Source: Haliotis rubra (Eukaryota). From it: DNA of 64,000 bases. Location: the NCBI RefSeq assembly GCF_003918875.1, contig NW_025766002.1, positions 4,216,001 through 4,280,000 on the forward strand. The letters are read 5' to 3'. A model generated the notes under the pieces. The model made no database searches and had not been told where the DNA came from. It saw only the letters and a list, made by a program, of their open reading frames with translations. A program made the translations under genes and the position numbers. Positions 1-64,000 of this stretch are shown piece by piece; position 1 is the first letter of the stretch; each line of letters opens with the position of its first letter.

Positions 1-153
1 ATGTTTGTTTTCAAAATGGATAACATTATATATTCAAATGTTCAATTGTTTGGAAAATATTGATAACGATCATATTTACCGATTTAAGTTATACCTCTGT
101 GGCATTACTCTTCTCAAACAAATCGATAATTTGTACATAATGTATTATTTCAG

Positions 154-687
154 AAACCAACAAAGTTTGTGACTCCTCTTTTGAGAAGAGAGGAAGTCTT
201 TGAGAACAACTTCAGCTTAAGAGACATGGACTGGTCAGCCTGGGTCAAGGTTATTTCCCCTGTCGTTCCTCTCAAACAGGATGCACAATGGGAAAAAAGA
301 CGGGGTGCCAACCCTGGATTCAGGAGAAGAACTATCTTCAAGTCCCAGAACAATAAGCCAGCTCTCTACGAGATCAGTGTTCAGACCACCAGGTTTGGAC
401 GTAGGTGTGTGGTATTCAGCAGGTTCTGCCACCACATTCTTGATAATGTTAACTGGGAAACACGACTCCTTGGAAACAAAATTGTCAGAGCTCAGGTGAA
501 CAATGTTGTGTCTCAGAACTGCAGTGTCTTTGTGCGGAGGGTGGTATATAGAAGAGCATCAGGTCACGTCAAAACAGCCGCAATGATGAAGTCCTATGAC
601 TACGCTTGGAGGCGTCTGAGGAGGTCGCGATCTACTGCTCGACATGTTTACAAACAAGGCAGCACAATTTCATCGGACAAAGTATAG
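154..687 (+). CDS. V1: last coding exon of a vWA + GIY-YIG-like gene; upstream exons lie before the window
   Basis: Acceptor ttatttcag|AAACCA at 153/154, open to TAG 687. Protein is nearly the same as the V7 last exon, and bases 1-153 align with V7 intron 4. AATAAA at 1059. Confidence 0.85.
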   Translation, partial: KPTKFVTPLLRREEVFENNFSLRDMDWSAWVKVISPVVPLKQDAQWEKRRGANPGFRRRTIFKSQNNKPALYEISVQTTRFGRRCVVFSRFCHHILDNVNWETRLLGNKIVRAQVNNVVSQNCSVFVRRVVYRRASGHVKTAAMMKSYDYAWRRLRRSRSTARHVYKQGSTISSDKV

Positions 688-2023
688 ACTTTTTCTGAAC
701 ATTGACTGATAATATCAGGTGTTTGCGGACGATATGGAGACATAGCTGTTTTTTCCTATGGAGAATGTATATATATGCAATCAGATGACATTCTTGATAT
801 TACTGGAATGAGATTTGTCATTGAAAGACAGCGATAACGAATCTCATACCATACAACTTGCTTCATGCTTTATGTGAATGAGAGGGCATGGTGTTTCATT
901 ATAGTGCTTGAATGTGGATTAGTGTGTTCATCCGAATGAAAGAGACTGATGAATGTGACGTTGTACATATGTCACTGTTTGTGTTAAGGTGTATATACAA
1001 CTCATTCGCTGACCTGCATTGTTTATATCTTTGGCAACATGTGCAATGTTAGTATAGGAATAAATAAAACAAACTTTTGAGAAATTAATACACATTATTT
1101 TCTTTGACAATGCATTTTACATGAGTGTGTAGTCGTAATCCGAGACATAATAAGTCTAATTGCGACTTAGACTTCACTCAAATCACAAACCAAATATCAA
1201 CCCTCAACTTCCATATATGTTTTCGGATAAACATCACAACGAATAAATGGAACCTCCGTCTCCGTTGGTTACAACATAAGAGATCATTAGTGAGGGTTCA
1301 AAAAGTACCATCATCGCAACAGTGCATTTTGTTGTTTACAGAAATCATTGCTTCAGTCATTTTCATGAGTTCAAGGTCCGTATCCAAATATTTAGTAGCA
1401 TTCATGGCTCATTCTCTACTGTCATCTTTGGTCTGTCAGTACCGTGTCCAAGCTTTGACACAAATAGTACACGTTTACAAACTTAGCTGATCCGATGTTA
1501 AAAGCTAACAGAAACAGAACACACCAACACTTATACAAGTTATCCAGTTTCTAATATATTATTGTATTGAACAGCGACGAACTGGTGTACATTGGGCTTC
1601 CTTTCTCCTACCTTAAGCTGATGCTCAGTTATATAACTTGAAAATGTAACTGTAATAACCAAATGGAAAGAAAGTCTTAGATGATTTAATGATTAACAAC
1701 AAGATGCTATTAATTCAGAGAACATTTTCCCAATATTTTGATTGTAGTTTCTATAAATTGTATTAACAATTAATGTAGTTAAACAGTAATAGCAAATGCC
1801 CACGAATATCGCCGTTATTGTTTTCTGTTAAAAGCATCACCGACATGCAATGTTACAGTGCAGACCATGGAGTATTCAGCAAGATATGTGGCCATCAGAC
1901 TTTATTGCTCAGCGTAACAATCCGCGAAGTAAACACGTCATATATTCTTTCTTATCTCGCTTCACGACACGGCGACAATCAGTGTAACCTCCTCCCAGAC
2001 GGACGTGTGAGGAGACGCGAGTT

Positions 2024-2195
2024 AGTGAGTGAGTGAGTGAGTATTTGTTTGCGCCGCTTTTAGCAATATTCCACCAATATCACCCTGGGGGACACCAGAA
2101 ACTGACTTCACACATTTTACCCATGTGGGGAATCGAACCCGGGTCTTCAGCGTGACAAACGGACTCTTTAGCCAATAGATTACCCCAACAGCCCC
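2024..2195 (-). mobile_element. tRNA-derived SINE family A
   Basis: Reverse complement of the family A consensus (GGTTCGATTCCCC box B, (ACTC)n tail). It cuts off the distal promoter-like module. Confidence 0.85.
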
Positions 2196-2951
2196 TATCG
2201 TGATTAACATTGTAATGGCCATCAAAAGTCAGTAATGATAATTATGTCCCAAACAGAAATATATCGTTTATTTATTTTTACCTTTATTAAAACCTTTATG
2301 CACAAGCACAACTGCTTGCTAATCATGACAATCTTTCTTTCCAAACAAATATATAGATATATTTAAAATATCACTGATGGTCACTATTTCTGATCTAGCT
2401 GATAAGCTGAGTATTATAAATATATGTCACTGAAACGAGAGAATATTGTGTGTCTGACATAATGTATATCATGGAAAGTTGGCTTTATTATATTGAATCA
2501 TATAGAAAAGACATGTTACATAATCAGATCCGCAATGTTATAATGGTCGTCTACAAAGTGGCATACCCATATTGAAATACAGAAACGGTACTCTTTTATT
2601 TATCGATAACTATGGTAACATAGAACGTTTCCATGGAAATGATTTAAATTTGTTATACTTTCAATTGCTACCTACTGTGAATCGTTTGATAAGGCATTTT
2701 CTCTGAAGTAACTTTCTCAGCAGGTATCGAGTTACGGTGGTAACTAACTCAGAGGCTTTCAATGTTATATGTAGACAGTTAAAAAAGGATACATGGAAGC
2801 AGAGACCATATGGAGACTATATGGTCTCTGATGGAAGTTCAGTACAAATGAATATAGATAATAGAATGGTATTTATAATGAACTTCTTTTCCCAGGGTAC
2901 ATATTTTGGAAGCTAGCAAAGATAGTACAAGAGATATTTCACTTTTCACAA

Positions 2952-3400
2952 GGATGTATCCCTTATGACAGCAATGTGATTGGCAAGGTTCAGGAAAAGC
3001 ATGCTAAATATGCGGACCTCACCAATAAAATGCCTCGATTGCATCCCAAGTACACTGTCGTCAGACTCCCCATTGTTCTCGGTGCCCTTGGTTTGGTATC
3101 TTCTGATCTCTTGGCGCAGATCAGGAGAGTGCCCGAGTTCTCCACCGGGAGCACAGCCCTTCTGACATTCTGGGTAATGCAGAAGGTTGCAGTTTTGGGA
3201 AGTCTTCATATTCTCCGGAATGTTCTTGGTGGGTTCGACTAAGCAGCGTTTTCTGGGAGAAGTCCCATTTGCTGTCTGGGCTGCGTGTAGAGGGGGCAAG
3301 GGCCCTGAACTGATGATGATCTTTACTAGCCTGACTGTGCCAGGATCACCCAAACCCTCTCTGCTGCATTTTTCACGTCTCACTAGTGGTATTTAAAAAC
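2952..3400 (+). mobile_element. 5'-truncated non-LTR retrotransposon relic, restriction-like endonuclease C-terminus (R4/Dong/NeSL-type)
   Basis: ORF 2976-3242 reads EKHAKYADL...PIVLGALG...MQKVAVLGSLHILRNVL*, the known C-terminal signature of RLE-bearing non-LTR elements. A GC-richer 3' UTR follows; the ends are approximate. Confidence 0.75.
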
Positions 3401-3583
3401 ACCTGGTTCAAGGAATAACTACAAAACGTAAGCTGTCAGAGGGGGTGGAATAAAAGTGAAAATACATTATGCGTTAAGTAACATCAATTTATGCAAATGG
3501 TTTCCAAAAAGTACCGTCAGTCTGGTGAAACTGGAAAATACAACGAAACGGTATATATTTTGTGCAAAATAGTGTACATTCTT

Positions 3584-3890
3584 GTAACTATGTTATATTT
3601 GCGGTTACACATTCTTAATAAAGTACAGATTCTAGTACTTTTTGGGGTTGAGTCCCATATGGGATTCGAACCCACACCCCCAGAGTCAGGCACCTAATCG
3701 CCAACACGCAAAGCCAGCCGCCTAATCCGCTCGGCCATCCCGGCTTCCACAAAGAATAACTTGGTGTGCTGGCGATTAGGTGGCTGACTCTGATGGTGTG
3801 GGTTCGAATCACGGATGGGATTCAACCCCCAAAAGTACTAGAATCTGTACTTTACTAAGAAAATGTAACCCCATATATAACATATGTTAC
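3584..3890. repeat. Fold-back (inverted repeat) element with a tRNA-like head
   Basis: Arms ~3584-3710 and ~3762-3890 are reverse complements (aagtacagattctagtactttt / aaaagtactagaatctgtactt). The minus strand has TGGCCGAGCGG box A and GGTTCGAATCC box B. Confidence 0.8.
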
Positions 3891-4804
3891 ATTTGACCAC
3901 TTTCTAAATGGCATTGCGTATTCAAGTTGTACATTCTTGAAACTGCAAAACTGAGACCCGAAGCAATGATGTCATCTCCAATAATCTACCAACCAACATT
4001 GCGGCTGCACACCGTTTACGGCAAAGGCATCCCGGGACAGGCAGTGTAAGGAGCATGGATATCAACAATGTATTTTGGAGAGTATGTTTATAAGTTTCTA
4101 AAAGAATGTTTCCTGTGTCCATTCTGCAAATTACACTTTCAATGATAACACGTTCGCCACGTCAATGGGTGTGGATAACTTACCGATTAAATTTATCTTC
4201 AACATATTTTTCCGTTTATTTTCTATGTTTCCCTGCGGAAGAATTCGCTTAAACGCAGAGATATGAATATCGTCTACTCTTCAAAACACAACCAAAGTAC
4301 AGGCCTAAACATGACAGCTAACACAAGTCGCAACCAGCTGTCATTGATCGCCACTCAGTATCAAAGCTGGGCAACTCTCTGAGTAAGATCAGTCTACTCA
4401 CATACACTAGAGTTGAAAGATTAAACCATCTACGAGCTACACCTAATACCAGCGAAATAAAAGAACTCAATATCTACCGTCGCAATTCTAATACGGTATA
4501 CAGGGATAGAGTACATAATCAACTGGGTCTAATTACATTAGTACAGCTAATACAGAAATGTTACATATTTAACTATTAGATAAGGTCAGTTACTAGATAA
4601 AATCTACTAAACATAGATTTAAATCTACTCAATATAGGTCGGTTATGAAATCAAATCAACTTAACACATTTAATCAAAATAATTATGGTAAACGGATGTT
4701 CATTTGAAAATGAATTTGTTCATCATTTGAATGTATTCTTTTTACTCAACATATACACATTGAAATTGAAATCAGATGTTTGGACTTTTCCCAACAGATT
4801 CATC

Positions 4805-6200
4805 ATGGCTCTGCTTCCTCCTGGTGGACTTCCAGAGATTGTCTTCTCCTTCGACACAACCGGCTCTATGAGCAGTTGTCTGGCCGAAGTCCGAGGTCGA
4901 CTCCAGGACATGATACAGCGACTCCAGGCTGACATCCCCGCCATCAGAATGGCCGTCTTCGCCCACGGTGATTACAGTACAGCGTCCACATATGTCACGA
5001 AATGGATCGACTTCTCCACTGACATCAAAGAACTCTGCGACTTCGACCTGAACGTGGACGATGGGGGCGAGTGTTAAACTATTTCCGAAGGGAATGAGGT
5101 CGGCATCTAAAATTGGACAACTTTACAAACATATTTGACCTCCTCATGGCCATCTGCTACAGGGAGCATGGAGCAGACATCCTTCATGTAAGTTGAAATA
5201 ACCTCTTCTCCTGTCATAGAATTTTTCATATTTCCCCACATTTAACATTAAACAACATAAAGGAAACGAAACACGTTTATCGGGGAGGTTTGTTTTTCTC
5301 TTCACCAGTTATACGAGAAAGAGGTTCGAGCCCGTTGTAGGGATGGTACCCTCGGCTATGACATGGAAGGAATGTTTACATTCCTACGTGATAGAATAGC
5401 TTCCCCTGTTCAATCAACGACGACGACGACAACGATTACAAGCGGCGCCGCAGAGAAAACTGCGAAGGCTTCTCCCTTAAACAAAATAACATCCATGCAG
5501 AAAGTCAGGAAACCAAAACCCAGATGCATCAGGAGGACAAGGACAAAACCTTTAAAGGTAACATTTTCTCTCATTTCGTAAACGATGAGCGGTAACAATG
5601 AGATGGATAAATTTAGTTATTCTGTTATGACTTGTACAAGACGTATGATCTAACAATTTCTTAATTCCAGAAACCATCAAAGTTTGTGACACCTCTTCTG
5701 AGAAGAGAGGAGGTCTTTGAAAACAACTTCAGCTTAAGAGACATGGACTGGTCACACTGGGTTAAAGTTATCTCCCCTGATCTTCCTCTCAAACAGAATG
5801 CACAATGGGAGAAAAGACGGGGTGCCAACCCTGGATTCAAGAGAAGGACAGTGTTCAAGTTCAAGAACAATAAGCCAGCTTTCTACGAGATCAGTGTTCA
5901 GACGATCAAGTACGGGCGTAGGTGTGTGGTATTCAGCATGTTCGGTCACCATATTCCCAATAATGTTAACTGGGAAACACAACTCCTTGGAAACAAACTT
6001 GTCAGAGCTCAGGTGAACAATGTTGTGTCTCAGAACTGCAGTGTCTTCGTGCGGAGGGTGGTATATAGACGAGCATCAGCTCACGTCCAAGCAGCCGCAA
6101 TGATGAAGTCCTATACTACGCTTGGAGGCGCCTACCATCACGATCCACTGCTCGACATGTTTACAAACAAGGAAGCACAATTTCATCAGATAAAGTATAG
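4805..6200 (+). pseudogene. V2: vWA + GIY-YIG-like pseudogene
   Basis: ATG 4805. A deletion at ~5077 joins mid exon 2 (gagtgtta) to mid exon 3 and creates a TAA. Exon 4 is 5309-5557 and exon 5 starts at 5671, with a 1-nt deletion near 6114 (tcctatactac vs tcctatgactac). The TATA box is mutated to TATCAAAG (4359). Confidence 0.9.
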
Positions 6201-6674
6201 AATGTTTCTGAACATTGACTGATAATATCAGGTGTATGCTGAAAGAGACGGAGACATGGCTGTTTTCCTAAGACGGACTTTGTAAAATTAACTCTTATAG
6301 GAGAGTCCATATTCATATAAGTGACTGTGAAAGATCGAATCTCATATTATACAACTTCTCTCATGTTTTATAATTATATGAAGAAGTCATGGTATGCCAT
6401 ACCATTGTGTGACTGAGGTGAAGCGTGTTCTGCCGAATGACAGAGACTGAAGAAATGTTAATTGTTGTACATGTCATTGTTTATATTACAATGTAAATAG
6501 AACTCATTCATTAACCTACATTTATGTTTTTGTGTGATATGTGTAATGTAAGGAATGTACAAAGCAAACTACAAGCACTTGCATACATTATAGTTTCTGA
6601 TCCAATGTATTCTTGTATGAATCTGTACTCTTGCACATCAACATGATACATTTCTCCTTCAAGGAGTCTTCCTC

Positions 6675-6853
6675 GGGGCGGTGGGGTAACCTAGTGGTTA
6701 AAGCGTTGGCTCGTGACGCCGAAGACCCGGGTTCGATTCCCCACATGGGTACAATGTGTGAAGCCCATTTCTGGTGTCCTCCGCCGTGATATTGCTGGAA
6801 TATTGCTAAAAGCGGCGTAAAACCATACTCACTCACTCACTTACTCACTCACT
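6675..6853 (+). mobile_element. SINE family A, full length
   Basis: GGGGCGGTGGGG start, box A/B, (ACTC)n tail, TSD gagtcttcctc at 6664 and 6858. Confidence 0.9.
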
Positions 6854-7031
6854 CAATGAGTCTTCCTCTTCACCAGTTATACGAGGAAGAGACTACTCCG
6901 TTGTCTTGTGTACGTTTGATTTAATGACATAAAAAGCCCTGACTTCTACTTAAAGTGACATATTGCAACCCCATATTCCAACCTCAACTTTTGGGGTTGA
7001 TGTTCTTGTTTCCCCCATCACATTTGTAATA

Positions 7032-7249
7032 GACCCGTTAAGATCCGGGTAAAAAATGATCTTCAGTAACCAATGCTTGTAGTAAGAGGCGACTAACGGG
7101 ATCGGATGGTCAGACTCGCATGTCATCCCATCCCGATTCTCTTGATGCCGTTCACTGGATTGTCTGGTCCAGACTCGATTAATTACAGACCGCCGCCATA
7201 TAGCTGGAATATTGCTGAGTGCTGCGTTAAACAACAAACCAACCAACCA
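7032..7249 (+). mobile_element. SINE family B (Meta/MESC-like domain at the 5' end)
   Basis: Starts gacccgttaagatccggg and contains taagaggcgactaa. (AACC)n tail, degenerate TSD acattt.taa.a. Confidence 0.8.
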
Positions 7250-8298
7250 ACATTTTTAACAGCATGCCCGGAACGTTTAACTCATATTTGCTGTCATGTT
7301 CGGCTACAGGATGTTGATCACTTAAATCATCACGTTAAGGTCCGTGACTGGAAACTCTGGGTGTTTTAACACCACATAACATAAACCTGTACAGTAGAAA
7401 TTAACATTAAACAATAAAGGAATAATGGTGGGAGATATTTATGTTCCATGTTAAGTTTTAGGATGTATTTCCACAATATGCAATTGTTTCAATCAATAGT
7501 TGCTGTAATTTGTTGCAGCTAGCTTCGTCCTGTAGTATATTGCCTTTGAAAATCAGCAACGATATGCCATGTTATTGTGTTGACCACAGCGACATGTGTG
7601 GCGGGCCATCAGGCAAAAGTGCTTACTAAGCATAACAATCCGCGAAGTAAACACGTCATTACATTCTTTCCAAACTCGCTACACTATACTGCACTACTCA
7701 ATGAAACCGAGTCCTAGACGGGCGTGTGAGGAGAAACGAACGTAAACAACGCGTTTGAGAGATAATTTCCAAATACCATGAACACTGTTCTTGAATCATC
7801 AATCGCCTTCATATGTGTAAACACTGTAACTCACATACGGTTGGAATAATTGTTCCTTAAAGAATTACTGTTATACCTCAGCAAGAAGCTCTTTCAGTAT
7901 ATATACTATTAGCCATTTAACACATTTGTGTGTGTACAAACTGGCATACCCTATTAGAGGAGTATCCAAATATTTCTCTACAAGTTACAGGAACAATATC
8001 TGTCAGTATGAAATAGCAAGCTTTCCATATTGTTAAATGGTTCATTAAAACGGCGTTAGCGAATATCGCAACACGTTTCGATTACATTTATGTGTTAATA
8101 AAAAAGTATTTCACATTGCTGTAAATGATAAGGTTTGTGGGACATTCTTCGGAGGGAATTATTTTATTTAAAGTATATGTGTAGGCTGGATCAAAAGTCA
8201 TGTTGTGTTGAAATCAAACGATCAACGAGGCGCAAGTTCGTTTACTGCAGTTAGAAAGGACTTGGCTAACCAAGAAACCAAATGTCCTACCATGTTTT

Positions 8299-8396
8299 AG
8301 TGAGTGAGTGAGTTGGGTTGTACGCCGCTTTTAGCAATATTCCAGCAATATCACGGCGGAGCACACCAGAATTGCGCTTCACACTTAGTACCAATG
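8299..8396 (-). mobile_element. SINE family A, 3' fragment
   Basis: gtgagtgagt...acgccgcttttagcaatattccagc matches the family A tail. Confidence 0.75.
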
Positions 8397-9681
8397 CAGT
8401 GTTTTAATAGAGTTGAAAATACGTATGGTTTCAAAATTGTCATGTTAAACCTAATTGATCACCATTTCTGAACCATAATTTTACATACATGACAGCTCAC
8501 CAGCTATGGAAATACATAATGTACTTGTGTCCACATAACGATCCTTTCCCAATATTTTGTAAATTCTGACGTGTGAGCCATTAGCTGATCTTTCAGCAGT
8601 TTTGCTACGATGACAAATTCAGTACATATTTAATAATTACGTCTTGTGCTTTCAGTTTGTCCACTTTAAATCAAAAACAGAAATCCACATCTCATCTTTC
8701 TCTCACAGGTAAGCGACCAAATATATTAAGAATATTACTTATACATTTAAAAAGAAATGTCCATCTTCTTCTCACTTTCTTTCAATAATAAAATACAGAA
8801 ACCAAAATCTGTTTCATAATGACATGTTTTGTAACTGTTTCAATGAAAAGCTTTTCTCTATATTGCTTCCAACTTTACATCGTATGATATGGCATTGTTA
8901 CAGTACCAGTTTGTTAGCAGGCATAGAGATACGTTCTATCGAAATTACATCAATAGAATGTGTCGACATTTTCTAAAACATGTCCAGCAATATTATATAT
9001 TAGAACAAGTAGTGTCGAACATATTTTCTCGGTGTTTCTTTTACTCATAGAACCTGTTCAGGGTTGTTCAACTGATCCTCTATATAAGTATAACCTTTTG
9101 CAAAACATCCTGAAAATTAGTCAGTCGCGTTCTATTCTGAACTGGTTTACGAATTTATCCAAAACCTTTTTTCAGGGAGTTGAAGTAAACCTGCTTTATG
9201 TGTCAGATAATGTTTTTATATCTTGGGGCTTTTTAAAAAATGCTGTCGTTCTGTTAAAATAAAATAAGAGAAAGTGGTTACATTCGTGAAAATAGGATGG
9301 ATATTTAAAACTTCTTATGTTTCTAATGCATCTCAGAGAAAGTGTTTATTGTACTTTAACAGTGGATTTTATTGAGCAATATTAATATTGAGCAAAATAG
9401 TGTTTTAGCCGCCCATATATTCTTGAAAATATAAAAGTGGGATGCCTCTCGGGGCAACTTAGAAACGACAAAGTAGTATCCAAGTCCAACGTTGCAATGT
9501 AAATGGCAAACACTCTTTTAGGTCATAATAGTTTACATAATGAACAGATAGATAGGAAGCCATATATCTAGTCTAGCATCTGCAAACAATTACTAAACGA
9601 AGCTACGTTTGTCAAAGAAACAATATCTACAATATTCATACATGTTTTATAGTATTGACATTCTGCTTGGCAAATACAACA

Positions 9682-10220
9682 TTCCGCGAAGCAATGATGT
9701 CATCTCAAAACATGCAAACTCTCCACACTGCCGCTACATGTCATTTACGACGAAAGTATTATCCGACAGTGTAAGGAGACTGGATATCAACAACGTATTT
9801 GAGAGAGTATGTTCATTTGTTTCGAAAAACACGTTTCACGGTTGTCGATTCTGCATAAGCCATTTTCAATGACAGTACATTTCCTGAGTCAAAAGTGTTG
9901 TAATAATTCCAAAAAGAAATTCCATCCTCAACTGATAAATCCGCTTGTTTTTAATGTTTGTTTCAAGAAATTGCGCATATACTGAAACACAGAGACATGA
10001 ACATTGTCTGATCATCAAAACACAACCACAGAACACGCCTGAACATACCATCACAACATGTCCCAGCGTGTTCCCGTTTATCGCCTCACGGCCAGTATAA
10101 AAGCTGGGCGGCTCGCTGAGTAAGATCAGTCTACTGACAAACGCTTCAGTTGGAAATCAGTTACACCTTATATCAGCGAAGTAGAAGTACCTAATATCTT
10201 CCGTCACAATTCAAAACAAG
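9682..10220 (+). promoter_or_regulatory. V3 promoter module, TATA/Inr and non-coding exon 1
   Basis: TTCCGCGAA 9682, TGATGTCA 9695, TATAAAA 10096, TCAGT initiator-like A at 10128 (32 nt after TATA), donor AAG|GTAACC 10220/10221. The layout repeats before other copies. Confidence 0.65.
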
Positions 10221-10539
10221 GTAACCAGTATAAGATATTTACAGTGTTAGTGTACATACATACGCTACTGGGACTAATTACACAACTACTACAGAATGTT
10301 ACATTTTTATCGATTCTATTTATATTTTACATAAAGATCAGTTTTTAAATCTAATCAAAATATTTATGTTTACTGATGTCATTTATAAACGAACCTCCTT
10401 CTACGTTTATAGTTTATCACTTGGGAATATCAAACAATAGGTTCAATTTAACATTGTTACATTTTACCTCATAATATATGACAACGTCAATATAAAAAAC
10501 AACAACTTTATATACTTCTATCTATCCAACAGATTCAAC

Positions 10540-12213
10540 ATGGCTTTGCTTCCTCCTGGTGGACTTCCAGAGATTGTCTTCTCCTTCGACACAACAGGCT
10601 CTATGAGCAGTTGTCTGGCCGAAGTCCGAAGTCGACTCCAGGACATGATACAGCGACTCCAGGCTGACATCCCCGCCATCAGAATGGCCGTCTTTGCACA
10701 TGGTGATTACTGTACCAAATCCACATATGTCACAAAATGGATCGACTTCTCCACTGACATCAAAGAACTCTGCGACTTCGTCATGAACGTGGAAACGACG
10801 GGAGGCAGGAACGATGGGGGCGAGTGTTACGAACTTGTTCTCAGACAAGTGGGGGAGAAGTTGTCATGGACACCAGGATCTAACCGTGTTCTCGTCGTTG
10901 TCGGGGATGACAACCCTCACGATCCAAACTTCAGTGACAATACACAAAGGATAGACTGGAGAGAGGAAATTCAAACACTCCAAAAAATGGTAAGCTCATT
11001 TCCTCTAAATATTCTTAGATGCTTATGTGTTCATTTCACTGTATTTGTAATCAAATTAAAAATACACGAAACTCGTGTGTACTTAATCCATTCACTGTAT
11101 ATCTCCATTAATTTCCAGGGAATACGGATCTACGGAGTTGAGTGCGACAGCCGAGCTGCAACATTCTTCCAAACCATTTCCAAAGAGACAGGAGGCCGGC
11201 ATCTTAAATTGGACAACTTTACGAACATATTTGACTTCCTCATGGCCATCTGCTACAGGGAGCATGGACCAGACATCCTTGATGTAAGTTGAAATACATG
11301 TACATGTAATATATATTTACACGCTTTCCCCACTTTACACAACTTAATCACCTTTAACAAAACACATTTTTACAAGGGATGTTTGTTTTTTCTCTTCACC
11401 AGTTATACGAGAAAGAGGTTCGAGCCCGTTGTGGGGATGGCACCCTCAGCAAAGACATGGAAGGAATGTTTACATCCCTACGTGATGGAATAGCTTCCCC
11501 TGTTCCATCAACGACAACGACGATTACTAGCGGTGCCGCAAAGAATGATGTGAAGACTTCCACATTAAAGAAGATAGCGTCCATGCAGAAAGTCAGGAAA
11601 CCTAAACCTAGATCCATCAAGAGGCCAAAATCTTTGGAGGCACAAACATCTCCCATTTCGTTAAAGATGCACGGCAACCAGAAAGCAGCGAAGTTTGTGA
11701 CACCTCTTTTTGAGAAGAGAGGAAGTCTTCGAGAATAATTTCAGCTTAAGAGACATGGACTGGTCACCCTGGGTCAAGGTTATCTCCCCTGACGCCCCCC
11801 TTAAACAGAATGCACAATGGGAGAAAAGACGGGGTGCCAACCCTGGATTCAGGAAAAGGACAGTATTCAAGTCCCAGAACAATAAGCCAGCTCTCTACGA
11901 GTTCAGTGTTCAGACGATCAAGTACGGACGTAGGTGTGTGGTATTCAGCAAGTTCTGCCACCATATTCCCGATAATGTGAACTGGGAAACACGACTCTTT
12001 GGAAACAAACTCGTGCGAGCTCAGGTGAACAATGTTGTGTCTCAGAAGTGCAGCATCTTTGTGCGGAGGGTGGTGTACAGAAGAGCATCGGGTCACGTCA
12101 AAACGGTCGCAATGATGAAGTCCTATGACTATGCTTGGAGGCGTCTAAGGTCACGATCCACTGCTCGACATGTTTACAAACAAGGCAGCACAATTTCATC
12201 AGACAAAGTATAG
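10540..12213 (+). pseudogene. V3: vWA + GIY-YIG-like gene with one +1 frameshift (pseudogene or homopolymer error)
   Basis: Coding segments 10540-10989, 11119-11283 and 11403-12213 with GT-AG introns. An extra T at ~11707-11711 (cctctttttgaga vs cctcttctgaga / cctcttttgaga) separates the ORFs 11379-11738 and 11710-12213. Confidence 0.8.
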
Positions 12214-14007
12214 AATGTTTCTGAATATTGAATGACTCAAACGGTCTTTCTTAAATGAAATATGTTACGAGAGTCCATATTCATTTGCATTTGACTTTGA
12301 AAGACACGAGATCGAATCTCGTATTGTACAACTCGTCTTATGCTTTCTGTGAAGTAGAAAGCTTGGTGTGTCATAACAGTGCGTGACTGAGAGGTGTGTT
12401 TTACAGAATGAAAGAGACTGATAGAAATTGTAAAATATTGTGCATATATTCATGTTACGATGTCTATAAAATGTATAAATACACCAGCATTTGTATCTTC
12501 TTTGTAACATGTGCTATGTTCAAACGGGAGTGAAAAATCTACAAGCACTCACATTATATATGAGATGACGCGCTGTCATTAAACCAGCAAAGAGAACAGA
12601 ACATCAGCTGAAACATTTTCCACACCACATAGTCATCTGGATTCACATAAATAATTGCTATTCGTACATCATAGGAATCTAATAACAGAAGAATTTAGTA
12701 AACATATCAAGGTCGACAAACTGAAGGACACTGCCTTCCACATTCAGTTGATGTGCAGTTATACAACCCTTAGATCTACTTAACTTAACAACAAGCTACG
12801 CCTAAATACACCTCAAACTAATATGCATTTGGTGGATGTTGCTATGTCACAGAAGATGGCCTTGTACAGTAGGAATTATTGCAATGAGACCACAAGGTAT
12901 CAATGGAGAGATGTATTGTTAATTTGCTCAAAATTGATTTTATTACTATAATACGGACAAAATTACTATAGTACGGAATTTGTGTAATCAATATTTGCAG
13001 TAATTTGGTATTCCTATTCCCAAGTATTACCTTTAAAAACTTAAAACGATATGTCATGTTTCTGTGTTGACCACACAACATTCAGCGAGATCAGGCATCA
13101 GGCAAACTGCTTGCTGAGTATAACAATCCGCGAAGTATACACGTCACACATTCTTTCTAAACTCGCTACACTACACTGCACTACTCAATGAAACCGAGTC
13201 CTAGACGCACGTGTGAGGAGAAACGAACGTAAACAACGCGTTCGAGAGATACTTTCCAAAGGTCATAAACGCTGTTCTTGATCACCAATCCATTTTACGT
13301 GTGCTGCGACTTTGTGTTAACACATTCTGTTGTATCTGGTATCACGTTTTCATGAACTTAGAAACATCACAAAACTTGCCATTCTCAGACTAGTGTCAAC
13401 ACAAACTATATATGAAATAACATCAACCCATGAAGAGAGTGCATCAGTGTAACAACATCATAATATGAACGAGGAACTGATGAACTCTGTGTAATCTAAC
13501 TGCAGTTGCCACACCGCTGAATACGTTAAGTGAAACATATATGGCCACAAGGCAGAACTGCTTCCAAGTAGTAACCATGTTCTTTTAGTGTATTACTGAC
13601 ATACCTCAGCAAGAAGCTCTTTCAGTATTACTCATCTTTTCACACATTTTACAGTTTTAAGCATTTTACACATGTTGTAAATGATACGGCTGGTAAAACC
13701 TAATTCAGAGTGAATCGTGTTTCTCACTCTTTAACGTATGTACGTGAAGACTGTTCAATATGAATGAAACATCAGGTTAAGTTGAAATCACACAATAAAA
13801 GGTAGTAACACGGCCCTGCGCATGTTCAGTTACTGCAGTTAGAAACGACTTTGATCACACATGGTTGCGACAATAAACCAAATTTTCCACAATTTAAAGA
13901 CACCCTGTTTCAGAATTGGCATGTTAATTCAATTCGTCGCCATTTCTGAACCATTGTTTTACATACAAGTCAGTACTCGAGCTAGGGAAATACGATCCTT
14001 TCCCTAT

Positions 14008-15135
14008 GGTTATATCCCAAATCGTCCACATCCCAATACTACCAAACATTGTTTAAACAACAACTCTTCATCACCCCTTTTTAGGTAATCGGATAGCCCA
14101 GGAAGTGCACTGAACTGAAACAAGAGACAATAATACATCACGTGACTTAGCAGAGTAGAGATTTTAGTAGAGAAGAGAGAAGTTAGTTAATATATCTGAA
14201 ATATATATGATATAAATTCGATCATATTTTATGTAGGCAAAAATTGTAAATTTTGTTTTCCTGCTTTAACTTGAAACGTTGTTGATTACGTTCATAGTAT
14301 TCTAAATATGCAAACCATACATTGTGCAAGCGTAACGTACATTTAATGTATATGTATATTATAATATAAAGTTTCACAATATAACATGGCTAATGAGTTT
14401 TGAAATTTTATCTTTACTGCTTAAAAGGGGCCAACAAGTCAAACAATTCCTTTCAATTCTGATTTGCAAATATAAAGTAAAATGTAGCAAAAAAATCGAA
14501 ATGAGAATATGAATTAATTTGCTTACTTGAAGCTCTACTACCAAACATACTTGCACTACCAAATCCAGGCATAAACACATAAATCAATCAAGGAAATTGA
14601 TAATGTTATGGTATGGACATTGGCATTAATTGTTATGGTAGCGACACAATAACAGTAGTGACATTTTTAATAATAGCCAGTTTTATATGTATTCTTTAAA
14701 AAAAGAAGATAATTTAATGAAAGTTGTGAGTCAGATATTTCAGAATGTTTAAAGAATATGTAATAAGCAAATAATTTACTTATGGACGTCCCTGTCATGT
14801 AAAAAAAACAACAGGTAAACACTGCATGTTACGGCAGTGACGTTGTGACGGTATGTAATGTTACCACCGTAACGGCCCTAACGGACATAAGTTCTATATA
14901 AATGTTTTACATAGACTGCTATATGTAACTAGAAAAATATGTATTTTTGATAATAACGCTGCCATATTAAAATATATAATTTATTACAAAGTGATTGTTT
15001 GTATTTATCACTGGTTAATGGGTTAGACCATTACAGACTGAGGTAATCAGTATGCTAAAGTGTGTGCAGTCAATCACAAATGTTGTTGTTATAAGCTGTG
15101 GAAGTCTGGGGATGTGGAAGTTTTGGGAGGATACC
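14008..15135. mobile_element. Non-autonomous Mutator-like DNA element
   Basis: 9-bp TSD tttccctat (13999 and 15136). Imperfect TIRs ggttatatcccaaatcgtccacatccc / ggggatgtggaagttttgggaggatacc. The paralogous empty site is visible at ~8545. Confidence 0.75.
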
Positions 15136-16253
15136 TTTCCCTATATTTTGTAAATTCTTATGTGTGAGCCATCAGCTGATTTTTCGCCAATTTTGCTACA
15201 ATGACAAAGTCAATACATATTTACTTCATTAATTTGATACAATTTCAAATTAAATCCTGTGCTTTCAGTTTGTCCAGTTTAAATAAACAACAGAAATCCA
15301 AATCTCATTTTTCTATTACATGTAATCAAAATAAAATACAGAAACCAAACTATAATTTTATAATGACATGTTTTGTAACTGTTTCATTGAAAAGCTTTTG
15401 TCTATGCTTCCAATTACTTCTACCTTTATATCGTATGATATGGCATTGTTACACAACCAGCTTGTTAACTGGCATGGACATACGATCGTACATGACACGT
15501 TCTTCGAAATTACATCAACAGAATGTGTCGACATTTTCCAAAACATGCATGGAAGTTCAGCATAATTATATATCAGAACACGTAGTGTCGAATTTATTTT
15601 CCCCGTGTTCCTTTAATCATAGAACCTGTTCAGTGTTGTTCAAGTGATCCCCAAAATCGCAGCTCAAAAACGTATAACCTTAAGCAAAACATGAAAACTA
15701 TTCAGTCGCGTGCTATTCTATTCTGAACTTGCTTTTGGAACTTATCCAAAACCGAGTTGAGGTTAACCTGCAGTATGTGCCAAGAAACACTGTTATATCT
15801 TGGGGTTGTTTAAAAAGTACTGTCGGTCTGTTAAAATAAAATAAGAGAAAGTGGTTACTTTTGTGATGAATAGGAGGGATACTGAAAAGTCTTATGTTTC
15901 TAATGCATCTCAGAGAAAGTGTTTATTGTACTTTAACAGTGGATTTTATTGAGGGATATATTTTGTGCAAAATATTGTTTTGGCCGCCATATATTCTTGA
16001 AAATATAAGAGGGATGCTTCTCGGGGCAACTTAGAAACGACAAAGTATTCTCCAAGTCCAACGTTGCAATATTAATAACAATCGCGCTTTTAGGTCATAA
16101 TGGTTTACTCAGTGAAAAGATAGATAGGAAGCCATATATCCAGTCTAGCATGTGCAAACAATTACTAAACGAAGTTACGTTTGTCAAAGAAACAATATGT
16201 ACAATATTCATACATGGTTCATAGTATTGACATTCTGCCTGGCGAAAAAAGCA

Positions 16254-16807
16254 TTCCGCGAAGTAATGATGTCAATGATGTATTAAAAACATGCAAACTC
16301 TCCACATTGCCGCTACATACCGTTTACGACAAAAGTATTCTCCGACAGACAGTGCAAAGAGATTTGATATCAACAACGTATTTGAGAGAGTATGTATATT
16401 TGTTTCGAAACACAGGTTTCACGTTTGTCGATTCTGCATAAGCCACATTCAATGACAGTACATCCTGAGTCAAAACTGTTGTAGTTCCCGAATACCTTTC
16501 CGTCCTCAACTGATCAATCCGTTGGTTTTGTTTGGTTTCAAGAAATTGCGCATATCCTGAAACGCAGAGACATGAACATTGTCTGATTTCAAAACACAAC
16601 CACAGGACAAGCTTGAACATGTCATCACAACATGTACCAGCGAGTTCCCATTAATCACCCCACAGCCAGTATAAAAGCTGGGCGGCTCGCTGAGTAAGAT
16701 CAGTCTACTGACATACGCTACAGTTGAAAGACTTAACTATCTGCCAGTTACACCTTATATCAGCAAAGTAAAAGAACTAAATATCTTCCGCCACAATTCA
16801 ATACAAG
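16254..16807 (+). promoter_or_regulatory. V4 promoter module, TATA/Inr and non-coding exon 1
   Basis: TTCCGCGAA 16254, TGATGTCA, TATAAAA 16670, TCAGT A at 16702, donor 16807/16808. Confidence 0.65.
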
Positions 16808-17127
16808 GTAACCACTATAAGATATTGACAGCGGTACTGTGCATACATACGCTACTGGGATTAATTACACAGCTACTATAGAAATGTTACATATTATTCT
16901 ATTTATATTTTACATGAAGGTCAGCTTTAAATCTAATCAAAATATTTATTTTTACTGATGTCATTTATAAACGAACTTTCTTCAACGTTAATATTATTTT
17001 TCACTTGACTATATCAAAAGTAAGGTTCACATTAACAAAATATTCTCATAAGATAACCTCATAATATAGGACTACGTCAATATAAAAAAAAATCTTCATA
17101 TGCTCCTATCTATCCAACAGATTCAAC

Positions 17128-18809
17128 ATGGCATTGCTTCCTCCTGGTGGACTTCCGGAAATAGTCTTCTCCTTCGACACAACAGGCTCAATGGAAGACT
17201 GTCTTGCCGAAGTGCGGGGTCGACTCCAGGACATGATACAGCGACTCCAGGCTGACATCCCCGCCATCAGAATTGCTGTCTTTGCACATGGTGATTACTG
17301 TACCAAATCCACATATGTCACAAAGTGGATCGACTTCTCCACTGACGTCAAGAAACTCTGCGACTTCGTCATGAACGTCAAAGGTACCGGGGGCACTAAT
17401 GATGGCGGCGAGTGTTACGAGCTTGTTCTCAGACAAGTGGGGGAGAAGTTGTCATGGACACCAGGATCTAACCGTGTTCTCGTCGTTGTCGGGGACGACG
17501 ACCCCCACGAACCGAACTTCAGAGGCAATACACAAAAGATAAACTGGAGAGAGGAAATTAAAACATTCCAAACAATGGTAAGTTCATTTCCACTGAATTC
17601 ATAGCTGTGTATCTGTTCATTTCACTGTATTTGTAATCAAATGAAAAGTATACGAAACTCATGAGTACTTAGTCCACTGACTGTATATCTCCATCACTTT
17701 CTAGGGAATAAGAATCTACGGAGTTGAGTGCGACAGTCGAGCTACGACATTCTTCCAAACCATTTCCAAAGAGACAGGAGGTCGGCATCTTAAGTTGGAC
17801 AACTTTACGAACATATTTGACTTCCTCATGGCCATCTGCTACAGGGAGCATGGAGCAGACATCCTTGATGTAAGTTGAAATACTTTCTCATCTTGACGTA
17901 TAGATATTTACCATATTTACTCACATTACACAACTTAATCTCCTTTACCAAAACACACATTTTTACAAGGGAGGTTTGTTTTTTCTTCACCAGTTATACG
18001 AGAAAGAGGTTCGAGCCCGCGGTGGGGATGGTACCCTCAGCAAAGACATGGAAGGAATGTTTACATCCCTTCGTGATGGAATAGTCCCCCCTGTTTCATC
18101 AACGACAACGACGATTACTAGCGGTGCCACGAAGAAAGGTGTCAAAGCTTCCACCTTAATGAAAACAATATCCATGCCAAGGGTCAGGAAACCCAAACCT
18201 AGATCCATCAAGAGGCCAACAACAACCTCTTTGAAGGTACAATCATCTCCCCTGTCGTTGAAGATGCACGGCAACCAGAAACCAACAAAGTTTGCGGCAC
18301 CTCTTCTGAGAAGGGAGGAAGTCTTTGAAAATAACTTTAGCTTAAGAGACATGGACTGGTCATCCTGGATCAAAGTCATCTCCCCTGACGTTCCTCTCAA
18401 ACAGGAAGCACAATGGGAGAAAAGACGGGGTGCCAACCCTGGATTCAGGAAAAGGACAGTGTTCAAGTCCAAGAACAATAAGCCAGCTGTCTATGAGTTC
18501 AGTGTTCAGACGATCAAGTACGGACGTAGGTGTGTGGTATTCAGCATGTTCTGCCACCACATTCCCGATAATGTGAACTGGGAAACACGACTCCTTGGAA
18601 ACAAAATTATCAGAGCTCAGGTGAACAATGTTGTGTCTCAGAACTGTAGTGTTTTTGTGCGGAGGGTGGTGTACAGAAGAGCATCGGGTCACGTCAAAAC
18701 AGCCGCAATGATGAAGTCCTATGACTACGCTTGGAGGCGTCTAAGATCACGATCCGCTGCTCGACATGTTTACAAACAAGGCAGCACAATATCATCAGAC
18801 AAAGTATAG
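17128..18809 (+). CDS. V4: vWA domain + basic linker + degenerate GIY-YIG-like domain protein, 476 aa (462 aa if the 42-nt remnant is spliced)
   Basis: join(17128-17577, 17705-17869, 17994-18809); phase-0 GT-AG introns and no stops. MIDAS-type FSFDTTGSM ... VVVGDD motifs. Confidence 0.9.
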
Positions 18810-19524
18810 AATGTTTCTGAATATTGATTTATATGTGCTGAATGAATACGGACACATTACTGTTTTTCCTGAGAAAACCATATATCAAACGGGCTTTCTT
18901 GAATTAACTATGGTACGAGAGTCCATATTCATTTGCATTTGACTTGGAAAGACATCGAGATCGAATCGCATATGGTACACCTCCTTTAAGCTAAATGTGA
19001 GCATGGTGTTTCATAACAGTGCGTGACTGAGAGTTGTGTTTTGAGGAATGAAAGAGACTGGTTGAAATGTAAAATATTGTACATTTATCCATGTTACTAT
19101 GTATATAAAATGTAAAATTCACCTGCATTTGTATCTTCTTTGTAACATGTGCAATGTTCAAACGGGACTGAAAAAACTACTATCACTTATATTCTATATA
19201 TTGTCTTTGACAATAGTATTCCTGCATAAGTGTGCTGTCGCATACCCACGGCATGAAACGTATCTCATGCTCTTAACCACTGTTTGTCTTTTGTCGATTC
19301 ATTGTCAAAGTTATTACTTTGACCTTAAGGATAAACTACAAACCCCAGATCTTTAGCATCCGTATATATGTTGGCTCAGGCATAACAAATACAACAAAAT
19401 GTCGCCTGTATGCTTCACATTTCCAACAAATGATCTGTCTTAACAACATATCGAGGGCTTTAAATATAATTGTTAACACAAAGACACTGTCATGTTCGAC
19501 TACAGGGTGATCATCACTGAAATC

Positions 19525-19790
19525 GACTCGTGAAGATCCGGGGTAGAATAGGTCTTCAGCAACCCATTCTTGTCATAAAAGGCGACTGCTTGTCGTAAAA
19601 GGCGACTAACGGGATCGGGTGGTCAGGCTCGCTGACTTGGTTAACACATGTCATCGGTTCCCAATTGCGCAGATCGATGCTCATGCTGTTGATCACTGGA
19701 TTGTCTGGTCCAGACTCGATTATTTACAGACCGCCGCCATATAGCTGGAATATTGCTGAGTGCGGCGTAAAACTCAACTCACTCACTCAC
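19525..19790 (+). mobile_element. SINE family B, full length
   Basis: 14-bp TSD tcatcactgaaatc (19511 and 19791). The empty paralogous site is at ~31838. (ACTC)n tail. Confidence 0.9.
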
Positions 19791-19867
19791 TCATCACTGA
19801 AATCAGTGTTCCAGTTCTAGCCATCACTTTTGGGTCCCTGATTGGATTCTGTAGTCGTTGATTCCTG

Positions 19868-19974
19868 GGCCCCGTTCCTCAATGCGATCGTATCGCTACG
19901 ACTGTTGTAAGTCTATGTTAAAGTATGGGAGTTACGATCACCTCAGCGCTACCATCGCTTTGAGAAACGGGACC
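19868..19974. mobile_element. Palindromic ~107-bp MITE (Harbinger/Tourist-like)
   Basis: TIRs ggccccgttcctcaa / ttgagaaacgggacc, flanked by CTG/CAG. Absent from the paralogous site at ~31905. Confidence 0.75.
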
Positions 19975-20956
19975 CAGATTTGTCCCGATTATCACCATTC
20001 GTCTGTATCCATGCGCGTGTCTTTGACCCGAAGAGTAAATATCAGCTACCAATATGGAACCATTTTAACCAGCATAAAGAACAGAACATCAGCGAAAACG
20101 TTTTCCACACCACATAGTCATTTAGATGAACGGGAATTAATTACTTTTTGTAAATCATGGGAATCATGAATACATGTAAACGTCGACCAACTAAAGGACA
20201 ATACCTCCCACCTTCAGTTGATGTGCCGTTATACAACTCTTAAAATCTACTTGACTTAACAACAAGCAACACCTATTACATCTCAAACTAAATTGTGGAT
20301 GTTTTTAAGTGACAGAAGATAACCTTGTACTGTGGAAAGTATTGCATTGAAACCATAACGTGCCAATGGAGAGGTACATTTGGGCTCAAAATAAATATTT
20401 GTGATATATTCACCATAATGAGCTATTTCTTTAATCAATATTTGCTGTCATCATATTTGCTGAACATTATTCCTATCTTTGTCATCCAAAGCACTGCCTT
20501 TAACAACCAGCAACGATATATCTTATTTTGTGTTGACCACACAACATCCAGGGACATCAGGCATCTGGCAAATCTGCTTGCTGAGTATAACAATCCGCGA
20601 AGTGTACTCGTCATACATTCTTTCCAAACTCGCTACGCTGCATTGCACTACTCAATGAAACCGAGTCCCAGACCCACGTGTGAGGATAAACGAACGTAAA
20701 CAACGCGTTCGAGAGATAATTTCCAAAGGTCATAAACGCTGTTCTTGAATCACAAATCCATTTTACGTGTGCTGCGACTTTGTGTTAACATATTCTGTTG
20801 TAGTCGGTGTCACGTTTTCATGAACTTTTCATTCTCAGAGTAGAGTCAACACAAAACTATGCTTAAAATATCATCAATACATGAAAACAATCTTATCAGT
20901 GTATCAAATTTCAAAACAAGAACGCGGAACTAATGAACGTGCTAACAATGATGTGT

Positions 20957-21316
20957 GGTGAGGTGAGGTGAAATTAGGTTTAACGTCGTGCTTGAGAATA
21001 TTTCGCTAATATGACGACGTGCATGCGTGTGTATGTGTATTTGCGGCTGCTTGTACTAGCCCAGACTGAAGCTGGGTTTTTTATGGTGCTAGCCCACTGA
21101 GATACCATGCCGCAGTGAAGCATGAATACCCCACTCAGACACATTATACTGACTCCGAGCCGACCAGTCCTTGTTGTACCCATTAATGCCCAGCGCCAGA
21201 CAGGGACCAACAAGTACAATATTTTAACGTCTTGTGGTATGACGCGGTCGGGGATCGAACCCGCGACCTTCCGCACTCCGGGCGGACGCTCTAACCACTA
21301 CACCGCGGAGGCGGTC
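20957..21316 (-). mobile_element. tRNA-derived SINE family C (V-domain-like core)
   Basis: Reverse complement of 62790-63141. TSD aacaatg(a/c)tgtgt, (CACCT)n tail. Confidence 0.9.
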
Positions 21317-22981
21317 AACAATGCTGTGTAATCTAGCTGTCATTGTGACGTGAATATAGAATGTTAAGGGAAACATGTGACCACAAGGCAGAACTGCTAC
21401 CTAGTAGTGATCATGATAACACTCTGCTTTCTTTCCAAGCTCTTTGCTCAGTGATATATTTGAGATATCTTTGATACACGGTCTGTGGACTTGTTTGTTT
21501 AATGTATTACTGACATACCTCAGCAAGAAGCTCTTTCAGTATTAATCATCTTTTAACACATTTCACCGTTTTAAGCATTTTATACATGCTGTATCTGATA
21601 AGGCTGGTAAAACCAACTTCACAGTGAATCACTTTTCTCGCTCTTTAACATATATACGTGCGGACCGTTGAATATGAATGAAATGTTGTGTTGAGGTCAC
21701 ACGGTGCAAGGCAGTGATACGAGTGAAACACGTGTGTATTTACTGCAGTGAGAAATAACTGTGATTGCACATGGTTGCGGCAATAAACCAAATTATCCAC
21801 AATGAATTATTATTATTCTTGTTTCAGAATTGGCACGTTAAGCATAAGTCATTTCTGAACCATTATGTTACATACACGTCAGTACTCGAGCTTGGAAAAT
21901 ACATTATGGACTGTTGTCCACTTTACGATCTTTTCCCAATATTTTGTCAATTCTAATGAGTGACCCTATCTCATATGCAATTATGTTACAATGACGATGT
22001 AATCTCAATACAACTGCAGTTCAAAACCGGTTCCTTTCTGTTTGTCCACTATAAATTGAAAAAGGGAAAATATATCCCATCTTACTATTACATGTATCCA
22101 TCAACATCAATATTTAGTCAACTATTAGCAACAAATTAAAATTAAAATCTTCTTCGTCTTCGTCGCATTTTCATCTTGTACCATACTAAAATACAGAAAC
22201 CAAAATGTATTATCTACAGAGATACAGAGATACGATCGTATCTTACACTTTCATCGACAGTACGTCAATATAATGTGTAGACATATCCCGATACATACAT
22301 ATATGTTCAGCATATTCATGAATTAAATCGAATAGTGACGACATTATTTTCCTGATGTTTTTTTTTATCATGGAAGCTGGTCTGGGTCGTCTGGCTCTAT
22401 TTTTGCTAGAGAAATAATAATTATATCTTGCGGCTGTTTAAAAAGTGCGGTCAATCTGTTAAAATATCTATAAAAGAGGAAGTGGTTCATTTCGTGAAAA
22501 ACTGTGTTTCTTTTTATCATGGAAACTGGTCAGCGTTGAACAATTTACGGTCAATATCACAACTGATCACAAAACTATGACTAATAGCAAATACCATGAA
22601 AACTGGTCAATAGTAGTATTTTGAATTAGTTTACGAAACTGTTTTCTCGCTAGTTAAAGAAAAATATTTTTTTGTGAGAGAAAACATAATTATACCTTGG
22701 GGCTGGTTAGAAAGTAATGTCGGAATTTTAAAATACATTGAAAAGATAAAGTGGTTCGTTTCGTGACAACTGGGTCGCAGTATCTGGGAACATATACCTA
22801 TTTAAAACCTCTCATGTTTCATGTTCACACAGTATCCTGCTAAAAGGTAGGAAGGCATATTGCCAGTCTGTCATGTGCAAGCTATTACTTAACAACGATA
22901 CTTTTGTATAAGAAACATGTGCAATATTCCTATACATTCTTAGGGAGTATAATATTGACATTGTGACTGGCAAATACAGCA

Positions 22982-23527
22982 TTCCGCGAAGCAATGATGT
23001 CATCTCAAAATATACAAACTCTGCCCATTGCCGGTACATAGCGTTTACGACGATAATATCCTCCTACAGACAGTGTAAAGAGATTTGATATCAACAACGT
23101 ATTTGAGAGAGTATGTTCACTGGTTCTGAACGCACGTTTCACATGTCGATTCTGCATATGTCACTTTCAAAACCAGCAGATTTCCTGAGTCAGAGGTGTT
23201 GTAATAATCACCCAATACTTTTCCATCCTCTACTGATTAATTCGTTTGTTTCAAGAAATTAAGCATATGCTGTTCAAAACGCATGTCTGACATTGTCTGA
23301 TCTTTAAAACGCAACCAAAGAACCGGTCTGAACATGTCAACACAACAAGCCTCAGCGAGTTCTTATCGATTGCCTACCAGCCAGTATATAAGCTGGCGGG
23401 CTCGCTGAGTAGTATCAGTCTACATGTACTCTCACACACAGAAGTTGAAAGACTTAACCATCTGTCAGTTACGCCTAATAGCAGCGAAGTAAAAAAACTG
23501 AATATCAACCGTCATAATTTAAAAAAG
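22982..23527 (+). promoter_or_regulatory. V5 promoter module, TATA/Inr and non-coding exon 1
   Basis: TTCCGCGAA 22982, TGATGTCA, TATATAA 23385, TCAGT A at 23417, donor 23527/23528. Confidence 0.65.
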
Positions 23528-23935
23528 GTAACTCGTGGACGATATTTACACTGGTAGTGTACACATATATGCAATTGGGTCTAATGTCATGAGCACCGCT
23601 GCTAAAGAAATGTTGCATAATTATTTATCTGTCCAGAATTAAGTAAAAGCTATTACATCAAATCTACTGAACTTGTGTTTCAGAATTCCGTCAAAATATT
23701 TACGTTCACTCATATGTTTATGTCATTAATGAATGAATTTCCTTAAACGTTTCAAGTATTTGTTTATTGAGAATATCAAAACTAAGGTTAGCATTAACAA
23801 AATGTTGCATTTTATACGGCTTCTCTTTTCCCACAATGCTCAAAGCAGGGGTAATATATGACTGCATCAATTTGACAGGAACATCTTCTTGTACACATGT
23901 AATTAATTTCTTTTCACTTTTTCAACAGGTTCAGT

Positions 23936-25628
23936 ATGGCTTTAATTCCTCCTGGTGGACTTCCGGAGATTGTCTTCTCCTTCGACACAACAGGCTCAAT
24001 GGAAGCCTGTCTGGCCGAAGTCCGAGGTCGACTCCAGGACATGATACAGCGACTCCAAGCTGACATACCCGCAATCAGAATAGCCGTTTTCGCACACGGT
24101 GATTACTGTACCAAATCCAGGTATGTCACAAAGTGGATCGACTTCTCCACTAACGTCAAAGAACTCTGCGACTTCGTCATGAACGTCGAAAATACAGGAG
24201 GAAACGCAGACGATGGCGAGTGTTACGAGCTTGTTCTCAGACAAGTTCGGGAGGAGTTGTCATGGACACCAGGATCTAACCGTGTTCTCGTCGTTGTCGG
24301 GGATGACAACCCTCACGATCCGAACTTCAGAGGCAATACACAAAAGATAGACTGGAGAAAGGAAATTAAAACACTCCAAACAACGGTGAGCTCATTTCAT
24401 CTGCATTCCTATTTGTTTATCTGTTCATGTCACTGTATTTTAAATCAGATGAAAAGGATACGGAACTCATGCGTACTTAGTCCACTGACTGTATATCTCC
24501 ATCACTTTCTAGGGAATAAGAATCTACGGAGTTGAGTGCGACAGTCGAGCTAGGGACTTCTTTCAAACCATTTCCAACGATACAGGAGGTCGGCATCTTA
24601 AATTGGACAACTTTACGAACATCTTTGACTTCCTCATGGCCATCTGCTACAGGGAGCATGGAGCAGACATCCTTCATGTAAGTTGAAATGCCTTCTTATC
24701 TTGACGTATACATATTTACCATATTTACCCACATTACACAACTTAATCTCCTTCAACAAAACACATTTTTACAAGGGATGTTTGTTTTTCTCTTCACCAG
24801 TTATACGAGAAAGAGGTTCGAGCCCGCGGTGGGGATGGCACTCTCAGCAAAGACATGGAAGGAATGTTTACATCCCTTCGTGATGGAATAGTTCCCCCTG
24901 TTCCATCAACGACATCGACAACGACAACCACGAAGACAAGCGGTGCCGCAAAGAAAGGTGTCAAAGCTTCCACCTTGAAGAAAACAACATTCATGCAAAC
25001 GGTCAGGAAACCCAAACCTAGATCCATCAAGAGACCAAGAACAACATCTTTGAAGGTACAATCATCTCCCATTTCGTTAAAGATGCACGGCAACCAGAAA
25101 CCAACAAGGTTTGCGGCACCTCTTCTGAGAAGAGAGGAAGTCTTTGAAAATAACTTTAGCTTAAGAGACATGGACTGGTCACCCTGGGTCAAAGTCATCT
25201 CCCCTGACGTTCCTCTCAAACAGGAAGCACAATGGGAGAAAAGACGGGGTGCCAACCCTGGATTCAGGAAAAGGACAGTATTCAAGTCCCAGAACAATAA
25301 GCCAGCTCTCTACGAGTTCAGTGTTCAGACGATCAAGTACGGACGTAGGTGTGTGGTATTCAGCAAGTTCTGCCACCATATTCCCGATAATGTGAACTGG
25401 GAAACACGACTCTTTGGAAACAAACTCGTGCGAGCTCAGGTGAACAATGTTGTGTCTCAGAAGTGCAGCATCTTTGTGCGGAGGGTGGTGTACAGAAGAG
25501 CATCGGGTCACGTCAAAACGGTCGCAATGATGAAGTCCTATGACTATGCTTGGAGGCGTCTAAGGTCACGATCCACTGCTCGACATGTTTACAAACAAGG
25601 CAGCACAATTTCATCAGAGAAAGTATAG
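23936..25628 (+). CDS. V5: vWA + degenerate GIY-YIG-like protein, 480 aa
   Basis: join(23936-24385, 24513-24677, 24801-25628). Exon sizes 450 and 165 are conserved, splice sites are GT-AG, and the frame is open. Confidence 0.9.
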
Positions 25629-26467
25629 AATGTTTCTGAATATTGAATGACTCAAACGGTCTTTCTTAAATGAAATATGTGTTACGAGAGTCCATATTCA
25701 TTTGCATTTGACTTTGAAAGACATCGAGGTCGAATCTCGTATTGTACAACTCGTCTTATGCTTTCTGTGAAGTAGAAAGCTTGGTGTGTCATAACAGTGC
25801 GTGACTGAGAGGTGTGTTTTACAGAATGAAAGAGACTGATAGAAATTGTAAAATATTGTGCATATATTCATGTTACGATGTCTATAAAATGTATTAATAC
25901 ACCAGCATTTGAATCTATTTTGTAACATGTGCTATGTTCAAACGGGAGTGAAAAATCTACAAGCACTCGCATTATATATGAGATGACGCGCTGTCATTAA
26001 ACCAGCAAAGAGAACAGAACATCAGCTGAAACATTTTCCACACCACAAAGTCATCTGGATTCACATAAATAATTGCTATTCGTACATCATAGGAATCTAA
26101 TAACAGAAGAATTTAGTAAACATATCAAGGTCGACAAACTGAAGGACACTACCTTCCACATTCAGTTGATGTGCAGTTATACAACCCTTAGATCTACTTA
26201 ACTTAACAACAAGCTACGCCTAAATACACCTCAAACTAATATGCATTTGGTGGATGTTGCTATGTCACAGAAGATGGCCTTGTACAGTAGGAATTATTGC
26301 AATGAGACCACAAGGTATCAATGGAGAGATGTATTGTTAATTTGCTCAAAATTGATTTTATTACTATAATACGGACAAAATTACTATAGTACGGAATTTG
26401 TGTAATCAATATTTGCAGTAATTTGGTATTCCTATTCCCAAGTATTAGCTTTGAAAACTAACAACGA

Positions 26468-27368
26468 CCTGGTTTTGACTTCACACTGTGCACCACGCGC
26501 ACGTGAAAGGTGTTTGACAGGGGGCCATGCTCTCCCCGTGGGTGTTATGTCACAGATACTTATGTGTTCTAATGACATTGAAAGTAACCCCGGGCCCTCT
26601 ACTCTTGATCAAGTTAAAGACGCAATTCTACAAGAGTTACGTGACGTCAAATCTGATCTGACTTCTCAAATTAGTGCTGTGAAAACTGAAATAGCGAATT
26701 TGAACACCAAATACAGTCAACTTGAGAGATCAATTAGTGACATGCGCGCGGACATGACCACCATTACCCATCAGCAGGACATCATGTACAGCGATATTGA
26801 CGCGGTTTCTGAAAAGGTAGATACAGTTTTTGATCATTTATCAAGCATTGACGTTGAACTCGACAAACTTGAGGCTTACAGTCGGCGGGACAACGTCATC
26901 ATATATGGCATACCAGAGAGTGAAAATGAGAAATCCACATATTGTAAGGAAGCAGCTCTGAATGTTTTAAATGAAAATGTTACTTTCAAAACATGGCAGT
27001 CATCTGACGTCATCAGGGCCCACCGTCTTGGCGCTAAACGCCCCAACTCGGACAGACCTCGCCCAATGATTGTGAAACTACAGGCATCTGACGACAAGGT
27101 TCGAGCTCTGAAGGCGAGAGCGGTCCTGAAAAAAAACGGCTACGGAATTGCGAGTAACCTCACAACACGTCAACGTAAGCAACTACAAACGCTGAAAGGA
27201 ACAGGTCAGTTCGGATTCTTTAAGAATGGTAGGCTCGTGTCAGTGCCACGAACAGGTAGCGTGAAATCAACCTCGGATCAGCATGATACGTCACGCAGCA
27301 TAGGTAGAAGGATCTCAACACGGAGTCAGAACCGTAACGATGCCACTGCTCAGGGTGCAACTGCCTAG
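26468..27368 (+). CDS. LINE ORF1: 2A-like motif, coiled coil and L1-ORF1-like RNA-binding region
   Basis: DIESNPGP at 26574-26597, then a heptad-rich segment, then LEAYSRRDNVIIYGIPE...RAHRLG...PRPMIVKL. The true start is uncertain (ATG at 26547, or 5'-truncated). Confidence 0.75.
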
Positions 27369-30300
27369 CAGTGTGGCCAAAGCCCGGAACAACCTTCACA
27401 GGAACCCTTCTCATGGAACACCGCACGCAGTCCTGACGGTGCATCGTGTGATAACCACGCAGACGAACATTTTACTTTTCTGTGCTGGAATGTAAATGGT
27501 TTGAAAAGTAAAATCCAAGATTCAGACTTTATTGACTATCTCAGGAAATTCAAAATTATATGCTTAGTAGAGACATTTGTTGAGAATTTAAACATGAACT
27601 GGTTAGATGGATACGACGTATTCTATTGTCCTGCAGTTAAACTGTCCAAGTTTGGTCGTCTATCCGGTGGAGTATGCCTGTGCATTCACGAATCAATCAA
27701 GAAACTATGTACGTTGTCAAAATTACATATTGATAACGCTCTTTGTGTAAATTTGTCAAAAGAAATATTTTTCATCGACAAAGATATAAAACTGTTGTGT
27801 ACCTATATACCTCCTATGGGTTCACCATATTATGATAATTGTGACTCAAGTTGCAGCATTGATAAACTTGAACAACTCCTAGTTGATAACTTAACAGAGT
27901 TCAGCAACTCTCATCTGATGTTATGTTGAGATATGAACGCTAGAACTGGTCAACTCAATAATCCTATTGTGTGTCCGAGTGAGGACTTTCACAACTTTGG
28001 TTTATACTGTGACGATGATGACACCCCAGTCGAGAATCGTAAATCTCATGATAGTACGGTAAATAGATTTGGTTGCATATTGCTAGATATGTGTTATGCT
28101 TTCCATTTATTCATAGTTAACGGTAGAGTGAACGGGGACATAAATGGTGAGTTTACATACTGTAGTGAGAAAGGTTGTAGTGTAAATGACTACTTTATTT
28201 GTTCCCCGGAATTATTCCAATATTTTCAACACTTTAATATCGTTGAACACTCTGATTCAGATCATTTTCCACTTGAGTTATCCTGTAGCTTCCCCAAAAT
28301 GAACCCTACATCAAATGTGTCTAATAACAACCCAACCATTACGGATAAGATATTTTGGAATGACTCATTCTGTACTTCATTTCTGAATACTCTACGTGAG
28401 GAATTGGGGCATTCTGGTGAAAAACCGCTGATTAAACTTGAGGTTGATATTGATGGTGCTGTCAATGATCTCGTTAATACGATATTGAAATCGGCCGAAT
28501 GTATGAAAAAGGCGTGCAAAGAATAAATATAAACCGTTCAGCAGAGAATGTAAAATGGCCAAGAGAAATGCACGTAGAGCTTTAAGAAAGTTTCGATGTC
28601 AACGCACTGATAGTAACAGACGGACATACTGTAAAGAGCGAAATAGGTACAAGACATGTTACAGAAACTTTAAACATGAACTCAAATGTAATAAACTAAA
28701 CAGGCTCAGTAATTCCATGCATTGTCAGTCTAAATTCTGGAAAGAAATTCGACATATCAGAACTAAATGCTCTCAACAAAATTCAATTTCCAAACCCGAG
28801 TGGCTCATTCATTTCAGGAATGTTTTCGCAAATAATTCAGTGCTCGATCAGTTTGACCATGGCCAAGACATTTTAGAAATTTCGCATGATTTTAATGGGG
28901 ACTATGATGAAGTAGATGAACTTGTACTAGACTCGCCTATATCGGATGATGAAATCACAAATGCAATTTCACAATTGAAATGTGGAAAAGCAGCTGGTCC
29001 CGATAGTATCATTATTGAAATGCTTAAATGTTCTATTACCGAAATTTTTCCATTTCTCAACAAATGCTTTAATAATTTATTCACAAAAGGTGTATTTCCT
29101 CGCAGTTGGTCAATCTCTATTATTGTCCCAATATTCACAAGAAAGGTGACTTTAATAATCCCGATAATTACAGGGGGATATCTCTTATGAGTATTCCCGG
29201 CAAAGTCTTCACTTCTATACTAAATACCCGACTCTCTAAATGGGCAAACGTGAAAGATAAGATTCCTGAGAATCAAGCTGGTTTTCGTAAGCAATACTCC
29301 ACAACTGATCATATTTTTACTTTGTATGCACTGATTCAGAAATGTTTATCCCGTCGAAAACACAAACTGTATGTAGCTTTTGTCGATTTTAAGAAAGCAT
29401 TCGATTCTGTAGATAGACACAAATTATGGTATTGCTTACGTAATGCCGGTTTAAGCGGGAAAATGTATACTATGTTAAAAGCAATGTATTCAAATGTAAA
29501 ATCTTGTGTACGATGTGGTTCTGGTGTAACAGATTATTTTGACTGCCCAATGGGACTACGACAAGGATGCATTGTAAGTCCGATTTTGTTCTCATTCTTC
29601 ATAAACGAATTTTATTATGAGGTTATGCAAAAGGGTAAACAAGGTGTACAGATGTTCCCAGATATGATATAACTGTTTATGCTCCTATTTGCAGACGATG
29701 TCATTTTGATATCTGAAACTATTATTGGTTTGCAAAATCAGCTAAATATTCTTGAAAGTTATTCTGAAAACTGGAAACTATCCGTAAATTTAGACAAAAC
29801 TAAAATAGTCATATTCAGAAGGGGTGGCGCTGTTGCATCTAAGGAGAAATGGTCTCTTCACGGAAAATCTGTTGCTATTGTTAATCAATATAAATATCTG
29901 GGGATAAATTTTTCAAATACGATGAGCTTAAAAAGTTGTGTCTATGACTTGTTCCTACGTGCAAAGAAAGCAATGATCTCAATTTTATCTATCTCTCATG
30001 AATGTGGAATTTTAACTCCAAATATATTTTTCAAACTGTTTGATGCCTAGAAACAACCCATTTCATTATATGGATCGGAAGTGTGGGGATTTCAACGCTA
30101 CGATTACTTGGAGAGATTACATCTTATGGCTTGCAAGAAGTTTTTATGTGTTGGATCCGCTACTCCAAATTGTATGGTTTACGGTGAATGCGGGAGACAT
30201 CCTATATATATTAATTCGCAAATACGATGCCTTAAATATTGGTTTAAGATTCTGTTAATGCATGAAAGTCGTCTACCAAAAATATCTTATAATATGATGG

Positions 30301-30893
30301 TTCATCTAGATAATATGGGTAAAATATCTTGGGCATCACATATTAGAAATCTTTTGTTTTCTCATGGATATGGGTTTATATGGATAAGCCAGGGTGTGGG
30401 CGATGTCTTTATGTTTTTAAAAGAATTTCGTGATCGAGCGGTAAACATGTTTCATCAGGAATGGCATTTCACTCTAGAAAGCAGTTCTCGTTACGAATTA
30501 TATAGAGCATTTAAAAACCTATTACAGCCTGAACTGTATTTATCTAAACTTACCTTTAAGTGTAATAGAAATATATTTGTCAAATATAGGACAGGTTTGT
30601 TGGACTTAATGGTAAATAGAGGTAGAAAACGGTCCATCCCAAAATCTGAAAGATCTTGTCCTTTATGTAATTCTTCAGTAGAAGATGAGCTACATTTTAC
30701 CCTTGACTGTCCATTTTATGAAGATTTACGTTACATGTGTATCCCAGAACGTTATCTGTCGGAACCACCACTGATAGCTTTTACCAGTTTATTAACAACT
30801 AATAATGAATCCACCCTACCCAATCTAGCTCTCTATGTTAAATATGCATTTATTCGGCGTAACGAGCACTTACAGTTAACCATGTCTTGTCTT
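27369..30893 (+). pseudogene. LINE ORF2 (endonuclease/reverse transcriptase), disrupted
   Basis: Stops at 27927, 28524, 29670 and 30048, with frameshifts near 28530, 29135 and 30055, split it into six ORF-track pieces. Confidence 0.9.
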
Positions 30894-31114
30894 GACTCTT
30901 TGGAACCAAAATTGTCAGAGATCAGGTGAACAATATTGTGTCTCAGAACTGCAGTGTCTTTGTGCGGAGGGTGGTGTACAGAATGGTATCAGGTCACGTC
31001 AAATCAGTCGCATTGATGAAGTCCTATGACTATTCTTGGAGGCGTCTAAGATCACGATCCACTGCTCGACATGTTTACAAACAAGGCAGCACAATTTCAA
31101 CAGACAAAGTATAG
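30894..31114 (+). pseudogene. V6: 3' remnant of the last exon
   Basis: gactctttggaaccaaaattgtcaga...SYDYSWRRLRSRSTARHVYKQGSTISTDKV*. Everything upstream is replaced by the LINE; the downstream flank resembles that of V4. Confidence 0.9.
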
Positions 31115-31968
31115 AATGTTTCTGAACATTGACTGATAATATGTGATATGAGCTGAAAGAATACGGAGACATGGCTGTTTTCCTAAGAGGCCATGTATCA
31201 AACAGGCTTTCTTTCATTAACTATGTTACGAGAATCCATATCCATTTGTATTTGACTTTGAAAAACACCGAAATCGAATCACACTTCATACAAACCGTCT
31301 TATGCTATATGTGAGCATGGTGTGTCATAACAGTGCGTGACTGGAAAGTGCGTTTTACAGAATGAAAGAGACTGATGGGAATGTAAAATATTGTACATTT
31401 ATCCATGTTACTATTTACATAAAACGTATAAATTGACTTGCATTATTTCTTCTTTGTAACATGTACAATGTTAAAATTGGACTGAAAAACACTACTTTCA
31501 CTTACATTCCATGTATTTGACTTGACAATAGTATTCTTGCATGAATGTGACGTCTTATATCCACGGCATGATACGGAGCCCAATCTGGGGACCGTCGTTC
31601 GTCTTTTGTCCATTCTGTCACCTATAGAGGATTTTGTTACTTTGACCTAAAGCGACAAATTACAAGCCCCAAATCAACCCTTCACTTTCTTATATCTGTT
31701 GGCTCAGGCACTACAATTACAATGAAATGTCGCCTTTGGGATTCATATTTCTAGCAATATATCTCTTAGCAACATATAGGGCTTTATACAGTATTGTTAA
31801 CCCAAAGATGCTGTCATGTTCGACTACAGAGGTTGGATCACTGCAATCATTGTTTTAGTCATTAGTGAATTTGGGTCCCTGAGTGGATTCTGTAGTTGTT
31901 GAATCATGATTTGTCCCGATTATCACCATTCGTCTGTATTCATGCTCGTGTCTTTGACCCAAACAGTA

Positions 31969-32075
31969 GACCGCCTCCATGGTGTAGTGGTAACAGCGTC
32001 CGCCCGGACAGCGGAAGGTTGCGGGTTCGACGTTTAAACATGGTACTTGGTCCCTGCTTAGAGCTCGGCATTATT
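31969..32075 (+). mobile_element. SINE family C, internally deleted 5' fragment
   Basis: gaccgcctccatggtgtagtgg...ggttcga joined to tggtacttggtccctgc. Confidence 0.7.
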
Positions 32076-32145
32076 GAGTCAGTAAACAGTAGATATCATA
32101 TACCTACCACAATGAGATGACAAGCTGTTATTAAACCATCACAAC

Positions 32146-32385
32146 GAGTGAGTGAGTTTAGTTTTACGCCGCACTCAGCAATATTCCAGCTATATGGCGG
32201 CGGTCTGTAAATAATCGAGTCTTGACCAGACAATTCAGTGATCAACAGCATGAACATCGATCTGCGCTATGGGGAACCGATGACATGTGTCAACCAAGTC
32301 AGCAAGCCAGACTACCCCGTTAGTCGCCTCTTACGACAAGCATGGGTTACTGAAGATCAATACTCTAACCCGGACATTCACGGGT
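32146..32385 (-). mobile_element. SINE family B
   Basis: Reverse complement of the family B consensus, ending at cacgggta. Confidence 0.85.
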
Positions 32386-33233
32386 ACCAACATCAAGAAC
32401 AGACAATAGCTGAAACATTTTCCACACCACATAGTCATCTGGATGAACGGGAATTAAATGCTATTCGTACATCATAGGAATCTAAACTTTTACAGTAATA
32501 AAATGTTTTCACAGCACATATGTAAACGTCGACAAACCGGAGGACATTACTTCCCATCTTCAGTTGATATGCAGTTGAACAACTCTTAAAATCTACTAAA
32601 CTTAACAATAAGCTACACCTTAATACAACTCGAATTAATATGCATTTAGTGGATGTTTTAGGTCACACTAGATAACCTTGTACAGTAAAATGATTGTTAT
32701 GAAATAATAAAGGAATAACTGTGTGTTATATTTACGCTTTAGGTTAAGTTTTAGGATGTATTTCCCATAATAAGTCATCAGTTTAACCAATATTTGCTGT
32801 TATTTTGTTATTCCTATCTTGGTCATAGGGACGTATTGCCTTTGAAAACTGATAACGATATACCATGTGTTTTGGTGTTGACAACACAGCATTCAGAGAG
32901 TTGTGTGGCGGGCCATCCGGCAAAACTGCTTGCCGAGCATAACAATCCGCGAAGTATAAACGTCACACATTCCTTCTAAACTCGCTACACTACACTGTGC
33001 TACTCAATGAAACCGAAACCTAGACGCACGTGTGAGGAGCAATGAACGGAAACATCGCGTTTGAGAGATATTTCCCAAAGGTCATGACCACTGTTCTTGA
33101 ATCACATGTTCTCCTTTACATGTTCTACGTTCGTGTGAACATAATAAGTGTTAACTGGTATCATGTTTACTGATGTTACACAGCAATATGTGAAATATTA
33201 TCAATACACGATGAGAACTTTATCATTGTAGCA

Positions 33234-33402
33234 AGAATGAATGAATAAATGAATGAATGAATGAATGAATGAATGAATGAATGAATGAATGAATAAAAAT
33301 ATAAAGAAAACCTATGTTTCATATTTACGTGATCCTGGTAAGAAATGAATGGATATATAAAGAAAACCTATGTTTCATATTTACCTGACCCTGGTAAGAA
33401 AT
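33234..33402. repeat. (GAAT)n microsatellite followed by a ~57-bp direct duplication
   Basis: gaat repeats 33234-33295. atataaagaaaacctatgtttcatatttac.tga.cctggtaagaaat occurs twice. Confidence 0.9.
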
Positions 33403-34863
33403 AAGTCACTGCCTATAGATCACTGTCTATAAATAAAGTAGTGATCGCAGGCCCCTGGAGCTTATGTCGCCTCATACACGTGCTGCCTATTCAGCCCAAC
33501 TGTCAAGGCATATATTCTCTACAATGGGGGTTATACCGCTCAGTAATAGCAGAATTAGTCATCTGCATGGTCTTCAATACACATGCACTGTTCGATGCTT
33601 AATGTATCAAATAGATGCTCATAAAGAATATTCCATGCATCAACTACATTTGTGCAATATACCAGTTGGTGTTTTATTATATATATTATGTAATCGCACT
33701 CGTCATCAAACATTAAACACTGTGGACATTTTGCACAGTGCGTGCAAAGTAGCGCTGGGTATTTTCAATGTTATTTTCTCTGTCGGGGACATGTTATTAT
33801 TACTCTCCGCCATATGTTAACACAACAGACTGGGTTTAGACCAAATAATGATCCTTTCTCAATATCATGTAATTCTGATGATAAGATGATTTTTTTCAGC
33901 AACTATGTTGCAATGGCACAGTCTATACTTATTTACTTCAGTGCAATACATGTCGTCATTATACAATTGCAGATCAATGCTGTGTCTTTTAGTTTTTTCA
34001 CTTTAAATCAAAAACAGAAATACACATCACATCACACTCTAACGTTCACGTATATCCATCAAGAATAAAATTCAACTATTAGCAATGTAAATATATCTAA
34101 CAATTTGTTATATATTATAAACATATATGTCTATTCTTATTCAGAATCTTCTTTTCCCCTTTTTCTTCTTCACATTTACTTCTTGTACCATTCTAAAATA
34201 CAAAAAACAAAATCCATTATCTTACGTTTTGTAACTGTTCCATTGAAAAATCTTTTCACTATCAGTTCAATTGCTGTCAGTTGCTTCTACTTTCAGTATG
34301 GAGATACGATATTATCTTACATGAAAATAATGTGTAGACATTTTGTAAAACATGCATGGATGTTCAGCATATATATGAATAAACACGAATAATGACGAAA
34401 CTAATTTCCTGTTTTTTCTCTTTCTCATTTAAACTGGCCAGGGTTGTACAATTTGCGCTCAATATCGCAAACACTCACAAATGTAATACCATATGCAATG
34501 AAAACTGGCCAGTCGTGCTATTTTGAATTGGTTTTAGGTGATTTATCCAAAACGTTTTCACAGGAAACATAGTGGCTGTCTTATAAGTACTGTCGGTCTG
34601 TCAAAGTATAAAAAGGAGAAAGTGGTTCGATTTGTGAAACAGTGGGTCATAAAAACTGGGAACAGATAAATATTGAAAACGTGAGTTTTCCTTGGCAATA
34701 TAGTTTGTGCAAAACAATGTATTCGTTTGGGCCACCCTATAATCTTGCACCTGCAAATGAGGGACTCTCTCCGGGAAACTCGCAAACTGTAAAAGAAACA
34801 TCTGCAATATTCATACATATTTTACGGAAAATATTGTCGACATTCTGCCTGGCAAGTGAAGGC

Positions 34864-35420
34864 TTCCGCGAAGCAATGATGTCATCACAAAATATACGAA
34901 CTCTACACATTGCCGCTACATCCCGTTTACGACGAAAAAATTTATCCGACACAGTGTGAGGAGATTTAACGTCTACAACGTATTTGAGAGAGTATGTTCA
35001 TTTGTTTCTGAACGCACGTTTCACGTTTGTCGATTCTGCATAAGTCACATTCAATGACAGCACATTTCCTGAGTCAAACGTGTGGTACTAATTCCCGAAT
35101 ATGTTTCTATCCTCAACTAATCAAACAGCTCGTTTCGTTTGTTTTGCGAAACATGCACATGTTGAAACGCTTAGACATGAACATTGTCTGATCCTCAAAA
35201 CACAACCACAGAACAGGTCTAAACACGCCAGCCACAACAAGCCTCAGCGAGTTCCCATTGATCGTCCCCCAGCCAGTATAAAAGCTAGCGGGCTGGCTGA
35301 GTAAGATCAGTCTACTCACATTACTACAGCTGACAGGCTTCGGTATATATAAGCTACACTTTATAGCAGCGAAGAAATATAGCGCAAGCGCTGAATATTT
35401 TCCTTCACTATTCAAACCAG
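34864..35420 (+). promoter_or_regulatory. V7 promoter module, TATA/Inr and non-coding exon 1
   Basis: TTCCGCGAA 34864, TGATGTCA, TATAAAA 35277, TCAGT A at 35309, donor CAG|GTAATT 35420/35421. Confidence 0.65.
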
Positions 35421-35683
35421 GTAATTTGAGGAAGCTATTAACTATATGCTATTAATCATTTCCATACACAACTGGGTCCAACTACATGAGCATCGCTACT
35501 CCATATACATACTACATTATTATCTAGTCGGTAAGATGAAGGTAATGATCAAAGTAATTATGGTATACTACTGTTCATTTGAAAATGAATTCGTCCATCA
35601 TTTAAATGTATTCTTTTTATTGAACATATATACACAGTGAATGACTGAAATCAGATGTTTTGACTTTTCCCAACAGATTCAAC

Positions 35684-37514
35684 ATGGCTTTGCTTCCTCC
35701 TGGTGGACTTCCAGAGATTGTCTTTTCCTTCGACACAACCGGCTCTATGAGCAGTTGTCTGGCCTCTGTCCGAGGTCGACTCCAGGACATGATACAGCGA
35801 CTCCAGGCTGACATCCCCGCCATCAGAATGGCCGTCTTCGCACACGGTGACTACTGTGACAAACACAACTATGTCACAAAGTGGATCGACTTCTCCACTA
35901 ATGTCAAGGAACTTTGTGACTTTGTCAATAACGTCAGTAGCACTGGAGGCGGAGACTCCGACGAATGTTACGAGCTCGTTCTCAGACAAGTGGGGGAGGA
36001 GTTGTCATGGACACCAGGATCAAATCGTGCCCTCGTCATGATTGGCGACGCCAACCCCCATGAGCCAGACTACTCCGACAACAAACTCAGGATAGATTGG
36101 AGGGAAGAGATTCAAACCCTCAATAAAATGGTGAGCCGAAGGTCTATGTAGACAAGTAAAAGTTTCAACAAAACGAAATACACGCATTCAAATGATCAAC
36201 CCAGTGCTGAAATGCATTTTGCGTCGTAATTACCACTTGTATATTATACGCCAAAAACTTCATCATGTCACTTATATCAAAATCCATCTTAATCATTTCC
36301 AGGGAGTGAAGATATATGGGGTAGAGCGTGGATCTGGCACCATGGAATTCTACAAGAGAATGTCACAGGAGACAGGAGGGCGCCATCTTCAACTTGACAG
36401 CTTCTCCAATGTCTTTGATTTCCTCATGGCCATCTGCTACAGGGAACATGGAGCAGACATGTTTGATGTAAGTTCGCCCTACGCTCAATTTGAAAACACA
36501 ACCTAAATATTTCTCATCATTAATTAAGTGTACTTTCCTTGACAAATATGTTTTCCTGTTTTAACATTTGTATATGTCATTTCAGGTCTACGAGAAAGAG
36601 GTCCGAGGTCGTTGTGCTGAAGGCGCCCTCAGCAAGGACATGGAAAAAATGTTTACATCGCTACGTGATGGAGTAGCCTCCCTTCCATCGTCAAAGAAGA
36701 CCACAACTGGTTGCAGTAAGAAAGATGTGACGGTCCCCACATTAAAGAAAACTACATCCTTCACAGGAATTAGAAAGGCCAAGCCTAAATCTATCAGGAG
36801 ACCAGGAACAAAATCACTGAAGGTATATTTTATCGATGTCTGTTTCAAATAATAATGACATTATATTATAATATTCATTTGCTTTGAAAAATATAACTGA
36901 TAACGATCGCTTTTACCACTACTGTGGTATTACCCGTTCTAAAAGAATCGATAATATATGTACATAATGTATTTTTTCAGAAACCAACAAAGTTCGTGAC
37001 ACCTCTTCTGAGAAGAGAGGAAGTCTTCGAGAATAACTTCAGCTTAAGAGACATGGACTGGTCGCCCTGGGTTAAAGTTATCTCCCCTAACGTTCCCCTC
37101 AAACAGGAAACACAATGGGCTAAGAGACGGGGTGCCAACCCTGGATTCAGGAAGAAGACCGTCTTCAAGTCCCAGAACAATAAGCCAGCTCTCTATGAGA
37201 TCAGTGTTCAGACCACCAGGTTTGGTCGTAGGTGTGTCGTTTTCAGCAAGTTCTGTCACCACATTCCTGATAATGTGAACTGGGAAACAAGACTCCTTGG
37301 AAATAAAATTGTCAGAGCTCAGGTGAACAATGTTGTGTCTCAGAACTGCAGTGTCTTTGTGCGGAGGTTGGTGTACAGAAGAGCATCAGGTCAAGTCAAA
37401 ACAGCCGCAATGATGAAGTCCTATGACTATGCTTGGAGGCGTTTGAGGAGGGCACGATCTACTGCTCGACATGTTTACAAACAAGGCAGCACAATTTCAT
37501 CAGACAAAATATAG
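35684..37514 (+). CDS. V7: vWA + degenerate GIY-YIG-like protein, 460 aa
   Basis: join(35684-36130, 36303-36467, 36586-36822, 36981-37514). All introns are phase 0 and GT-AG, and the frame is open. AATAAA at 37864. Confidence 0.92.
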
Positions 37515-38873
37515 AATGCTTTTGAACACATTCTATGGCATATTTAAATAGACTTGATAAATGGACGTTTTTCTTAAGATGCCATATATCAAAGGGCATT
37601 CTTTCTACTTCTGAGATATGAGATGCCATATGTTTGGCATTATGTTCCAAAAACATCGAGATTCAGTCTCGTATTATTTTGTGAGTCCATGATGTTTTAC
37701 GCGAGAAGTGTGTCCCAACGAATGAAAGAGACTTATAAACGTTATTTTATATTGTTATGTGAAAATTGTACATATGTCATTGTTTATGTTACAGTTGTTT
37801 ATGAAACTCACTCATGCATGCATTTTCCCCTTGTGAACCATGTGCAATGTTAGAACAGGAACTAATAAAACAAACCACCTTCATAAAGTGTATTTTCCTT
37901 GACTATATATTCTTACAAACTGTGTTATCGTACAAAATAAAGACCTCCAGTTGACCTCGTCTCGTTTAGCGGACACTAAGGGCACCGTGACACTAAGCAA
38001 CAGTCACTCCTATCATTATACCAAACACTAACACACGAGCGGAATATATGTTTACGTAAACACGCCATCTGCAAACTGATATCAGCTAACAAGGACTCAA
38101 AATGTAAGGTATAAAATTTAACTAAGCTATAAAATATAGAATAACATGCATACATAATTATTTATATATGTGTGCGTATGTGTATAATGCATATTTACAT
38201 CTATATATCATTTATATATAAAAGACTAAATATATATAATATGTGTGTGTATATAGAGAGAGAGAGAAAGAGAGAGAGAAATTCTCTTTTTTGCATATTT
38301 CTGATTTGTTCAAAAGTATAACAATATGTGTGTTAACAATATGTGTGTGTCTTGATACCTTACACGCATCATTTTGTGTGTAATCTCCATCGCAAAAAGG
38401 AGGAAACGAATTTATTCCAAAGAAGTATATATAACTAATACGAATGGCACTTAATACATTTCAACATCAAACGTTACATTTATACAAAGTATTACAGTAT
38501 ACGTAGACAGATATTATGCATTATTAGTTTGAAAAAACATCCTTATCTTGCATGTTATCTTATATGTTAAACTATGGACCTAAGGCCTCTCAGTTAGCCG
38601 TGAATGAATTGTTTCATTAAAGACATAAAAAGAATATTAGAGGCAACCCTATTATTCAATTTGTCAACTGATCTTTCAGTGACAACATATTAGAAACAAC
38701 GCTGAAAACTAGTAAAAGCATATCTAGCCCTTAAGTGCATTCAGATTTCAACTACAAGATGTTGCATTTGAAGGGCACTCAGAAGTGTTGAACAAATATG
38801 TTTTGGTTGGCATCTTCCTTATTTGTTAAACATGACATTTCGGGGATACGTTTTCTTCTTCTTCTGCCCCTCC

Positions 38874-39020
38874 GGGCGTTGGAGTAGCCGAGTGGTGTAG
38901 CGTTCGCTCGGGTTAGATTCCCCACATGGGCACAATGTGTGAAGCCCATTTCCCGTGTCCCCCGCCGTGATATTGCTGGAATATTGCTAAAAGCGGCGTA
39001 AAACTCAACTCACTCACTCT
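38874..39020 (+). mobile_element. SINE family A with an internal deletion
   Basis: Family A body and (ACTC)n tail. Confidence 0.8.
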
Positions 39021-40519
39021 TAAACCCGAAACATCGTGTATACCAAATACAAAAGAAGATATCCAAAGAAGCTGTCCTATAAGATGTTGATCAATGAAGA
39101 TTGTTTAATGTTCACACTGCGAACAGATGGTCACTTTCCTGTGCCAGGATCATCTGGTCGTATCCGGACTCGTGGTTTACCAACAAAAGGGTTTAAGTTC
39201 TCAAACCCTCACGTTTTGTCTGACCTGTCGTAATATAACCAAGAAAACCCAAACCATCAGCTGAATCTCAATGTAGATGTTTGACGTTATTATTAGCGTG
39301 TGCATACATATACAGTCAGTATAGTAATTAGTAATGGAAAGGTTTCTTAAACGTCGACGAACTGACACAAATTGGGCTTTCCGTCCACCTTAAGCTGACG
39401 CGAGTGATATAACCCTTTAACCTGAATGATAAGCATCAACTGAACAAGAATAAGGTAGGTCTGAGTTTATGGATGTCCCTACGTCTGCTTACTGGATCTG
39501 ATACAGTAAATGAATGCAATGAAACAATGGAGAAAATATTTTATATATGTGCTAAAATAATTTGAAGGAAGTAGTTTATCCGCAAAGTAAATATGGCACA
39601 TTTTTTCAAATATTTTTCTTCACTACACTAATCGATGAAAGGAATCGATACCAACTTAAATGGAACCATTCCCATACACATGTTTGGAAATTTCGAATCC
39701 ACTAACGATGCCAGCTCTATCATAATGATGCATTATGAGTCTTATTCAAACAGTGATGATATGTCAAACATTGTGAAATATGGACACCATAAGACTGGAG
39801 TCTTGTGTAACATAGCTCAAAATAAAGGTAAAGTCTATTATTTGAAAATTGAAGTCATCCCTCTCATTATAGAATCTTTTGGACAGCTAGTATTTGTCCC
39901 TTTACATCTATATAAATAAATCCGTACGAGAGGTTACGGAAGAGGTTTCACTCGTCTCTTCAGTTTCTATCTCAGATAGGTAAATAAGTGGATGGTGTTT
40001 GAGCATCATTGAACGACATGGAAACGCCGCCATACTGGAAATGTCTAGGCCAAATTTTAGTTCTAATTTTGACCATGGGTAAAGCAATTCTCGGCCTATG
40101 CATGAGGAAAGGCTAGAAAAAGGGAAGTACAACTGGTGGCCATAAGGATGCGTACTTCATACCTGAATGGCCTATCCCAACATTTCACTAAGTGTTATCT
40201 ATGTTAAAGTCCAGTTTTCACGTGTGATTTCCAAGCAAATTCATAAAAATATATTATTTGTTGTCTATTTTATAAAAAAGAGCTCTGAACCTTTGAAGAA
40301 AGACATGTGATTAGGTCTATTTTCAACTCGTTTAGTAACAAATGTCTCATGGATCAAGGATGAAAATCAAGTTGAAAAATCAAAATCAAACTTTTTGATA
40401 AAAATTGAACTTCGTTCTCGTGAGATTGCTAAAGTTCAATCCTTCCTTGATTGCATGATGTATCATGGTCCCTCTTTGTGTTGATATGTATCGAGCTTGG
40501 AAATCCAGTACAAAATTAC

Positions 40520-41816
40520 CAGCACAACCAAAAATTATTGAGAATTTAAAGATTGTATATTTTTTTTTTCACTCATTACTCACGTATTAAATGTGAATAT
40601 TAGCAGAGCATAACTCCAGATTCAAAGACAGGTGAACAGTTAGTATTTTGTCAAGTCATCATGGGCAGCAATGCAGGCTTCAATGCGGCGGGGCATACTA
40701 CTGATCAAAGAAGTTAGAAAGTCGTGGTCCATGCTATCCCAATATCGGATCACCTCTTCTTTCATTTCAGCAATATTTGTCAGATTTTTCTTATTGACAC
40801 TTTCCTTCATAAGTCCCAAACGTTTTCTATTGGATTTAGGTCAGGGCTATAGCTTAGCCAATCTAATAATGTCATATTTTGGGTCCGAAACCAGGCCTGT
40901 GAATGCTTTGAACGATGTTTTGAGTCGTTGTCCTGCTGGAAAATCAAAAAATATCCATAGAACACATGAGCAGATGGAAGTACATGTCCCTCGAGATTAT
41001 CTGTGTATCGCTCACTGTTCATATTCCCTTCAAATACACAGAGGGGCGTTGCCCCTAACACAGATATGACACCCCACACGTTAAATTTCGGACTGTACTT
41101 TGGGCGCTGATACAAAGGTATTTCCAGTTTGTTTGGTCCAGAATTTCAGTTTATCAGGAAAAAGGCACACAGAACTTTCATCTGAGAAAACCACATTGTC
41201 CCAGTTAAAATTTCTATGCTGTAAGCACCAGTTCAACCTTCGCTCCTTTTGTTCAGGTTTCATGATCGGTGCTGGAATTCCTCGACTTTTCTGCCAACCC
41301 ATTGCATGCAGCTCAGTTCTAATTGTCTCCTTACAGACAGCCACAGTTCCTCTATCAATCATATCCAGCCTTAAGTTTTCTAAACTCCTTCGTTTGTTTT
41401 TAGAAACAAGAATACCAAGCCGCCTCCTGTCACCGACAGTCAATTTGCTGGGCCTACCTGCGCCTCCCTGGTGCTCAATGCCATATCCATTTGCAATATT
41501 TTTCAAAACACGATAAACAGTGGACAAAGGATGCCTGTTCTACTTGAAATCACTTTAGCTGATCTGATGTCTTCGTTATAATACTCTAAAATCAACTTCC
41601 TCTTCTATAAATCATCCATACTGAGGATCACTGAAAATGTCGTCTGCTAGCAAGTAAACAAAGGGGGATAACTCTTCACAAACTAATGAAAAAGGATTAA
41701 CGGAGTTGTATCTCTCGAATGAAACCAAGCACTTGATAGTTGATAGTCAAGGTTGTTTATACTAGAAATCCAATTAAACATATTCCTAAAATTCTCAATA
41801 ATTTCTGGTCATACTA
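40520..41816 (-). mobile_element. Tc1-family DNA transposon (DD34E), frameshifted
   Basis: Minus-strand pieces: HTH with GRPSKL, VVFSDES, FQQDN-(34 aa)-SPDLNPIENVW. TIRs acca(a/g)aaattattgagaattt at both ends, TA at 41817. Confidence 0.92.
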
Positions 41817-43041
41817 TACTAAGTAGTGTTACAGCAGTACAAAGCATGACTGTCCATTTCAGACGTTTTCCACCCCCCACCAATTTGACTCTGTTTAGAT
41901 TTAAGCCGCAAAGTGCAAACAGAAAACGGTGCAAAGATACACATCAACAATCGCGTATTATACGAACATTTTATGTTCTTTCATTCAATCTGGCATGACG
42001 CGGTTTTCTTGTGCAGGGGAGGTAACTTTTGGTCTACTGCTTCTCGGATGATCGCTGGTTGAATTGATTCGGGTATACCGATCCCATGTATATACAGGAT
42101 ATGGAGCTCTGGTGTTCGGTAAAAAAGTCCTCGGTAAAAAGTCCCATTTTTATTTTCAAATAAAAAATGCACAAAAGAACAATATTTTTATCAGTATTTT
42201 AGTTTTTCATTGTCATACATAAAACAAATGTACAATGGTCTTATGACATAATGATGTATTGAAATGTTGATATAAAAACCATGCGAAATGACTACAATTA
42301 ACATTATAAGTTATAAGTTACATCATGCATCACATGATGACATGAGATCGTCTACGCCTACCGCTATTGTCTGATGTTCATTGCCACAGTCGTCTGTTCG
42401 TGTGCATTGTAGTAACTCTTATTAGGATAATGATGCATCATGTGGGTAAATAGATTCTCTTTTCATTCAAGCCATATTTTATATCCATACATTTTAATGT
42501 ATGCTTGACTTTTAATGATATGTGTGTCTCATAGGCCATATAGGCCTGACATAGTAAAATGTGTGAAACATTCGTAAAATACTTTTCTTCTTCTGCTTCG
42601 TTTAAAAGATCAAACATCAATTATTAAAATTAATCTGTCATTATATACGATTTCTTCATGTTTTTTTCTTTTTTAAATCTTTGATGTTAGTCTTGTCAAA
42701 TAAATAACTATATCAGTAAAATGGACTTTATACCAAGAATTTTTCACAAAGGATTGTTTTCATATACTCGGTGCTCTGATGTACGTTGAAATAACGCGCA
42801 ACTACAGATTGGGAATCTTCAAGACCCTATGTCGATGTTGCGATTTTAACTCTTCCAAAGGTAGACGAACGTATGGCATAATGTTGACTAACGTTTGACT
42901 TCTTGTAGTCATTGTCACTGCACATGGTTTTCACAATTCGCATGTGCATTCTGCTGTTAATTTCCTTTCCATTTTTGTGCAGTCTTATAACAATTGCTGT
43001 TTAATATAAAGCTACGAAAGTCAAACGATGTACCCTTGCTT

Positions 43042-43380
43042 AGGGCTGAAGAACCCTTAAAATACAAATGTTATAACTGTTGAATGTGCAGTCTAACTAT
43101 GTGATATTATATATTGTTCGGGGCTGAAGAAAGGTTCAAATACAATGTGTTACTGTTGAATGTGCAGTCTAACTATGTGATATTATATATTGTTCGGGGC
43201 TGAAGAAAGGTTCAAATACGTGTTACTGTTGAAGGTAGAGCCAAGCATTGTGAAATTGTCCTGGGCAGAGAAACGCTTAAAATACAACATTAATGTCGAA
43301 TTAATTAATGAACAGTCAAAACAAATGTGGCTTTGCTCGGGGCTGAAGAACCGTTAAAATATAGTATGTGCAGTCATACT
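43042..43380. repeat. Degenerate ~66-78 bp tandem repeat, ~4.5 units
   Basis: gggctgaagaa...aaatac...ctgttgaatgtgcagtc recurs at ~43043, 43120, 43197, 43263 and 43340. Confidence 0.8.
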
Positions 43381-43824
43381 ATATCTTAGTGTGTGCGGGC
43401 GTGCGTGTGTGCAGTGGTGGTTGGGGGAAAGGGTGTTGAGAGGAGGGGTCAGAAATATAACAAGACATATGAATAAATTCACTGTAAATTCCTCAAACTA
43501 CCCTTATGAATGTACAACTACATAGGTAAATGTTTTATTCATCTTTAAACCATTCTCAACACGAAGTAATCTTCTAGATACTCATAATTTAACGAGCATT
43601 TCCTCGCGATAAAATATCTGGTCGACTTCATATGTATTTAGAAATATTTAATCTCAGTAATGATATTCCATTGCGTACCAGTAGCAGGATCAAGTTTACG
43701 TCAACCACTAACTCTCTCGGAAAAATCAAGTCCGTCACCGACCAAACATCACCATTGCTGGCTGTAAAATCGCTGATTAGGCAATAGACATTTATCAGCG
43801 GAGTCCAAATGCAATCGCTAAATA

Positions 43825-44204
43825 TTCCGCGAAGCAGTGACGTCAGGAACTATTTACAAACTCCACACAGCACTCTTTCATATCTTACACATACAAGCTA
43901 TGTTGTTCGGCCAGTGTAGGGAACATGGAGTAGACGATGTGTTTGAGCGAGACAGAGCTGTGTGAGGTTGGGAACATGTTTATTTCTAATTCATCGATTC
44001 GTTTGTGAACACGGACAGGCAAGTCTGTGCCTGCTTCAATCCTGGCTACGTCATGTGATATTCACGTTTCAGCCAGTATAAAAGCCGTCAGGCGGCTGAG
44101 TAAGGCCAGTCTACTGCTATAGACGTATCTATACACAGTTAAAGGACAGTGAAAGAGCTGTGCCCGAAGTACACCTCTCTAATACAACAACCTGGTTTCA
44201 ACAG
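43825..44204 (+). promoter_or_regulatory. V8 promoter module, TATA/Inr and non-coding exon 1
   Basis: TTCCGCGAA 43825, perfect TGACGTCA 43838, CAGCCAGTATAAAAGC with TATA at 44077, GCTGAGTAAG..CAGTCTACT, donor 44204/44205. These are conserved although the flanks do not align. Confidence 0.7.
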
Positions 44205-44830
44205 GTAACACAATTTTACAATATACTAACTATATATTTAATGTTGCTGTTTGACAAAAAAATCAACATAAATACCAATTCAATATGCATTGTGCTATCG
44301 CCAAACCCTGGAAGGAAGTTTTGTCATAGTTACCGTGTAAACTTTCGTCTTTATATGAAATGACATGGGCTGTAAGAACGTTAAACACATACCTGGAAAC
44401 TGTCATTGATACATGTCTTACTGCTGATTTCACGGGAGTGGTCTCGCTCGTTGATAAATTTTAAAACCGCCTACCCAACCTATTAAAGTTAGTATTAACT
44501 TGTGATACGACCCCCACAACTGTAATGTCTGATTCTGTGAAGTCCAATGTCTTAGTCGCACACCATACTGATTGGGATTTGTCTGAATATGCATATTACG
44601 TACGCGAAGGATGATGATTGATCAATCAGATTGATTGTGGCTGATACTGTGAGCATTAATTATCAACTCTGGAATAGTTTTACACTTTAGGAATAGACAG
44701 AAACAAAGCAAACAATATTTAATGGTTATCGCCAACGCATAATAGTTGTATAATAAGCGTAGCAATTTCAAAAGTAACATTTCTTGTGTACGTGGTCTTC
44801 AATTGTGTTGAATTTGTCCACAGATTCAAC

Positions 44831-47187
44831 ATGGTTTTGCTTCCTCCTGGTGGACTTCCGGAGATTGTCTTCTCCTTTGACACAACCGGCTCTATGTCTG
44901 GCTGTTTAGCTGAAGTCCGAGGTCGCCTCCAGGACATGATACAGCGACTCCAGGCTGACATCCCCGCCATCAGAATTGCCGTCTTCGCCCACGGTGACTA
45001 CTGTGATAGTTATCGTGCGACTCAATATGTCGACTTTTCCACTGACGTCGCCGAACTCTGCAAATTCGTTAAAAGCGTTGGCAGCACTGGGGGTGGAGGA
45101 GACGGAGGCGAATGTTACGAACTCGTTCTTCGAGAAGTAGGCGAGAAACTGTCGTGGACGCCGGGCTCAAATCGGGCTTTGGTCCTCATCGGGGATGAAC
45201 CACCACACACACCAAGTTTCAGGGAAAATAAACAGAAGATAGACTGGAGGAAAGAGCTGAAAAAGTTGACAACCATGGTGAGTTGACTTTTTCGACAGAT
45301 TTTAATTATCAAACTACAACAACCATTCTCTCAAACATAGCATCATGCGTTCTTGTGTTCTCAGCAATGTTGTATCTTACTTTCTATCCGCAGGGAGTGA
45401 AGATTTACGGTGTTGAGTGTGGAGGTGGTGGTATAGAATTCTACACTACTATTTCTGAGCAGTCGGGAGGTCGTTATCTTCAACTCAAAGATTTCTCCAA
45501 CGTGTTTGACCTCCTAATGGCCATCTGTTACCGGGAACAGGGAGCAGATATGTTGGAGGTAGGCTCGCAGCTCTCCATCAGTTATGCCTGATGCAACCTA
45601 AAAATTCATCCCTTCATCTTTAGGGAATAACCTTTATGGATTCCTTTCTTCCATTATTGCTGTTATCTGTTAGAATGTTGTGGATCAGCTATTTCGTAAT
45701 TCAGTTACGAGTAGTGTATTCTACCTAATACACATTGCTATGAAGCAAAACTGGCCACTCAGGAAAAAATTACATTTACATTGGGTAAAATTTACATATC
45801 ACAGAGGTGTTACGCTTGATCTTTTAACCGTTAATGGGTAAAGTGTGTTAGATATATATTTAATAATATGCTTACCATAATGGTCAATTTCCATGAGCCT
45901 GTAAGAAAATCTGAACATATCTGTCGACTACTTTAGGCCTACGAGAAGGAGGTCCGAAGTCGCAGAGGTGACGGTTCTCTGAGCAAAGATGTGGAAGGAA
46001 TGTTTACTGCCCTGCGTGATGGAGCAGCTGCCGTTCCTGTGTCGACGAAGGTGACAAACACACGCGGCAAGAAAGCAGAAGCTGATCCAGTGTTGCCAAA
46101 ACCTGCATCAAAAATCAAAACTGGAAAATCAAAACCGACATCTAACAGAAAACCAAAGCCCAAAAGTATTAAGGTAATTAGATACCACAGTCAGCATGTA
46201 TATGAATATTCTTTGTCAATAAGCTACACAGAAAACCCTTTTTGTTTATGTAATAATCACCAGTACGAACATGGGCCCCGGTTCACATAGCTATCGTAGC
46301 GCTACGACTGTCGTAAGTCTATGTTACAGTATAGGAGGTACGATAGTCGTAGCGCTACGATAGCTTTGTGAAACGGGGCCATGGTTATTTATTAATAAAT
46401 TTACAACAGGGGTATGTGGGGTTTGGATAGCCTTATTGACACATTACGTTAAGTCCAGGGTTTCATTCATAAGTTTGGTAAAACTTTAAATTAGTTGAAA
46501 TTGCGGTTGAACATTTGTAAAAGGTATAAATCTCTACTCGCTCACTCACTCTCTCAGTTAATGTTTTACCATATTGGACAATGGGCATATGAGTCAATGC
46601 TGTGGGCATGTCAGTCAATACAAGAATCTGTCCATCCTTTTTTCAAACAGAAACCAAGCAAGAAACCGTTACTGATGAGAGAGGAGATCCCCGAGGACAA
46701 TTTTGCCCTGAAGGACATGGACTGGTCGCCCTGGGTCAAAGGTATCTCCCCTAGGCGCCCACAGCCTCAAGACGCAGACAGGTGGGAGAAACGGTGGGGT
46801 GATATGAAAACTGGATTCAGAACCAAGAAAATCTTCAGCTCCAAGAATAACAAACCAGCACTCTATGAGATCGGTGTTCAGGTCAACCGCAATGGGCGGA
46901 GGTTCGTGGTCTTGAACACACTCTGCCGCCATATTCCGGACGGTGTCCACTGGGAAACTCGTCTCTTTGGAAACAAGATTGTCAAAGCCCAAGTAAACAA
47001 AGTTGTGTCTCAAGGTTGTAGTGTCTTCGTGCGGAGGGCAACATTCAAAACAGTCAAGAGTCACGACAAAACTGTTCAGTCAGCTCTCCTTACTTACGAT
47101 TATGCCTGGAGGAGGCTTAGGAACATACGCACACGTGCTCGATATGTTGTGAAACAAGGCTGTACCATTTCCTCCAACAAATGGTGA
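44831..47187 (+). CDS. V8: most divergent vWA + degenerate GIY-YIG-like paralogue, 461 aa
   Basis: join(44831-45277, 45394-45558, 45937-46173, 46651-47187). Same exon phases and the same 447/165/237 sizes as V7. Confidence 0.9.
46274..46380. mobile_element. Palindromic MITE in V8 intron 4
   Basis: ggccccggttcaca...tgtgaaacggggcc, 3-bp ATG flanks. Same family as 19868-19974. Confidence 0.8.
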
Positions 47188-47624
47188 GACGTGCCATCTG
47201 TTCAAACGTCAGCTGACAAGGATACCTCAGATAAGGAATGTTGTGTTAACGAACATTCAAGTCGGCAGAATGATGAAGTTATGAAATTTCAATTTTGCGA
47301 CGATTCATCCAAACCAAAAAACTGTCCCGAACTCACTAGCCATTCATTGGGGCTGGCTACCATGATTCACTGATAATGGGTTCGAACCCCAGATTTACGG
47401 AGATCAAAGTGAATGGTGGTGTCGTGGATTGCACCGTGAGATGTTGTGGACCTGCATCACTTCTTCCTCATTAGGTTCACGCACTTTGTAAATAGTCATT
47501 GTTTGTTTCCAAGTGAAAAAATGTATATATGTAAAAAATGTATGTGTTGTTTTTTATGAATACGTAAACTAAAAGATGCAGAAAAACTTTGTTGGTCATT
47601 ATTTTCTGTTGTTTTTGTGATCTG

Positions 47625-47987
47625 GGTCCCGATTCATAAATCCTTTGTAGCGCTACGACATTCGTAAGCCTTTGATACCCGCGAAGGTCCGGGTTGGAAT
47701 GGACCTTCAGTAACCCATGCTTGTCGTAAGAGGCGACTAACGGGATCGGATGTTCAGGCTTGCTGGCTTGGTTGACACATGTCATCGGTTCCTAATTGTG
47801 CAGGTCGAGACTCATGCTGTTGATCACTGGATTATCTTGTCCAGACTCGATTATTTACTGACCGCTGCCATATAGCTGGAATATTGCTGAGTGCGGCGTA
47901 AAACGCAACTCACGCACTCGTAAGCCTTTGATAAACTATAAAGTTACGACAGGTCGTAACGTTACGAACACTTTGTGCGTCGGGACC
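47625..47987. mobile_element. Palindromic MITE interrupted by SINE family B (47678-47917, +)
   Basis: MITE ends ggtcccgattcataaa / tttgtgcgtcgggacc. The nested SINE has a 16-bp TSD tcgtaagcctttgata. Confidence 0.85.
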
Positions 47988-48456
47988 TTGGCCAAATACT
48001 ATATGACGTTCGTCACCGCCCTTGAAATAACCGAATACAGGCGTGTTTGTAAATATTCAATACGCAATTTATATATAACGCTGGATGTTCAAAATGCCCT
48101 GTATGAATACTGTGTGTTTGGCTTATGAAGATCTTTGATCACACGGCTGACACATATAATGACATGTCACATACTAATATCTAGGTTGGTAGGACTGCAA
48201 GTACTGACTTGTAAACGATAACATGCGATAAATGTGGTGTTATCTACCTGTAACCACTGCATGATTGGCAGGACATCTGACGTCTTTATGTCACGAAGTT
48301 GGCAGGTTCTAATTCCGTTTTGTGAAACATTTATAAATGTGATTTATTTTATCACATATCTATGACTTCAGTTGAACCAACGACCCATTTTGGCTGCGAA
48401 AACAGCCGGCTTTATATTTGGGTAAGGTCAGATCACTCCAAATAAAGTGCTTCATA

Positions 48457-48580
48457 TTCCGCGAAGCAGTGACGTCAATCACTGTGTGCGAACTCCGCAC
48501 ACAAATCTATTATCCCTATCGCAGAGGGTAAATCTGAGTTGTGGGGCAATGTATGTAAAGTAAACAATGTATTTGAGAGT
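48457..48580 (+). promoter_or_regulatory. Orphan copy of the promoter module with no gene downstream
   Basis: atattccgcgaagcagtgacgtca is identical to the V8 module, followed by aactccgcaca and aacaatgtatttgagag. Confidence 0.6.
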
Positions 48581-48673
48581 CTTATCTTAACGTGTTCTAA
48601 TTTTCAGTTCGTGAATAAAGTGTTGTGAAGTTCCTGAAGTAACATTAAGGCTTGTCTAAACTTCTGATACACC

Positions 48674-48840
48674 AGTTAGTTTGTGAGTATGATTTAACGC
48701 CGCTTTTAGCAATATTCCAGCAATATCACGGCGGGGGACATCAGAAATGGACTTCACACATTGAACCCATTTGGAGAATCGAATCCAGGTCTTCGGCGTG
48801 ACAAGCAGACGCTTTAACCACTACGCTACCCCAGCACCCC
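48674..48840 (-). mobile_element. SINE family A
   Basis: Full body, TSD tgatacacc. Confidence 0.85.
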
Positions 48841-49072
48841 TGATACACCTTTACATATGTCGAGTGCTAACATTAGTTTGAGAATTTGGACTCACAGTTT
48901 GCCCTGACATGAGCACGGGTGGTCTAGTAGTACCAGGTGCGGTGTCCGTGTTGCCGCCCCTTAGACGTGTCAGAATCATGGTCTTTGTTTGATTCCCAAA
49001 TTCGTCCTGATTCATATGTTGGTTTTGTCAGCACCATGGCTGTGCTTTGAGGTCCTCCCAAAGTCCTTAACC

Positions 49073-49234
49073 ACGGTGAGAGGCCTGTATCACTAAAGGC
49101 GTTTGCTCGTCCCGCCACAGACCTGGTTTCGATTCCCCACATGGTTACAATGTGTAAAGCCGATTTCTGGTGTCCCTTGCAGTGGTATTGCTGAAATATT
49201 GCAAAAAGCGGCGTAAAACTAAACTCACTCACTC
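49073..49234 (+). mobile_element. SINE family A, diverged
   Basis: ttcgattccccacatgg...aaaagcggcgtaaaactaaactcactcact. Confidence 0.8.
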
Positions 49235-49803
49235 AAACCGCAATGTAACTGAAATACAGGTCAAACTGACTTTAAACCGAACGGCTACGAAGAATAATCA
49301 CTGTGTTGAGAGATACAATGTGGATTATCTGTCATGTGATATCCACTGGGTGTTTGGAGACAAAATGTTGATGTGAAGAAGGGTGCTTTTCAATTTCATA
49401 CTTTACTACACTGAAGAATGCTTAATTCTGTGTTACAAATGGGGTATCCGAGTATCCCTTTTCTGAAACCTTTATGTTCAGACTTCTCAGTCAAAGTCGG
49501 TGAGGTGCATACATCGATAGCATGTCGATCTATAACCGGGTTTATCTCCTAAATAGATAACAAATATAGCGAGACAAATGAAGGTGATATTATCGTGTAG
49601 TGTATATATTTCGGAGGATGGTTTAAAGGTCAGCTAGTAATTATGGTATCACTGATTATCAGTCACTCTTCATGGTGAACGTGCTACACTACTCAATCTA
49701 CTAGTTGGTTTGTATAGAGTTACTCTCCTTAGCCGTGTTAGGATACGAATCCTTCTCTGATGGTGATCCTCAGTCAGTCAGCACTCAGCACCATATCCAT
49801 ACG

Positions 49804-49950
49804 ATGAGTGAGTTTAGTTTTACGCCGTCTTTAGGAATATTCCAGCAATATCGTGGCAGGGGATATCAGAAATGGGCTTTACACACTGTACCCATGTGGG
49901 GAATCGAAACCGGATCTTTGGCGTGACGAGCGAACGCTATAACCACTATA
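49804..49950 (-). mobile_element. SINE family A
   Basis: Reverse complement of the family A body, lacking the extreme 5' end. Confidence 0.8.
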
Positions 49951-50247
49951 GTATGTCCACCTAACTTTAGGGATTGCATTTGCATTAGACAAATTTGAAC
50001 TGACAGATATATATCATGGATTTCTGCCTGTAAAGGCGTATTAATGGCAATCGTATTACTTCAAATACATCATGGGTGATAATCTTGGTAATTGGGACAT
50101 ACAGGGGAAATTTCTGTAGCATCCCAAAAGTTATACTCTTTATTTTACTTTATTATTGTTTACAGTTTTATGAAGACCATTTCTGGCGTTCTTCTTCGGA
50201 ATATTGCTAAAACATTCAGTCACACATTATATCCTTATCGTTGGGCC

Positions 50248-50482
50248 GACCTGTGAAGATCCGGGGTAAAATAGGTCTTCAGCAACCCATTCTTGTCATA
50301 AAAGGCGACTATGCTTGTCGTAAAAGGCGACTAACGGGATCGGTTCCCAATTGCACAGATCGATGCTCATGCTGTTGATCACTGGATTGTCTGGTCCAGA
50401 CTCGATTATTTACAGACCGCCGCCATATAGCTGGAATATTGCTGAGTGCGGCGTAAAACTAAACTCACTCACTCACTCACTA
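50248..50482 (+). mobile_element. SINE family B
   Basis: 11-bp TSD atcgttgggcc. Shares the internal duplication cttgtcataaaaggcgact with the 19525 copy. Confidence 0.9.
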
Positions 50483-51030
50483 ATCGTTGGGCCACCATTG
50501 CCAGTCGCCTAAATTATGTGATTTTACACCCGCTTCTAAGACTTTATTTCATCTCGAGGCTGAATTCATCTGAACTAATATTTCGTTAACGAAGAACTGT
50601 GTCAACAGTCTACTCTGCCTCAACCCCAAAACCCCAAAACCCCAAAAGCGTGCACGTTTCATGTGATGTACACACAATACAGCATCCATGCAGAAGAAAT
50701 ATCAACACACTGCGTGCGGGAGATTTGGTTGAAACCCGATTAGCAACCAAGAAACCTTAGGATATTTATCAGGTTTTTCCTAGTATAACGATTCCCATTG
50801 GATACAACTGCACGGTTAGCCATATGAAGACACTCACTTCACCACCATACAAACGGATGTTATGGAGTTATCAGAATAAAAAGAGTCGTCCCGATCCCAT
50901 TTAAGACCCCATGGGTTATCTCCCTTCGACTGCGGGAACGGATGTAGAAACTCGCCTAACACGCTTCAAATGTACACGCTGCGAGGCCCATTGTTCACAG
51001 ATCGATGCTTCCCTATTTATGATTTATGAC

Positions 51031-51179
51031 TGACTGACTGACTTTTAGCAATATTCCAGCAATATCACGGCGGGGGACACCAGAAATGGGCTTAACACAT
51101 TGTGCCCATGTGGGGAATCGAACCCGGGTCTTCGGCGTGACGAGCCAACGCTTTAACCACTAGGCTACCCCACCGCCCC
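51031..51179 (-). mobile_element. SINE family A, young copy
   Basis: 13-bp TSD tatgatttatgac. The tail is shortened and ends in (CAGT)n. Confidence 0.9.
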
Positions 51180-51480
51180 TATGATTTATGACGCATCTTT
51201 TTATCTTTACACATTTTGTCACGTAATATCTAATGTGATTAGCGTGGACGTGTATTAGTGCTACGTAGAAGCTATACTGTGATTATATGCATTATTTTTA
51301 TCGTTGGAAGCATATTGGTAATATATTTTCATATATGTAAATGTATGTATCATCCAAATCTTAGGAACTATATCAGCACACTGAGTGAGTGAGTTTAGTT
51401 TAACGCCACTTTTAGCAATATTCCAGCAATATCGTGGCAGGGGGCACCAGGGTGCCTATTCTCGAAAGTGAATGTACTTC

Positions 51481-51648
51481 ACTGTGTTACGGTAACATCA
51501 GGTAATGAATACATCTTGTCCAATTTCATTTAAGGTAAAAAAGTGGCTGTATGTTCTCAACGCTGTGTTACGGTAACATCAGGTAATGAATACATCTGAT
51601 GCAATTTCATTTATTTGAGTTAAATGAGTAGCTGTATGTTCTCAACGC
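51481..51648. repeat. ~81-bp direct tandem duplication
   Basis: ctgtgttacggtaacatcaggtaatgaatacatct...gctgtatgttctcaacgc occurs twice. Confidence 0.85.
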
Positions 51649-51829
51649 CTCCTTCAGCAACATCCCAGCTGTTCATGCGTGTTAACAACTGGGTCATATT
51701 CCAGTAGATATTATGATGGCATCGTTGTAAAACCTAAATTGTTAAATGCTACAAAGTGGACTCCGCAAGGTGAAATGAGAACACGAACAACGACCCCAGG
51801 GTTTGGAGACACACAGTCGCATTATCTTC

Positions 51830-51964
51830 ACAATTGGGATACGATGACAATCGCAATGTCATATGTCAACCAAGTCAGCGAGTCTGACCACCCGATCCTG
51901 TCAGTCGACTCGTGCGGCAAGCGTGGGTTGCTAAGACCAATTCTAACCCGGGTCATCACGGGTA
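51830..51964 (-). mobile_element. SINE family B, old 5' fragment
   Basis: gtcaaccaagtcagcgagtctgaccacccgatcc...ttctaacccgggtcatcacgggta. Confidence 0.75.
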
Positions 51965-52436
51965 CCTTATTCGACAAATCCTCATAGCCCTATCTTCATG
52001 TCATTCTTGGGCAACTGGGAACCAGTTCTGACGCACATGATTTGACATAACCTAATGACTGTTTTAGTAGTGACCGCGTGTTTTAATTAGTCATGCTCCT
52101 TTCCGTGTTCCTTTTACGTTCAGAAGTAACTTACTCAGAATACATATTTTGATAAATAAATTCTCTTTATAAATCCACTCTGCAATATACATGTATATAT
52201 TTGGTCACAAAACTCACTGAAAATTTAAAGAAATTTATTTTTATTATTATTAAATAGTTTAAGTATCATTACATTTTCATAAATATTTCTAATGGGTTTA
52301 TACTGTGTGGATTGATCACAAGTGCGAACTATGGATGGTACTCTCACTCTGAAAACGTCATGATACTGCATTCAGTTTCACAAACGCACGACCAATAAAC
52401 TGTATATCTGTCCGTGTGTCCTTCTCTCTGTTACCT

Positions 52437-52570
52437 GGGGCGGTGGGGTAGCCTAGTGGTTAAAGCGTTGGCTCGTCACGCCGAAGACCCGGGTTCGAAT
52501 CCCCACATGGGTACAATGTGTGACACCATTTCTGGTGTCCCCCGCCGAGATGTTGCTGGGATATTACTAA
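52437..52570 (+). mobile_element. SINE family A, 3'-truncated
   Basis: ggggcggtggggtagcctagtggttaaagcg...ggttcgaatcccc. Confidence 0.85.
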
Positions 52571-52651
52571 GGTGAGACCACATGTGTCACATGTGCTTCG
52601 TTGTGGGGCAGGACTCAAGTCCTAGAAACTCTCAGGAGTCAAGCTGTCAAA

Positions 52652-52707
52652 CACGGTCACCCATCCAAGGACTCTCCGAGCTCGACGCTGCTTAACTTCA
52701 CCGATTT
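52652..52707 (-). repeat. 5S rRNA-derived fragment (SINE3-like or 5S pseudogene piece)
   Basis: Minus strand gaagttaagcagcgtcgagctcggagagtccttggatgggtgaccg matches the 5S internal control region (box A to box C). Confidence 0.65.
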
Positions 52708-55215
52708 GTGACCTGAGCTTTAAGCACAGGACCACGCGCCACCACAGAGTTCGCCTGAGGCTGTGCAGAGTTAAGTCCCCTACACGTACCAGAATCCTAT
52801 GATCGTGGAATCGAATCCCGTTTCAGAGTCACTATGTTTCTAGGTTCTTCTCCACCATACCTGTGCTCATGTGTTTCACCAAAGTCATAATCGTCAAACA
52901 CCTGCTTCACATCGGACAACCTCTATCACATTTTCAAACCAAGTACACTCACTAACCCAAACAGTAGACAAACCTGATATTTGTAAGGTTCCAAAGAAAA
53001 TAACAGCTACAAACTTTATCAAAATACCCCCATGCATTGATCATGTTTTACGACAATTAATATGCTTCGCAAATAGGAATTTACGAAGTGGACATAATTT
53101 ATGGATAGTATCTTCATTAACATACTGTAACAGTGACGTTTAGGTACAGATCCTTTAGAATTGTCAAGTACAGCCTCTCCATACTGGTATATGAAAGAAA
53201 TTGATATCCATAATTCTATATACTTTGTCACCCATCAACTTGTAAGAAATGCAAATTAAACAAACAAACATCAGTAGGCAAACTTTCGACATGTTCGAAT
53301 TTGTCGTCATATGTTTGTTTTCAACGACGTTTCTCGTTAAACGCAACACGTGTTTACTAAATGTGAATTAGATTCAAGGACAATTTAGTCCGACAAACAG
53401 ACATCAATAACTGTTACCTGTCAGGCAAGCCGTGAGGCAGCATAAAGTCAAACATTAGCACACTAATTATCTCCTAAATACTTTTCTTGTCACGAAATTA
53501 CGCGTAATTCTACTAATCGGGAAACATTAAAGTCTCTCGAGGGTGACCAGTGGCTGTCAATTTGTGTATTTTTTAATTCATGCGTGTCTGATTGAGATGA
53601 ATTACGCTCATGACATGCACGTGCATGTTCATTTCATAATACACCGGGTTTTTTTATTCATTAGTAATCATAATCTAATATCCGGTCTCATGAAGTTGTA
53701 CTATTGTTTCCATGGTTCATCGCTGGCTAATCGAACTCATCTTAATACCAGACAAACTCAAGGTCCTCTTTGGTGTGAAACTCGTGTAAAGCCAGTGTGT
53801 GTCAGCTTTAATAATAACCAATAATTAAAAATCTGATTACCTTTACAGTATGCTTCATAACTACAGACCTGATTTAAGATTATTTTAATAAATGTCTTTT
53901 TTAATTAAAATTTCAGCATTTATTCGCCGCCGAAACGATACAATGTATGAAATCTAGAGTCATATTATGGACAAAATAATTACTTCCATTGTATTCTGTC
54001 GAAAAAGTTTATTGTTAATATAATTCAATATTAGCATTGTTTAATGTCAATAATTACAAGGTAATTAATATTTCAAACACGAATACGACAGGCAGTGTTA
54101 GACATTATACCTCAGCTGTCAAAAGTTACAAATCAGATTTAGAAGATGCCGAGGATGACATGTTGATGGCTTGAGAGTTACATGAAAACTGTTAAATATA
54201 AACCGGTTCCCGTAGGGACACGCGGCATCACGTCCATGCCACGAGCCAAATCCCGCGCCAACTGACCGAAGTCCGACGGCCTATGAATAAGGGTCACTGA
54301 TGGACAATAAGTGACCAGTACCTTCTAGTGATGTCATCGAAATGACCACTGTTGGTGTCAGGGAGCGCTCACATCAACTTGTTGGGTTCAAGAGCTTCAT
54401 TAATTTTGCACAATACAAATATGGCCGCCCCCGGCGTCGCCGCCATCTTGGAAATACGGATTTGATGGCCGACAATTATACCCTTGAGTTATCCTTGGCT
54501 CATCCTTGTATTGTTGGGATTAATTTGATCCGGACTTGATTGTCATTAATTTAGCCTCAATTACCCGATTTTCCTCCATGACAGCGAGCGTTAGTTTGAA
54601 TTTCACACATAATAGAGAACTGTAGAATTTGAAATGTAATCCTTGTTTATCGTGCGGACACAATTCTATGTTACTTGTCATATTTGAAGTTATAGTCAAT
54701 GTGTTTGTTAGATGACTTATCTGATTCGTGCTCAATCTATGAAATTCGCTGTATATGACATATACGCAGAACCACTATTCACTTCGATTTTTATCATATC
54801 TAGACTGATCAAAGTACAAATAATTTTTCCAGTTCCAATATCCTCCATTTATATTATGATGCATTCATTTAAAGTTCTGTGACTATTATTTGAGCGTTGT
54901 GTTGGCGGTATGCTCCAAAATAATTTCTATATTTCAGTGCAAGCAAGTGATTATAGGGGGTCTTACAGGCACGAGGAACATGCCATGTTGTTATTACATC
55001 TGTATGTATTATAAAATATCATTGAAAATGTATGATCAAAAGGCCATAGTGTGAAACAGACAAACAAATCAAACTTTTGTAGTCATGGTAAATTGTACTC
55101 TCTGTACACAATAGGATGACAACGGGTCTCGCCCTTGTAGACGTACAGTCTGACAATTATTGTTCTTATTCGGTTTGTAACGCTCAGTGGGTGGATATTC
55201 ATACCATAATCTGAT

Positions 55216-55841
55216 AAGTAGAATCAAGTATAGACTATACATTATTAAGTAGAATCAAGTATAGACTATACATTATTAAGAAGAATCAAGTATAGACTAT
55301 ACATTATTAAGTAGAATCAAGTATAGACTATACATTATTAAGTAGAATGAAGTATAGACTATACATTAGTAAGTAGAATCAAGTATAGACTATACATTAT
55401 TAAGTAGAATCAAGTATAGACTATACATTATTAAGTAGAATCAAGTATAGACTATACATTATTAAGTAGAATCAAGTATAGACTATACATTAGTAAGTTA
55501 CTGTAGAATCAAGTATTGACTATACATTATTAAGTAGAATCAAGTATAGACTATACATTATTAAGTAGAATCAAGTATAAACTATACATTATTAAGTAGA
55601 ATCAAGTATAGACTATATATTATTAAGTAGAATCAAGTATAGACTATACATTATTAAGTAGAATGAAGTATAGACTATACATTATTAAGTAGAATGAAGT
55701 ATAGACTATACATTATTAAGTAGAATCAAGTATAGACTATACATTATTAAGTAGAATCAAGTATAGACTATACATTATTAAGTAGAATCAAGTATAGACT
55801 ATACATTATTAAGTAGAATCAAGTATAGACTATACATTATT
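55216..55841. repeat. 31-bp minisatellite, ~20 copies
   Basis: aagtagaatcaagtatagactatacattatt head to tail, no spacers, one short insertion near 55500. Confidence 0.97.
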
Positions 55842-56032
55842 TCAACACACTGAAGACACGAAACGGATTAAGACAGTACAACAACAAACACACTGACATT
55901 ATCAACAAGAATATTGATGATCATGTCCACACCACTGTATACGGGTATAAATACAGGTCTTTGAATGGCATACAAAAGTGATACACATAAGGAAGAGAGT
56001 TTTATGGATGTCAACTTCTTTATTATGAGGAA

Positions 56033-56072
56033 CACAACGTTTCGGAGCATATTCTCACTCCTTCATCAGATG
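56033..56072 (-). ncRNA. Minimal hammerhead ribozyme motif, Penelope-like-element type
   Basis: Minus strand cat-CTGATGA-a-GGAGT-loop-GCTCC-GAAA-CG-TT-gtg, followed by AATAAA. Confidence 0.6.
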
Positions 56073-56255
56073 AATGAATGCTATGCGGCAGAGAGCATAT
56101 ATATTCATTCACCTGATGAAATAGTTTTATGGATGTCAACTTCTTTAACTTCATCAACTTCTTCTATTCATTCAACGTCTATGTTATGAATAACGCAACG
56201 CTTCGGTGAATATCCTTACTCATTCATCGAGTGAATGAATGCTATGAGACAGAGA

Positions 56256-56256
<1 letters not shown>

Positions 56257-56290
<34 letters not shown>
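56257..56290. repeat. (CA)n microsatellite
   Basis: Read directly from the sequence. Confidence 0.95.
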
Positions 56291-56292
<2 letters not shown>

Positions 56293-56636
56293 GAGATATA
56301 GATAGATATATAGATATATATATATTCATTGACCCCATAATGAGAAAGTTGACATCCATAAAACTCTCTTCCTCGGGTATACATTTTTGTTACATTATCT
56401 GAAATAATACACACCAATCGCAAATACATGTCTCCTACAAGCATACTAGATGTAATTCACCTTATGATGGTGATGGTGGTGACGACAAAAACATAGTGTT
56501 TCTTCTAGTGCATAATACTAATAATAGAAAGGTAAATCGTTCTGTTATTGAATCACTTAATATTTGTATTATGTTACTTGAGAGCTTTTTCTGAGCGATA
56601 AATGCTATTTCTTTGTATTATTATTGAATTATAATT

Positions 56637-56675
56637 CACCTGATGAAGGAGCAGAATTAGCTCTGAAACGTCGTA
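56637..56675 (+). ncRNA. Minimal hammerhead ribozyme motif, Penelope-like-element type
   Basis: cac-CTGATGA-a-GGAGC-loop-GCTCT-GAAA-CG-TC-gta, followed by AATAAA. Confidence 0.6.
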
Positions 56676-59600
56676 CAAAGAATAAAATAAGTTGTTATCC
56701 ATAAAAACGGGTCATGCATTCATGTCGTTGTAGTCTGTTTTTAACCTCCAACGTGCATATATGAAATTTAAGCAAAGTAATCTCAGAAAATGTATGATGA
56801 TGTTTACAGTATTGCAAGGTTCTGATGACATTTGGATTGTATTTATTCATGCATCTGTCATATTGTACTTGTGTTGTGTTATGATATGGAATTAATGTGA
56901 CCAAATGTATCTACAAATATACGCTGGACCGGAGGCCTAGTATACAAATAAAAAAATCTTGAATCTGCTCGGGCATTTTTATATGTTCATTCTAGTTTAT
57001 TGCACCGTCCATACGCTCATTATTCATACCTCTCTATGAAGCATCCTGTCATTTTGTCAATACAAATATTTCTTTTGAAGTTACACGTGACAGGGAATTC
57101 CTATTTCCGATATTGCCACACCATGGCGTTCCTCTCATCACGATCTCTCTTTATCATCATCATATTTCAGTTGCAGACCTTTTACGATTCATGGTACGTA
57201 TTGAGTTCCATAATGTCTCATCCTACCCTCCCATTACACCATGTCCCCGTGAGCATCTCACAATGCGGCCCCATGATGAGATCAGCCACGCCAATTAAGG
57301 ATTACCATTGGCTCAGATTCTTCTACGAACATACTTTTTTAACAATAGGATGGCGCAAAACCAATCTATCAGGGCATGCTTAAAACATTCGGCCCCTGTA
57401 TTTGGTCACTCCCACAAGTAAAGAACACCGTTAAATATCCCATGTTAGACAACGGTCATCAATTTGAAACCTTAGGGTCAATATTTTCCCATTGTTCCTT
57501 CCGAAACTTGCGTTAATATTTTTCTTTCTTTATGCCTTAAAGTGCGAACGCGTGTATGAGATAAATATGGATAAAACGCTGTATTATTATGATATGTTTT
57601 AAATAGAAAAAGCTTTTTTAATGTCGATTCAATTTCTGGGAATTTGAAGGATGTGACTATTATCCATGCGCATTAGTGTACACAAGGCTGTTGATGTGTT
57701 ATTAGGTTTTGTTTAACACAATGGCTTGCCAGTAAGCCATTATATCCACGTGTGTCAAGAATAAAATTTCTCACATTTTGGGAAATTTAAACAGCATTTA
57801 CCCTGTTATTAAATTTCAAGATAATAGGCATTGATCTGATATTTTAAGTTGATAGTATTTTTTGCATGTTTTAGATATCAGTTTCATTTTAAAGACATTC
57901 TAAAGTTAACGGTTCCTTCCGTTAAATGTTTTCTCTGAGACAGCTTCAGTCGTTTTTCGTTTTCAGGGCTTTTATGTTCGATTTTTTTCCAAATATTCAT
58001 AGCCCCCCTTTTCACTCTATTTTCTTTATCTTCAAAATCATGAGTGAAATATATCAATCGAAATTAATGTACTAACTGCACGATAAAAACGGATTACCGT
58101 GTTAACTTAGGAGTTTCGAAACTATTTCACAGTGGAAAGTTCTGGATATGAACCATAACACTGATCAGAACATTAAACCATATTCCGGAAACACTTATCT
58201 TTTTCTCTGCATAATATAATAAAGCGCTACGTATGGAAGAGTCACTTGAGTTCATGAGGAAAATATGACGGTTCGTCAAAAAGAGCATCAGAATATTTGT
58301 CAGTTATCGGTTGTAGAAATTTTTGAAGAGGTAGATTTTGAGCCCTAATTCGAAAGCTTCTAAAGATGAAACATTTTTGATGGGAGAAGGAAGACTGTTC
58401 CACAAATCCCCCCAAACAACACTAACCAGTATTTCATTCTTGAATGCCCTTTCAAAAACCACTTGTGGAATCTGATCTACTTACAGTTAACTAGTTATGT
58501 TGTGTGTTTCCATGCCCCACAGATGTAAGACTGCAAGCACATATGCATTATCTTTAATTGTACGCCCTACAGTTGCTTCCCTGCTTTGCTATTATTGCTA
58601 ACCAGAGGTTCGACACTACCTGTATTCGATATTAGTTGTATAGTACACGACGGTTATGTCGAACTCAAGGGGACCGCCGATTTAGTTCATTGTAACCACA
58701 TTTCTTACACGTATTTCGACTAAAATAGGGAGTACACAGCATGAGACCGGGACCTAAACGGTTCGTTATATCTGTTAGTTCGTTATAAGCGAGTTTGATA
58801 CAAACACAGTTTAGTTTATCTGAAGACATGCGATAGCTATACTATATGGGTTGTACTTATTGTGTGACTTGATGTTGCACCCATACTTGCATTGTCTTCA
58901 TTTGTGTGCATTACGGAGGCATGCATATATGCATTATCATTATTAGTGACTTGCGATTACATGTATATTAATGCATTTACGTGTTGCTTGGATACAGAAG
59001 AGTTAAACAATTATATTTTTTAAGTATTTTTTCAAGAATCATTTGCAGACAAAAAGGCCAAATAAAATAACTTAAAGTATTTTCAGGAAGATCGTTTTTC
59101 AAAGTCTCCCAGCTGTTTTGTATTACTTTTTTTCAAAATTCCCAGTGTCTCACCACGATTGGCTCTCTGAAAGGAATCAGGGTCCTCAATCTGAGAAGAG
59201 AATTCTGTAGCTACTAAGCTACCCCCACTTCTATAAAACCCTTTTCTTTTTACTGTATTTTTAAAACATCCTGAATATTAATAAATATATCATATTGTGA
59301 ACATTTTAAGAATATCTAAAAAAGACACAACTTTTCTCTTGGTTCTCGTGGGAAATAGGACCTCTTTCCGGTGTTTTTAAGGCCAGTGGAAATAAGATAC
59401 ACGCATTGCTTCATTCATATCTCAATCATTGATTATAAATCTCTCGTTAATATCGCTCATTATGAGAGAACAGTCGGCGAGTCAGATTGAGTCAGTTTTT
59501 GTCTGTGAACGACTGAAGAGGTTCTATACTGGTGTCTCCTCTTGTTTGAAAGGAAGTATGTAGCTAGAAATGATTAATTGCATGTACTGTTTGGAGTATG

Positions 59601-60084
59601 AATACAGGGTGATCTCTTCTCATTTTCATTCGCCTGTCATCAGGTTATAGGTGTGTATGTGAACATATTTATTGACATTCATTTATCACTCACCACCCCG
59701 ACTAGGTGTGCTATACTCCAGACAGTTGTCCGAGCGATCACTGAAGCGCATCGGATAAACGATGCTATTGTTTTCGCGATAATATTAGTGACCTTTCCCG
59801 TGTCAAGATTTAGAAGAATATCTTTGTAATGAATAGCCCTCAGGTGATATTGTATTACTATGAGAATGACATTGTCTGCGTTTACGGAGAAAGTCATCGA
59901 GTACACAACTGTAGCGGGATAGGAATGCAAACCATAACAAAGATTTAGGATTCAGTGAGAGAAACTAAACCGCCTATTAAACTTCACTCGATAACTGTCA
60001 CTAATAATACGTCACTTTCGCTTTGTTTGGTTTTTTACACAATGAGAAATGATTTTTCATGTCTTGTGAAAAATGACCAGAGTG

Positions 60085-60222
60085 AGAGTGAGCAGGTATG
60101 GTTTTAAGTGGCTCGTAGCATAGTTTTACCATGGCTTCAGACATTGTACCAATGTTGGGAATAGAACGGGGACATTCGGCATGACAAGGGACCGGAGTAA
60201 CCGTTTGGCTACCACGCCGCCC
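60085..60222 (-). mobile_element. SINE family A, old and diverged
   Basis: cattgtaccaatgttgggaatagaacgggg...ggctaccacgccgccc. Confidence 0.55.
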
Positions 60223-61291
60223 GTAGAAACAATACACATGAATCAAAATAACAAAAACTACGCTAGTTTATGCCATCAACTGACTTGAATGTTCATCTGC
60301 ATTCCACTGCAGCAGAATCAGCGGTGGTGAAATGGGCAGTCATCAACAGATATTTATTGGATTTTTGGGACCATTTGGACCTATCCTTAGTTAACATCAG
60401 AAGAGTTTACATCTTAAAAGCAAAGGGATATAGTTGCTAGTTTTGTTCTACCCTAAGATAATCAGAATGGGCCGTGGGTGTTCTTGAACGCTTCCCTGTT
60501 GAAAAGAAGCGACAAAACCCTTTTCACATTTGTCATTAACAGGTCATTAAAACACACGCCTATAATAAGCATCTCATACGTCTATATGGTGTACTTTCAA
60601 CGGCCATGTGCCACTTGAATGGTTTGTTCTTCCTATCAGCAAAACAAAATATATGATTACCCATTCAACCACTAAGCCGCAAGATTTTGTCTGTACTTTA
60701 ATTGGCTATAAGCGGATTAGGATTAACAGTCCAGAACTTGCACAATTATAGTCTGTTCTAGTAAGTGGAGTTCACTCGACACCAAGTTCACTTACTGACC
60801 ACACTGAACACAGTTCATAATGATCAGTGAATCAAATCAATCTAATGTATCTATGTATTTGCAGATGATATTTGCAATGCCATTTACAATTTCACCAAAT
60901 TTGTCAAATAATTCATATTCGTGTATTTGTTGATGTTACATGCAATATTACTAAAGTTAAAAATGTCACCATGTTTGTCAAATGATTCGTATTCGTGCAT
61001 TTATTGCATTTGCGGGTGTTATATGCAATAAGCAAAATGTGATAACTTTGCCCTTTCTCCGTATTTGCTGGCATACTTGCATTTCTAATACAGACTATAG
61101 CCTTAATCCCGATTTGTTCTAAGGCAAAAAGAGAACACTCCCTGAATGTTTAAGGAGAAGGGGATTTCTCCCCGGGCGTCATATACCTTCTTCAGACTTG
61201 GTTGACGGGACTGGAATCTCTTATCAGTTCAGATTATCACCCTTGGTCTGTCTGCTCCATACGCATGCTCGTATCGTAAATAATTGAAAGA

Positions 61292-61456
61292 TGGTGGTAT
61301 AGCGTAGTGGTTAAAGCTTCGCTCGACACGCAAAAGGTCCAGGTTCCATTCCCCACATGGGCATATTCCATTTGTGAAGCCCATTTCTGGAGTCCCCCGC
61401 CGTGATACTGCTGGAATATTTTTACAACGCGACGTAAAACGCACAGTTATTCACTT
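61292..61456 (+). mobile_element. SINE family A, diverged
   Basis: tagcgtagtggttaaagc...gtgaagcccatttctggagtcccccgccgtgat. Confidence 0.8.
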
Positions 61457-62789
61457 ATAAGAACTGTGCTACCGCTTCAGGGGCTTTGTCAATTTTCAGA
61501 TGAATAATTGATTTGCCTGTGCATGTGTTTGTGACGGGTACCATGAGAGACACAGGTCACGCTCAATTTTAATCGAACATCGGTTGTAGTGATTCAGAAA
61601 AACCTCGGTTGTAGTGATTCAGAAACAAAGCCATAGACGGAATCGTATAATAGACTTTTTCAGATTTGAAACCTTCGGATTCCAACTGGTTTCCTTAAAC
61701 AGTATGTCTTATACATGATGCCATTAATATGGTAAAAAGCACCGAAACCATTTTTCAGTAGTATGAAAGTAGAATTACTCTTAGTGAGATTTATTAGATA
61801 CTTTTATGTGATGTTTTGTGATTGTTATTTTGGTAGTCTGTTTTCCCTTTTTCAGGTGGGGTATGTGTTTTTTTACATATTTTAATTACCGCTGCAATAT
61901 TGATTCACTCACACATTGTGATTCTGAAAGGGAGACGTCTGTGGTTAAAAGTGCGTGGGCTAAGGCCATAATGCTTGACATTCTGACAAACCAAGCATCA
62001 TATGAACCCATTACCAGCGGATCCTGACTCAACTAAGGGACGAAAACCTGTCCAGCCATTTGTCCATCCACGCCCTCGATATATGTCTTACAAGCTCACC
62101 TTTTCGTGAACACCGGGTATTATCCCTACTTTGATAGTTATTCATGAATGCATGTTCATGTCATAGTCAGAATTGTAAGTCGCTTTTATGTGGAAAGGGT
62201 TTTGTCGCCTTTATTTCATTATGTCGGCAACCATGCACAAGCCTGCCCGTCCTCAAACGCCACAGGTAAGAGAACACGAAATCAACATTGAAACCGTGCC
62301 CTGACCACCACCCCATATCCCTTACCTGACCATATATATAGAGCTGTATGTATGTACACGGCAGGTCAGGCACACATTTATAACATTGAAAACTCCAACT
62401 CAAACATCTCCAACGAAACAAATTTATTCGTTTCATTCTAGGTATGTTCAATGTTCATGACATAATTAAAACAACAGCATTGAATAGCACAATAACTCGT
62501 TATATTGCAAAGCCCGGTTGGTGATAAAGTAACTTATCATGACTTTACATAGCACCTTTCAAATAACAAAAACATTAATATCATTTGGTAAGGCACTAAT
62601 ATCAATGAGACAATGGTCCATAACATTAGGTAACAATTACACAAGGTTCACAAGAAGATAGAGTGTAAGGACATCATTTGGCCGTTTGTAAGAATATAGT
62701 ACACGTAAATATGTACGTGTGAAAAGCCTCATGAGATTGTGTTCATCTTCAAGACACGTGATCACATTCAATGTACACACTTAACTTTC

Positions 62790-63141
62790 TGACCGCCTCC
62801 GTGGTGTAGTGGTTAGAGCGTCCGCCCGGAGAGCGGAAGGTCGCGGTTCGATCCCCGACCGCGTCATACCAAAAGACGTTAAAATATGGTACTTGTTGGT
62901 CCCTGCCTGGCGCTCGGCATTAATGGGTACAACAAGGACTGGTCGGCTCGGAGTCAGTATAATGTGTCTGAGTGGGGTATTCATGCTTCACTGCGGCATG
63001 GTATCTCAGTGGGCTAGCACTATAAAACCAGCTTAAGTCTGGGCTAGTACAAGCAGCCGCACATACACATACACACGCATGCACGTCGTCATATGAGCGA
63101 AATATTCTCAAGCACGACGTTAAACCCATTTCCACCACCAC
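62790..63141 (+). mobile_element. SINE family C, full length
   Basis: tRNA-like head (TGGTGTAGTGG, GGTTCGATCCC), core tggtacttgttggtccctgcctggcgctcggcatt, (CAC)n tail, 12-bp TSD cacttaactttc. Confidence 0.9.
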
Positions 63142-63491
63142 CACTTAACTTTCCTAAATCTCGGTCCATGATTACTAAGTGCGGTAATAACCTGCTGGTT
63201 TATATCATTCACAGGGCGGTGTGGTAGCCTCGTGGTTAAAGCGCTCGCGAGGTCACTCAATACAATTCATACTTTACCAATATTGCCAGTGTAGTTGGAT
63301 TTGTCAGAACTTGTTTCAGTAACCTACTTGACAAATATTAGACAAATATGACACTCCTGACAGTAATTGGATGAAGATAGTAGACTGCGGACAGGACCTT
63401 TAATGGTGAAAATAATGTAAAATATAAACATAAATATATAGTTTCTGCTCATTTGACAATATCACAACTTGATTGTTTGATGTAGTGTTCT

Positions 63492-63998
63492 TTAGTTATA
63501 TGTTAGAGTGATGTTTATACTGTGATTACAAAGTTGCTGCTTAATGTTCTGGTACGATTGGTTACTCTGGTGCTGAAGATAGTCGCTATGGTAACGAGGA
63601 AGTCTGGAGATTCCGTCATTTCCATGTATGTTGGCATTTTGCGTATCAGTTTTAGGTAACTGTCTGTAATTTCCGCTACCATAACCTGGCGTGGAGCATG
63701 ACGAGGTAGCAAAGCTGGGTGGTTCTCGGAACCGGATCCACGGAATATCAGTGTCTTTGCTGTTTGAATGAGCAAAACTGTTCTGTAGTACGTCAAAAGC
63801 CGTTTTAGGGGCTTCGTTTGGATGGGACTTTTGTTGAACCGGTTTCAGTTCTTCAAGCCGTCTTGGTGGAGACGAGGAACCGATTGCTTCGTGAGAGTCA
63901 CTTGATTTACACGTGGAGAAGAAAGCACTGCTTGCACGATCTTGATTAGTCTGTTCGGCACCGTAAATAGAGAAATATCTTTCCGAAGAATGGATGGA
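63492..63998 (-). CDS. Probable terminal coding exon of a neighbouring gene, running off the window; Ser/Pro/Gln-rich, product unknown
   Basis: Stop-free minus frame of 169 codons (SIHSSERYFSIYGAE...NHSINITLTYN*). It is absent from the ORF track because it has no start codon. GC is visibly higher than the flanks. Confidence 0.55.
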   Translation of the reverse strand, partial: SIHSSERYFSIYGAEQTNQDRASSAFFSTCKSSDSHEAIGSSSPPRRLEELKPVQQKSHPNEAPKTAFDVLQNSFAHSNSKDTDIPWIRFREPPSFATSSCSTPGYGSGNYRQLPKTDTQNANIHGNDGISRLPRYHSDYLQHQSNQSYQNIKQQLCNHSINITLTYN

Positions 63999-64000
63999 TG

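Follow-up and report, generated by a model that had tools for sequence, protein, structure and literature searches.

A stretch of 64,000 nucleotides from the abalone Haliotis rubra (forward strand of contig NW_025766002.1, positions 4,216,001 to 4,280,000; hereafter the window) carries related genes that follow one another head to tail on the + strand as a tandem array, and it raises the question of what their C-terminal domain is and what it does. For one of these genes, V6, the initial annotation had proposed from the sequence letters that this domain is a catalytically dead GIY-YIG nuclease of the type found in plant EFFECTOR OF TRANSCRIPTION (ET) proteins. Three points are at issue, namely whether the domain has this fold, whether the catalytic site of the fold has been lost, and for what purpose such a scaffold could have been kept.

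Gene V6 and the array

The window is free of N runs, and V6 lies in it as four exons of 149+55+79+177 = 460 codons, every intron of which is bounded by GT..AG (Table 1). Contigs of four public runs, presumed to be RNA, omit exactly the three V6 introns with an intron depth of zero, and at the junction of exons 3 and 4 they have 36820/22 joined to 36979/81; they differ from the window sequence by 1-3%, so that they may represent alleles, paralogues or close species. Since intron-free contigs with GT..AG borders are the pattern left by spliced transcripts, V6 is taken to be transcribed and spliced. [quoted passage not shown] The residues of its metal site (D-x-T-x-S, Thr, Asp) show no variation within the family, D17, T19, S21, T87 and D123 being invariant in the vWA alignment A1. 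A search with the vWA half gave zero PDB sequence matches at E<=1. By inspection, the V6 N-terminus leads directly into the first vWA strand, which argues that the protein has no signal peptide.

We compared V6 with the rest of the window by tblastn, using the translations of its exons; all searches were run with separate exons or with database proteins as queries. The C-terminal exon was found at 8 further sites, and the vWA exons at 5 further sites plus a truncated match in the broken copy V2. In the same comparison the divergent copy V8 was ~60% identical to V6. V5, V4, V8 and V2 are 96-100% identical to H. rubra genes (LOC124275271 for V2, the others as given in Table 1). The closest protein to V6 itself is P0007 of H. 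cracherodii, which is likewise 460 residues long and ~96% identical over exons 1 and 2 (pieces of at least 88% identity).

Table 1. Positions in the window of the V6 exons, the parts of the V6 C-terminal domain and the other array copies of the domain.
Feature	Position	Strand	Remarks
V6 exon 1	35684-36130	+	Start codon, bulk of vWA domain, metal site D-x-T-x-S (FDTTGS)
V6 exon 2	36303-36467	+	Closes vWA domain
V6 exon 3	36586-36822	+	Basic linker rich in Lys/Arg/Pro/Thr
V6 exon 4	36981-37514	+	Whole ET-type domain and stop codon; AG acceptor at 36979-36980
V6 ET-type GIY-YIG-like domain	37011-37511	+	167 residues, numbered 1-167, all inside exon 4
Stretch first flagged	37044-37514		37044 = domain residue 12; stop codon TAG at 37512-37514
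N-terminal extension RREEVFENNFSLRDMDWSPWVKVISP	37011-37088	+	R2, E3, W17, W20 invariant or nearly so
beta1 ALYEISVQ, equivalent of 'GIY'	37188-37211	+	Y62 retained; E63 invariant (171/171 family members)
beta2 RRCVVFSKF, equivalent of 'YIG'	37227-37253	+	F78 for Tyr; S79/K80 for Gly
Helix WETRLL	37281-37298	+	R94 probably equivalent to catalytic Arg; alignment uncertain here
beta3 SVFVRRLV	37350-37373	+	R118 invariant (171/171), followed by R119
Helix ASGQVKTAAMM, then YDYAWR	37383-37439	+	T131/A132 at Glu site; R143 at Asn site
Conserved C-terminal tail	37440-37511	+	Two predicted short strands; R153, K157, I162, S163 invariant or nearly so
V1 domain	130-687	+	Remainder of gene precedes the window
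Array copy of domain, broken	5665-6222		
V3 domain	11701-12213	+	
V4 domain	18276-18809	+	H. rubra LOC124275375
V5 domain	25095-25628	+	H. rubra LOC124275374
Array copy of domain, fragment	30896-31114		
V8 domain, divergent copy	46630-47187	+	H. rubra LOC124275380

Fold and family of the C-terminal domain

The motifs on which the initial annotation was built are present in the V6 translation in the order claimed, as WSPWVKVISP, KPALYEISV, VVF(SKF), WETRL, VVSQNCSVFVRR and SYDYAWR. They recur in seven other array copies, with V8 reading KPALYEIGV, VVLN and TYDYAWR. Searched alone, the last exon of V6 gave zero Pfam matches with the threshold relaxed to E<=10 and no meaningful match to PDB sequences, and the family profiles A2 and A3 also found no matches among PDB sequences. 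The same exon matched caspase-1 p10 at E ~0.1; we dismissed these matches as chance, since they cover a short stretch, have no support from the fold and are absent from the relatives.

The link to a known family runs through V8 and through a clam protein. V8, the sole window copy above the curated cut-off of 21.4 bits, scored 29.9 bits (E 5.5e-7) against Pfam PF19239 'GIY_YIG_domain', and 14 of 19 aligned relatives match the same family at E<=1, these matches being weak. The clam protein, P0053 (Mercenaria mercenaria LOC123525290), has a PF19239 match at E 1.3e-45 that covers positions 2-158 of the 163-position model. When the abalone-type profile A2 was aligned with the profile A4 of the P0053 repeats using hhalign, the two matched over 127 columns with 99.1% probability and an E-value of 9.5e-19. 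All motifs typical of PF19239, that is the W-S-x-W extension, Tyr-Glu on beta1, the beta3 Arg and Y-x-Y-A-W, occur in both V6 and the P0053 repeats, and the N-terminal extension is common to the two. The plant ET motifs that the initial annotation had quoted also bear a close likeness to the P0053 repeats. Among the relatives, vWA and PF19239 are the only Pfam families found, and a few family proteins already carry PF19239 in precomputed Pfam annotation. In supplementary file 3 of the TAPscan v4 paper (PMC11712027), PF19239 is the detector given for plant ET proteins, and as a statement on Pfam family membership the label 'ET-type' is therefore warranted.

The structure of the V6 domain was predicted with AlphaFold from a 76-sequence alignment, which gave a pLDDT of 95.7 and a pTM of 0.90. 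This model superseded an earlier one from 19 sequences, which had a pLDDT of 69 and showed only weak GIY-YIG enrichment. The model begins with three short strands, which are followed by strands at 60-67 (ALYEISVQ) and 74-82, two helices at 91-96 and 99-110, a strand at 114-121 and a helix at 125-135; the YDYAW loop then leads to a pair of short strands at the C-terminus. It thus contains the small alpha/beta topology of GIY-YIG domains, in which beta1 and beta2 are followed by two helices, beta3 and a further helix. Past the domain proper, the V6 protein runs on for 24 residues and stops; this C-terminal tail is an addition specific to the family of the abalone domain.

We searched the model against 48,161 PDB representative chains. 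The six best matches were GIY-YIG nucleases, and eight of the ten best were GIY-YIG domains. Places two to six were taken by the UvrC GIY-YIG domain (1ycz, score 4.7, 82/89 residues aligned), PD-T4-3 (9u75, 4.5), Hpy188I (3oqg, 4.4), I-TevI (1ln0, 4.3, 79/92 residues aligned) and the N-domain of AtGRXS16 (2lwf, 4.0). Eco29kI (3mx4, 3.5) came eighth, and EF2693 (1ywl, 2.9), placed under Slx-1 in PMC1564403, came tenth. With Foldseek, the top five matches were chains of Hpy188I and EndoII at E 0.17-0.4. No one structural score decides the matter; it is the ranking, taken together with the sequence evidence, that decides the fold. If the likeness to GIY-YIG were due to chance or to topology alone, the fold being unrelated, then a paralogue would not be expected to exceed a curated family cut-off, nor the profile-profile comparison to reach the probability given above, nor the best matches to cover small domains such as those of UvrC and I-TevI almost completely. 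We regard this explanation as largely refuted and highly improbable. The assignment to an ET-type GIY-YIG domain made in the initial annotation is supported by the Pfam score of V8, the relatives, the hhalign result, the TAPscan model and the six best PDB matches.

Conservation among array paralogues alone would be trivial, and the domain reaches far beyond them. A 19-domain profile run against 1.84 billion cluster representatives retrieved 248 proteins at E<=1e-3, 169 of them at E<=1e-10. The named matches belong to the molluscs Littorina, Batillaria, Babylonia, Patella, Gigantopelta, Haliotis, Mercenaria, Mya, Pecten and Mizuhopecten, with the annelid Owenia as the one non-mollusc, so that conservation of the domain spans gastropods, bivalves and an annelid. 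A vWA domain is also present in 58 of the retrieved proteins, and 55 of the 162 complete domains sit in such proteins; the remaining members are stand-alone domains or fragments. A literature search for GIY-YIG together with vWA in molluscs brought up no work on this family, and full-text searches with the motif strings returned nothing relevant.

State of the catalytic positions

The canonical GIY-YIG site, as in I-TevI and UvrC, is composed of the Tyr of GIY, the Tyr of YIG, an Arg ~10 residues further on and a metal-binding Glu, to which the UvrC lineage adds an Asn 12 residues past that Glu. The general GIY-YIG residue pattern is stated in PMC1564403. The last P0053 repeat is canonical, with G-V-Y-E, V-V-Y-T-G, an Arg at +10, a Glu at -12 and Y-A-W-N. 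A phmmer comparison of the P0053 repeats with UvrC, non-significant at E 0.54, aligns the canonical residues to the UvrC motifs and served solely to guide the residue mapping. The mapping was then carried to V6 through alignments A3 and A2/A4 (Table 2).

Table 2. Canonical GIY-YIG residues, their equivalents in V6 and the composition of the corresponding family columns (162 complete domains; 164-171 residues per column).
Canonical residue	V6	State in V6	Family column
GIY Tyr	Y62	kept	Tyr 153/171
YIG Tyr	F78	replaced	Y 91, F 41, L 16, W 10
YIG Gly	S79/K80	lost	Gly near this place in 10/162 complete domains
Catalytic Arg	R94	possible; gapped alignment	Arg 48/169
Metal-binding Glu	T131/A132	lost	Thr, Val or Ala
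C-terminal Asn	R143	replaced	R 49, N 26, K 21

The individual substitutions described in the initial annotation were borne out by the translations. The YIG site, given there as FS or LN, reads V-V-F78-S-K in V6 and V-V-L-N-T in V8, and Tyr-x-Gly is absent from both. The helix ASGQVKTAAMM ahead of YDYAW contains no Glu, and the residue that follows YDYAW is Arg in V6 as in V8. For the second Tyr and the Arg, the equivalences come from sequence alignments in which the stretch from beta2 to the first helix contains gaps and is uncertain; R94 lies 16 residues past F78, while the canonical Arg lies ~10 past the second Tyr.

The ranges aligned in the structural search offer a second view of this mapping. 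Residues 2-93 of I-TevI correspond to 58-146 of the model and residues 1-89 of UvrC to 45-144, and the EndoII match ends with its residue 132 at residue 145 of the model. These ranges fit the residue mapping. If the ends are ungapped, Tyr6 would fall on Y62, Asn88/Asn90 on R143 and Glu118 of EndoII near T131.

Across the family, the full canonical set is found in just one of 162 complete domains (Ruditapes P0028). We compared variation among 46 non-redundant vWA-fused members, in which the Arg, Glu and Asn columns lie at the 52nd-64th entropy percentile of the domain. In the same members four residues do not vary at all (E63, R118, Y140, S163) and four others hardly vary (W91, D139, W142, R153). 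Free variation at Arg, Glu and Asn while other residues are fixed indicates that the canonical site is unconstrained and that a different set of residues is constrained. The residue mapping and the freely varying columns together lend support to the description 'catalytically dead', as a prediction. The loss of the canonical residues is ancient and family-wide, extending over molluscs and one annelid, and not peculiar to the abalone array.

The domain can be set beside several known systems. Of the five canonical residues of the UvrC N-terminal domain (1ycz, 1yd6) and the I-TevI catalytic domain (1ln0), the abalone domain retains the first Tyr and perhaps the Arg. T4 endonuclease II (EndoII; 2wsh), which has 10% sequence identity to the abalone domain, is an active nuclease whose Glu118 was mutated for crystallisation, whereas the abalone domain has Thr/Ala near that position and carries the extra C-terminal tail. 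P0053, likewise from a mollusc, contains this domain type five to seven times in tandem, but its best repeats retain the canonical catalytic residues, and its N-terminus is a transposase/CENP-B-like helix-turn-helix and not a vWA domain.

Plant ET proteins carry C-terminal Cys-rich zinc- and DNA-binding ET (HRT) repeats. The GIY-YIG domain of ET1, ET2 and HRT belongs to the same Pfam family as the abalone domain and, compared at the level of that family, resembles it in the W-S-x-W extension, the beta1 Tyr-Glu, the beta3 Arg and Y-x-Y-A-W. The abalone protein differs in having an N-terminal vWA domain, in having no ET repeats and in its mollusc host, and its domain lacks the Gly of YIG as well as the catalytic Glu and Asn. 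It is thus not an ET protein, the domain type alone being held in common. The ET2 domain of plants is reported to substitute functionally for the UvrC nicking domain (Ivanov 2008, as cited in PMC6585611), and ET genes and proteins, together with their GIY-YIG domain, are described in PMC6585611 as plant-specific.

Candidate roles for the scaffold

Among the window copies, dN/dS of the domain is 0.12-0.25, with dS of up to ~1.5 against V8, which indicates that the domain is under purifying selection and is not decaying. The domain is also strongly basic, with a pI of 10.5-11.3, 34 K+R as against 11-15 D+E, and a net charge of ~+22 on 167 residues. Purifying selection and a pI near 11 are consistent with nucleic-acid binding.

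We favour, as probable though far from certain, the explanation that the domain is a conserved pseudo-nuclease, that is an ET-type GIY-YIG scaffold minus one-metal catalysis which serves, next to the vWA domain, as a basic module for binding or recognising nucleic acid. The homology, the fold, the missing residues, the selection, the charge and the spliced transcription are established by the analyses above, and from this evidence we infer a loss of nuclease activity, binding of nucleic acid, for which charge and ancestry are the grounds, and a division of labour with the vWA domain. The host protein would be intracellular, with an N-terminal vWA domain whose metal site looks intact, a basic linker and then the ET-type domain, which is truly homologous to the PF19239 branch of GIY-YIG nucleases. 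Across the whole vWA-fused family the one-metal site of the canonical enzymes has been given up, leaving the first Tyr, and purifying selection has maintained the scaffold from before the gastropod/bivalve split with a new invariant set (E63, R118, D139-Y140-x-W142 and R153...I162-S163 of the tail). As a module that binds or recognises DNA or RNA and does not cut it, the domain could recruit the vWA domain, which docks proteins in a metal-dependent manner, to nucleic acid, or nucleic acid to the vWA domain. The initial annotation had similarly supposed that the fold may be retained for DNA/RNA binding or as a decoy.

Counting against the pseudo-nuclease explanation, the invariant polar residues E63, E92, D139 and R118/R119 could make up a substitute active site. 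The domain would then still be a nuclease or another phosphoryl-transfer enzyme, with a rearranged site in which Y62 acts with these residues in place of the Arg, Glu and Asn. There are precedents for true GIY-YIG members that depart from the consensus, since Slx1 is without the Asn motif and COG1833 has an Asp there (PMC1564403), and the active site of Hpy188I is termed unusual in a description of that enzyme (PMC2630997). To the extent covered by these two sources, known GIY-YIG enzymes thus can do with other residues in place of the Asn and the Arg. Y62 is itself constrained, at the 12th entropy percentile, and the invariance of several polar residues in more than 160 sequences is usual for active sites; purifying selection on the domain would be expected here as well. 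However, the P0053 repeats, which look canonical, likewise have E63 and R118, so that these residues are more likely features of the ET-type scaffold than of a replacement active site. The metal-ligand helix is also devoid of any conserved acidic residue, and replacement of the Glu is the standard means of inactivating members of the family, as the PDB titles for EndoII E118A and the Eco29kI 'inactive variant E142Q' attest. We consider it quite unlikely that the domain is still an enzyme.

The scaffold could alternatively have no nucleic-acid role and act as a module that binds protein or a small ligand, for example as an oligomerisation or decoy surface, its basic charge being directed at some other partner. 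Such a role would suit the invariant surface formed by the WSxW strand, the YDYAW loop and the S163 tail, which is unrelated to the canonical cleft, and protein assemblies are the setting in which vWA proteins are found. Tandem expansion and the divergence of copies as far as V8 also recall fast-evolving recognition families. The large positive charge and the basic linker nevertheless point to a polyanion as the partner, the ancestral fold cuts DNA, and the dN/dS values carry no signal of diversifying selection over the whole domain. On this evidence a role apart from nucleic acid appears unlikely, and the pseudo-nuclease explanation remains the one we prefer.

A broader proposal can be framed for the lophotrochozoan family as a whole. 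Its members could be non-cutting nucleic-acid sensors, or enzymes with a new site made of E63, R118, D139 and S163, that are wired to the vWA domain and amplified in arrays as part of an innate-immune or genome-defence system, and the 'plant-specific' ET domain would then have a wide animal history. We put this forward as speculation and think it rather unlikely in full. The tandem amplification in abalone does hint that the family may take part in defence or in surveillance of the genome. None of P0007, P0014 and P0053 was matched by a PADLOC defence model.

To our knowledge, conserved pseudo-enzymes of the GIY-YIG fold have hardly been described. The PF19239 domain type, which has been called plant-specific in ET proteins, is found here in molluscs and an annelid, as a large family that has gone unstudied. 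This family differs in its vWA partner and in having lost the canonical catalytic residues, although purifying selection has acted on it over hundreds of millions of years, and it therefore offers a clean case in which to ask what a nuclease scaffold is for once cutting ends. Its practical weight is modest pending a demonstrated function. Databases name relatives 'YR811-like' or 'R811' after their N-terminal vWA domain, and the likeness to the Mimivirus R811-like vWA proteins concerns the partner domain only.

Conserved C-terminal tail of the GIY-YIG-like domain

Beyond the GIY-YIG core, the domain of copy V6 continues into a C-terminal tail that ranks among the best conserved stretches of the family. 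Residues R153, K157 and I162 of this tail are near-invariant across the family, and S163 is invariant (106/106 members). The predicted structure places two additional strands here with high confidence.

Positions in the window of the domain tail and of array features.
Feature	Positions	Strand	Remark
C-terminal tail past the GIY-YIG core	37440-37511	+	V6 residues 144-167
V2	4784-6222	+	Broken copy
V4, exon 3-exon 4 span	17904-18809	+	Open throughout
V5, exon 3-exon 4 span	24747-25628	+	Open throughout
Lone domain fragment	30896-31114	+	Final 73 codons of the domain only

Relatives in other animals and in viruses

The best bridge linking the abalone family with PF19239 is P0053, a protein of the clam Mercenaria mercenaria (LOC123525290). 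It carries a transposase/CENP-B-like helix-turn-helix at residues 80-128. Behind it, residues 120-983 hold a tandem series of ET-type GIY-YIG repeats, five to seven in number, and in several of these the canonical residue set is complete. P0053 may have nuclease activity, or it may be a mobile-element protein that was domesticated. The vWA fusion was also found in a family member from the annelid Owenia fusiformis (P0164), and the fusion is therefore either older than Mollusca or has spread beyond it.

When BFVD was searched with the predicted structure of the domain (model m66b4ad5444d9), the best viral matches were M1I060 (E 8.4e-4, probability 1.00, 168 columns), M1HHK8 and M1HWP8. All three entries are without names, and the style of their accessions suggests that they may belong to chlorovirus proteomes. 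If so, giant algal viruses would have an ET-type domain as well, and this would bear on how plants and lophotrochozoans come to share it.

Damaged and variant array copies

Copy V2 has a shortened vWA part and a frame shift at about 6114-6117 that removes the YDYAW end of the domain; because of this change of frame, its tail resumes in a different frame (5970-6200). The broken copy is still annotated in H. rubra, as LOC124275271 (P0013, 300 residues). Upstream of the lone fragment the vWA and linker exons are absent, and the fragment is probably a truncated pseudogene copy.

In V4 and V5 no stop separates exons 3 and 4, which are bridged by a short in-frame insert, SLKVQSSP.SLKMHGNQKP, that is taken as coding in the H. 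rubra protein models. This insert is the counterpart of the 158-nt intron of V6.

One contig in each of the four sequencing runs (4/4) joins 35817 to 36420 in the V6 region. The joint has non-canonical borders (CG..AT), and one of its flanks is just 26 letters long; most likely it is a paralogue chimera produced in assembly rather than a genuine splice.
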